Shown: positions 1 through 64,000 of the stretch, in pieces | Layout of the letters: every line of letters starts with the position of its first letter | Position numbering within the stretch: position 1 is the first letter of the stretch | Source of the DNA: Bigelowiella natans CCMP2755 | Lineage: Eukaryota; Protista; Cercozoa | Direction: 5' to 3' | Assembly (NCBI GenBank): GCA_000320545.1 | Contig: ADNK01001009.1 | Location: forward strand, 59,738 to 123,737 | Length of the DNA: 64,000 nucleotides | The notes under the pieces: generated by a model | Databases searched by the model: none | What the model was told of the DNA's origin: nothing | What the model saw: only the letters and a program-made list of their open reading frames with translations | Translations under genes and position numbers: made by a program

Positions 1-523
1 TTGAATACTACTGTATCAGTTCATTTCGCAGCCGGTTGACGTCCATCTTAGTGGAAACACGTTTCGTGCGGCCCTGCATATATCGAAAGAGGAAGAAGAA
101 GAAGAAGAAGAAGAAGGAGGAGGAGGAGGTGAAAAAAAGGGCGACGATGCCCACAACAGATTCCAGCGGGTGATGATGTTACGGCTCCTCGTGCATTTAT
201 ACAACATAATCGAGAAGGATAACAATAAGAAAGAAATACCAGTCGAAGCTGGAAGTCCCCTGCGCCGTCCTTCGCCCCATCCTCCTTAGTTTCTGTCTTC
301 CCAGCTGCGCCTGATGCGCCTTCGGAACTGCACTGAAATTGCAGAGGATTTTCCTCCGTTTCTGGGTAATCAAGGGTCGATTGCATGTTGAATACGCGGA
401 AAAGATGCCTTGGAGCACAAGCGCAACGAAAGAAAGAAGGCCGACTCTACCCTGAAATCCAAACAAGAACACAGTTGAACAGATATATGCCGAAACGATT
501 CCTTTATCTTTGATTCGCTGCAT
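1..523 (-). CDS. 5' part of a spliced gene of unknown function with a signal-peptide/transit-peptide-like N-terminus; may run off the left edge
   Basis: ATG at 523 opens MQRIKDKGIVSAY...GLLSFVALVLQGIFSAYS (hydrophobic), then an R/S-rich, acid-poor tract. GT donor after FDW and a plausible next exon (WSRNIITRW...). No recognisable domain. Confidence 0.3.
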
Positions 524-1116
524 CAAGGGCGGTCCGTTTACTACGATGACCACACTCCCAACACTTGCTGTTTCTCTATCAGTGCCCATCTCAAAGCAAT
601 GATCTTAGCACAAAATCAGCGCGGAGATTTTCTCCGAATCGCATCCTTGGTGGAAATGGCGGCAGGTTATCCACTTCCTCCCGTAGCCCTTTCCCTCTAC
701 TCCCACTATCTCTACAAAATCCCTCCCCTCTCATTTTTCTTCATGAATCGGGCCTGTGACCTTGTCCTTCAGGGTCCAGCCGCCATCGCCATAGCGCCTT
801 CAGCAGTCGATGTGGGGGGTTGGATGGGGCGCAAGGATCCGAATTTGTTTCGGAAAATTATTTTTTCGGCTTGGCTTTTCTGCACAAATTGGCTTATCGC
901 CGAGGAGGGGCGCCGCTCAAGCGCCTGCGTTTTCTTCCAGAACATTTTGAGGATTTCGGTCGCACACGAGGCGAGATCTCCCGACAGATTCGTTGTCGTG
1001 ATGGATAAATCCCCTGGAATTTCTGCGATATCGCGAGTGTTTGGTAAGGGCGTTTCAGCGTTTTCAGCAGGCCGACCGAGACAGGAACCGAGATCGATCA
1101 CAAGAAGACCTGTACG

Positions 1117-1744
1117 ATGAGGAAGATTGCTAGTAGTAGTGGTGGTGGTAATAGTAGAAGGACAACTACAAGGAGGAGGAGGACTCCTTCAAATGACGCC
1201 GCTGTGAAAGGGAAAGGTGGTGTGCGGTCATCCTCCTCATCGACACTGCGGACCGTCGGGAGAAATCCCATTGCCAAGTCCCGTCCTGCTTCATCCAAGC
1301 AGCCCAAAGTTCGCGCAACAAATAGAACTCGAAGCACCCCGACTCGAAGACGTGGGAGGTTAGAGATCAAAAGGTGCTGCCTACCGAAAGAGGCCTGGCT
1401 TAAGGTTTGCGAACACAAGCATATTATGGAAATCTGAGCGCCTTAAACAGGGGGGCCAACGCGTTACAGGTTCTTGAATTCACACATGATACTCGAACGA
1501 CTTGCCGATTGGCGTCCGTGTGCCGGATCGCGAACGAAGCGAGTTACGACGATAGGTAAGCAGACCTCTCCCTTAATCATAAACATATTTTAGATAGCAA
1601 TGCTTATTGACTTGGGGAAATGCAAATTTAGGATATGGAGGATTCTGTATAGCGCTCGTTTCAAAAAACAACCACAACGCGAAGACGTAACTTGCAGCGA
1701 CACCACTGGCCAAAATATTTATAGACGATAAGCCATATGATAAC

Positions 1745-1825
<81 letters not shown>

Positions 1826-3265
1826 GCGCGTATCTTTACGTGTTAGGGAACAACTTGGAAGAATTTTTACGAGATAGCCCACGCAAAGTCGAAGCACAAT
1901 AAGATATCCTCTGCATGGAAACGATATGAGGTATGGCAGTGGTTTGTATTTTGATATTCGCGCTGTTGACTTCCATGAACAATCTTCAATTCCAGAAACA
2001 TATTCGAAGCTCCCCATTCCCTTCGCTTCGCCAGCTTTACGACGATTTAGAACCCAAATTCATGGTCAACTTAGCTGAGCACTCTTCCCTTTCAGAGGAC
2101 TTCATTCTTCACTCACTCCTCGTTTTTGTCTACATTCTAAGGTGAATTGTGGAGTGATTCGAACCAGCGGGTATTCTCCCTTTCGATCAAATATCTCTCT
2201 CTTTTTCGTGGAGATAAATGTTATTCTCTCAGAGTTCCTGGTCATGGTGATTGTTGGCCTTTTCTTTCAGGATAGCCCGTCGATTAAGTTCCCAAGAAAA
2301 AGCTGAATATGCTCTGGGTTTTGAGGAGATCAAAGCAAAGACATGGTGTACACCGCTGAAAATGAATTCCTATGATCATACGTCGCACAATCGCTCCCTC
2401 TTTCCCCTTCTCCACATTAACAGAAGAAGAAGAAGAAGAAGAAGAGGGGGGGGGAGAGCGGTACGAAAGAAATTACGGTCTATCGTGTGTGTGTGTGTGT
2501 GTGTGTGTGTTATTGCTCATCTCATGACCTGTCTGAGTTTGATGGTAACAGGGTACACGAAGGCGCGACATGCGTTAAGATTCTCCTCCCAGAGAATGTT
2601 CGCTTCGACAACTCAACAGCAATAAATCTCATCCTCTCTGTGAAGAGGTAGGTACCACCACACCTGCTGTGGCCGTAATTGACTCTGCCGTCGGGCTCTC
2701 CATTTTAACTGTGCCCCCGGTCTGCGTATCTAGAAATAAATATGTGTGCTATATGTGTGCATGCTTGTTGTGCCTGAGTGTGGGCGCAACAGTGCATCTT
2801 AAATCACATTCATAGCTCCGTTCATGTGATTATTTACAGCTCGCGGATCTGCGCAAGGGCCCAGCTGATAAAAGCTGTTTTTACGAAGAAGGCATGAAAT
2901 TCTATTACGTGCTGTTCAGAGCTTATGTTATCTTTCGTTTCTTCAACACTGTGTTGTCGTTGTCGTTGTCGTTGTCGACATCATCATCTTTTGGCCTTTT
3001 ACTTAGTCGTGGAAGCTTGTTGAAGCTAGCAAAGGCTGTAGTATGCAGCTGCATCAGTTAACAATGAGAACGTCCAACGGATGCTCATGCTCAGTTGTTG
3101 CAGGGTAAGAAACACATCTTGAAAAGCTTCATACTCTAACAGAGAGAAGGAAGGCATTTTACTTATCACGATCTCTCTCTTATTAGCAATTTAAAAAAGT
3201 ATTTTGTTTTCGCCATCAGGGCCTTCTCCGGGGACTCGTGTGCCTCACGTAAAACACACCACGCA

Positions 3266-3303
<38 letters not shown>

Positions 3304-3669
3304 TATTCATTGACGCGTTCAAGTTCGATGCGCTTCTTCTTCTTCTTCTTCTTCAAACGTTGCACTCGTTGGCCTCTCCTCCTTTTTTAAACGACTCCCT
3401 CCCTTGCCCCTGCCTACCCGTAACCCTACATTCCTCAAATACTAATGATGACAGAGGGGTCGAGCGTGCTGTCTTTCATGGCTATCAATATCCCATTCTT
3501 GGCGACCCTTTCAATGTATTATGTGAGCAGAAAACCAAATGATAATACCGAGCACTTATGGGCATGATTTGATATTTTACTGTGATAGAAATGATGCGTA
3601 TGGATGAAGTCATCTATCTGTTTGTGCCTCAACATCAATTCTATCCTACCCGGTGTTTTCACTACTCTT

Positions 3670-3722
<53 letters not shown>

Positions 3723-4089
3723 TTTCTCCCGTTTTGGCAACAATAAATTCAAAGTCTGAAACGGCCTTTCCATAAGGTGGAAAAGAAACGAGAAGAGAGA
3801 GTCGTGTAGTAGTAATGGTACAGGTACCTGTCGATATCCCACGAAAACCGGTTGATTTAACACCAATTTCGAGGATATAACGACAGAGCCAAAGCCGATA
3901 TACTGATCGATTTCATTTTTTTAAATGATAGTATTGCTTGTGTGTGTGTGTGTGTGCGCGCGCGCGCGCGCAGTATATCGCTTTATTTAAATGGCAATAA
4001 TAATGTAAATGTTGCATTTTTACACTATGGTCATTTATGTAGGTGGTTCCTGATGACATCGACCGTCAATACGGTTTGCACGGCTATTC

Positions 4090-4129
<40 letters not shown>

Positions 4130-4192
4130 CCTAGCAAGAACTTTGCCACATTGATGCACTGTCGTCGTATTTATTGTCGTATTCCTTGTCTT

Positions 4193-4226
<34 letters not shown>

Positions 4227-4349
4227 TTCCATGCTCGTTAACTTTCGATTTGAAGCTCGCATCGCCCTCCGACATCCCGGTGTAGAATATTGGTAAGTGT
4301 TAAGAAGAGAGGGAAAGGGGGAGAATGAGAAACACACACACACACACAC

Positions 4350-4400
<51 letters not shown>

Positions 4401-4675
4401 AGGGGGGTAGAGACCTGGTAGTACTCGTTCGCATGCCTTCATTGGCTAGCCGCCAACTGAATTTTGGCTGTATAGTGTGTAGTGTTGTGTGATTAAGTCA
4501 CCAAGAGCATCTATAGAAATTCAATTTAACGGTATTTATTGCTTATGCGCTCTATGTTTCATTGTATAGGAAATCCAGCTTCCGAGAGGTACGGTGTTCT
4601 CTATCACGTATTTCTGGATTTCTACATATAAACCGATAGCAAGGGCATATATGAACGCAAAGATGTGAAACCCGA

Positions 4676-4711
<36 letters not shown>

Positions 4712-4845
4712 TATACAAATGTGGCTGGAAGATATTCGGAAAGCAGGACGCATCTGGAGCTACGAAATCCTACGTGTTCCCCCTCATATCTGGTTCTAAG
4801 AACTTCTAACATGTAAAAACCGAGCATGTCCCTGCCCTCCTTCTT

Positions 4846-4888
<43 letters not shown>

Positions 4889-6053
4889 CCCTCTCAAAAA
4901 TCTTCCGAAAACAATCGCAACAGGAACAGATTCCAGTATGTCCCCTGGTGAGCGCATCACGGTCAAGAAAGGACTACTGAAGCGCTTCGACATGAAATCG
5001 CCGGATAGGTCGCAGCAATAGCTTCCCCTCCCCCCAAAACTATGGATGAACAGAATGAGGATGAAACCGACTACACCTCCCGTCGCCCCCACACACCTCA
5101 ATGAATGGACACGCACGCGATGATATACATAAATCTTGGTTTATCTTGGATCATCCCTTCAGCCTTCCGTTGCAGTTTCCGTGGAGGACAGAAGCGTTCA
5201 GCGGCTCTGTTCCCAACGTGCGTGTGCATGCTTACATCCATGCATGGTGAGCGTGGTGTTGGCTATCCTCTCCTTTCGGAGCCCATTCATACTCATCAGC
5301 TTCGAGACACTTAGATATCGTGATGTTGCTGTAGTGCTGGAATGTACGCCAGCAAATCTAAGCTACTTTATGCTATTGCTAGGCTGTCATCGTGGACTTT
5401 TGCCTGTGGGACGAGCACAAACACGTCGTGTGGAGCCTAAGGTTCGGCCATTAAATAAGAGAATCCAGCAGCACTGCTGCACCAATCGTAGTCGTAATCG
5501 GAATGAATGCTGCAGAGGGACATGTTGCGAATCAGCTCCGTCTATCTTTTGTAATCTAAAAAATCGATAGATTTTAATGCTTTGCATCCGTCTCCTTCGT
5601 ACCATTCTCTCCTCTCGCTCGAATAGATGCCCCTGTTTCCTTGAGCTTGTGTGGCGAATACTAAATCCTCTTTGTTTCTTCAGCAAGTGCTGTAGCTTTG
5701 AGAAGGAAGAGGAGAAGGGGGGGAACCTAGATTTCGCATCGTCGGCAGAGGGGCTTCAAAGATTCAAGCTGCAGGCCGCTGTATGATTCGCGTAGCAGGG
5801 AGAGATACAGATAATCAAATATTCACATATGCGTACACGAAGATTGTGCGGTTATATATGTCTGAGATTGGCCGAACACATACAGGGGGATTTCAATGAG
5901 GGCAGCTTGTTGTTACATTTCAAATGGGCAGCACCTCGTGACGATGACGCCAGGGGTTGCTCTGTCTTCGTGACGGTAGGAGGCTGTGTATGAATATATT
6001 GCCTTACGATGTGCTTTTTATGCACGGAATAGCGCAAGTACACATTTAACGCA

Positions 6054-6097
<44 letters not shown>

Positions 6098-6281
6098 TAC
6101 ATGTATTTATATTTAAAAAAATATCGAATCATGAGGCAGTAGTGCGGTAGTCTATGGGATTAGTGATGTGACCCTCCTCTTTTCTTTGTTGCTGAGGCTG
6201 GAACAATGATATAATCTTTAGGAATTCCACATGCGCCTGCACGCTGGTTTCATCAATAGCAAATTTGGCACGAAGTACTAA
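1117..6281 (+). CDS. FBXO15: F-box only protein 15-like (multi-exon)
   Basis: Spliced F-box LPKEAWLK|VLEFTHDTRTTCRLASVCRIANEASYDD|RIWRILYSARF (~1380-1690). FBXO15-type blocks VVPDDIDRQYGLHGYS (~4043-4091) and AVIVDFCLWDEHKHVVWSL (~5383-5441). C-terminus EFHMRLHAGFINSKFGTKY* (TAA 6279-6281) resembles the FBXO15 ending ...INHWFGTEY. Start codon uncertain. Confidence 0.8.
1748..1823. repeat. Compound (CT)n(CA)n microsatellite, representative of dozens of intronic (CT/GA)n, (CA/TG)n, (TA)n and trinucleotide tracts across the window
   Basis: Directly visible; other examples at 3674, 4092, 4195, 17775-17880, 34580, 36595, 50275, 51740 and 63455. Confidence 0.95.
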
Positions 6282-7033
6282 ATTGCTTAAACCTAGGGAA
6301 CGTGTTCGCCTCTAAAAAATTAATTGAGGCCAGATGGCGCAATCAATTCTAATGACAGTCATGGGTGCACTTGACACGCAAATTTGCTCCATCATCTTGC
6401 AAAACGAGCGTGGGTGCTTCTACAACAAATAACAAATGCCCGCCCGCCCCCGCGCCGGCGCAATCTCGATCGCGTTCTAGCGTTCCACACCTTGCTAGCT
6501 TGGCAATTCTGTGTGACAAAGTTGTTCCTTTGCCTAGGAATGCAAAAAATTGCTAGCGCCGCGCGACGATGTAGCAGACACATGTCATTGTTGTGAGCGA
6601 TGAGCGCGTGTCTTGGCTAGCTAGCTCCATGCGTCAGTTGGGTGAAGGCCCCACGTCGTAGCTGTGGCTAGCATGGCAACATGTGTGCCCTAGCTGCCAT
6701 ACACATTGCATGCAAGCGCAGCATCGCTAATACATGATCATAATAGACACAACGTTCGACACGCACATGCATTATAGCATACTTAGCGGACACTCTCGCT
6801 TGTGCTGCATGGTACAGCAGAACGTAGAAACAGACATAGAGGATGAACGGACATTGTGCGATATTTGTTGTCTATGCAAAGCACGTATTTCCTTCAGGAT
6901 TCAAACTTTATTCACGGTATAACTTTACGCCTACTTGCGTAATATCGAAGCTGGCCTCAGAGGGTCTCTGTGCCCTCCGTCTCACTTGCAGATCTTCGGT
7001 GAGGACTCCTGTTTCTTCACGGTGTCAATTTAT

Positions 7034-7684
7034 CTAATGATGCGCCTTCTTTCCTTGGTTGTAGCCGATGATGCTCTTGCGGCCAAGCATCTCCCCCACG
7101 ACGTAAGCACCATAGATTTGAAGACCGCAAACAGAACCAACAGCAAGCTCCCTGTAGGTCAGTTCAGCTGGGGCCATAATCTTATCCTTGACAACCTTTT
7201 TACATGTATGGATTCAGTCTGCAATTTCCCCCTCATTATCATAAATTCTAATATTTTTAAGTGTGCTAGAAATTGTGACATCGTAAAATATTTTATTATG
7301 GCTCAACTGTAGTGATTTTGTTTGTTGGTTGGCCTACAGGAAATTGGGTCTTGGCCTTTGCAATGGTGTCCCCGTACGTGGTCAAGTAGCGGTACCAGTA
7401 GGCGAACCTCTGCACCATGATGTCCTATGTGTTGTTTATCAACATCACTCAGATTTCCACAGCAGCGGTAGAATGTAGCCACGCAAACAACTGTGAGGGG
7501 TATGGATGCTCCCAATGACCACGCTACCCCTCTCTCAAAGAGAAAGTATTCATCGTCTTTTGAAATATGCAATATTTGAAAGTACCTGTCCGGCAGCCTC
7601 GAGGGACTTGGAGGGTTTGAGGACGGCGTTGGCAGCAGGAGCCATGCCAGGGAAGCGGGTTGCAAGCTGTGAGATGAACGACAT
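7034..7684 (-). CDS. ATP5MG: Mitochondrial ATP synthase F0 subunit g (3 exons, ~115 aa)
   Basis: Exons MSFISQLATRF...EAAGQ | DIMVQRFAYWYRY...KTQFP | VVKDKIMAPAELTYRELAVGSVCGLQIYGAYVVGEMLGRKSIIGYNQGKKAHH*. Contains the subunit g GExxGRxxxxGY signature. GT-AG introns in phase. Confidence 0.85.
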
Positions 7685-8538
7685 TCTCTCCCTAAGGTCT
7701 TTCAAGATTTGAAGGCAGATCGAGATGGTATCATCTTTAACACATAGATTATCAAAATATTCTGTATAATATATGTACGACATAAAACATTATAATACCA
7801 TTTTAAAATTAGGCATTTATCATGCTACCAAAATTCTGCTTCAAAGCTTACGAATTTGGCAGCCTATCACTACAAGCGCACACGCACTTAAAATCCCGTT
7901 TATTAAAGTCTAACGTCTTCATAATCTTCATGACGTTAGATATAATTACCCAGCAATCGTTAAATAATACTCATTTGCCCGGATGGATTCGCGTGCAGAA
8001 ATCTCCTCTAGGTACGATTGTTCCTAGTTCACACAGGATTATTTGATATTTTGCTTGAAACACAGGGCTTTTGAGGAAAACTGAATTAATTAGCACCCGG
8101 CTCCATTTTTCATCGAGAATTATGGCCAGAAGATGGACTAAATGCCTTGTATATTCTTCAATATGTGTCAATATTTTCTGTCGTAGTGGGTATATTATGG
8201 GAAAAACAGCTCTTAGGATAACCGAAATTCTCACTATTGTGCTTGAATTTGCACTATCAGACAGACGGAAACGTCATCGCTTCGGAGACAACATTGTGGG
8301 GCGGAAAATGTTCGATATTATTTATAAGCGACAAGTCGAAAAGGTTGTCGCAAATATCTCTATGTCTTCCTTCAAACATGGACGGCACTCATTTTTGGAG
8401 CTTTCCCGATGTTTTCGATTATCGTCATTATATCGGATAAACATCGTAAATTTATTTTCTAAAATTTAAATTATAAGAAAGAGGACAACAATGGGCTCCA
8501 GCTAGGCCTCTCCAGCTTCTCCCGGCCCTCTGCCTACC

Positions 8539-9080
8539 ATGAGAAGAATCCTCCTGGCCGCCTCGATTCTAATTACTTGGGCAGACCCGCGCCATAATGT
8601 TCCTCCACCTAGTACCTCCATTGCATCACTAACGCTCGCGCTACCGCCCGAACTCAATGTCAATCAAAGAGAGGAGAAGGTGGTTCTTTAAGCATTATGT
8701 ACCTGTTTTGTGATTGTTTCCGGGTACTTTTGAATTTTTCACAGTAAACGAGTAGCTGAGTGCTAGACCGTGAAAATGCCGGACAATGCCATGTATATGC
8801 GATAAGAGGGGTTGGTGATATGTTTCGAATGCGAAATGGATGGATTGCTTCGTAGGGCCGAAAGAAAAATTCCTACCGTTGGACCCTCCGGATCCGGGAA
8901 TGGTTGGTGTGGCTTGGCACCCCACGGTCCAAAAACAACCGTGGGGTTCGTCAAAACACGTGGTTTGGCAAACTCCTTCATTCTCGCAGGTTGATCTTTT
9001 TCCCTCCTCCTTCCCAATGAACCCTACTTTACACATACATCAATTTTCCAGATCTCTCCCTCCCCCCCCCCCCCCCCCCA

Positions 9081-9123
<43 letters not shown>

Positions 9124-12100
9124 TTTTCTGTCTATCTATCCCTGATCCAATTTCTTCTAATATTTGCTGTTGGTTACCTTTCTGTGCTGCTATCCTAGGA
9201 CGTAGAACCCGTTTTCCATACGGACTGGCGTTTTCCAACCAAACGGCAAAACAACGTGAAGATGGCGACTCTCCAGCATGTCACGAAAAGGTACTTCCTG
9301 TTAACAGCCACATCGAGGAAAAAACAGCCTGTGTGATCACGTGTTTCAAGAATATGATTTATGGTATCATGGATAGACGCTGCATCACTTCATACTCTGA
9401 TTGCTTTCGTTGCTTTCCCCCCACCCTTTTTCTAGACGCATACCCGGTTTTCGAGATGTGTACAAGATACATGTGGGGAGGGGGGGGAGGCTGAAGAACA
9501 CAGAAAATGCGTTGCACTCAACTGTGCTATGGTAGTAACACACAGAAAAGCCAAGACGACGACGATAGTGTTGCGGTGACTACTTTTTCTAGGATGTGTG
9601 TAGCAATGCGCAGCTGCTACCGCTGCTACTGCAAACAACAAGGGAATAGGAAAGAGACTGATTAAGTTTGTTATCTGGTGTTTGTGCGTGCGTGCGTGTT
9701 GTTATCGTGATCTAATTTCAGGATGTGCTACGAGCGAAAAATGGTGCAACATGCTGGTCTTGTCTCTCATGGTAAGTGTAAGCAGCAGCAACAACGCACA
9801 GCGGCAGCAGCCATTGTAGAAGTACAGAGTAGAAAAAGAGAAAAGCCATCAACATCGTTCTCACTTACCCACCATCTTCTCGATCTTGATTTGGATGACT
9901 CAATCACAAACGCTGGAGTTTGGCCGCCGTGTTTGAACTACGAATAACAAGGAGGCTCTGCGTGTGCCCTTTTGTGTGACCCGGAAAGAGCTATCGTTCG
10001 CCTGATAAATCGCTATTGCCATCCTTAGGTATGAAGAGGCCAGAGCACACTCAAGACTGTCGATAAACGCGAGGTGGGGCCAAGGCAGGGAGACGACGAG
10101 CAGCTTCGGAGAAAGGCCCTACGCAGAGTTCCAAGATGATAAATTTAGATGGGGCGGCGACGAGTGCACACGGAAGAAGAGGTAATGAGGATGAGACTGT
10201 TGTCCATTCGACGATGGCCACTCTGAATTGTTCTTGATCTTCCCTTACTCGTTTATTATTCACTATGTAAGCATCCAATAGAACATCTCAACAGGTCTTT
10301 GTTTTTTAAGTTTCGCCATTATTGTTTACCCTGAAATCAATTTTTGCTCTTGCTTCTTCTTCACTACTCCCCCCCCCCCCCCCCCTCCGTCCTCCCCTGT
10401 CTATCCGTCTCTTTTTCTTCTTTGTTCTTGTATTTTTCACCTCCTCCTCCTCCTCCTCCTCCTCCTCCTCCTTTGTGTATTTGTACTCATGGCATCTGGT
10501 AGCGTTGAGTTCGCTGGCAATCCAGGCCTAGTGCTGCTATCACGGTTCCCGATTCACAATGCCAACGCTCGACTCCTACCCTCCTTCGCTGATCAGAGAG
10601 GGTATACCAGCATTCATGCCAATCGCCAATAACTCATCGTCGTACATGAAGGAACACTCTCAACTCCATGATAGTCCTTTAAAGGAAAAGGGGGATTTTT
10701 CTTACAGGGCAGATCAATATCAGCAGCCACCACCGCACAAACAAACATACTTGCCCTAACCATAAATAACACACATCCTGTGTCCTCACTCCCTCCCGCC
10801 CGCCCCCCTCAGCTTTATCGATGCCGAAATCGTTGCTGGAGACGCGGCGTCAGAGACGAATGGGGATGGGAGAGGGGGGGGGGTGCGTTTCTCTGTGACA
10901 TGCCTCACGCTGACACCCGCCACAACCACGCCGTTTGCACCGACATACCGAAATCCACCAGGACAGGTACCACGACGCACATACCTCTAATATTCCTTTG
11001 CGCCGCTACCATATCTTCTGGTTTTGGACGCCCCCCCCCCCCCCCCCCCTTCCCGCCGTCGCTATCTGCCCTCAGTTTTCAAGCTACGCGTCCGAGCGCA
11101 CGTGGCAGCTGCAGCACATGAAGCAGCACGGCCACATACACTCCCACCTCGACAGCGGCGACCGCATCCACCAACACCGTCGACGTGGAGGGAGGGGAGA
11201 CGGGAGAACAGCACCCACGAGTATGGGCACGGAGAATCTGGAGGAAAGGGAGGGGGGCGGGGGGGCGGAATTCACGAGTGATATTCCGCATATTCTTCTT
11301 GGAGACCTCCCAGACATGCTCAAATCCAAGCGTTCGTCGACAGAAGAACCGATGGCATCAGCCTTGATTACCGGAGATCCCGAAGATGCTGTGCTGTCAT
11401 CCGAGACGAAGAAGAAGGAGGCGGCGACCGGTCAGCTGCTAAATTTAGAAGAGTACGGCGTTAAGAAGCACGTGTCCTCGCAGGGGAGCTGGATAGGGAC
11501 TTGTGACTCCTCCGGAGAAGCTGTGTTACTAGAGGAAGAAGAAGGAGAAGAATTACAACAACAGCAACAACAACAGCTACAACAAGATGATGTTAGAAAT
11601 AGTGAGAGCTTGAACAGCAAGTTACATACGCAGCAGCATTGGATGGTACAGGGTGTCACTGCAAAGCTCACCTTCCTAACCAAGGCAACTTTCGCGCTGG
11701 GGGAGACAGAAAAGGCTGAGGAAGATCATAGCCACCACCACCACCACCAGCAGCAGCATGACCACCAAAACCATGCAGTTGACCTTGCAGTCGACGAAGA
11801 AACAGCATCACTTCCACCTGAGGCTGGAAGTGAAGAACAACGAAAGGAGGGGCAGAGGGGGACGATGCCGCTGCAAGGACAACAACAAGAACAACAGCAT
11901 CAGCGGCCTTTGGCAAACGCAACCACACTATCATCATCATCATCCTCAACAACAACAACAACAACAACAACACAATCGGTAAACGTTGAAGCCGATGATT
12001 TCCTCGGAAAGCTAGAATCGGACAACGACGTGGCGGGAATCGTAAAGGAGGAGGAGGAGGATAATCATCGGGGAGGGGAGGGGGGGCGGGGCCAGGCAAC

Positions 12101-13288
12101 TGCCGAGCAGCAGAAAGTAGTCGGCGAAAGCATGCCATCTGCCTCGAAAACGACACGGCGCCAAGACCGAGTTAAAAACTCTCACCAGGTAGGAAAGAAG
12201 GCTAGTTTGACAGAATAATTGGGAATTGGTAGGTGAGGAGGGGAGGGAGGGGAAGGATATTGCGGCACATATCAGCCGCATCATCGATGAACGCTTTCTC
12301 CTTGCTTTTCTCCCGTCGGGAGGACGGAGTACACCTCCATATTTTTGTCCATGCGATGTAGACAGATTCGTCCCGACGAACAAACTAGGAAAAAACAAGC
12401 AAGCAGCTGCTGTGTGTTGTCGTGCATGGATCGATTTGCCTGATCGATGATGAGGATGGAAAGTATGCGGTGACTCTCCAGAAGCAATACTCATTGGACT
12501 CTTTTCTGTGGTTGTTGTTGCTGTTGTTGTTGTTGTTTTGGTTTTATGCATGGATGAAGGCGATGCACCCTGGTGCGCAGGAGTCAACAACATCATCATC
12601 ATCGTCATCATCATCCGACGCGTATTCTGGCTCTCATAGCAAGAAGCGATATGTAGCTTTCGGGGGGCATAAGGAGATGCCCCGTGCTTTCCAAACGCCA
12701 GGTCGGTTAAGCTTGTTGGTTGTTAGGACGTCGTTCATAAAGAAGAGCTTCTCCGGAAGCATCATGCCTTGTGAATTGACAAATGAATTGTGCTTCTGCT
12801 TCTGCCTAATACATATCGCTCCTCCCCCCTCTCTCCCCCCTCCTTTCTGTATCAAATGTCAGTCGAAGCCGCTGGCAATACGATTTATGGTCGCTTTGCA
12901 GGTAGCTGCTATTTTAAGATGGCCACAAGGCGCGCGCGCACACACATACACAAATGTAGACAGTAGGTGGTTATATTTATTCATTTTATAAGTTTTATAA
13001 TGTGTGTGTGTTCATTTTTTGGTTAAATGCTACCCGCGCACATTACACCGCTGTTGGTTCGTTTCCTTCTTGCGTGCAGGAAACGTGAACGTACGACAAG
13101 AAGAGGAGTTATTTGAGAAAACGAGGTAGGTAAGTAGGTAGGTTTGTGGAGTGAGAGTGGAAGTGAGATCTGTGGGTGGTTATTGCGTCAGATATTGCCC
13201 ATCATCAACAACACATATGCTCACGGCACATGCCAACTGTAAGGAGGAGGCATTTATAGATCTTGTCTGGCTCTCTCTTACTTTCATC

Positions 13289-13319
<31 letters not shown>

Positions 13320-13847
13320 CAGGTTCGATACTGATTCCTACGTGTACCTCTTCGGGCTGCCCTCACTCGGTAGTAGAAGTAGTAGGAGGAGAATAGTTGC
13401 AATGACACCAAGCGTCGCATGTATACATACGCATTCGTTCGTCGTGAGGATGGTAGCATGACCATTCCCTCTCTCTACGCTCATCCTGCGCTCTCCTCAC
13501 CTGCTGGTGCATTTGCTGGTTTTCGCCGATGATTCATGCATTTCGTGATATTATTCCCTAATACTCTTTTTCAGCTGTTGCAAGTTTGATATTCTTCATA
13601 GCCAACAAGCCCAAGGTAGTGAGAACGTAGCAGCATGCGCTAGTGAGTAGTAGTAGTAGTAGTAGTAGTTGTTGTTGTTGTTGTGTAGCCATCTCGTAGT
13701 GATAGAGTTGGTATCAGTCCGAGTAGTTGATGTTTATATTGCTGTTTTCAGGGGGGACATCTGAATCGATTTGGCTCAGCCGCGTGTGGAAGCTGTGGTG
13801 TGTGTGGAAGGCAGGAAAAGGAGATCAATCTCGAGGACTACTTCTGA
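8539..13847 (+). CDS. Hypothetical type-I membrane protein: signal peptide, long low-complexity ectodomain, one TM helix, Cys-rich cytosolic tail
   Basis: MRRILLAASILITWA signal at 8539. Large Q/H/E-rich exon 10935-12188. In-phase terminal exons read RFDTDSYVYLFGLPSL|AVASLIFFIANKPK|GGHLNRFGSAACGSCGVCGRQEKEINLEDYF* (TGA 13845-13847). Middle exons uncertain; could be two genes. Confidence 0.45.
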
Positions 13848-13879
13848 AAGGCCCTGAAGAAGCTGTGTGTGTGTGGGTT

Positions 13880-13915
<36 letters not shown>

Positions 13916-14516
13916 ACCGGCATCACATATCTAAGGATCATTTGCGATCGTGATTCCTGGTTCCGACGAATTATCATTATCATCATTGTCGTCGTGGACA
14001 CCTTGCGGACGAGGGAAGACGACGCGTACTTTAATGATACTTATTACAACGACGCTTGCTGGCCGACAATGAAAATTTTAAGATGAAGATGATTGCATAG
14101 AAATGAAGAGACTGGATGCTGTGCATATCAATTATAATTGATGGAGCTATCGATGTACGTCGTGATAAATAATCATTCAGACGCAATGTGGTGTATATGT
14201 AGTGGTGTCACGCCATCCTAGCATCGATCGATCGTAGCACAGCATGAATAAGAGAAAGAGAAATCAACACACCCAAGCAAGCACGTTCCATTTACGCGTA
14301 TCGTAAGCTTGGCCTATGCAGCACGTGCTATAACAAGAAATTGTTCAGAGCATTATCGATTTGAAGTACGTATTGGCCGTTGCTACCTAGCAGTACTACC
14401 AGTACTACGTCAAGAGCATATACGCTTAGAAGTTGAACACAAATATGCAAAGGCACAAAGCCACCGTTTTTTAATTAATGATTAGTTGCTTGTTTCAGTA
14501 ATGCTAGAATGCGCGG

Positions 14517-14555
<39 letters not shown>

Positions 14556-15155
14556 ATACCTACTATAAACGCAAATTAAGCTAGGCGATGACGTAGTTAT
14601 AAGACGCACATGCATATAATTGCTGCAATGCCTGAGGCCATTACCTTGGTCATGCATGTGCCAACTAGCCAACAAGATATGGATGCCTAGCTAATAGCGC
14701 AGTCGCTCACATGTGCATCGCTGACGAGATGTTCATCTAGAAACATGACGACGATCTTTCAATGCGTGCATAATATTACCATAGAGCTAGGGAGTGCCAC
14801 AATGCATACCGTGACGATGGTAGTGGTGTTATAGTGTCGGAGTAAGAATGGAATAGAGTTCATATTGATCTTCATCATCATCCCTCATTCATTATGGGAA
14901 GACTCTTTCAAGTCCAACACGGCGGCAGCATTACTATGTGATGAGAGACTAAAATTTCGCAGTTACCAGCGATTGGGGAGGGGAGAGACGGAGAGCGAAG
15001 GGGGGGAAGAAGGGGGAAGAAGGGGGAAGAGAAATTCAAATAAAGAGTAAGGTGTCTCGAGTCTGCAAATATGATCGCTACATCATAATATTCTTCTTCT
15101 TCTTCTATATAGGTCATTTACCATTGACAACTTTTGCACGTCCTCCTCCCCCTCC

Positions 15156-17085
15156 CTAGTCATCATAGGGTTTTGCACTAGAACTGCTGTCCTTTGACTG
15201 AGAGACAATTTCTCAACTCAGATTCGGCCAATATTTTCTCACTCCCTCCCACTGTCGCTTTCCGTCGGTGCTCTCTCCTTGGATCCGCCTCTCTTCTCCA
15301 CAATTTTTTAGATGAAAGGTGCAGCATTGCAATAATTCTTTGATATATGATGATTATCTATTGCCTCTTGTTATTACCTCGAGCAAGCAGCAGCCGCAAC
15401 AACACGTCACTAGTGACCCTTTGAAGACGCCAATCATAACACGCAAAAAGATTTTTCGGGGATGGGGGGGGGTCGTATAAGGCAATGCTGAGGAATATCC
15501 AGGTAGCGTTATCATGCTTTCTATCGTCATCAGCATCATCATTATCGTCAGCATCATCATCATCATCATTATGATCTCTTCTCCGCCTTCGCTCTCATCG
15601 CACGAGAACCAGAATGCGATTGGCATTTAGTCACAGAAACGGCAAGCATATTATCTCATATCAAGAGATTTATTGTTTTGTAGATATATGAAACAAAGGT
15701 TAGGAGAATCTTCCTCATCATCATCATCACCATGCTTACAAATCCTCCTCATCAACATCACCATGCTAATACAACTACTGTGCTGCACTATATTTGCGGA
15801 TATAACTCATACCAAAGTTGAGATAACAGCAGTTGCAGCAGCAACAGTACTTCGTGGAGGTGAGAGATGGGGGGGGGGGCAAGGATAAATGAAAAGAAGA
15901 CAAAGAGGAGAAGAAGACGGAGAATCACTCTTTGTCGTACACAGTTAAACTTTTTCGATGCCTATCTCCCCCCCTCCGCCCTTCCCCTGACGACTTGACT
16001 TACTCACTTTTCGATTTCCGAGCAAGCTATCTGTCACGGCCTTTCCTCCCTCGCCCCCTTCTAGGAGCTCCCCCTGCTGCTTTCCGCTTTCTAGCAAGGT
16101 TGACTATGCAGAACGACGCGACCACGCACACCATGCGACGACAACAGCAAAAGCGTGGGGAGAGGAAGGAGAGGAAGGGATGAGAAGAGTAGAAGAGGCA
16201 TTAAGCATTTGGATCATAAACCAAATAGTTCGGCGGAGACCCCATCCTCTTCCTTCGCATTAAAAAAAAACAACACTTTTCTCTCTCTCTCTCTCTCTCC
16301 CACCACCTGTGTCAGTGGGTATTCGACGTCATCCAGCATGCCAGCTGCTGATTCAAGCCCACTGGGCTGCTCAGTCACTGGTTCTGATTGCCTTTCAATA
16401 TCGGAGGGAGGGAGGGAGGAAGAGGTGTAAATCACAGCAGGACATGACGGAAGTGCCACAGTGACAAACCACGGTCATCATTCGCAAGCAAAGCACCGAT
16501 GATGCAAGAAGCCTTCTTATCGGCAGCAGCATTTCTCAAGTACTAGCAGCAGGCAGATCTTCGTAGATAACGTTTTCGCCGTGTAATTATTGCTGGGGGG
16601 GAAGGGACGAGACGAAAGGAAGAGGAAGAGGAGGAAGAGGGACCACCCACCCACATGTTCTCCTTCTCCCTGCAATGCAATACAACTACCTTTTGCTGTC
16701 TTCCTTCTTCTTCTTCTTCTTCTTCGTCTTCGTAGCGATCCGTAGCCGGAAGAGACACTTCTCCAGCACCTTCTACGATGGATTGAAGGGATTATCATCA
16801 TCATCTTCTTCTTCTTCCTCTTCGGCAGCAGCAATCGAAGAGGCAGAGGAAGAAGTACTGTTCGTTCTTTCACAAACAAATTCTAAAAATATGATAGTTT
16901 TGCGGAATTCTGACGGCATTGAAAGCAGCAGCAGTAGCACGACAGTGTTCTTCTTCTTCTTCTTCTTCTTCTTCTTCTTCTTCGACTACCTCCTGTGCAT
17001 CCACCCCACCTTCCGAAGTGACTCCGAGAAACTTATCGTTTGAGGCCTTGATTACTATGAAGCCCCGATGTCTGTATCAACCGCA

Positions 17086-17118
<33 letters not shown>

Positions 17119-17807
17119 GGTGTGTGGCCTCTGTTTGTATGTGTGTGTAGAGGGAGGAGAGCGAGGCCAGAGAGAGAGAAAGAAACCGTGCGCAAAGAAC
17201 ATGAGGGGATTGGGGCGCAAAGCAAAAGGGGAGGATTCCAGACTTTTTGGCTAGGTTTTTGTTCGCTCCGAGGGAAAATTTACAGTCGTCCAGCATCAAG
17301 GTAGTTGTTTTCAGACGTCCTGAAGAAAGGAAAGAGGAGGTGGGCATTCTTCGAACGAATCAAACAAGCGGAGGACATCGATAGGATACAGCGTGCTGTC
17401 ATTCACTAATATCGTCGCAGCGCTTATCGGCTACGATGAAGCTCTCCTTGCAGAATATCTTCGTATATTGAAGAAGTGGTAGCGGCAGCAGCTCTGTTAG
17501 TGTGTGTTAACCACCATCGATGCCTATGCAGAGATAACGTCCTGTGCTGTTGGAATAGCAGCAGGTATGCGTCAGAGACTAACAATGTTGATGGTATTGG
17601 TGATGTTGTTGTTGTTGTTGTTGTTGGTGATGATGATGATGATGATATACGTGACAAAGTGGAGGAGGCGAAATGTGGAAAGGGTGGCTTAAGTCAAGTG
17701 AATTCTGCAGGAAGATAGGACAGAGCCCAACTTGCAAATGCTATCCAGCAGATGCCATGCTCCGTTTGGCTTACGGGTGTGTGTGTATGTGTGTGTATGT
17801 GTGTGTA

Positions 17808-17887
<80 letters not shown>

Positions 17888-18218
17888 GGAAAGAATCGCA
17901 AATAATGACACATATTTTAGTCGATATCTAGAGCAAATATATTTTCTTCTGAGTGTTGCTTATTTCTTCCTACTTGGTCTGGAAGGCCACTTTCTGCTCT
18001 TCCTTATTCACCACAATCGTAAATTGCTAGATGGGGAAGGGGAGGGGAACACGAAGATATAACCAAGCTCGTATTAGCACAGGCGCATTTCCCTTTGTTT
18101 TCGAGTGGAGTGGAAGAGGGCGGAGAATCACTGATGATGTCCGAATAGAGTATCATAGGTGTGCGTATCATAGGTGTGCGTGTGTATACTAGGAGTGAAA
18201 GAGGCATTTAACTCTGAG

Positions 18219-18263
<45 letters not shown>

Positions 18264-19612
18264 GCGATGCTGCTTCCGTGTGGACTTTTGGACGTATGTT
18301 CCATTCCGCGAATGAGTGTCGTAACATGCTTGTTGCAAGTTTGATGCGATGATACTTTTCACACACAAACGATGGCGGAGTAAGAGTAAGTTACCTCTGT
18401 CTCCGTCTGTTTATTCTCCATCCTCACACTGTCTGGGTCGCGGCATCCAACAAACGTGCTGTATGGCAAACCTCATCATCATCATCATCATCATCACATC
18501 ATCACCACCACCAACAACAACAACTCTTAATATTAAATTACTCGTTGATGTCGGAGAGGGTGATCTTCTTGCCTTCCAGGCTGCTAACACCTAGTAGTAC
18601 GGCAAGCAAATCGTTGCTATCTGCACAGCTACAGCCCTCCTCCACTCGTATTACAAATGCGGTGAGAATAATAATTCGTATGATGTTTAGAAGGACTTTT
18701 TCATGTACCAATCCCCCTCTTGTTGAGCTCGTCCTCTAGCAGTTCTGGAATGGCAATGCCTACACCATAGGACAGCAGCAAAAACAAAAGGTTTCTGTTA
18801 GAGAGAGAACAGTTGAAAATCCGATCGATGAAAACTCCTACTGTTGCACATAATACAGAGTGTGGGGCTGCTTTCCCTGCAATGTATTCGCCGCACAGAT
18901 ATATCAATAAAAGGTCATCCATCTGTGTGAGCATGCGGGCTGTCCATTAATTACTATGTGTTTGTTGTATATTCGTGGGATGTTGTTGTTTGAAACGTAG
19001 GCGTCGCAATGTGAAGCACTCACAGTCGCGCAGATTCGAGACGTGAGTGACTACCGTAGATCGTGGCGATGCGTGCGACGGCCAGAAGGCAGTTTTGGAC
19101 ATTTTTGAGCTGCATTATTGTTTCAAGCATAACAGCGTTGTGAACATCATCATCATCATGTTCCAATATTCTCATTCTCAGGAATTGATCATTTTGTACA
19201 TTTCCGCGCTCCAGGTCCTCTGGCGTCAGCACGTCGAGCCTGTCCACTCTGGCATAAATTATAAATTAATCAACGTCATTTTAGCGCATACAACCCAAGC
19301 GCCCTCATTAAGGTGCCGTGCACTATTACTACTATGTTTCTGGAAGGTTGTCTGCTGACAGTTTTGAAGAACTCAAAACCAACAGATCTCTTTTTTAAAA
19401 ATGTATTTGATTTTGTGCCTCCTGCGACAAGTAACGTCGAAGACGAGTCAACCGTGTCGAAGGTGGGGTATGAAACCGAATTCGCTCGCATTTCATATTA
19501 TCCAATGTGTCAATCAAAGCTACTGTTTCAGCAGATTTCTTTTTTCAATACTTCTCACCCGTACTTAACTGCTGCCGCTTGGAACAACTGACACACATAC
19601 ACAAACACACAC

Positions 19613-19664
<52 letters not shown>

Positions 19665-20114
19665 AACAGTGCAACACGTATATCACTCAGACACAGTGCT
19701 CGACTAATGTCACAGCGATCCCAAAATGCACGGAAGCAAAGGCAGCACGCACACCTTCACCCTATTGAATGGCTTCGAATGGGCAAGGTACCCATCCCAA
19801 ACCTTCTCACTATACCGTGACGTTGTTGCGCGCGTGCCATGATTGCAGCTTCTTGTCATATTTCTCCAGGCGCTTCAGCCCTATATTCAATGCACTCTTA
19901 AAATACACATCTGTAGCTCATCATCATCATCATCATTTTGGAATGTACAATGATGGCGACGAAGAACGATGATAAATACTTCTGACAATCAACCGTGAAC
20001 TTTTGGGCCTTCACATGCCTGCAGAAGATCGCAGAGGACCTCGCCAGACGCTAAGCCTGTATAAATATTCACCCGCCAAGTAGGAAATGAAGGACGAGCC
20101 AAGGATCAATATCG

Positions 20115-20155
<41 letters not shown>

Positions 20156-20434
20156 GCATTCTCTCTCCTTCCCTACAAGCCTACAAGACCTTGAACAATG
20201 TTGTTTGAATCTATACTTGCCCCTGTGGTCTCACTGACCCACTTTGCAAGCTCCGCTTCGAGGAACTTCTCCTCCCTGTCCAATGAGGCAATCATAAAGA
20301 CGATGATAATATTGATGAGAAGAAATTGATTTGATGGGAACGCAGCACCAACAACAATACATATTGTATAGATCGAACAGTGAACTCTATGTTATGAGGA
20401 CAAGCAAGCTATTGGGAAAGAAAGAGTGAAGGAC

Positions 20435-20487
<53 letters not shown>

Positions 20488-21149
20488 ACTAAGAGACTAA
20501 AAATGAAAATGTTAAGAAGGAGAAATGAGAGCGAATAAAGATGCAATTGAGAAGCAGAGAAGTATGCATGAAGTAAGAATATCTTAACATACTGGGACAT
20601 GAAGTCTTGTCTGGTGAGGGTAAGTTGACCCTCTTTCTTTTTCATCAGGCGTTCTTTTGATCTCGTTCTTGGCCTACTGGTGGGGCTGTTCAGCCTAGAG
20701 ATAAAGTCACAAATGTTACGAGAACCACGGACCATAATATTCCTCGATGACATGTCTATGTGCCAAATATGACCTATCCCCTCTTCCTGATCGTGGAGCT
20801 TTTTGCTTTGACCTTCTTTTCGTGTCCACAGCAGAGACAATAGAATCGACACCTTTCTGAACGGCATTGACATAAAAACGAAGTATTAGGCCTCAATTTG
20901 AGCATTCGTCACATCAGATTGGGCAATCTGTGTCACAAGACTTTTCACCAACTATCTTGTCGACCTTCATCGAAGGACCATCCAACGTTGGGTTGGCATT
21001 GGGGGCTTTTTCGGCCATCTTCGTACGATCGTACTGCTCCCTTGCGTTAAGGTTTTAAGGTAGAAATAGAAGGAAGAGTGCTCAAACATTGGGGATTTTC
21101 GCTCTCGCTTCAACCTCCTTGTTGGTACCAATGACGAATTCCCCTGCAT
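15156..21149 (-). CDS. Cytoskeletal protein: GAS2-type calponin-homology domain followed by fascin-like beta-trefoil repeats and a low-complexity tail
   Basis: Spliced CH domain: EAELAKWVSETTGQ..LASGEVLCDLLQ..SWHARNNVT|LFQAAAVKYG|VDRLDVLTPEDLERGN|LKNVQNCLLAVARIATIY|GIAIPELLEDEL (20280-18710). Then KVAFQTN|TGRYLCIGID|GRLKTTTLMLDDCKF and IVIKASNDKFLGV..EKCLFRL (18000-16740). Both ends approximate. Confidence 0.65.
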
Positions 21150-21788
21150 TTTCTACACCAATACGCAATTTAGGTAGACATTGGATTCTGAAAATATTCG
21201 ATGATCTCCCTCTGTTCTGCACTTGACGAGAGCACAACTGAAATATGAAGGCCATTTGTGATGAAGAATCCAGGAACACTCATATTTATCCCATTAATTC
21301 GGCCGGTATTCAACATTCCCATGCAGTCTACGATCTCTGGATCTCGTACAGGCCTGTAGATCTACCATAGACACAAGAAAATTCGTAAAATGAAAGCACC
21401 TCAGCAGTCTTATTTTTATGGGAATCCTACTGGAATATCTCGTACATGTACTCATTATTATTATTGGGAAGCGTTCAGCAAGTACTCCTCGCAATCCAAA
21501 CCAATCCACTTGTGCACCGAAAATTTATGGCCAAATATTATGCTAATTCTGCAATTGCGACAATAGTTTGTGTCTGATTGAATCCACACCTTGGTGGACT
21601 ATCACCAGATATTACACAGCGCATCTAGTTTACAAATTCGATGAACGGAGCTCAAGTCATTTTTAAGGTTTTTCCATCTGAAAAAGTCCAGAACAAGTGG
21701 AAACGCGCGATGTCCTGATCCACCCAGCCCGAAATATTATTTTTATCATTTCGCTGGCAAAAATCAGTCTGAAAGCTCTGAAAAGGCG

Positions 21789-23008
21789 ATGGTACGCTGA
21801 ACCTTGCCGCCCCCCCCCTTTCTGCTTCTCCCTCCTGCCGCCAAAATGATAATGCTTCCTTTCGTTTTTAAGGGATAAAAATAAGATTTTTAGTTTACAT
21901 GCGATTTCCAATTGTAGTAATGCAAGAAGGGGGCCATGTGTTTAATGTCTCGTATAATATGTTTGAAAAAACTTAATTCTGTTCACGTTCTTGGCCGCAT
22001 TTTGCTAACCGAGCTTCAATTTTCAAGGATAATTTGAGCTGCGCCCCACGGCATAATCATGTCAAAATGAGCTCAAACTAACTTCTCTGAATTTTTTTGT
22101 AGGGGGTTTGCTGCTCAAGTGAGGAGCGCCCTAAAGATGACGGGGCAAAGCCTGAACCTCGACAACCGCCTCAAGGTTCGGTTACAGACATGAATATCTG
22201 TGTGTAGCGACTCTATGATTGAAGTTCGTGACTTGGAAACTCTCGATATGTTGCGATAACATTGATGGAGTTGACATTGATTTTGGAAAAAATTAAACAG
22301 CAATTCATCATATTGCCTGATTCTAAAAGTTGATTGTTATATTACTCTTTGTAAGCATAAAGGATGCAATCAGAAAGATAAACACATATTTAATATGCCT
22401 CAGGTGATTCCGTAAACCCTAAAAATGGGAAATCTGGGGAAGGTGATGCACCGATGGAATTAAAACAGCACACACAAAAAGAGACAAATGAGATAAAGGC
22501 AGCCCAGGAAAACCTTCCCGAGGAAGATGCCGAGGCTTTTAACAAGTTAAAGTCGTCCATCATACAAGGCTGGACACACATAATTGGTCTTATCACTGAC
22601 AAAATGTTCCAAGAATTTGCAGAGGAGATCGGCCTCAAAAGCTATTTCGAGATCACTCCGCATAAACCTATGGAAAATTTCTTTCGAAAGTGCCTTGATT
22701 TTGAAGACCCCGACTTTGAGGTGCAGGGAGTTGACCTTGACAAAGAAGCGAGTATTGATTTCGAAAGGAAGAAATTCCAGATCTTCCTGACCTATGTGGC
22801 CAAGACCGACTTTAAAAAGAGCTACACGGTGCATTTCATAGAGAACGAGTTGAGTAGAGCGGTTAGAAACACAGTAGATAGTTTCGAGAAATACATCAAG
22901 GTGGCGGAAGAACACAAAGTCAGTAAAATAAAGGACGATTTGGAGATATTTGCCCAAATCTTCAAGTATCTTTTGGATGAGGACGGGGAGGAAGACGATG
23001 ATGAATAA
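21789..23008 (+). CDS. Hypothetical helical protein with N-terminal myristoylation/palmitoylation motif (MGVCCS)
   Basis: ATG 21789-21791 is followed directly by a GT donor. Acceptor at 22101-22102 gives GVCCSSEERPK. An in-phase exon from ~22404 joins ORF 22454-23008 (acidic end). Confidence 0.6.
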
Positions 23009-23283
23009 GCTTGCACTTGGCACACCTACAATGAACTTTCCTACGCTTAAACGATGAATAGAGAGAGAAAGCCGAAAAGAACAAATCTTCTACATATTAC
23101 ATTAGAGATTGAGTTTCTTTCCACTTCATCACTACCTCGGTATTTTTTCCACCCAACCCCATTCTCTCTTAAAAGGATTTGCAACGTCAGAATATTTGCA
23201 TGTTCAACTAGATAGATATCTCTACATTAGAGTTCCGATTACGACACGCCGACTGGCACCGTGCCAACACATCTAGTCAAGAC

Positions 23284-23328
<45 letters not shown>

Positions 23329-23690
23329 ATATAGCAGCATTTCCACACATTAGTTCTATCGCACCTTAGTTCAGAAAATTTAAATTTAGAAGGTTGCTGT
23401 CCGCGACAAAATAAATGGAAAATACTTCATTTCCCAAATCACTTTTAGTGTTACAAAACCGTACTGAACAAATAAATCTTTTCCGAATTGTCAATTTTGT
23501 ATTTACAACTCTCATTATTAATACATTTAATGCATATAAAACCAATGTATAAGCTGCATGAAGTAAGAAAGCTGTATAATTCACTATATCGCCAACGTGT
23601 CCAAGCCGCGCCACGCCAACGCTGCACGTCTAGACTTATATCCCTCCTTTGATGCATGTGCAAGGTAGAATGATGTTCATGCGCACCTGC

Positions 23691-24303
23691 ATGTAAGACG
23701 GATGTGTTGAATATCAATTAAATTTGTTCAATGGTCATCCTCATGTAGCTGTGCAGCAATGCAGCGCTAGAGCGGCCACAGCGCTAAGATTGGATCTGTT
23801 GATCTGCATGTATATGCAGTCATGAAGTCATGAAGCTTCATCGTGCAGTGGATCGGCGGGTGGCCGCGGCATATGGTATCGATCATATATTAATATAGCT
23901 ATGGAAATCAGCGGCTACAGCGCTTACGTTTATTTAGCATCTTGCATCTCAAGTCGTCGCGTCGTCGCACGTGACTACATGTAGCAGCAAACAGATGCAA
24001 TTTAAGCGCTGTAGCCGCTGCATTGCACAGCTACATTAGGATGACCATTGAAAAAATTCAAACACTTCATTACATCCGTCTCACATGTAGCAGCATGTTG
24101 ATTCTGTAGTAGTAATACACATCTATAGCTAGACATTGCTAGATTGTTCCACACGTACACAAACATGCTTTAAAATACATGAAATACATAATAGATAGAC
24201 GAGACAAAGCAGACACAACCTAAGCGCTGTAGCCGCTGCTTTACATAGCTACATTAGGATGACTAATGAAAAGATTTAATGACTTCACTATATACGTCTC
24301 ACA
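23691..24303. repeat. ~83-bp repeat family: two direct copies (24003-24085, 24221-24303), one inverted copy (~23691-23788) and an 18-bp inverted fragment (~23910-23927)
   Basis: taagcgctgtagccgctg...ctacattaggatgac...cgtctcaca occurs twice; reverse-complement matches lie upstream. Foldback/MITE-like arrangement. Confidence 0.8.
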
Positions 24304-24955
24304 ACATGCAATATTTCGACATAGCTAGCAATGCAACCTGTATTATTCCGCTTAACATTGTTGTCTGGAGCTCTATGAGCGCTTGTAAGCAAGGCTGCCA
24401 CGCTGTGACCTATCTAGCTATTCATTGCGACATATGCGCTGCTATATAGGGACTCTATAAGTCCATATATATAGCTGTCTATATGCTCGCTATTATAATG
24501 CGGTGAAATTGCTTATCTAGCAGCTAGGCAGTTTTATATCTGTAGCAAAGATTTGTTCACCAAGATATAGGTCGAGAGTAGAGCTAGCTCTATAACAGCC
24601 TCTACGAAGCTCTCGTACACTCATACGCCGCGAAGCGAAGCACAAGGAGAGGTTTCAAGTGCAGTGGAGGGCAAGCACAGGTGCTACTACGTACATGTGC
24701 GTGTACATGATAGATATCATTACTCCTTGTTTTCTTGTTGTCCTCATCATTGCTTGTCATTTTGTGTAACATATAGTACGCGTACATGTAGCATTTATGA
24801 TAACTGTTATCATCAGCGCGTCACTGTGACGTGTACCATCATCGTATTTTTTAAACGCACTTTCCCCAATCACATCACTTTCATTCAGTAAGTCTTGAGT
24901 TTGTATATCCTGAATCTATCCAATATTAACGAATTAAATAAATTAACAGTACTCC

Positions 24956-26638
24956 TCAAAACTCGGAAAGGGGGATGGTTCTGGTACAGGAGAGCTGGAA
25001 TGGAGGCTTTGCGTCACGATAGCTCTCCAGAAAATTCTTTAACTTCTCTGTGGATACTGTCTGCCCATCAGTAATGACGTTTATTATCTTATCGCCTCGC
25101 TGGAGGCCAGCCTCTTTGGCCAATCCATTGACTTCTTTTACTGAAGAGCTTCCGGTATTCATGACCATTCCAAATGGTTTGTTGTTCACTTGTATCGTGA
25201 AGGGAAATGTGACAGACAGAGATTCTTTTTCGTCACCTTCGTTATCGATTCGATGTCTCGCTCTTGCCATAGCCTCGATGACATCCATTCGCGAGAATCC
25301 ATATCTATTAAGGACTTGCAGAAGTTGCTTCCCATCGCACGGACCTAGTCCTAAGCTCTCGCATGTGTAAACACGAAGCAGCCCCGCCCCTGTATGGTCA
25401 CCATTCTGCTGAGTGAGCCCTAATTCTTCCAATTCATCTTTACTGATCATCACGTCAGACTCCCCTCTCGATAACCTCTTCGATGCTAAGGCCTTGATAA
25501 TGCTATCGGAGGACGCATGCTCCACCCCGACCTCAGATGCATTTGCACTGTTCTTCGCAAGATGAGTAGGGATAAAGCTATGGAAGCATGGCGCGAATTC
25601 ATCGTCGAGGCAATTCCGCGCGTGCCGACCTGCACGATCTGGATCTGTTAGAATCACGACGCCCTCTTGCTCTTTGGCTTCGATCCGAATTTTGAGAAGG
25701 GTTCCCTTTTTACGCGATGCCGCCTCCCCTCCCAATTCGACAACTCTAGCGTTCACTGCCTGCTGTACAGCAGCTTTGTCATTCTTTCCTTCCACGACGA
25801 TCAAGTAAGGAATTGTTGTTTTCTCCAATGTAGGGTTGCTGTTTCCTGTTGATGACGACAGAGAAGAGTCATTTGTAGAGATGACCCGAAATGACTTATT
25901 AGCCGCCGCCTCCATCTTCCTGCGCCTTTTTTTGTTCTCCACGTTCTTCTTATATTCGAGGTCTTCAATGCGAAATTCTTTCTTGAATGAGCCGTGGACT
26001 TTATTTACCGCATTAAGAAAGTTTTTATCTTGAGGAACTTTAGGCTTGTTGGACGATTCGAGGCAGTGCCTCCTAATACTTCTGCGAGGTGAAACATGCC
26101 GTGTAGAGATACCCGGAATGTTCCATATGTTTGTACGAATTTTGGTGCTGATACCGTGGTGCATCGTGGAGGCTGATGATCGAAGGAAACCATTATCTAA
26201 GGTGATGACAGAGGTTGGATTTTCCCCGTAGTGCGTGTTGAAGAGCAAGAGACCAAAGCACAGAGAAGACGTAGCTACTGCAAGCAAGGAGTGCTGATGA
26301 CGCAAATGAAAAAAACAGATTTCAATGCGGAAGTTTCGAATCAACAGAGATGCAAGGTGATAAAGTGCATTACGATGATATAGCAGAATTATTGCTAGTG
26401 CAATTTTGAGCTGACTTACAAATTGTTGCCGCTGACAGCAGTGGTCACGTAAATTTCCGTCTTCGAATCTCCTTCGCACCCTCATTCCAGTCCAACTAAT
26501 ACGACCAAAGTTAGCGCCACAGAATAATTTCCGAAACACAACGATGCAAATAAGTGCTGCTACATATTGATTCTTCTCTATCCACATTTTGAAATTGTGT
26601 GCTGTTGCGTACTGTGACAGTTGAATCTCTAGATGCAT
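24956..26638 (-). CDS. rnmV: Bacterial-type ribonuclease M5 (Toprim + C-terminal helical domain) with a long N-terminal targeting-like extension and a C-terminal PDZ-like domain
   Basis: Toprim motifs LIVVEGKND and VILTDPDRAG; RNase M5 motifs VGVEHAS and LGLGPCDGKQLLQVLNRYG; tail PFGMVM...AKEAGLQRGDKIINV. Uninterrupted 560-codon ORF; true start uncertain. Confidence 0.85.
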   Translation of the reverse strand: MHLEIQLSQYATAHNFKMWIEKNQYVAALICIVVFRKLFCGANFGRISWTGMRVRRRFEDGNLRDHCCQRQQFVSQLKIALAIILLYHRNALYHLASLLIRNFRIEICFFHLRHQHSLLAVATSSLCFGLLLFNTHYGENPTSVITLDNGFLRSSASTMHHGISTKIRTNIWNIPGISTRHVSPRRSIRRHCLESSNKPKVPQDKNFLNAVNKVHGSFKKEFRIEDLEYKKNVENKKRRRKMEAAANKSFRVISTNDSSLSSSTGNSNPTLEKTTIPYLIVVEGKNDKAAVQQAVNARVVELGGEAASRKKGTLLKIRIEAKEQEGVVILTDPDRAGRHARNCLDDEFAPCFHSFIPTHLAKNSANASEVGVEHASSDSIIKALASKRLSRGESDVMISKDELEELGLTQQNGDHTGAGLLRVYTCESLGLGPCDGKQLLQVLNRYGFSRMDVIEAMARARHRIDNEGDEKESLSVTFPFTIQVNNKPFGMVMNTGSSSVKEVNGLAKEAGLQRGDKIINVITDGQTVSTEKLKNFLESYRDAKPPFQLSCTRTIPLSEF

Positions 26639-27639
26639 AGGTAGGGTACTTTCAAGTATTCATTAATCTTTTGTTACATTTGATAGCGCATGCACTTTTA
26701 TATGGGCAGGCAAAAATAATAATGATGGTCAAAACTCGCTAGAGCATTGGCATGGAGTGAGAGAGGGAATGGGAGAGTGGCATCGTAGCGGATATAGGAG
26801 GATCAAAAGCACCTGTATTGGCGGGCGGTCGCCATTGAGAACCCCGATCTTTGAATTTAAAAAATATTTTTTAGATATTTTATCGATGAATATTTTATCT
26901 ACATTTCAGTATCATTTCGACTGTTGTACATCTTCTGTAGTGTTGCGACTGTTGTTTTAGGAATAATTTTATCGGTAAATCTTCCATGAAAGGCAGGTCG
27001 CATAGGCAGCCGGTCTGGGCATCCGGACAAAGTGAGAATACAATTCATTCTCTCGGAGTATATTTCCGGATAAATATGATGCTTTTGATATAAGCGACAT
27101 CAAAATCAAAATTAGATAGCAGAAATACATCGGACTACTCATGATTTCAGACAGATCGCGATCTGAATTTCGGGAGCAGGAAGCACTGGCCCCAGACTCG
27201 CCTCGTGAGTTAGATCTACTGTCCTGCCTTGTGTGCTCTAGAAGGTCCTCTCCCTATAACTTCCTCCCTATACGATCTAAATAACACATTATCTCTGTCA
27301 CGGTTGAAAACTGACTGCAGTTCAAGTGCATAGAGTCGAGTGACAAGCAGTTTCTGCTCGCTACGTCGCCAGTATCCCTTCCGTACACGTCGCTCATTTA
27401 TCTTCATTGAAATAGAAGCGGCACGGAAGCACCGTCAGGATTACAGGCCTTCGCCGCGTTGTATTCGATCTCCATGCATCATCTTTCGCAGAGCTTTTGG
27501 TTTACATCTTATTCATTAAAAAAGAAAGCATAGAGCGATATTGAATGTGTAGTCTGCCCTCCGTTTTTGTACCCTCTTCCACGCCATGTCAACGGTATTA
27601 CCCTGATCGAAGCCCCCCCCCGGTTTTACCCTCTTTATA

Positions 27640-29612
27640 ATGCAGTTTGTTTCAATCTTCGTCTCGGTGGTGGCGCATTATCAGTGGCAGGCCTTAAATA
27701 CTGATTCTGCATCATCAGCTGCAAGCACACCATCTCTCCGCGCACCCCCTCTTTCCATGTACAGAATCAAATTCGGGCCCCTTCCCTATGGGAGGACGCT
27801 CAACAACAGAAAGAGGTTGTTCGGGATAAGGGCTGCAAATTTTATGTTTCGGAATAGAGGACAACAGCAACGATCATGGCAGGCCTCGTTTGCAGGAAGT
27901 AAATTTTATCCGCATGGTAGCAGTGCATCGCCTACCACCCACCATCTAAGCGTAGGCCAGAGAATTAATCATCCACCTATATCGGCTCAATATTCCCGCC
28001 CTTTCTCCTTGCACGCTTTCGTTGAAGATGAGATGGACAAGGGACCAGGAGCTTTATCCGCCCGCAACATCACTGTTGCTGAAGCTGCCCACCAAAAACC
28101 TAAGGAGATAGAGATAATCGACGGCGACATCGGAAACGAACAGAAACCAGTCAAGCAGCAACGGCGACGGCAACAGCAGCAGCAGATGAAAAAGAGAAGA
28201 AGCAGAAGGAAAACAAGAAAAAAGCACGCAGATTCGTCGAAGAATTCCAAGCTTCTACCCAGTGCAGTTGAGCTACAGGGGATTGCTAGTATCGTCGCAC
28301 GTCTCCAAGTCCACGGACAATCTCTGGCTATGCTTGCTGCCGGGGGCAGTAGTAATGAGTCAAGACGGAGGGATGATACGTGTCTATGCCTGCACTACGA
28401 ACAGGGCGACCACTACAAGCTGAAGCTCTCTCTTTGCCACCAAGCTCTTCGCAGCAGCCCCTTTCCTTTCCTCAGGGAGGAGGAGGGTAGTTGCCATCAC
28501 AATGGCGGAAGAGATAGATGTAGCCTCGCAAATCGTAACAGGTACGAACAGGACGAGACCGGCTTGGGCGATGATGAGCACGATGGGGTAGAGTTGATCG
28601 GCCCGTTTGAGTCGTCGGCGGCAGAGTCGCTGCTCACCGTGCTGCGGTTTCTCATCTTCGAGACAACGCCCTGGGGGACGAGGAAGGAGATGGCCCAGAT
28701 GGCCCGCGATCTGCTCGGGGAGGAAAATGAAGGTAAGCACTCCTCCTCTGCTGCCACGAACAACCACGAACCCGCGCTGCAAGTAGGCTCCGCGGAACGA
28801 GACTTGCAGCTCCCGAATGATGACAACGACGATGATGACGACGACCACGACCACGACTGGCTGTTAAGTTTCGTGGGAGAGGCTGCTGCCCAGGAAGGAG
28901 GAGACCTCGAGACGCGTTTAATTGCCGTGTCTGAAGGCATGAGAATCGGCGATCTTCGGGCTGAGGGACTGCGTGCTTTGGGTATCCTAGCACGTACGAC
29001 GATGCCTCTGCCAAGACGAATAGAGGCGTTTGATATCTCACACATGCAGGGATTTGGAACGGTGGCGGCACGTAGTGTGCTGGTAGTAGCGAAGTAGTAA
29101 TAGTGGTAGTAATTGTATAGTAGTAGTAGTAGCAGTAGCAGCACAAGCAGAAAGCGAAGAGGGTATGGAGAAGAGAGTGGCAAATCAAATAGGCATCACA
29201 TATACTCAGTTCCTCCTTCTGTACGCTTTTACGAATTGTTACTCTTTTGTCCTCTCCCTCTGCCTCCTCCTTTTTTTCTGCATCATCATCCTCATCATCT
29301 TCTTCTCCTTCTTATCTTGCAAGGTGGGCGGAGAGCCGTGGACTGAATTCTACGATGCACATTCGATCCAGGTCGGTGTCAAGAGAAATTTGATGATAAA
29401 CATTCACCTATTCCTCCTCCTCAACTGAGACCTGCTGAAAATCTGCCTTTTGCTAGGACGCAACGATAGGCCCGGGGCATTCTGATGACTGTGCTGCTAT
29501 AGCAGAAGCCATTCACAAGCGGTTTAAACCGTATGCGTCCCATGCAACAACGAGTACGTGCACCTTACTTCAAGAAGCATCCCTCCCCTGTATGTGCACG
29601 CATTATACAACA

Positions 29613-29654
<42 letters not shown>

Positions 29655-30518
29655 AATGTGTTCCACACAGGCGACGATGCAGCAGCTACCTTCCCCCATC
29701 AAGTTAGCGACGATAATCCATTGCCGGATGTAGTGCTGATTGACGGAGGGAAGGGGCAACTAGCAGCAGCAGAAGGCGTTCTCAAGGAGCTTGGTCTCGA
29801 GACCCAGGTGAGTGTGAGTGATGGATTACGCTAGACATTGTACTGATGCTTCCTATATCCATAGTAATCTACGAGAAATCATAATGCTGTGTGCGAGTGC
29901 GTACTTATTAACTCCTCCACCCCAAACTCTCAACCCCATTTTGCCTCGCGGCAAGGTCTCTTTGCTAGCCCTTTCGAAAAGGGAAGAAACAGTGCATGTC
30001 GCGCCATCTACGGCGAGGAGGGGGAGGAGATGGCGAGAAGAAGGGACTGGCGACTGCGGAGGCATCCCAGACGAAAGCAGAGGAGACGAGGGGGGAGGAC
30101 AGGAGGAGGACATTGCAATATTAGAGGAGATGAACGACGAATCATCGCCCCTTATGCTCCTCCTTAGGCTTGCTAGAGATGAGGCACACGCGGCAGCACT
30201 GTTGACTCACAGAACGGTTGTAACACAGCTTTTTGACTGAGGCGGTGTTGTTACTTGTGATGGTGACGATGATGATGACGATGATGATGACGATGATGAT
30301 GACTTTCGTGATATAGATCTCTTTCCATTAGTGGTAGTAGTATTAGTATTAGTAGTAGTAGTAGTAATAGTAGTTGTAGTAGTAGTATTAGTGGAAGGAT
30401 GAACGATGATAATGGATCGGCAATGATCGATCGTGTTCCTCCTTTAGCTGCGCAATAGTGAGGCATTTCGGTCTCGTCTTGACGGGATTCCAGGTCAGAT
30501 CCCAACGGCCATAACCTC

Positions 30519-30554
<36 letters not shown>

Positions 30555-32273
30555 CATGCATGCATCCCCTTCCCTCTCTCCACCTTAAAGTATAGACCTC
30601 TCTTTTCTCCCCCCCTCTCTCTCCCTCCCTCTCCCTCTCTCTCTCTCTCCTTTTCCCCCCCCCCCCCCCCCCAACTTTCTAAATGTACCTTCACGTGTCT
30701 AATGCGTCATACTTTGTTTGAAGGCCTTGGCCAGCAGAAAAAAGTGGCGCTGTTGGCAGCGTTTGGAGGGAGCATACGCAAAATACAAAGCGCTGAGGTT
30801 GGAGATGATGATAATGATGATGATGATGAAGATGATGAAATAACGAGAAGCCGGTTGGCTAATCATCTATACACGTGTCTAATAGCCCGGCGTCGTTTTG
30901 GAAATTAGTTTCAGCAGCCCTAAGACTCCTCCTGCTACTCGAATTATTACTACAACAGATCCCGGTCCTTTCGTCTGTGCCCGGTATTTCAATCGAGCTT
31001 GCACAGCTAATCAAGAGCTACCTGTCTTCCTCCTCCTCCTCCTCCACCTCCTCCTCCTTCTCCTCCTTTCAAGGCACGTACCGGCATCCTTATCCAACTG
31101 CCGTGGCACCTCAGTTCGGACTGTACGATTCAGCAGCTAGTGCTCTGTCGTTGATGACGGGGAGGAGGGGGAGAGGTGGCGTGGCAGAGCCGTTTCAAGA
31201 GGGAAAACAGAATGCGGACAAAGAGGAGGAGGAGAGGGGCGGAGGGGGGGAGGAAGGAGCTCCGCTGGCCTCTGCGGCAATGCGGAGGGGCGGGCTCGAG
31301 GCGAGGCGATGGTGGAAGGAGAAGCGCACATTAGGAATCCATCATACTGGCAATAGCTATTACGATCTCCCTAGTGATGAAAGCAGTACCAGCAGCACTG
31401 CTATTGATGGGAAAGTGCAAGCTCGAAGTCAACGTGAGGAGGGTATTCGTGCGCTTTTGAGAGGCTTTCAGGGAACTGTTGAAAGGCTAAGAGGACGGCC
31501 CCCTCCCTCCTCCTCCTCCTCCGCATATAATCGCAGTAGCGTTGTCGGGCTGGGCAAGAATAGCAGTAAAAGCAGCAGATCACAGAATAGTGGACAACTA
31601 GGTGAGCATCATCAACTACGCCATCATGATGATGACGGTGATGTTGGAGAGGATGATAGAGGAAATGATGATGGCAATCAACAAAGTGATATTATTATTT
31701 CACCACAAGCCGTGTCCCCGGTTCCCGGGAAGGCCACGAATGGAATGGCAGACCTGCAACGCTATCACCGGCCAAATAACCACACTGCTCGTCATCGACC
31801 CCAGCTATTGAAAATGGCGCTGGAAGCCATTGACCGATCCTCTCTAAGGGCAACGAAGGCAGTAGCCGAAAAAACAGCAGCAGCAGCAGCAGCAGCAGCA
31901 ATAGCTGCAAGGACACCTTCCCTAGAAGCGGAGGCAAAGAAAAAAAGCCAGGAAAATCAGCGTAACGGAGAGGATAGGGAGCTGAGAGAGGAGAAGGGGG
32001 AGGGGGAGGAGGAGACGGGGGGGGAGAGTAGAGGAAAGAGAGAAAGGAATACAACTACAACAGCTGGTGATCTTGCAAGCTCTCCTCGCAGCCTCTTCCA
32101 ATTATACGCACCGTATAACGAGACTTCGGAGCAGCACCGCGTTGTTTCGTCTTTGTCGCGGCGTATCCTTGAGCAAGGGAGCCGGCACTCAGTTCTGAAG
32201 GGTGCCACGGGCACTGGAAAGACCTTCGTCATGGGGCGACTCATTCAGGAAGTTAACAGGTTCTTCTATGATA

Positions 32274-32305
<32 letters not shown>

Positions 32306-32415
32306 GATGATGGAAAGATCGATGATGATGATTAAGATGATGAGGATATTCCGTGTGCTTTTTTGGAACACACAGAGATCGAATTATATTTTAAAAACGC
32401 GCGCACAAAAACAAA

Positions 32416-32468
<53 letters not shown>

Positions 32469-34577
32469 GCGTGCATAGATGAGCTCTCCCAGAGCAAGAT
32501 AAATTAATAATACGTGCTGTAACAACCTGCCGGAGAGAAGAGCGCCTAGATGCTTTGTGATAGGAGAGATGACCCGCAGAGAACCATAACCGCTGCTGCT
32601 GCTGCTACTGCTTTGATATTCAGGCCAACGCTCGTATTAGCTCCAAACAAAGTCCTAGCCGCGCAGCTCTACGACGAGTTCAAACGATTCTTCCCGAACA
32701 ACGCCGTACGAGCCTAAATTAGAAGCTGCTCTCCCTTGCATTGATCTGTTGGCATCATTGTACGTACATCTCTGGGCTGCTCGGCCATCGTTTGTCTTTG
32801 CCCTGTTGATTCAGGAGTCGTGTGTCGTGATTGCTGGTGTGTGTTTCGCAGGTGGAGTACTTCGTCAGCTACTACGATTTCTACAGGCCGGAGTCCTACA
32901 AAGTATCACCACGACTAAGATTCTTCCCTCAGCACATGACATGATACCCCGAGCGACGGCTGCTGCCGCTGCTCACCGCGTTGATTCTTGCTGCTTTGTG
33001 TTAGGTTGTCGGGGACATTTTTCTCGACAAGATGTCCAACGTTAATGACGACATCGATCGTCTTCGTCATAGCGCCACACGTATGGAACTGCCCGCGGCT
33101 ACTAATAGAGAATAGATTCGGCTGCTGATAGTTTGTCTTGCCAACCCCTCATGTTTCTGGTTCATGCTCTTTCTGAGAGAGAGAGAGAGCGAGAGAGGAT
33201 ACCCAATTTGTTCCCTCCCCTCCTCCCCCAACACACTCATATATGATGCTTGTGTGCAGGAGCGCTGCTGGAGCGTCGTGATGTCGTAGTAGTCGCCTCC
33301 GTATCGTGTATATATGGCCTCGGAATGCCGAAGAGCTATGTGCAAATGGCCTTTCCCCTGGAGATTGGGCAGATATGGGCAGGGGGTGACGGGGATGAAG
33401 CAATGAATTCTCCGGGTGAGGAGGAGATAAGGATAGCAATGATGGGGAAGGGCACTAACGATGAGGGCAGAATCATTGGTGGAGAGGAGGAGGACATCTT
33501 CCCTGATGATGGCGACGGTCCTCAGCCAGCACACTATTTCGAAGCAGCAGCTCCTCCCCCTCTTCCCTCCCTTCTAGCGGCCCTGCAGTCTCTTGCGTAT
33601 AGAGAGGCCGATAGCCTGAGTAGCTTGGAAAGAGGGTCTTTCCTCTTTTCTCTCCCTCTTCTACTTCTTCTTCTTCTTCTTCTTCTTCTGCGTCGTGCCA
33701 TTTGTGGATATGGCCTCCTTACGATGCCGCACCAACCCTAGTGTGCTTAAGCAGAACAGGGGTATCATCGTCTTCCTCCCCCCCCTCCTCCTCCTCTCTG
33801 TCTTCTTCTGCTTTCTCTCCACCTTCCCGTAATGATGAAGCGGGGACGGAATCTCAGTCGTTGTCATCAGACACAGCAACAACACGCATTGAGGCAATTT
33901 ATAAGCTCAGCGAGGAGGGGTGGGTGGGCCTGGAGGGGTGGGAGGAAGGTGCTGAGGAGGAAATTGGCGGTCCCTTCGCACCTCCGCATTCAAGTGACGA
34001 GATCGGTAATAGTGATGAGGCTAGTGGTATCAATGGCCTTCGAGGGGTCCATTTTTACGATAATCTGACGACGACGAAGGTACCGCGGCTGCCTGCAACC
34101 GAGAAGGTCAATGATCCGTTTGTTTTATGAACGTGCGACTTGACGTGCGATGATGGGTCATCATCTTCGGACGTTGCTTGGCCTTTGTTGTCTCGGTCAA
34201 TCCGAAATCAATCCCACACCATCATGTATACGCAGGTGGAGAGCGTTATGGTATACCCCGCCTCTCACCACGTATTATCATCGAGGGACAAAGATAGAGT
34301 CGTAGAAGACATCAAGGTAATTCGCTCGTCCATCCATAACTAGCGACTGCACAGAAAACCGCTTAACGAGCACACACACGATGTGATATCGACAACGACG
34401 ATATTAACGAGGCACTCCCCATTTTTCGCTCTTTTCTTTCTCCGCCTCCTCTCTTTTCTTTCTTGTCGGGGGTTTTGACAGTCATTCCTCTCCCCCTCCT
34501 TCCTTCCTCCTCCTCTTGTTTTCGGGCCATAGGAGGAGCTCGATGCTCGCTTGCAGGAGCTCATTGCGGTATGCATG

Positions 34578-34618
<41 letters not shown>

Positions 34619-34906
34619 CTCCTCCTCTAACCGCCTCATTTCAATCATCCTCCTCTCTGAGTTCCTTTCTCCCTCCACCTTCATTCCAGGCGGGTCAAAC
34701 TCTGGAAGCACGACGACTGCGTGACCGCACGAGGAGGAACATCGAAGAGATTGAGGCCAAGGGGTTCTGCAAAGGTGGTGTGTTGTCTATTTTCATCTAC
34801 AGTACAATCGTGTAGCGAGTTAGAGAGGGAGAGTGAGAGAGATAGAGCGAGAGAGAAAATGACAGTGTGTGTGTGTGTGTGTATCTGTGTATATCTGTGT
34901 ATATCT

Positions 34907-34945
<39 letters not shown>

Positions 34946-35710
34946 TGTTAAGAGTGGATTAGTCAGGACATAGTGTTGCCAGTTTTCGGAGCACGTATGA
35001 TTATACTAGCTTGAAAGCCATGCTTGTGCGTGAGAGAGTGTATATGTGCGTTCGTTCGTTCGTTCTGTTGTGAGCGCGTCACTGACTTATCTAAGAAAAA
35101 CAATAATAATCCTGATTAAGATGCCGTTATGTGGTTGTGATGATGATGCGGTAACCCCCCCCCCCCCTTCCCCTACCCAGGGATTGAAAACTACTCCCGG
35201 CATTTATCTGGGAAATCCCCGGGGGAGCCTCCGGACACGCTGCTGGATTACTTTCCTCGTCGCAATCGAGACCCGAACGGGATCTCTCAGTCAAGAGAGC
35301 CAGAAACAAAGGCTACGAACGAGAAAGAAGACGATGAATGGCTGCTCGTCATTGATGAGTCGCATGTCACCGTACCGCAGGTGGTTGTAGCTACAAGCCC
35401 TTGGGTTTATTATTGTACGACCACGATGATGATGATGATAAATCTGACCAGAACAATTTCTAATCTCCTCCCTCCTCTTCTTTTTCTTCCTCTTTCTCTT
35501 TTTCTTTTTTTCCTCTTCTTCTTCTTCTTCTTCTTCTCGTCCCCCCTTCCCCTTCAATTGGACGCCTTTCCACGGTTTTACTGCTTCGTAGATTGGGGGG
35601 ATGTTCGAAGGGGATCGGCGCCGAAAGACAACACTAGTGCAGCACGGGTGGAAGCTTATCATCATCACTGCCTTACTCTGTTGATACTTAACAACTGCCT
35701 ACGTGCATGC

Positions 35711-35745
<35 letters not shown>

Positions 35746-36590
35746 TGGTGCCGCACATTCCCAATTCACGATATTACGCAAATCTCTCTCCTCGCCACGA
35801 CGTACAGTGTTCTTATGTGATGCTGCAGGTACAAGCTGGTGTAGTTTGGTTCCATCATCGTCGTTATCGGTGAAGTTATTGATGATTTTTGTTATGTAAA
35901 GGTTTCGGCTTCCCTCGGCCGTCGACAATCGTCCGCTCACGGGCGCTGAATTCTGGGCGCGTGTTCCACAGGTCTCTATGTGCTTTTTAGAAGACTTAGA
36001 ATGGCTTGTTTCAAGTGCCGTAGTCCGTTTCAACGTTGGGCACGCAACCGCTTGGGAAATTAGCCGCGCCTTAAATTGTACCGTTCGAATCATCTATTGT
36101 GCCCCGTGAATTCATGTTCTCCCTCTCCGCCCCTTCATCTCATCGCTAGGCTCTCTATGTATCTGCAACGCCTGGGGCTGAGGAGATTCGCCGCGCGGCA
36201 GCTGTAGGGCCTTCTGGGGGCGCAGCTGCCGCGACGGGGACACGCATCAATGGCAACGTTGATGGTGGGGATGATCACGACGACTGCTCGCAAGAACAGC
36301 AGAACCATGAAGAGCTTGTCCTTCGCCCAACTGGTATTCTTGACCCTAAAATCGAGATTCGCAAGCTGCACGAGCACGTCGACGATTTGCTCGAGGAGGT
36401 CTATCTACGCTCTTCGCTCTGTCTTTCTTAATTATTGCCTAGTTTGCGCCGATGTAGAACATCATCGCCGTTTATTGGCAGGTAATGGCGGCAAGAAAGC
36501 GGCAAGAGCGGGTGCTGATCACAGTCGTGACCAAGAGGCTTGCAGAAGGGCTTGCCACGTTCCTGCAGGAGAGGGAGGTGGGTAGCATGT

Positions 36591-36656
<66 letters not shown>

Positions 36657-36952
36657 AGTGTGTGTGTCCTCTCTAGTGTTTACATCGTCTCTTTTCTGCT
36701 GAAGTATAAAGACTTTTCATTGACATGGAGATGAACGTATGAACAAATACAAATATTTAAAGGCAAATTGAGGAACGGCACGATCGATGTAGTCGTGGGG
36801 GTCAATTTACTTCGTGAAGGTATCAATAGCTGTCAGTGCGTGCGTGCAAATATGATCCTTGCTCTGCACAAAGTAGTGTTAGTGAATTTCTCCATTCGTG
36901 GCCATCTTACTATCATCTTCAATCTTCACTCCCATCATACAACATACCAATG

Positions 36953-36985
<33 letters not shown>

Positions 36986-37329
36986 GTCAGGCCTTGATTT
37001 GCCCGAAGTTGCTCTTGTGATCATATGCGACGCAGACAAAGAGGGTAGCAGTATACCGATCGCACCGTATAATTCCGATTTTTCCTAAGCACGTCTAACT
37101 CTCTTCCTCCCCCCCCCCCCTCTCTCTTTATACACAACCCCCCCCCCCCCTTCCGGGGAAAATTGTAGGCTTTTTGCGGAGTGAAACAAGTCTAATCCAG
37201 ACGATAGGACGCGCAGCTAGGCATGTGGATGGGAGGGTTATCATGTACGCGGTACGACCACACTTCTTTCAAATAAGTAGTTGAACTCTTTTAGCCGTGT
37301 CAATAGGGTTTTCGGTGCCATAAAGAATC

Positions 37330-37368
<39 letters not shown>

Positions 37369-38497
37369 CTTTGTTGGGATAGTTCTACTAGCTTTTAGTC
37401 TCCTTCTTTCTCTCTCTACAAATTGCTCTTTGATTTTAGTTCTCACAAACCCCAGCAACAAGCATATTATGAGAGACATGAGAAAGAACTTATCCTTCCA
37501 TACTGAAGTTATAACTTAATGTTACCACTAATATTGATACTGTCCAGGACATTATCACGGGTTCAATGCGTCGGGCAATCTCGGAAACTTCTCGCCGCCG
37601 CCGACTCCAAATCTCGCACAATCGACGAAATAATATTTCTCCACGACCCCTTGAAAGGCCCCAGCACCGCAACGTGCTGCTTGATGTTATCGGCGGGTCG
37701 AAGGGGGATAAGGAGATAAAGAAAAAGAAGAAGGAAAAAAAAATGAGTGGCAAGAATGGTGGAGACATCATCAGGCGAGATGAGCCAAAAAGGGTTCAGG
37801 AGAACAGTGGTGATGCCGGTGGCAGGGATGCCCAGATAAAGACGACGAAGACAACGAGCGAGCGGAAAATGAAACTAGGATTCAAGAACAAGGAGGTGAT
37901 AACAGTAAAATAGGCTGACAAACTTATTATGCTTGCGGGTGTGATAGCAGAGATATCAGGGGTAGTAGTAATTGTCATAGTAATAGTATTCTCGTTTATC
38001 AATATATTTCGCCCGCTGATCCTTCCTACGCTATGTTGTGAACCAAAAACAACCTACTTAGGCAGCACTCGAGACAATTTCTCTTCTGGAGAGCTCAAAA
38101 CCTTTGAATAAACGCGCCCCGACAATTGCTCTACTGCTGCGTCGCGCCCGCTCGCACCCTCACCAAACCTCAGGCATGAGAGACTCAATAAAGGTGTAAG
38201 CGATATATATCATTTGGGTATAGTAAAATGAAGTTGGGGTTAGTTGAGGTGGAGTAAGAATGGAAGAGAACAATTTTAATCACAATGGTGTACGGCATGA
38301 CATAGCCGATACGTTGCGATAATTACTTCTCTGATCGAATGTAGGTCTTCGAGAATTGGTTGGAAAGACACAAAGCCAAAATGGCAGCAAAAAAAGAAAG
38401 AGAGAAAGAGGAAAGGAGGGAAGAGCGACTTAAGCGGCTGGCGAGGACTAAAGAAGAGAGAGAAAAGAACAAGTTGAAGAAAAAATTAGAAAGATGA
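27640..38497 (+). CDS. uvrC-uvrB: UvrC(C-terminal half)-UvrB fusion protein, intron-rich, with a signal/transit-like presequence
   Basis: UvrC: [37 protein letters not shown], HhH motifs GIPGLG and VPGIS. UvrB: [119 protein letters not shown]. Stop TGA 38495-38497. Confidence 0.9.
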
Positions 38498-39082
38498 ATG
38501 GAACAGTAGAATCAACACGTTTGCTGTGACAAAGCAATGAATTAGCCATGTAGGCATGATTGTTCCAGAGCAGTGTTCGTGAATGATGCATGGCATCGAT
38601 CTACTCTGCGATGTTTCACGCAACTCCTAACACATTGCAAACGCGGCTAAAAAATGAGGATGTTGAACACAGGAGACAAGCAGTCGAAAATTGCAACGCA
38701 CGCTAGCACGGCTAGCTAGCTAGATGGTCTAGTGGTGGCATGCACAAAAAATGCGAAGCACACTAGCACATCTAGACATGCACATGCGACGATGCACGGG
38801 CATGCACAACACATCGCCACTCAACAAAAGTTACTAATGAAATCTGCATGTGCTTGAAAATTTCTGGTTGCATCGGAGGACTTTTTCATTTCATCTTTGC
38901 GACTTCGTTGAGTCAGCATGAGCATGCAATTCATGACAGCTAGACAGCATGAGGATGGAGGAAATGAATTTTTACACTCAATGAAACATTAACTTGGAAC
39001 AATGGTACAAGTAACAGCAGTTTGAAATCATTGCTACACGTCGGAGGAAGTGATGCCATGATGTTGGAAACATGGTTCGTTG

Positions 39083-40120
39083 TTAGCAGCAGCAGCAGTA
39101 TTTCTTCGACATATTTTCATGTGTTTCAAATATTTTTCCAACAGAAGGATCATCGATGTTCGGGAATTCCAAAGCTGATAGCATGATGCATTGATAGACA
39201 TCTCCAACTGCACGCTCATCAAATCTTCTTTCTCTTTCATGAAACCAAATTGAGCTCAAGAGAATGCAAGAAATTAAAAATATAGCAGATAGGATGAAAT
39301 TGGTATATCCTGCTTTGTGAATATCTAGCACAATAGCCAAGCTTGCCAGAATAAGACACAGAGAGCCTACAAACTGGAAAAGAATTTGTATCAATTTATT
39401 CAAGGAATGATCTAGTTCGACAAAATCTTACCAGCATGCAAAATATACGGGAAGCATAGTTTGTGGATCTGGGTCGAAACCTAAAGTATCAACATTCTTA
39501 GCAACTCAAATCATGAATCTATTACTCTAAAAGGACAATTCAGTTTCTTAGGGTATTTATTACGGAGTTTCCAGGACTACACGGACTCTTTCGGGCCTTT
39601 ATTAAAATTTGAGAATGAACACATAGTGGCAACTTAAACGATTTTTGCTTGGCGATTACCCATAGTAATAAGCCCTTCCTTTGATGAGATAATCTTTATA
39701 TTGGGAATCACACCGATGATAAAAGCACTCAAAAAGGAAATAATTCTCCGGTGCTGGGGATGATATTACACGTCCGTACAACCCGGTCGATAATTTTCCC
39801 CACTTGCTTTCCGGTAAGGGATAAAATCTTCTGTCGAGTATAGCCTGCATTTACCAATATGACAATTACAGGTTTATTACAAAATACTTGCTTGCACCAT
39901 GTGATTAATATTCACACCTTGTACTCTTCTATTGAATGCCTTACTACCACGCCAAGAGGTTTATCATCATACGTTTTGATATCCACTTTGGTTCCAAGCT
40001 AACAATTTGGATCAATGTTTTCACAATTCTAAACGATATATGAATCTTTTTACGAACCAGAGATTCCTCAGCAGTACCAGCTTGCTTTTTCGAAAATGGC
40101 GAGAGCAAGTTAATTGGCAT
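39083..40120 (-). CDS. Hypothetical small membrane protein (two C-terminal TM helices, ends in CCCC)
   Basis: Last exon FVGSLCLILASLAIVLD...ILSAIFLISCILLSSIWF...KKYCCCC*. In-phase upstream exons with short AT-rich introns. Start tentative. Confidence 0.5.
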
Positions 40121-40504
40121 GTTCCTCTTCGAACCGGTGTGAGGTGGTGATTGTTATGCGAGAGGGAAGTTGGCGATTTCTGCTGCCGCGACATTACTTA
40201 AACTCATAATGCTCTTGAAAACCGTATCGATTTGCAATCACATCCCTATATCACAGTTGACACTGGCATAGGCGTTTTTCATTGGATTATTGTTTTAATT
40301 CGTAAGTGTTTTGCAGTCACGACACAACAACTGTTATGTCGGAGACCATGATAAGACAAATCCAATGGTTATGCTAGCGCCAAAATCCAAAACTCTGTTG
40401 GGATCTCACAAAAATGTTTGCAGGTGCAATTAATGTTCTAAAGGATGTTAACGTCTTTGAAATGGACGTGCCTGTAACCAAATGAAATATAATTGAAATA
40501 AGGA

Positions 40505-41890
40505 ATGTTTGGCGAAGTGGACGATGATGTCACTATCAATCCTGATAGTCCGAAAAGCATCGCAGATGACAACAATTCAAGGTTGGAACTTGTAGATTTG
40601 GGAGATGACAATAGTGTATTTCAAGACGATGGTCAAGATAAAATTGCCCATGAAAATGTAGCTCCACCAAAATCTCGAAGGGCGATACAAAATTCACTAG
40701 AAAATGTTCAGAGCTATCCAAAAGTGGTTTCCGTAGTTCAAAAGGTCAAAGCGACGAAGTCCAAGGAGAAAAATGATGAGAAAAAGAAATTTGAACCACA
40801 AAGTTCAGTTGCTCAACAGAAAGTTCATGTTAACATTTCTAAACTCATATGGGTTGCAATTCATGAACCACTTAGATTTTATGGAATTATTTCTTTAGGT
40901 TTCATCTGGACAGGAGATTGGCACAAATCTAAATTTAAAAGTGAAAAGAATGTCGTCCAACTTTGTAAGTCCCAGAGCCTTGTCAACGAATGAATCGACG
41001 AAGGCAAATGAATCTAGCAGGAAGGTCAGTATGCCAAAAAAAACACTCCTTTGTAATAATGATTATAAAAATGAATGATCTTAGCCCTTGCTGCGAAATA
41101 AAGTCCCTTTGAAGAAACAGAAGTCCTCTAAACTTATGCCTCCTCCTGCTCCGGGAAGGAATATGGATGCAGTAACCTTATCTCGTCTCCATTCTCAACA
41201 AGATATCCTTTCTAGGTCAATTACTTTTGATCATGATCCGAAAAGGGTAAATTATTATTCTGAACAAATGATGTCGTAGAAAAGTTTGGAAGACAGGTCA
41301 TCAAGAAGTAAGGTGTAAGATAAGTGATTAAAAAAACTTCCGACTTTTAAATTATCAACTCATTGACTTCCAACTTCCGTGCAATGTAATTTAGAGGAAG
41401 GGAAACAAATGAAGATGTATCCTATAGGTTAAACAGCTATCCACACAAACAATGTAGTCTGGATATATCTTGATATCTAAACTATACTTTTTTTAAGTGA
41501 TTCTGGTCTCCAAAGATTGCCCTTCAAGTATAAAACGTAAGTAACTTGTACATTGCTTCGTTGACCTTTTTCTTTAGTTACAGATTCTTGATTCTCTATT
41601 ATTGCAATCTTCTGTCTACTTTTAGGCCTGACTATGAGTACGATCATGAAGTCATTTTACAGTACGCTTCTGGAAAAATGAACGAGATTGAGGGTGCAAT
41701 TGTCCAATTTCCAAAGCTTCTGAAACAGAAAACGGAGTCTATTACTGCATTAGCATTGAAAAATCTAAGAGAAAACATGCTGAATGCATTTCAGAACGAA
41801 ATGCAAAGTACATTCTTCTCTTCATTTTTTGCAGAATAGCATTCAGGCTTGACAAGTTTTTTTCACAGATCAACTCATAGACATGGAAAC
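40505..41890 (+). CDS. Hypothetical hydrophilic protein, several short introns
   Basis: ORF 40505-40993 (MFGEVDDD...) and later coding-like exons (...DYEYDHEVILQYASGKMNEIEGAIVQFPKLLKQ...). No domain recognised. The 3' end is unclear and abuts the TpA-free block. Confidence 0.45.
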
Positions 41891-42219
41891 TGTAAGTTTC
41901 AACAACAGTCAAGCCAAGCATCGCCTGAGACGCACTAATCAAGGTTGTTCACTTCATCTGCATCATTATTGCACATAAATTAGTCATTTTTCAAATATGC
42001 TACGCAGCAAGGAGCACTCATTGCAGCATTGGAACTGGTCTCATTTGAATGTGAGTCGATGGCATCTTGATGGACAAATTTGGTCGACATTTGAAAGCAT
42101 TCATGTCTTGTGATCTCAAATTTCCTGCCAACTAGATGGGCACTTGATAGCACTAACACCAAACGAAACTCATGTGCCATTGACTAAATCTCGATGCTTG
42201 ATTGATGTCAACATTCTTA

Positions 42220-45200
42220 TCTCTGCTTCCGATGAGCACGCGCTGCGCATCACTGTCATTTTCGTCTTCCCATGCAAAAAAAACGTGGCATGCAATGATT
42301 GGATGCATGTGCGATGAATGAGAAAAGGATTTGTTCAATCAAGTGTGTGTCGAAAATCTTTCATTGCTGTCCACATCATGCAACGCAAGTGCTCACAATG
42401 CTTGCAAGGGTGTGGTGCATGGTTGTTGGGTGCGCTCAGCAGACTGCCAAGTGTGCACACGATGTCGTTCATGTGCGCATCTCAATGGCACCCGCATCCA
42501 CACACAGCACAGCACACGTGTTCACGTGTTTGTTGAACATGCGATGTCAGTGTGCACTTGCGTGCTTGCACGAAGCTTGGTGTGTGTCGATGGAACAACA
42601 CAAGGAGTGGGTTTGATCGAGGGCAAGCAAGACAATGGATGCGACGTCATCCACTGTCAAGCATTCTTGACCTGTCAGCCTGTGACCACGCACGTCCAGA
42701 GTTGTCACACCAACGCTCGACAAGTGGTGCAGACCTTCAAACTCGGAAGGTCTGTCAGTCAACCAATCAATCAATCACTGATCTAGCTGATGCATGCGAT
42801 CAAGCTGGCAAGATTTGACCAAAAACGATGAAACTGCTGCTCACCTGACCGCAGCCACTTGCGTTTCAAGCAACACCACGCGCGACACTGCCAGACTGCT
42901 GCCTAGCTGGTTTCAACTGGCAGCAGCTAGTTGAGACCTGGTTTGGTCAACCAAACTGGCAAACAAACCCAATTTTTTTGTGTCAACAAGGATGCATCCT
43001 GGATGCACGCGGACCTGTGTTCTTTCACTCACTTTTTCCACAGCACTCAAGGTGCCCCACACACGACACTCTGGCACTCCCACGTGAACACCCAGTCATC
43101 GGCAGGTCAGGGCACATTGAACACTGAAAACTGAACAAAGCGTTCTGGCTAGCTGGCGTTGACGACAAAAAACCACACGAGCACGAACCACGTGGGAGAA
43201 AAGCGCAGACACGCAGCAGCGCCTCAATGAAAATCATTGCGAGGGCTTGTCAGCACCCTGATGGTGCATGCAGAGTGACACAACCGCGACGTGTGAGCCA
43301 GAGCACAGACAAGATTCAGGTGACTGTGACACAAGCCAGTCCACACGAACGGGTCGTCACTGGAAACGCAACTGTTTGAACAATGAACAATGAACAATGA
43401 ATGAAGTGTTGATCAAATCCACGTGCGCCAGAACCACATGGGAGACAGGCATGTGGGTGTGGCAGAGCCTCAACAACAGTCGTTGCAAGGACTTGTCAGC
43501 ACCCTGTTGGTGGTGAGCAACACAACTAGCCAACATCCCATGTCCAAGGAAGCCAAGGACAATGAGTTGAGGCTGGGTGAATCATCTGTCAATTGTTGGT
43601 GCAGTTGGAATGTGTCCAGGTTCCAACTGACGTTTGCAGTGTTCGAAACGCAGTGCCTCGAGGGCAGGTTGCAAATTCTGGCCCGACATTCTTCGATTTC
43701 ACAAGTCCCAGAACGAAACTGAAGTTTCTCATGGCACCGACCATTGCTTCTCACAGAGACGTCAATGGCTCCAATTGCAACCAGATCGTGGAAACACGTT
43801 GCAATTGCTGCAACCAGGCCTGTGAGTTTTGTGGTCGTCAATTGGTCCGTTGGAGTGGAGTCAATCAGCAAGAACAGCTGCCTCGAACTTGATTCTTGAA
43901 GGTGTCACTTCATGTGGCTTTCCCCAAAGCGCACATTGTTGCAATGCATCGATTTTTTCACGTCAGACATTGCTTCTCCTTCCGATTTTGCAACCGGTGA
44001 AGGCCAGTTTTTCGACCGGGATGCCATGGGCAAGAGGAGATGTGCAACACGTTTGGTGCATCTGCTTGGGAACCTGTTCGAGAAGCAAGTTGCTCATTCT
44101 GATTGAGTCTTCATTGTCGTGTGCGGTCCACATCTCCGCATTTTGTTTTGGACATCACGGGGAAAGCTGCAAGGAGACGATTCAGGTTGGATGCAGTTGA
44201 ATCTGATCGACAGCCTCGAAGACGTTGGCGATGTTGAAAAACCATTGCGAACTTGATTCAGTTTGGTTTTGGTTTGATCTGAGCCCTCACCAAAGCTCAG
44301 ATCAGACAGAGTGGAGTTTTCAGTCCACGCACTTCCTGTGGCCGAAAGGAAGTGCGGAAAGTTTTTCGGGAGTGAAAACTGTTCAGGATGAATCTGTTCG
44401 TGTCAGTGATTCAATCGATTGAAGGCTTCATTCAGGAAGAATCTTTGGGCACATGTCACACTTCGAACTTGATTCAATTTGGTTTTGGTTTGATCTGGGC
44501 TCTCCCCAAAGCTCGGACCAGACAGAGTGTGGTTTTCAGTCCACACCTTTCCTTTGGACTTCATGCGATCGGCGGTTGTCATTTTTGAGTTTGTGACCGA
44601 AACACCATGACCAACAGGAAGTGCGCAAAGTTTGTTCGGGAGTGAAAACTGCTCAGGATGAATCTGTTCAAGTCAGACACGTGGTCGAGTGAAGTCTTCA
44701 TTCGGGAAGAATCCACAATGCAGATCCAAACATCCTTCACTTAGCAACCAATTCACCGGTGGCTGGGGCGACACGTCTGTCTGTCCCACCGGCAAACTGG
44801 AATGTGGTTCAGGGATTGGAGGAAAAGCCACCCTCGTGACTCAAAAACCCCCGCCCATCAACGCATCGCGCGCCAACAGGGTGCAACTCGAGAGGGTCAC
44901 TCGAGTTTGAACAAAAACAAAAACAATGAAACAATGATGAAAAACTACAGTTCAGTGAAAATCCAATGGAAAACATTCCAAGAAAGCAAATTGTGGAGGA
45001 AAATGACCTCAGAAAAGGAGTTCCATTTTGAGAGAAATTCAGAAACAAATCATGAGAATGGATGAAACTTTGGTCACCTTTTGGAGAAAATGGCGCAAAA
45101 AAGGAATCCAGGAATGATCAACGACAACATCCACAAGGATTCACATTTTCATTTGGGTGCTCTCACAATCAAAAATAAAAAAACAGAGCCCGTTTGAACG

Positions 45201-45220
45201 AGTTGCCACCGACCCGAAGG
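42220..45220. other. TpA-free block, probably a decayed mobile/viral element or pseudogene
   Basis: Only five TA dinucleotides in 42220-44740, all CTAG. Broken coding-like frames on the minus strand (43470-44150), internal direct repeats and hairpins. No transposase or RT motif recognised. Confidence 0.7.
44248..44715 (+). repeat. Imperfect tandem duplication of a ~200-250 bp unit
   Basis: cgaacttgattca.tttggttttggtttgatctg...ttttcagtccac at 44248 and 44464. ggaagtgcg.aaagttt...gggagtgaaaactg.tcaggatgaatctgttc is in both copies. Confidence 0.85.
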
Positions 45221-45767
45221 GTGCCTCGAAAGACCCAGTGGCAACTGCCCACCCCGAAAGGCGATCATCGTTCTGATAATTTTTCCCGACTCGAAAGGCG
45301 ATTATCGTTTTGATGTTGCTGTGAGGGCTCTTACATTAGACACAGTTCAATTGACTGTTTGACCACCTCTAATTTGCTGCATCCTGTTCTTCCAGGCCGT
45401 TGTTTCTGGAAAATAAAACAGAGGGTAGTTTTCCGGGAAAAACTGCCCCCGCCACTACCGGAATGAATCCCGCGGGACTACATGTACTACACGCAATGAC
45501 TCATGCAGTCGGCTCGGTTGAAAGAGAGAAAGAAAAAATCAGGCAAATGTCATCCCGTGCTGCTAACATTGACACAAAATGCAGAGGAATTTTTGGTTTT
45601 TGTCGATCGAACCCGAACGGAAAATCCCAATGCCGTGGAACATGCTGGAACGTTTGCGGGTTGCTCCGCCCACATAACATATATTGTTCAAAATGCAAAG
45701 ATACTCAGTCCCGTACAACTCCATAGCAAGCGAGCAAGAGAACGAAGTGACAACCAATTCGACGAAA

Positions 45768-46418
45768 ATGGACGCGGAGGAACCCGTGAACATGGGCTTA
45801 TCACCATCTCCAACGCACGATTCAAACGAAACCCTGTTTTTTTTTAGTAAGAAGAAGAAGAAAAAGAAAAGGTCGAAGACCCGTACGAAAGAAGCAGCTC
45901 ATCTCTATAACGAAGATGGCCGACAATGCGAAGAGGTAGTGATACCATACATCAGTCTTTTGGAAAGATGTTTCAAACAGATGAAGCCGAATCTTAGTGT
46001 ACGGAAACCGTTGAAAATACCACCTCCGCAGATCTTTCGAGCTAATCGAAAGATTGTTTGGGACAACTTTCCAAAAGCTTGCTCCGCTCTTAGACGTGAA
46101 AAAAAGCATGTCCAGGCATTTGTGGTAAATGAACTCGGAGTGGAGAGAGAAGTCACAAACGACAGCCAGGGAAGGTTGGTCATCCGCGGCAGCTACAAAC
46201 CGAAGCAGTTCGAAAGTGTCCTTCGGAATTACATATCATCATATGTCACTTGCAAGGTGTGTAAAAGCCCTGAAACCACACTAACTCGCGACCCTATCAC
46301 ACGTCTACAATTCCTGGACTGTGTTTGTGGTGCCCGACGCTCAGTGAAGCCAATCCAGACGTTATACCGTGCTACAATGAGAGGGGAGCGTCGAAAGGAG
46401 AGAAATTCTGCAAAATAA
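45768..46418 (+). CDS. EIF2S2: Translation initiation factor eIF2-beta-like protein, intronless and divergent
   Basis: Poly-K box, YISLLERCF, LKIPPPQ, WDNF...LRREKKHV..FVVNELG, GRLVIRG, LRNYISSYVTCKVCKSPET, CGARRSV. ATG at 45768 taken as the likely start. Confidence 0.88.
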   Translation: MDAEEPVNMGLSPSPTHDSNETLFFFSKKKKKKKRSKTRTKEAAHLYNEDGRQCEEVVIPYISLLERCFKQMKPNLSVRKPLKIPPPQIFRANRKIVWDNFPKACSALRREKKHVQAFVVNELGVEREVTNDSQGRLVIRGSYKPKQFESVLRNYISSYVTCKVCKSPETTLTRDPITRLQFLDCVCGARRSVKPIQTLYRATMRGERRKERNSAK

Positions 46419-46949
46419 ATCCAATCGAAACATTGTGTATGTAATTTCCGATCAACAGGCTTTACTTAAAATATTTAATACTTCATTTGTGCTTTGCGAA
46501 AGAGCGATGCATTTCGTAAGTTCGTAACAACAGGAATGATCACTGCCGTTGGCAGCCTTCAGATGCTATCTATAATAAACTAGTACCAAACAGGTTCTTA
46601 TTTGCGCAAGGTATTAACAGTGGCATAGTCTGATAATTAGGATCATAGCAATAAATTTCCACAGCTAGGTAATTAGCTAGTTACGGCGCTTACAAGTAAT
46701 ATTATCTTATTATCACTGAGCGTCCATAGATTCATAAACCGATGCCAACGATTGCGGGCGAATTCGTGTGTGATGGACGCCACATACAAGCGCATATGCA
46801 ATCTACAAATATAGTTTTGCACGTTTTGGGTTCTGTCGATGTATGCATTCGCGTACGTGAGTTCAGAATCCCGCGTGATGGTATCACTTTTTTTGTTTTT
46901 TTTGAAAGGGTGCAGCTGCATGATCGTTTGCTTGTATACTAGCTTAAGG

Positions 46950-49500
46950 CAACCTCCAATTTAAAACTCTACATTGAGAGGCGGTATAGAATTGACTTGA
47001 ACTCGTAATTTCAAATCTACTACTGGGCAAGTGCTATATCGATTCTCAATATTCAGGGATGATGATGACTCTACAACACCGCCCGTGACTACATCGAATC
47101 TGATCAAAAATAATATTGAGAGGTGGCTTTATGTAGTGGATGAGATACACAGCAAACCTTTCAAACCCCAATAGAACTCCTTGAAGGTCGATTTCCAATT
47201 CTGGGAAGAGAATGTCGTCATTGCACGTCGCATTACAAATATTTGGTTCAGGTTGAGCTGTGTACCATTGAAGAATCTGGAGATCCTAGAAATTATTTCC
47301 GAGACTTTACGATCATCACTATCATTGTCAGAGCCCTACGTGTACAAAATTGAAAATTCTGTCAAAAGACGGTGAACTTGATCACTTTTTAGTCAACCTT
47401 ATTTAGGGACTCGATCAGGACTTTCCGGGGACCTATGCAGCTCATTCCGAGAGTCATCGGAGCCGGAAGGCCGCGCTGTATGGTGAGATTGTGGTAGTAT
47501 TTGTCATCATCCACTGAATTTCTCCTTACCCGTCCTCCTCCTCTTTGAAATCAAGATAAGTCTAAATATTACCCATCGAGCGTCAAGAATGATGCGTTCA
47601 GGAGTATAGCGAACGCTGTCTTTGTCGAATTCAAGCAGGACCAGCCCCCTGTTCGTAGAAGCAAAAGTTGCCATGCATTCAACCGAGGTGCTTCCGAGAA
47701 ATCTCAGGCTATCAAACTCTTTGATGATGAACTATTCTGCGAGGGTATTGCTTACGAAACTCGCAACAATTATAAGTTGCGCGACCAATCCCACGATTCT
47801 ATGTGCACACATTTCACCTTTTAAGCAGCGCCCTTCGCATGAGAGGATGCGAGAGGAACGCACCGAAGTCTTTCTCCGAGAAACTAAATTCTGCCGATCC
47901 CGTCGGATTCTTCACAAGTTTGATCGAACTGTAGGAATTAGAGCGGTATGAAGCATCAGTATTGTAGCACATTTTTAAAATTAGTTTTGGGGGCAAACCT
48001 TGACGCGAGAAGGGCTGGTACATCCAAGAGAACTTCTCCTATGATTTTTCAGGTCAGTGATAACTAACTATGATGTTGCTATCTGCTCCGCCAAGTACAG
48101 GGAAGCGTTGCTGTTTTTCCTTTTCCCTCTTTAATTTACCACCCTAAATCCTCAAATTAAGCAAATCGGTCTCTCCGTCCGTCTCTTATATTAACTATGT
48201 CGTCGTCTCTATTCAAAGTCAGTTTCTCCTTTCTTTCTTTCTTTCTCCCTTTCCTTCTTACCTACTGTAAGTCTCAACTGCCGGCAGGTTAATCCTCCGG
48301 GGCTTTCCCAGTCTGAACCCTTGACAACCGCGCCCTCGCATTCCCCTGATTCAATAAAAGAGGGGGTCATATTTTAAATTCGTCCTAGCCCTGTCCTCCT
48401 TACTAATGCTTTCTCCGCTTCCAACCTCCTTATTAATGCCAATGTCGAGTTACAAATACCTCTCAGAATGCCCGTTGTTGAAGTGGACACCTAGATAAAG
48501 AGGAATAGTGCTGAAGCGTAGTGGGATACAGCATATAGTTTTTAATGCCATGTGCATAAATGTATATTGTGTATGAATCGAACCTCCGTTGTCACCTCCC
48601 CCTTTACAATGCGAGACCTTAAATTTGAATCAGAATATTGAGAGGAGGCTCAGTTCAGCTACCATAGCAACAAATTGAGATTGAAGGAAAACTTACTTTA
48701 AGATCAGTGTCAGCAAAGCTTCAATAAACCTGCCACTTAGGTCTCCTAGTTGGAGAGCAACAGTAACAAGCATATCAAAAGTGATTCTTGGAGGTGCATG
48801 GTGTCCCAGTCTTATCGCATCATATGAGGATGCCCCGTGTAGTTGATAAGGTTGATGATACCGGTCGCGTGAACGTCGACTCGTGGCTTTCTTATTCCAA
48901 TATTCCTTGTGTAGAAGCTGCGCAGATCACGACAGTCGTCACGAAGGCTTAGCCTCCTAGATCCCGAAAACAGCCTTTTCTGTGTCACAACTGACGAACC
49001 TTTTCCTCCTGAAAAACCTTTCGTAAGATAGGACTTGATGATCATGGCATAAGGGCCGAATTACAGAGAGGAGCCTCACATTAAACCTCTCGCAACACCA
49101 TGCATTTGACCCTCGGCAAAGATCAATTTCACAGGACACATCTAGTCGACGAAGCGATTGAGGAAAAGTGATAAGAACTTAGTTATAACAAGACTTGGGT
49201 ACACCCTCTGAAACGACGAGGCTTTTCCATGATTATGCATGGGATTACCCATTATCATTAGGAGTAGGAGGGGGAACAATGGCAACGGGCTGAGTTCCTC
49301 CATTGTTTCCAGTCGGAGGCCAGAAGGGGGACACCCCGGTCGTCGACGTCGACTGCTGTGCTTTGCCCGGGATTGCTGGGTGTACCAGGTTTTCCCTAAA
49401 ATATACCAAAATGGAAGGGCATTTTGCTATGACGACAAATAAACGTTAATCGCACCAAAAATAGACGGCACAGCGTCTCGCGTTCGTCGCCGGACATCAT
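46950..49500. other. Unassigned microsatellite-free region with fragmented coding-like frames (possible old pseudogene or element relic)
   Basis: Short stop-interrupted frames on both strands, no consistent splice chain, no recognisable motif. Confidence 0.25.
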
Positions 49501-49679
49501 TGTTCAGCATGCAGAAGATCCCCTAGTCCTAGAAGGAGATCCCTCAGTCCTAAAATGAGATCTTCAAGCTCCTCGATGGCCAAAATGCCATTCTTGATTC
49601 CTTGTCGATCATCATGACGCAGGGATGTCGTGTGCGTGCAATTGACACGCCGCACACATGCACGCTGGCACGCATGGTG

Positions 49680-49735
49680 CTGCAGTGCTGCATGCACGAG
49701 CACATGTCTGCAGTGCTGCATGCACGAGCACATGT
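49680..49735. repeat. Perfect 28-bp tandem duplication
   Basis: ctgcagtgctgcatgcacgagcacatgt twice (49680-49707, 49708-49735). Confidence 0.9.
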
Positions 49736-50025
49736 GCGCAAACAAACAAACAAATCATGTGGTCTGCCAAGGCAAGATCTCGCAACGAACAAAACATTTG
49801 CATTGCGATGCTCGCTGCACACAGTAGTCGATTGTGTCACATCTCATTCGGTAGCCTCTGCTGGCGCGTGGCGTGCATCCTTGCACATCTAGACACGTGC
49901 AAGCAATTCTTCCATGAAACCAGTGATCGGCGAACTTGTTCATTGCATTTTCATGTGTTGTTGTTCATCGCGTCATGTTGCATCGTGAAAATTAAGAGAC
50001 TTGAGAGAAGCTGTAGCAACATCAT

Positions 50026-50277
50026 TCATAATCGTTTCTTCCCTTTTCTAACGGGACTATTTTTATTCCGCACCCACTCTAGAAGCTTACTTAGTGAAAC
50101 TGATGATGTTGACACAACGACAAAGATCAGAATGTGAAGATGATACCTATGCACTGCATGTTTACGCGCGCACACACACATACACATACACATACACGCG
50201 AATACACAATATCTAATCATAGTCACAGGGCATGTGAAGGTGATGACACTTACCCTAAGCGCATGTTAATAATCCAT

Positions 50278-50343
<66 letters not shown>

Positions 50344-51147
50344 TGTGTGTGTGTGTGTGTGTATTACCGTGTCTGGTTTGTTTCAACCGCGAGTCAGGGC
50401 AAGTTCCTGACACATCCAATAGTGACTGACCGATGGCCGCACCCATGTGCTCAAAGTCTTCCTGAGAATACTGCGTGAACGCACTCTTGTTACAGCTATC
50501 ATCCTCCTCATCGTCGCTCCCCTCTCCACCACCATCTGTGGACTGCTTTCGTTCACTCTGCTGCTTGCTTTCGTCGTCTTCATTGACGTTACCAGCTGTT
50601 GATATTTCGAGTGGTAAGGATAACGGGGATGCTGTGGTAATATTCGGCGTCGTTAGCTGGCGTAGCTCCGATTTTCGGGGGCAAAGCTTGCGAATCTGAA
50701 AAGATAGTATGTGCTCGTTCTGTCACGGATGTACTTTTTGTTTTGTGTCAAGGTGTAATTTCCGGTGATGTATATGACCCTAATGTCCTACTCACCACCC
50801 GCATAAAGCCGCAGTTGTAAGAAGCAGATGAAAATGTAAGCAGTTCGCGAAATATCGATAAGTAGAAACTGTTACTTACTTTCTTCCCGGTGTGGTAGTT
50901 GCACTCGACTGTATAGCAGTGCGTCAGCTGAGGGATCATCTTATATGTCGATACCCTCCCTGAATGTACGAGAATGTCTCAGATTTTCAGCAAGAAAGTG
51001 AGTAGTTTTTTTGCGGTGTGTGAGTGGATGGATGACCGCTTCCTTCCTTTGATAGTCCATCCTGAATGTCCTTTGCCTGGACATATTTACAACACAACGA
51101 AGCCCACCTTGAGCTCATAGTTGAGAACACGGATATCGGTGATGAAG

Positions 51148-51190
<43 letters not shown>

Positions 51191-51753
51191 GCGTGTGTGT
51201 GTATGTGTGTGTGTGTGTAAGTGTATATAAGTGTGTAGTGCATCACGTCTGTCTTATAATTCCGAAAGCAACTAAACCACCTTCATATTGTGCGACGAGA
51301 AATTTGAGTTTGCGTACGAAAAGTGCCTGCGCAATGTTAGTTCGAAGAGTGAGCGCTATTTCTGTCGTTTTCACACGTGAGAGGAGAACAAAGATGGGAA
51401 GGATCGCTGAGCTGTGCTGCATCGAGTGATCATGATGATGCTCGTGATGATGACGAAGTTTATCGACGGAAAGAGGCGTTTCAGGTTTCCTTCCATAAAT
51501 TAATCAATCACATGAGAAGTGAAACCTGCAGTTTATCTCCATCAAGCGTGAGAACAACTTCACAAGGTTTCTTCTCGGCCGCTCGGTTCCAAAGTGGTTG
51601 CCGTAAATGAAGCACCTTTTGTTATTGTTGTCGTTGTTGTTGTTATTAATTTCATCATCATCTTTGATACTAGGGTCTACATATTCGCATCGAGCGCCAT
51701 GTACACATTATCACTAGACTTTTTGGAAGCGGTTGGGAAGATACACACGCACG

Positions 51754-51820
<67 letters not shown>

Positions 51821-51950
51821 TATACATGGATGGTAAAATACCCTTGCTTGGACGCGTGCGCGTGTAAGTCGAAGTACGCCCAGAGTCTATTGAGCTCGTA
51901 TCGTGAAAACCTTTACAATAGAACGGATGTTTGTGAGGGTACGAGGGTGA

Positions 51951-51992
<42 letters not shown>

Positions 51993-52795
51993 TCTTTCTC
52001 TTTCTCTATGTGTGTGTGTGTGTGTGTGTGCAACTATCGTAGAGCTATCTATCCGTATTCTTTACAGATTCATCATCATTCTCATATCCTGTGTGAGAGA
52101 CAGACCTTCCAAGAGTCTCCCTCCAGCCGAATGCCCCCCACTTCTTGAAGCTACGCGGCAGATCGCGCCTCCTTTTCTCCACCATTTCCATTGGCCCTCC
52201 CCCCGCTTTTCTCCTGGCCTTCGGCAGCACAACCGTCTTCTCCCTCCGCCTGCTTCTATTGGAAGAAGTAGAAGAAGACGACGACGACGGTGGGAGGCAG
52301 ATGCGGGGAAATCGCTTCGCTCCGCCAACTTCGGTCCCACTGCTCCTACTTCTGCTCGACATCCTCAGCAATCGGTTACCTGGATCTGAAAGGTTTCTTC
52401 GATGCTTGCGATTAGAGGCCGAGGGACGAGGCGACACCCTGCTCTGGATGCTTTGCATCATGCCTCCTCCTCCTCCTCCTCCTCCTCGCCGCATCCTAGC
52501 AGTCATGACCGATGTGGAACCCCCGAGGCGATGGCGAGGGGTACCGATGCCTGTGCAATGACGTATGGAAGAAGATGATAGATGAGAGAGAACAAAGTTA
52601 TGACCCATCACCTACTGCAGGCAATAAAGCTTCTACCTCTCTGTGTCAAACTTCCAGCTACTTCGGAGGGGAACGCTAACCTGAGAGATGTGTGTGTGTG
52701 TGATATGACCTTGGTGAAGATAAATGATGCCAGCAGATAGAGAGAGGGAAAGGGGAGAATGGGAGCTAAGTACTACATGAATTTACATTCACACA

Positions 52796-52836
<41 letters not shown>

Positions 52837-53481
52837 CGCGCGCAACGACTTGAGGATGTGAATAATACAATCCTTTTGGTTTTTGGTGGGACCCGTATAA
52901 TAGCTTCTGGATGGCATATATGGAAGGCTGGCAAGCAATTGTCGCTTTGTCGCCGTAGAAACGATTAAGATTCTACGAAAGCAAAGATTAAGAGAGAGAG
53001 AAAGAGAGGAGGGCGTGGAAACGCGCATCAGTACTCAGGAGTAAGAAGAGGGAATTACAAGCTTCTTTTAATTACTTACTCGGATATACACCCCTTATAC
53101 GAATGCAATACACTATTTATATCTGTTTATTTTTTAAAACGGAAGATTTCTCGAAGATGGTCCCCCCTCCCTCTTCCCCCTTCCCTCATCTCCGGAGACG
53201 ACCTGTCCAAGAGTATCCGTGCGGTAGTGGCCCCTATAGAGAGGAAGTCATCATACACGCGCACGCGCGCACGCACGCATAGTTGCACACACACACACAT
53301 TTTATTTATTTATATACATACTGGTTAAAAGCTTGCTACTTCTCTCAAACCGGCGGGATTAATATTATTACCTCGCCACACCGTCGGGATTTATCATAGG
53401 TACTATCTGCACACAATTAGGCCAAATGTCGCCAAATATCGAATTAAAGTAGTTCCTATCGGCGTTGTATTTATGTACTGC

Positions 53482-53515
<34 letters not shown>

Positions 53516-54557
53516 GGATTTCGAAGGCTTTTCCATGTGTGTGTGTGTGTGTGTGTGTATTATGGATAAGAATTCATTTGTTCTATCAAACACAAACACA
53601 CACACACATATGCACACGTTGTAATCAAATACGATTTTGAGTAAGTCATCACGTGTTGTAGTTGTAGTAGTGATTGTAGTACCACAGCAACACCAACACG
53701 ACCGCAGCTGCTCCTAAAGAACAAACACATTTCACACAATACCATTCACGTCAAGAAGTTCCCCTGTCCAAAGCTTGCCAAAAACTATGACGCGGAGTAT
53801 GCGCTATAATGCTCGAGCACCGTGCGTCATCAACTTGGAGCTTCAAATGGTGAGAAACAGAAATAACAGTAAAAGTTAAGCATAAATCCACCTCAACTAT
53901 GGACGCATCCGGCTCCTTTGAACGCAACATGCCCCGCGTGCTCGAGAGGGTAATGAGGTCTACTCGGCGGCCTCTGTTATTATCATCGGTTGTCGCGAAG
54001 TAAAAACCAGTTATAATTTGGATATAACGAACAATATTCAATACAATATCATCTATATAATATATATATTTATATTTGTGTGTATGTGTGTGTGTGTATA
54101 ATACAAGCAGTACATATTAATTCAAATATATTCGACTCGAGGGATAGCGCCAACAGCTGGCGATGGTAATAGGTCCGGTACGTCTTGCTCTTCCTATCCC
54201 CCGAGCTTCCTCCCTTACTGCTGCTGCCATCCTGCTTCTTTGGAGCAGTGGAAGCTCTTTTCTTTACGATCTTCTTAAGGGAAAAGGGGACCTCCGGATA
54301 TCTGTGAGGAGGGGGGAAACGGGACAATTCTTGTTAGTAAGTGCTGGGGGTGATAGTATTCCTGCACGGTAAAGACGAAGGGTAGAGGGAAATCTCTCCT
54401 GGATATGCAGACGACAGCGCAATATGGAACTGATGCTTGAGCTGCGTAGGGCTGCTGCTTATGTCTACTGTACTCATGCACCACTACGACTGCTTTTTAC
54501 TTTCCATCCTCCTCTCCCGTGTCCTCGTGTACGCAACGTACCTTCCAGGGAATAAAG

Positions 54558-54618
<61 letters not shown>

Positions 54619-55678
54619 AGAGTGCACAAAGTCTAAAAAGTCTAATATATATGTAATATTTATATCATTTACACATTTCCGCCATCCACATCTATAGACA
54701 CAACTCTTGATTGTGCGCTCTCCAAAATGAGCAAATGACAAACTTTCGAGGCGCGTTTTGGATTGGATTATCTACTGGCGATTGCTGTTCCTACGTTTTT
54801 CATACTCCTCATCCTATTTTTGCTACAATACTGTAACCTCTACTACGTGCTACCGGGCATGTTGGACACTTGAAGTCGAACAACTCGTCAAGGCCTCTCA
54901 GATGGTGCTGCAGCTCCTGCATCCGATAACGCCCACAACGATGCATCAAGGGGGGAGGGATATAAGGAAGAATACTCAAAATAAAATGTATCAACTACTG
55001 ACTCAGAATTGGCTGGGAGGAGAGAAATAAGATCATAGTAATGAGAAGACACACATCGAATGAATCTAAAGTTTTAGCTTCTTCCCATCTCGAGACTTTA
55101 AAATGGATGGCATCTACTATAATGAGGCTACGTGATTTGCTCATTAAGCCCTCATCGCCCTTTCCCAGTCACAAATTATCTTAGGTACCGTGTATGAGAA
55201 CGGCAAGCAAAATGCGAAGTAGACGATGTTCTGAGGTGAAAAGAAGATGCAGAGAAGAGAAGAGGAGAGAAAAAGGGAAGAGGAGGAAAACAATCCATTA
55301 AGAATGTCAACAAGCTATTGAATGTGAGAAAAATTTACACTCGCACGCACAACATTAATCTTACTTACAGAATGGATTTAGTTCTTTACAAATTCACACG
55401 CACGCGCACGCTCGCGCGCGCGTGCGCGCGCGCACACACACACAGTCATCATGTAATTGAAGGAACCTGCGAGTATTCAAACGTGTAGGTCATGGTGAGA
55501 GTCATGCCGCGTATAGCCATCGATGATGTATCACTGTGAAAACGATAACGACACATGTCAGTCACGATTATAGGAGTGTGAGAAAAGCATTGTACGACGT
55601 AGCTCAAGAGTGTACCATCCACGTCGAAGTGTTATTGATATACAGAGAGACCATCACCACAAACGTGTTAAGAGGGGA

Positions 55679-55714
<36 letters not shown>

Positions 55715-57022
55715 ATAATATATCTGTATTCTATCAATACCTGGTTATCGGTAACTGCTCGAATTGAGCTGGGTGACCTTGATTCACATCATTACTTCAG
55801 TATATTCAGCAAAACCTTCACACACTAATTTGTGTTGAAACTGGACTTGTGCTGCCCATCAAATTTCTCGCTATATTTCATATTCCACTGCATCCTTAAT
55901 CGTACTAAAAGCCGAAATTTATACTGCGAATATGCATGAAGGATGTATCCAAGAAAGGGTATGTGTCTACAAAAGTTTCACATTTGATCAAAACAATACG
56001 TATTTGAGATAAAATGTCAATCATCACCGTCTGGCCGACCAGTCCCTCGAACAGGGCAATGACGTGTATGCAACCGTGGTTTTTGATAATTACTCCTAGG
56101 ATCATGTTCCACAACACAGATAGTGATAGTAATGAATGAAAAGTTAAAATCGTGGCGCGTAGTAAAGTGAAAGAAAATTCGACATGATAAAGGTATGTAC
56201 ATTCCTTGTCGATTGTGCTATTGCAGGATAGTGGCAAATAAAACATATGGGGAAAGTTTCTCTTAGACAACGATTCGTACCATTTCAATTCGTGCTCTTC
56301 TGCAACGTATTTGTAGTCCCTGAAGCTGACCGATTCTTTCAAAAAGCGCCTGCATCACCACATACCGTCCGGAAATGCTCAATGCAAACCAATGTGGTGG
56401 TGGGATCAGTGTTGTTCGTGGAACGTATGAGAGTGGTGTAATGCTGTTCTTGGGAAGTGAAATAATTTTAGAGATACAACAGCGCTCTTTGATAGAATAT
56501 CACCAATGCGGCTTCGAAGGCACGGACTTGACATATGGCCGCATGTCGCGCGAGTAGAGCTTGCTCTTGTCATTTAAGTTCATAATCTTCAGCACGATTT
56601 TCTGCGATGAAGAATTGTTCCAGTGAGTCTCGTTGCCAATTATATAGAGCACCTCTCTTGGAGATGGGGCATTTTTGCATTTGCGTGCACGCGCGACAGC
56701 TGGACAATTTGAGAGGGCAACAACATGAATGTTTTTCCACGCACCTCGCCTGCCTTGCCTCCCCCAACTGAGAAGTGAAACCACGTGCGATAGTTCGTCC
56801 GAACCTGTGCAAGAATAGATCCGAGGGGTGACGAATGGACAGCATTCCCTAACATCGGTCTGGCTGCCCAGCCCGTACGTGTTAGCTACAACCAACCTCG
56901 TCGAGATCGGCACAGTCAGGGCGAACCCACAGGCGAAAAACGCCAGCATTCTCCTCCACCTTCTCAAGATTGCCTGAGTCAAAGTCCGAGCGAAAACGAA
57001 GATGCTCGAATGTCCAATCCAT
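50026..57022 (-). CDS. AGBL5: Cytosolic carboxypeptidase 5-like (M14 tubulin deglutamylase), multi-exon
   Basis: FRSDFDSGNL, LWVRPDC, RTWFHFSV, IMNLNDKSKLYSRDMRP, YFAFCLPFSY, GRRVDLITLSS, VPMINPDGV, GHYRTDTLGQNLNR, DLHAHASK, HCYTVECNYHTG, FEHMGAAI. The start may extend to ~57118. The HxxE exon was not found. Confidence 0.85.
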
Positions 57023-57559
57023 CCTCCCAATTCCCTAGCAGGTGGACCGGGGAGGAGAAGGGTGGCGATCAGTTACCGGCCGTTGAGGCCCAGTCGTCGT
57101 AAGTCGTAAGTTGCACATGTTCATTGTCTCTCACCAAAATTGCGCTTTGTTTGTTCTTTTAAGTAGAACACCTGTGTTTTGCAAGAAAGACAAGGACTCT
57201 TCGTTGTCGAAAGTTACTTGGTCGTTTCGGCATCGTGAATGCCCATCTCTCACACGAGCGCGTATCCCAAAGATCGCTCATGTGAGCGATCTTGCTCCTC
57301 TGATGAAATCGAAAATTCTATTCTAGAGGGTTGACTTAGTGGTCAACATCTTTTCCAAATGCGGTAGATGTACTGTAGAAAGGAAGGATAGGGGAATTTC
57401 ACTGGCTGGGTATGGGTGTCAATGAATGGAAGGGTATGTTTCGAGTGGATTTTCTTCTGGTTCCTTTTCCATCACGGGGTACAAAGCACTTTCCCCCCCT
57501 TTCTCACAGCAACTCTTTTTCCTTTGCGATTGCGACTTTTTTTAGGGTAAAATAGCAAA

Positions 57560-58700
57560 GTACATGAAAGATGATGCGGTTTTGCATTCTTTAGAAGTTA
57601 CTTTGAGAAGCTGAAGAGGCTTTTAACTCTCTTAGAACAATAATTTGGCAAAGTTACAATGCCGATGATGCCATTCCACAGCGACAATTGCAATTCATTC
57701 GAAAATGCAAGGCATGTTTTCAATTTTCACGGAGAAAACCTCTGGTTTGAACCTCCCAAATTTGAAGAGCTCTTCCAATTACTACTACTACGTAACTACT
57801 ACTACTACTGGTCCTACCATCACGAGCTGAACTGAGCTCGTATGACCGAGAAGGTGAAGAAAATTGCAACTGCATGTATGAAAACGCGTGAGATTTTTCA
57901 CACTTAATGGACGAGAGACTAGCATGTGTTTCAGATTTGGCTAATGATGCGCTAAGAGTCCGACAAAACACCGAACATTGCTGATTTTATCAGTAGTCTT
58001 CTGGCTACTTCTCAAGCACCTCCGCGGTCGTATGCTACAATTCATCCAAGCTTACATCTCCCCCCCAGCTTGAGTTAACAAGTGACAAGATCAAGCTTAT
58101 ACCTATACGAATTCGACCGAGGAACAAATAGCTTCTCAGTCATTACCATCTCTGCAATTTGAGTCGTGGATCAACAGGTTCGCTGACGTTTATCTTAATC
58201 GAAGAAATGGTGATGCTTTCCACCTCGATATATCCCGTTGTGGTACGGAGGTGAAATATGAACAAATGAGAGCTATGTACATGGACTTTGTGAAGAGTCT
58301 CACAGTTTGTGCTATTATTCTCAGATTTTTCCTGCGTAGGATGATTTGTGGCATAATTTCTATAATCCTTGAATACCTTATGGGAAAACGGGTCGGGCCT
58401 CATATGACATGAATATGTAGTTTTTCTCTTTACCTTTCTCAATAGTACGATTCGGTGAAATAATCACAACCTAGAAATTGCGCCGTAAATTTAATATATC
58501 TAAACTAATAGCAAAAATAAATCGAAGAAAACTATGTTCAACAGCTCGAGCAGGAACAAATGGTGCGGAAGCGTGTGACCCCTCTTGAGCTCGAGCTCGA
58601 GGCTTTCTTCAATACCGGGCAAGAAGATGAAGAGATTACTACTTCAAAGGCAGGTTCCATAGTGAGGAAGAGAGTTTCTCCACTAGTACTATTCTTATAA
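57560..58700 (+). CDS. Hypothetical small membrane protein, multi-exon
   Basis: Coding-like exons VFWLLLKHLRGRMLQFIQAY, SLTFILIEEMVML..., MICGIISIILEYLMGKR|LEQEQMVRKR with GT-AG borders. Ends unclear. Confidence 0.35.
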
Positions 58701-58805
58701 AAGCGTGCAACCCCTCCTGTTCCTTCTATATCGAGCAAAAGGATCAAGAGACTACTCTTGACTCTAGTTAAGAAAAGAGTTTCTCCATCAGCACTATTCT
58801 TAAAA
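58569..58805 (+). repeat. Degenerate tandem duplication (~100-130 bp unit)
   Basis: aagcgtg..acccctc at 58569 and 58701; agagtttctcca..ag.actattctta at 58671 and 58776. Confidence 0.65.
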
Positions 58806-59405
58806 GTAAAAATAAGCTGCTAACATGTTGCCTAGATTACATTAATAAGAGTGTTTATCCATTAAATAATACACAGGACATATTAGCTGTAATGTTAGGA
58901 GTCTTTTTGTTATCTATAAACCCTGTTGGGCTGGATTAACCAGCATGCAGCTGCGCTTCAAATAGATAGCTCGATGGGAGTAAACAAATACGCATCTAGA
59001 CATATAGTGCATTTATTCTGTACGTTAATATGATTAGCCAGGCGTGCTGGTGGAGCACTAAATGTCACAAAATTGAACAAATGCATGTTTTGCTCATTTT
59101 GCATACAAAGTTTAGTTAACTGCATTTGGTGCGACTAGAGGAACACACTTTTACACTGTCTACACACAAAGTTAGCTATTCAAAGCACACATTAACCTAG
59201 CAACTCGAGCGCGCGTAGGCAGCAGCAGATGTGAATTTTGCAAGCCTGAACATGAATGCACGTAATGTCATAGCACATTGACATGACATGTGCCAATGTG
59301 CACGCATGTGCATGTACTTGATGCAACATCAATTGTAGTTCGTTATGAGTTTGGTGCTGCCAGCGTACATGCTAGCATGGCCTTACATAATTGACCTAAT
59401 TTCTC

Positions 59406-61760
59406 CTATGACTGAGAGGGGCCGAGCGACAACGAAAGGTATTTGCTCATCGGGACTTGTTTCTTTGATATACTCTTCCTCTTTGTCGTTGCTTTCTTCT
59501 TTCTGGCGTTACTGTTGCTATTGCCACGCTTTTTCAAGGATGAAGTACTTGCCGGCTTTCCCTTTTTTTTAGCAGGAGCTGTGACACCACCTCGGGTACC
59601 ATCTCTCCGCCGTTTCCATTGCTTCTTCTCTTTCTTATCTTCCTCTTCCTCGAAGCCGAAGTCGTCGTTTTCATCATCCTGATCATCGCCCTGGCCATCA
59701 TCCTCTGGCTCGTAGCTCGACTCGGACAAGACTTCGATCACTTCGGGTCGACTACGCTGCTTCTTCACATGGCCTCGTTCCTGTTTCGCCTTGACCGTCA
59801 CCTTCCTCTTCTTGCCTGTCGTCGCCTTAACGCTATTTTTCTCCGGAGATGGGAGCTCGAAGCTGGATTCGGAATCATCGCCATCGTTTCCAAGGTTGCT
59901 ATCATCAATGCCCCCGAGAAGTGCCGAATTATCCTCTTCGTCTCCAGCCTCTTCCACGTAGCTCACAGGCGCCCTTTTCCTCTGTGGCCTTCGCCGTCGT
60001 TGCTGTTTGTTACTTTCCCCGTCACCCTCGTTTCCCTCGGTGGGGGAGCAGCCACTCTCAGTTCCTGCACGTCCCCTCCCTCGCCGTTTTTCCCCTGATT
60101 TCCTTCCTGGGCTGCTGCTGCTACTTAATCCTGGTGCACTTACGGACTTAGATTGGAGTTCTGCGTCACTATCGTGCATGCCAACTCTATCGTCGTCTCC
60201 GCCGGCGATGCTATCGGCCGGGCGGGAGGCGCACAGAATCTCGTCTATTCGATCTGTCGTTGCTACATCGGCCTCGGCGATAATAGACTTGATATTACTA
60301 CGAATGGTATCCTCCATGTAGTCTTCCATCGCGTCAAGCTCAAACTTGTTGACGAATGACTGGAGGGCGTCGTTCATCTTCTTTGGCGCCACGATGTCCA
60401 TGGGCTTGGAGGACACGGTGAGGTGTTTCACGATGAGCTCATGGATAGGGGGGGCCTTCCCATCGTCCCGCTCGATAAGCATATCGTTTACGAGCGACTT
60501 CATGTTGTCTTTGGCCGTCTTCTTTGGCGCTGCTCTCTGCTTCTTGCTGAAGAGCAAGATGTCCTCTGGGTTAGCAACTTTCCCAACAAATTTCTGACCG
60601 AATCTTGCCGAGGAGAACTTCCGATATCCATTGTGATCCACACGGATACGAATCAGAGGTAGCATCTCTTGGGGTAAAGACTGTGAAGCCCTCCTATCCT
60701 CGTCTTCTTCCTCATCCTCCTCCGGTTCGAAGCCAAGCTCCTTCTTCACCGATTCGATGATCTCCTCAACCTTAGCCTGAAGGTACTCCTCAACGTCTTC
60801 CTCATCAAGATTTAGCTCTGAAAGAACGACGTCCTGCATTTTGAATGGACGCACGGTCTGCAGTTTCTTTTTGATCATCCTATACTGGTCCCCCTTTATC
60901 TCAAGAATCCCCACGTGTTTAGGCACCGTCTCGCCCTGGCTGAGAGAGGTTGCTATGGAGGATCCGGGCTGTGTAACAAAGTACCGCTTTTGAACGCTCT
61001 CGACGGGGTCGATCAAGCACTCATGCTCGTGCCCCCAAACGACAAAATCCAAGAAAGCTGGCAGCATCGACTCACTGATCGAGTTCTTGTAGAAAGCATT
61101 CCTCCGCAGCCTGTTCTGATGCAGGACGAATAGGTTGAAGTAGCTGTCCTTGTCCTCCAGGGGGCGCACCCACTGCACCTTCTTGGACTGGAAAGTTCGA
61201 TGAAGTCGTTCCTCTCTGACGGATCCGAGCCCGTATAGGGCCAGTTTTGTCGAGCCCTTGTGCATGAGGATGGGGAAGAGCTTGATGTCGTTGATATTGT
61301 GCGCTTTGCCAAAGTAGTTGACAAGGTTATGCTGCCCGAGCAGGTCGAGAGCGGAAAAGCTACCCATCCCCATAGGATCGTCGTGGTTGCCGTGGATTGA
61401 AAAGATGGGCAGGGAAATATTGTAGTTCGGGTTCTCGTAGTTGACACACGCTGTGTCAGGGAAGTTGATGGACTGATCGCTCACAATCTCAAAGTGCACG
61501 GGGTCGTCTCCTAGGCAGTGCTTCCGCAGTATCTCCCCTGCCTTGAAGAACGTCGATCTCGACGGCTTGTTCTCATGGAAGAGGTCCCCCCCCAGCAGGA
61601 CGAGGTCTACCTTCGCAGCTTTGGCAATGCGAAAGATCTCCTCGAACGTGCGGAAGGAGTCTTCTCCGCGGATGGGGTCCTTCTCAAGGTATCCTAGGTG
61701 GTTATCAGTCGAGACGAGGATTCGAATGACGTCTTTTGGAGGCGCTTTGTTGTCCGCCAT
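59406..61760 (-). CDS. MRE11: Double-strand break repair nuclease MRE11, intronless
   Basis: Phosphoesterase motifs TDNHLG, GGDLFH, IHGNHDDP, LHQNR, WGHEH, plus QPGSSIATSL, PLIRIRVD and RFGQKFVGKVANP. ATG at 61760 (MADNK). Confidence 0.97.
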   Translation of the reverse strand: MADNKAPPKDVIRILVSTDNHLGYLEKDPIRGEDSFRTFEEIFRIAKAAKVDLVLLGGDLFHENKPSRSTFFKAGEILRKHCLGDDPVHFEIVSDQSINFPDTACVNYENPNYNISLPIFSIHGNHDDPMGMGSFSALDLLGQHNLVNYFGKAHNINDIKLFPILMHKGSTKLALYGLGSVREERLHRTFQSKKVQWVRPLEDKDSYFNLFVLHQNRLRRNAFYKNSISESMLPAFLDFVVWGHEHECLIDPVESVQKRYFVTQPGSSIATSLSQGETVPKHVGILEIKGDQYRMIKKKLQTVRPFKMQDVVLSELNLDEEDVEEYLQAKVEEIIESVKKELGFEPEEDEEEDEDRRASQSLPQEMLPLIRIRVDHNGYRKFSSARFGQKFVGKVANPEDILLFSKKQRAAPKKTAKDNMKSLVNDMLIERDDGKAPPIHELIVKHLTVSSKPMDIVAPKKMNDALQSFVNKFELDAMEDYMEDTIRSNIKSIIAEADVATTDRIDEILCASRPADSIAGGDDDRVGMHDSDAELQSKSVSAPGLSSSSSPGRKSGEKRRGRGRAGTESGCSPTEGNEGDGESNKQQRRRRPQRKRAPVSYVEEAGDEEDNSALLGGIDDSNLGNDGDDSESSFELPSPEKNSVKATTGKKRKVTVKAKQERGHVKKQRSRPEVIEVLSESSYEPEDDGQGDDQDDENDDFGFEEEEDKKEKKQWKRRRDGTRGGVTAPAKKKGKPASTSSLKKRGNSNSNARKKKATTKRKSISKKQVPMSKYLSLSLGPSQS

Positions 61761-62093
61761 CGCTCGAACCGACTTCCGAGGGTGGGGGGGGAGGTGGGTT
61801 TTGGCGGGAAGGTCTTCTTCGATCTGCCTGTCGCACTGATTCACTTCGTTTGACTGTCATTCGAAGGGATTTGTTGCGTCGAATCTACGATGTTTTCTCG
61901 ATATTATATCTTCTAAAACGCAGTCGAGAAGGCCAGGTCGGACGCTTTCCATGTGTGAATGTTCAAAACTCCTAATTAGGATATAATCTATACCGAATAC
62001 TTCTTATCATATTTGAACAAAATACAGAAGGCTCACACTTTCGTGCAGAGTTGAGAACCAGAGAGGAGCATCGATCAGTGGAGTGGGAGGAAA

Positions 62094-63236
62094 ATGTTCG
62101 AAGAACCGCCCATATTTGTCACCCTACCCGCGCCACTCGCTCCCCTGCCCCTGCCCTATCCCCCGTCTATCGAACTATACCGAATCGAAAGATTCTTACT
62201 ACTCCCTGGTTTTATTATTTCTGCTCAGGCTCAACATCACAGTTGTCTTTAAGGGCGAGGTAGCTTAGCTTGTAGGAAAACGAAATACTGTTCGTTGCGC
62301 TTACATATTACGCATTTGCAGACTCATGTGCTCGAAGTCGACGAGGACGACACCGTGGAAACTCTGCGTATGTTCATCTCACAGCACACATGCACACCTG
62401 GAAGTGAGCTTCGTTATTGAATATCTTTGACGAACACGCTTGGAACGTCGATTTCTCGAGGAATTGAGCCCTTATTCCAGCTTGCTTGCATTTCTTCTCA
62501 TCCCATAGAATTCCAGATATTTTCTCTGCTCGAGCTTCCGCCAGAAGAGCAGTCCCTCTCAATCGCAGGGAGGGAGAAGGAGAAGAAGAAATGGGATCCC
62601 GAGGCGAGACTAAAGACCGTCGGGGTGATGGAAAACACACAGATTACCATCTCCCTTGCGAGTCAGCAGGTCGCTATTTGTTTATACGATATTCTAGAGA
62701 ATTTCTCCTTTTCATACTATGGGAAGTACAATTACAATACTAATTTCGCCTTCGACAACACGAACGACTACGATGGCGACGACGAGCATATGGCTGTTCC
62801 AACTTGATTCTTGGTCGGATGTATCACGGTATGGTGGTGGACTCATTTTTCAGGGTGGAGAAGGAGGAAGCGCTGGAAAGGACAGTTTGGAAGCAGCCAC
62901 TGAAGGTCGTGTACATGCACAGCGGTATCTATCTCTTGCTGCATGAATGCTGAGTCAGGGGGCGCGGACCAATGCTGCAATGCTCATTTTAGGTGATGAG
63001 AAAAGAGCAAACGCTACAGATACGAAAAATGTGAAGGAGGGACAAGCTAGTTCGGCTGACAGTCCCTCGGGGTCGAGTTCTCCTTCTTCTCCATCTTACG
63101 ACAGCAAAGTAGCGCAGCTGCTGGGCATGGGGTTTGACTACGACAAAATCATTCCCGCACTAAAACAGGTTCGTTGTTCCGTTATTCATTCTACAGGGCT
63201 ATTGCTCAGTAGAGGCATTTATAGGCATACACCAAC

Positions 63237-63267
<31 letters not shown>

Positions 63268-63458
63268 CGACGACGATGACGACGACGACGACGACAACTA
63301 CTACAATAATAATAACAGCAAACACCATGACCTGCGCTGGCGCTTAATCGTGCGTTCGTGGCTGACTACTACATGATACTACAGTGCGGACTTGATGTAC
63401 AGCGCACGGCAACATTTCTTCTTACTGGCGTAGATCCGGTCATACCATTCACACACTT

Positions 63459-63521
<63 letters not shown>

Positions 63522-63901
63522 AAAGCGTGCATCTCCAACCATTCTCATCCTTCATTTTTCATCATTATCAGTAATAGAGAAATATGACTGATCCCAATGC
63601 GCAACACAGATCGCTGCAGCGGCCACGCGGCGACCACCTCCTGCCGTACAGAAAATGAGCGTAAGCGAAGAGGCACATCATCACAATTGGGAGATTTTCC
63701 CGGAAAAAAACGAAACATCCAACATCAGCCACTGTCGTCGAGTTTTGTTCTTGAAGAAGAGCAGTCTCTCCATTCTCCATCACAATCACGTACTTCAATG
63801 CTATCCTTATCAGGCTAGAATCCAGTCTCTTGCCCGGCACACGCAAGGTGCAGGAAGCGGGGGGGGGCGCTAAGAGCGAGGATATCTAATGAACATATAA
63901 T

Positions 63902-63942
<41 letters not shown>

Positions 63943-64000
63943 CTGTGTGCACATAAATATGTATCAAGGAGGAATGTACTTATTATGATTATGATTATTA
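62094..64000 (+). CDS. Ubiquitin-like + UBA domain protein, 5' part (possibly peptide:N-glycanase); truncated by the window end
   Basis: Spliced MLNITVVFKGE|THVLEVDEDDTVETL|QFQIFSLLELPPEEQ (UBL) and KVAQLLGMGFDYDKIIPALKQ|CGLDVQRTATFLL (UBA, MGF motif). Confidence 0.7.

What the first reader, a model, noticed from the sequence alone, without database searches (positions are those of the whole stretch)
27640..38497. Nuclear, intron-rich UvrC-UvrB fusion with an organelle-targeting-like presequence
SEEN: the second UvrC HhH motif ([15 protein letters not shown], ~30960-31010) and the UvrB Walker A motif (GATGTGKT, ~32200) lie in one uninterrupted reading frame (30875-32335), joined by a ~350-aa low-complexity linker, so the fusion does not depend on a splice guess. 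The N-terminus is hydrophobic, then S/R-rich and acid-poor. KNOWN: bacteria encode uvrB and uvrC separately and recruit UvrC through UVR coiled-coil domains; eukaryotic nuclear NER uses XP proteins instead. I see no UVR domain at the C-terminus. INFERENCE: a single-chain bacterial-type excision nuclease for plastid (or mitochondrial) DNA, with covalent tethering replacing the UVR-UVR contact.
Basis: partly seen in the sequence, partly recalled or inferred. Interest (0 to 1): 0.8.

Follow-up and report, generated by a model that had tools for sequence, protein, structure and literature searches.

The report
Algal single-chain UvrC–UvrB repair gene
The alga Bigelowiella natans carries an intron-rich nuclear gene of cyanobacterial descent that joins the 5'-cutting half of the bacterial repair nuclease UvrC to the damage-checking helicase UvrB in one protein, so a bacterial-type excision repair machine, cut down and without UvrA, probably still works in some algal organelles.

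Summary
ORF 30875-32335 carries the last UvrC helix-hairpin-helix, a 361-codon low-complexity linker and the UvrB Walker A motif in one frame. The linker has no stop; the other five frames have 6-29 (P about 8e-8).

The genome is Bigelowiella natans. About 28 GT-AG exons (27640-37913) encode a presequence-like N-terminus, the UvrC RNase H-like 5' nuclease with all four catalytic residues, (HhH)2, the linker and a nearly full UvrB.

The fusion is not an accident of this locus. An old paralogue (contigs C1246-C1244) has the same order. A family on marine metagenome contigs carries the junction in a single ORF.

The interpretation needs correcting:
- The UvrC part lacks the GIY-YIG 3' nuclease and its UVR domain.
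- No UvrA was found, and the UvrA-binding domain of UvrB is degenerate.
- So this is not a complete excinuclease.

Diatoms, Triparma and a red alga hold the opposite fusion (UvrB, then full UvrC). Trees place all algal copies next to cyanobacteria.

I found no paper describing either fusion. The JGI model covers only the UvrB part. Targeting and mechanism remain inferred.

The parts
27640..29082 (+). Exon 1. It holds the start codon, a presequence-like leader (aa 1-125), a low-complexity N-region and the start of the UvrC RNase H-like nuclease domain ('RIEAFDISH'). The Asp equivalent to E. coli D399 lies at 29032-29034.
   Evidence: ORF; PF08459 at aa 457-480; composition; spliced alignments; catalytic residue alignment. 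The divergent neighbour gene ends at 26638, which leaves little room for upstream exons.
29324..29371 (+). Candidate small exon of the nuclease domain ('[16 protein letters not shown]'); weak.
   Evidence: Found only with the Nostoc UvrC guide. Its length is a multiple of 3, so the frame holds with or without it.
29457..29536 (+). Exon with '[17 protein letters not shown]'. It holds the Asp equivalent to E. coli D438; 'GHSDD' is shared with cyanobacterial UvrC.
29708..29807 (+). Exon with '[13 protein letters not shown]' (equivalent to E. coli D466).
   Evidence: PF08459 E 3.5e-9; TIGR00194 positions 445-481.
29956..29997 (+). Exon with '[14 protein letters not shown]' (the conserved LAKREE strand of UvrC).
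   Evidence: P0005-guided spliced alignment; alignment.
30106..30216 (+). Exon with '[17 protein letters not shown]' (equivalent to E. coli H538).
30448..30493 (+). Short exon between the nuclease domain and HhH ('[15 protein letters not shown]').
30724..30797 (+). Exon with the first HhH ('[25 protein letters not shown]').
   Evidence: Aligned to E. coli UvrC 563-586 and to Nostoc; no Pfam hit on its own.
30959..32259 (+). Junction exon of 1301 nt. It holds the second HhH (30959-31021), the low-complexity linker (31013-32095) and the UvrB N-terminus with Q-motif and Walker A 'GATGTGKT' (32096-32259).
   Evidence: Acceptor ...acag|ATC and donor CAG|gttctt. The JGI model P0001 starts at a Met inside it, about 31814.
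32624..32705 (+). UvrB exon, motif Ia ('[15 protein letters not shown]').
   Evidence: 79% identical to E. coli 58-86.
32852..32902 (+). UvrB exon with the beta-hairpin ('[16 protein letters not shown]').
33005..33080 (+). UvrB exon (E. coli 103-127).
33260..33587 (+). UvrB exon (E. coli 128 to about 190) with a low-complexity insert.
   Evidence: The JGI model uses the same donor region.
33635..34046 (+). Probable exon(s) with remnants of UvrB domain 2 ('[14 protein letters not shown]', '[14 protein letters not shown]') and long inserts. The boundaries are uncertain and the JGI model skips it.
   Evidence: L035-guided spliced alignment; comparison with the 'WPP' motif of diatom-type proteins; no PF17757 match.
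34236..34316 (+). UvrB exon ('[10 protein letters not shown]').
34533..34568 (+). UvrB exon.
34690..34774 (+). UvrB exon.
35181..35258 (+). UvrB exon ('[25 protein letters not shown]').
35331..35380 (+). UvrB exon with Walker B / motif II ('[13 protein letters not shown]').
35592..35647 (+). UvrB exon.
35902..35971 (+). UvrB exon ('[12 protein letters not shown]').
36150..36203 (+). UvrB exon with motif III ('YVSATPG').
36300..36398 (+). UvrB exon ('LRPTGILDP').
36482..36581 (+). UvrB exon ('[25 protein letters not shown]'). The donor G|gtagca is inferred by hand. The following intron (36582-36762) holds (TA)n(TG)n. About 17 residues present in every other UvrB (E. coli about 470-486) are missing here.
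36763..36819 (+). UvrB exon, start of motif V ('[11 protein letters not shown]').
36991..37044 (+). UvrB exon ('[18 protein letters not shown]').
37169..37251 (+). UvrB exon with motif VI ('QTIGRAARH').
37548..37913 (+). Last well-supported exon. It holds the UvrB C-terminal family domain PF12344, then a Lys-rich tail and a stop codon.
   Evidence: PF12344 E 1.7e-13.
38360..38497 (+). It is not a UVR domain by HMM and is unverified.

Best explanation
This is a real nuclear gene of Bigelowiella natans, descended from the cyanobacterial ancestor of plastids. It encodes one long polypeptide of about 1750 aa.

Domain order:
- a bipartite-leader-like N-terminus;
- the C-terminal half of UvrC, that is the RNase H-like 5'-incision nuclease plus (HhH)2 DNA-binding domain;
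- a disordered linker of about 360 aa;
- UvrB, with an intact Q-motif, Walker A and B, beta-hairpin and motifs III, V and VI.

Shown: the architecture, its recurrence elsewhere, and the loss of the GIY-YIG nuclease, of both UVR domains, of a recognisable UvrA-binding domain and of UvrA itself.

Inferred: the protein is imported into the plastid complex (plastid stroma, or the periplastid/nucleomorph compartment). There it works without UvrA. The HhH domain and the basic tail hold it on DNA. UvrB threads a strand behind its beta-hairpin and stalls at a bulky lesion. The tethered nuclease then nicks 5' of the lesion. Repair would be completed by strand-displacement synthesis and flap removal, or by an unidentified 3' nuclease. 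The covalent link replaces the UVR-UVR contact that recruits UvrC in bacteria.
For: One reading frame:
- The frame is open across the junction, P about 8e-8.
- GT-AG exon chains keep the frame from 27640 to 37913.

The architecture recurs:
- A paralogue with UvrC-half then UvrB on one strand shows 55-80% aa identity in its exons, no nucleotide similarity and different intron positions.
- The metagenome family P0005/P0031-P0042 has the junction inside a single ORF.

Catalytic and helicase residues:
- D399, D438, D466 and H538 of E. coli UvrC are conserved in both copies.
- The paralogue's domain matches T. maritima UvrC structures 2NRR/2NRT.
- UvrB motifs and the beta-hairpin are conserved.

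What is missing:
- No GIY-YIG, UVR or HRDC on the contig.
- GIY-YIG hits elsewhere are SLX1 and an unrelated small protein.
- No UvrA.
- No PF17757.

Descent:
- Algal UvrB sequences form one clade (100/98) next to cyanobacteria. The two B. natans copies are sisters (99/84).
- The UvrC half sits with cyanobacteria and the diatom-type fusion proteins, against other bacteria (SH-aLRT branch support 97).

Targeting:
- The leader is hydrophobic, then basic, S/T-rich and acid-poor. B. natans plastid and periplastid proteins need a signal peptide plus a transit-peptide-like leader (PMC3542566).
- Diatom-type relatives carry 'ASAFSP'-like plastid signals (the motif itself is from my own knowledge).

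Precedent: UvrBC finds UV damage without UvrA in E. coli (PMC5814901).
Against: - No transcript was seen. The only public model (JGI 53502 = P0001) starts at a Met inside the linker and covers UvrB alone.
- Copy 1 lacks about 17 core residues of the second RecA-like domain of UvrB, which every other sequence keeps, including copy 2. This copy's helicase may be impaired, or the assembly may be faulty there.
- In E. coli the 5' cut normally follows the 3' cut made by the GIY-YIG domain (my knowledge), and that domain is missing here.
- Targeting rests on composition only; no predictor was run.
- Absence of UvrA rests on exon-wise HMM searches of a draft assembly.
Confidence: 0.55

Rival explanations
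1. There are two neighbouring genes, not a fusion. A UvrC-half gene ends somewhere in the 'linker', and a separate UvrB gene starts at the internal Met (about 31814), as in the JGI model.
For: JGI model 53502 (P0001, 578 aa) begins at residue 314 of the junction ORF. The representative library held no longer protein from this locus.
Against: - That model is a homology-based (Genewise) prediction extended to the nearest Met. It is also wrong at its 3' end.
- An intergenic stretch would not stay open for 361 codons.
- The paralogue keeps the same order, with long ORFs between the two halves.
- The metagenome relatives have the junction in one ORF.
Confidence: 0.1
2. The fusion is real but takes part in ordinary dual-incision excision repair. 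The 3' cut and the loading step would be supplied by separately encoded proteins that my searches missed or that are not homologous to GIY-YIG or UvrA.
For: - UvrB damage-verification elements are intact.
- Two Mfd-like genes exist in the genome.
- Exon-wise HMM searches of a 3736-contig draft can miss genes (carry this caveat).
Against: - UvrA-specific domains give no hit at E 0.1.
- The UvrA-binding domain of UvrB is degenerate.
- The best GIY-YIG hits are SLX1 and an unrelated small protein.
- The metagenome relatives also lack GIY-YIG and have instead gained SAP and HRDC DNA-binding modules.
Confidence: 0.15
3. The window copy is a decaying duplicate. Only the paralogue on C1246-C1244 is functional.
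For: Copy 1 lacks about 17 residues of a core strand and helix of UvrB domain 3 that copy 2 keeps. It also has very long low-complexity inserts.
Against: - About 28 exons show no frameshift or stop.
- All nuclease and ATPase motifs are intact.
- The (HhH)2 is more canonical than in copy 2.
- The JGI model name ('estExt') hints at EST overlap.
- The gap lies beside a microsatellite-filled intron, where assembly errors are common.
Confidence: 0.15
4. The protein acts somewhere other than the plastid complex (mitochondrion or host nucleus), or has a role other than lesion repair, for example processing of stalled replication or R-loops.
For: - The hydrophobic start is short (about 12 residues) and followed by an Arg-rich stretch that could also serve as a mitochondrial presequence.
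- No localisation data exist.
Against: - Both halves have cyanobacterial ancestry.
- Copy 2 has a clearer signal-peptide-like start: a basic n-region followed by an 18-residue hydrophobic core.
- Diatom-type relatives carry plastid-type signals.
Confidence: 0.2

Closest known systems
Bacterial UvrB and UvrC of the UvrABC nucleotide excision repair system
   Same: The UvrB part aligns over E. coli residues 5 to about 600 at about 46-50% identity, with the beta-hairpin and the helicase motifs. The UvrC part has the RNase H-like nuclease with the four catalytic residues, plus (HhH)2.
   Different: - One polypeptide, encoded in a eukaryotic nucleus with about 28 exons.
- No GIY-YIG 3' nuclease.
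- No UVR domain in either half.
- The UvrA-binding domain is degenerate.
- No UvrA in the genome.
- It adds a targeting-like leader and long disordered inserts.
Algal UvrB-UvrC fusion in the opposite order (diatoms, Triparma, the red alga Rhodosorus). It exists in databases as 'Excinuclease ABC subunit B'; I found no paper on it.
   Same: Nuclear-encoded, in the same algal clade next to cyanobacteria, and without a UVR domain. Plastid-type N-terminal signals appear in diatom-like UvrB N-terminal fragments, whose fusion state is not known.
   Different: The order is UvrB first, then a UvrC that keeps GIY-YIG and the RNase H-like domain but has no HhH. It is supported by complete MMETSP transcripts. 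It therefore looks like an independent fusion event that keeps both nucleases.
Uncultured marine eukaryote family P0005/P0031-P0042 (Tara and other metagenome contigs)
   Same: Same order (UvrC C-half, then UvrB), no GIY-YIG, and sister to the B. natans copies in both trees.
   Different: Shorter linker, one intron, degenerate HhH, a SAP insert in UvrB domain 2 and a C-terminal HRDC domain. The organism is not identified.
Cho (the UvrC homologue that makes only the 3' cut)
   Same: It shows that the two UvrC nuclease activities can be split between proteins (PMC1564403).
   Different: Cho keeps the GIY-YIG half. The protein here keeps the opposite half.
UVDE-type alternative excision repair (a single nick 5' of the lesion, then flap processing)
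   Same: It is only a functional analogy for how a single 5' nick could suffice (my knowledge).
   Different: The protein family is unrelated. No test was made here.

Membership tests
UvrB (TIGR00631 / excinuclease ABC subunit B) | SF2 ATPase core: Q-motif, Walker A, DESH, SATPG, motif V and motif VI. | tested here: met
   All are present in exon translations of copy 1. One segment of about 17 aa of the second RecA-like domain is missing in copy 1 only.
UvrB (TIGR00631 / excinuclease ABC subunit B) | Beta-hairpin with conserved aromatic residues for damage verification. | tested here: met
   '[16 protein letters not shown]' against E. coli '[16 protein letters not shown]'.
UvrB (TIGR00631 / excinuclease ABC subunit B) | Domain 2 (PF17757), which binds UvrA and Mfd. 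| tested here: not met
   No PF17757 match anywhere in the genome at E 1. Only short remnants with long inserts are seen.
UvrB (TIGR00631 / excinuclease ABC subunit B) | C-terminal UVR domain (PF02151), which binds UvrC. | tested here: not met
   No UVR hit on contig C2728. The last exon has PF12344 only. The candidate exon 38360-38497 has no hit.
UvrB (TIGR00631 / excinuclease ABC subunit B) | Whole-protein score above the curated cut-off (750 bits). | not testable with these tools
   Only exon-wise matches were possible. A joined model was not submitted to any search.
UvrC (TIGR00194 / excinuclease ABC subunit C) | N-terminal GIY-YIG nuclease (3' incision). | tested here: not met
   There are no TIGR00194 matches to positions 1-350. 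PF01541 hits lie only on other contigs and are SLX1 or unrelated. There is no hit in the N-terminal ORFs at E 1.
UvrC (TIGR00194 / excinuclease ABC subunit C) | UVR domain, which binds UvrB. | tested here: not met
UvrC (TIGR00194 / excinuclease ABC subunit C) | RNase H-like endonuclease domain (PF08459) with the catalytic Asp/Asp/Asp/His residues. | tested here: met
   PF08459 in exons of copy 1 and at E 7.8e-27 in copy 2. Residues are conserved. PDB matches are 2NRR/2NRT.
UvrC (TIGR00194 / excinuclease ABC subunit C) | C-terminal (HhH)2 domain. | tested here: inconclusive
   It aligns well to E. coli and Nostoc UvrC. Pfam HHH reaches only E 0.05 for the second motif and gives nothing for the first, because each motif lies in its own exon.
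UvrABC system | UvrA present as damage sensor and UvrB loader. | tested here: not met
   TIGR00630 gives only generic ABC-ATPase hits. PF17755 and PF17760 give none. Caveat: this is a draft assembly searched exon by exon.
Plastid/periplastid-targeted protein of chlorarachniophytes | Bipartite leader: a signal peptide followed by a transit-peptide-like region. | tested here: inconclusive
   The composition fits (requirement from PMC3542566). No predictor or localisation data were available.

The most novel reading that the evidence does not exclude
Some algae keep a stripped-down organellar excision repair machine of cyanobacterial origin that needs neither UvrA nor the GIY-YIG nuclease. It would be a single chain in which UvrB verifies damage and a tethered RNase H-like nuclease makes one 5' nick. 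The two old B. natans paralogues would serve two different endosymbiont-derived genomes, for example plastid and nucleomorph or mitochondrion. This would overturn the common statement that organelles lack UvrABC-type repair.
Probability: 0.3. Interest if true: 0.85.

Novelty: new variant of a known kind. Interest (0 to 1): 0.7.

Why it matters
Reviews state that UvrA, UvrB and UvrC are missing from plants and that excision repair seems absent from organelles (PMC6981420). A 2006 census listed no eukaryotic UvrC (PMC1564403).

Here a whole set of nuclear genes derived from cyanobacteria appears in algae. UvrB and UvrC are fused in two different orders. One order has lost UvrA dependence, both UVR domains and one of the two nucleases.

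This gives a natural experiment on what the minimal UvrB-UvrC machine can do without UvrA, a question raised by single-molecule work in E. coli (PMC5814901). It also gives a concrete candidate for dark repair of UV damage in plastid DNA of ecologically dominant phytoplankton.

Tried and rejected
- Bacterial contamination is rejected. There are about 28 GT-AG introns, eukaryotic neighbour genes (eIF-5, Mre11) and a JGI B. natans model.
- The second locus is not a haplotype copy. It shows no nucleotide similarity and has different intron positions.
- A search for a GIY-YIG, Cys-rich or UVR remnant in the N-terminal 450 aa gave nothing. Pfam at E 1 found nothing. hhalign against 108 bacterial UvrC sequences is driven by the FDISH region, with low confidence upstream, so this is inconclusive.
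- HRDC, UVR and SAP on this contig: none.
- A UVR-like reading of the K/E-rich ORF 38360-38497 is not supported.
- I could not identify the organism behind the metagenome relatives. The Atlas searches were uninformative, and the neighbour genes only show that it is a eukaryote (formin FH2).
- The look-up of encoding contigs held no record for the JGI model, so no transcript contigs of B. natans could be reached.
- Eight literature searches found no description of either fusion. Two of them were poorly targeted.
- The B. natans plastid proteomics paper does not mention the protein, and its supplements are not held.
- No joined (spliced) protein model was given to any database, family or folding tool. 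Those searches were made exon by exon, by reference. Exon translations were concatenated only inside local scripts, for alignments and trees.
- No structure or complex prediction was run.

Full report
**What is there**

The window is contig C2728:59738-123737 of a 91.4 Mb, 3736-contig assembly. The assembly is Bigelowiella natans. The only near-identical database protein, P0001, is EukProt EP00466_Bigelowiella_natans_P013113, which is JGI Bigna1 53502.

ORF 30875-32335 (486 aa) holds both '[16 protein letters not shown]' and 'GATGTGKT'. Pfam finds the UvrC RNase H endonuclease domain (PF08459) in 27640-29094 and 29592-29831. It finds ResIII at the Walker A region and PF12344 (UvrB) at 37548-37910. 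Six-frame HMM searches of the genome place TIGR00631 (UvrB) positions 2-627 on successive exons from 32096 to 37769. They place TIGR00194 (UvrC) positions 445-481 at 29706-29816.

**Gene model**

I wrote a codon-aware spliced aligner and guided it with four proteins:
- E. coli UvrB and UvrC (loci L021 and L026);
- a cyanobacterial UvrB (P0190);
- a Nostoc UvrC (L121);
- the metagenome relative described below.

It returns about 28 exons with GT-AG borders and a frame-consistent chain from 27640 to the stop at 37913. The exon lengths add up in frame whether or not the two weakest small exons are included.

The junction exon 30959-32259 carries three things in one frame: the second HhH, a linker, and the first 55 residues of UvrB. 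The linker (31013-32095) has 361 codons and no stop. The other five frames have 6-29 stops. None of 20000 shuffles stayed open, and the analytic chance is 8e-8.

The upstream neighbour, on the other strand, ends at 26638. So 27640 is probably close to the true start.

No joined protein model was handed to any search or folding tool. Exons were searched by reference. Concatenation was done only in local scripts, for alignments and trees.

**What the protein keeps and what it has lost**

The nuclease half aligns to E. coli UvrC residues 389-604. D399, D438, D466 and H538 are all conserved. The numbering comes from my memory of the mutational literature; I checked the positions on the E. coli sequence. 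The motif 'GHSDD' is shared with cyanobacterial UvrC.

(HhH)2 is recognisable by alignment. It is only weakly supported by Pfam, because each motif sits in its own exon.

UvrB keeps the Q-motif, Walker A, DESH, SATPG, motifs V and VI, and the beta-hairpin.

Missing from this gene or from the genome:
- The GIY-YIG nuclease and the UvrC UVR domain. The best GIY-YIG hits elsewhere are SLX1 and an unrelated small protein.
- The UvrB UVR domain.
- A recognisable UvrA-binding domain 2.
- UvrA itself.

Two Mfd-like genes do exist.

One oddity is confined to copy 1. About 17 residues of the second RecA-like domain (E. coli about 470-486) are absent, next to an intron full of (TA)n(TG)n.

**The fusion recurs**

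Contigs C1246, C1245 and C1244 carry a second gene with the same order on one strand. Its conserved exons are 55-80% identical in protein. There is no nucleotide similarity and the intron positions differ, so it is an old paralogue and not an allele. An earlier first-reader note of this scan (s1-739116, 'Bacterial-type UvrB domesticated as an intron-rich nuclear gene') probably refers to that locus.

A search of 1.84 billion representative proteins with the junction ORF returned P0005, a 637-aa ORF on Tara and other marine metagenome contigs. It contains the UvrC nuclease domain, a short linker and the UvrB N-terminus in a single ORF. After a gap of about 105 nt, taken to be an intron, the rest of UvrB follows, with a SAP insert and a C-terminal HRDC domain. 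Twelve further clusters share 51-89% identity with P0005; most of them, though not all, are listed with both the UvrC and the UvrB N-terminal domains. A formin gene next door shows that the contigs are eukaryotic.

**A second, opposite fusion**

Using a long relative as query excluded bacterial-length UvrB. This revealed proteins of 1100-1800 aa in which UvrB comes first and a UvrC with GIY-YIG and the RNase H-like domain follows. They occur in many diatoms (Seminavis, Cyclotella, Nitzschia, Pseudo-nitzschia, Thalassiosira and others), in Triparma and in the red alga Rhodosorus. Some are complete MMETSP transcripts.

Cyanidiococcus and Cladosiphon have UvrB without a UvrC part. Pfam finds a UVR domain in Cyanidiococcus; Cladosiphon shows only a UVR-like C-terminal stretch by eye, with no Pfam hit.

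**Descent**

The UvrB tree has 49 rows and 666 columns (LG+C20+F+G4). Supports are ultrafast bootstrap / SH-aLRT:
- the two B. natans copies together: 99/84;
- plus the metagenome relative: 98/89;
- plus Cladosiphon: 96/94;
- all algal sequences against all prokaryotes: 100/98;
- algae plus cyanobacteria plus one unnamed bacterium against all other bacteria: 100/99.

In the shorter tree of the UvrC half, the B. natans and metagenome sequences form a clade (SH-aLRT 90). Both fusion types and cyanobacteria lie on one side of a split with SH-aLRT 97.

Both halves therefore look plastid-derived. Whether B. natans obtained the gene from its green endosymbiont or from another alga is open.

**Targeting**

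Residues 1-12 are hydrophobic. Residues 21-125 have 14 K+R, 1 D+E and 21 S+T. Copy 2 starts with a basic stretch and an 18-residue hydrophobic core.

B. natans plastid and periplastid proteins need a signal peptide plus a transit-peptide-like leader (PMC3542566). Diatom-like UvrB N-terminal fragments show 'AAASAFSP' and 'ITAFSP'. From my own knowledge, these resemble the heterokont plastid signal.

This is suggestive only. No predictor was available.

**Mechanism (inferred)**

Several losses point the same way: no UvrA, a degenerate UvrA-binding domain, no UVR domains, and a covalent link between the two halves. Together they suggest the tether replaces recruitment and that DNA binding comes from HhH. 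In the metagenome relatives, SAP and HRDC would add to that binding.

E. coli UvrBC complexes can find UV damage without UvrA (PMC5814901). With only the 5' nuclease present, the likeliest chemistry is a single damage-dependent nick 5' of the lesion, followed by strand displacement and flap removal. A foreign 3' nuclease cannot be excluded.

**Literature**

Eight full-text searches found no description of either fusion. A review states that flowering plants lack UvrA, UvrB and UvrC and that organelles seem to lack this pathway (PMC6981420). A 2006 census lists no eukaryotic UvrC (PMC1564403). The plant 'uvrB/C' gene in the literature is only a UVR-motif protein (PMC4824065).

Database entries for the diatom-type fusion exist under the name 'Excinuclease ABC subunit B'.

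**Verdict**

It is too generous about the nuclease content, and it remains untested on localisation and transcripts.

Noticed in passing
window 24959-26638 (-): The divergently transcribed upstream neighbour is a 560-aa ORF with Toprim plus DUF4093, the domain pair of bacterial ribonuclease M5 (5S rRNA maturase). It is another bacterial-type gene, about 1 kb from the start of the UvrC-UvrB gene, so the two may share a promoter region.
   Followed up: partly
window 36582-36762: An intron filled with (TA)n(TG)n lies exactly where copy 1 lacks about 17 residues that every other UvrB keeps. This could be a real deletion or an assembly collapse.
   Followed up: partly
G000 C1246:16477-26768, C1245:370-450, C1244:638-2289 (loci L023, L018, L022, L019, L020): This is an old paralogue with the same UvrC-half then UvrB order. 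Its RNase H-like domain sits in a single exon, its HhH is degenerate, its start looks more like a signal peptide, and long low-complexity ORFs lie between the two halves. The gene is split over three contigs.
   Followed up: partly
P0012 (Cyanidiococcus), P0024 (Cladosiphon), P0006, P0017: N-terminal about 200 aa: The UvrB proteins without a UvrC part in red and brown algae share a conserved N-terminal stretch ('AVLVxxxK...LLLT...A') with no Pfam match. By eye it recalls a restriction-endonuclease-like fold. This was not tested.
   Followed up: no
G000 C908:108550-111226 and C3659:19000-20750: Two Mfd (transcription-repair coupling factor)-like genes exist in a genome without UvrA. Only model positions from about 310 onward matched, so the UvrB-homology module may be missing.
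   Followed up: no
window 59409-61844 (-) and 45684-46415 (+): Ordinary eukaryotic neighbours are present: Mre11 (Metallophos plus Mre11_DNA_bind) and an eIF-5/eIF-2B domain protein.
   Followed up: no
P0001 (JGI Bigna1 53502) against window 31814-36830: The public gene model starts inside the linker, skips the domain-2 region and ends in the wrong frame after 'FLQERE'. The database therefore under-reports this protein.
   Followed up: yes
P0029 (765 aa, metagenome): A stramenopile-like protein joins several 'helicase-associated' repeats (WxxMFxxLxxY...GHCNVP) to a UvrB N-terminus. This would be a third kind of N-terminal addition to algal UvrB.
   Followed up: no
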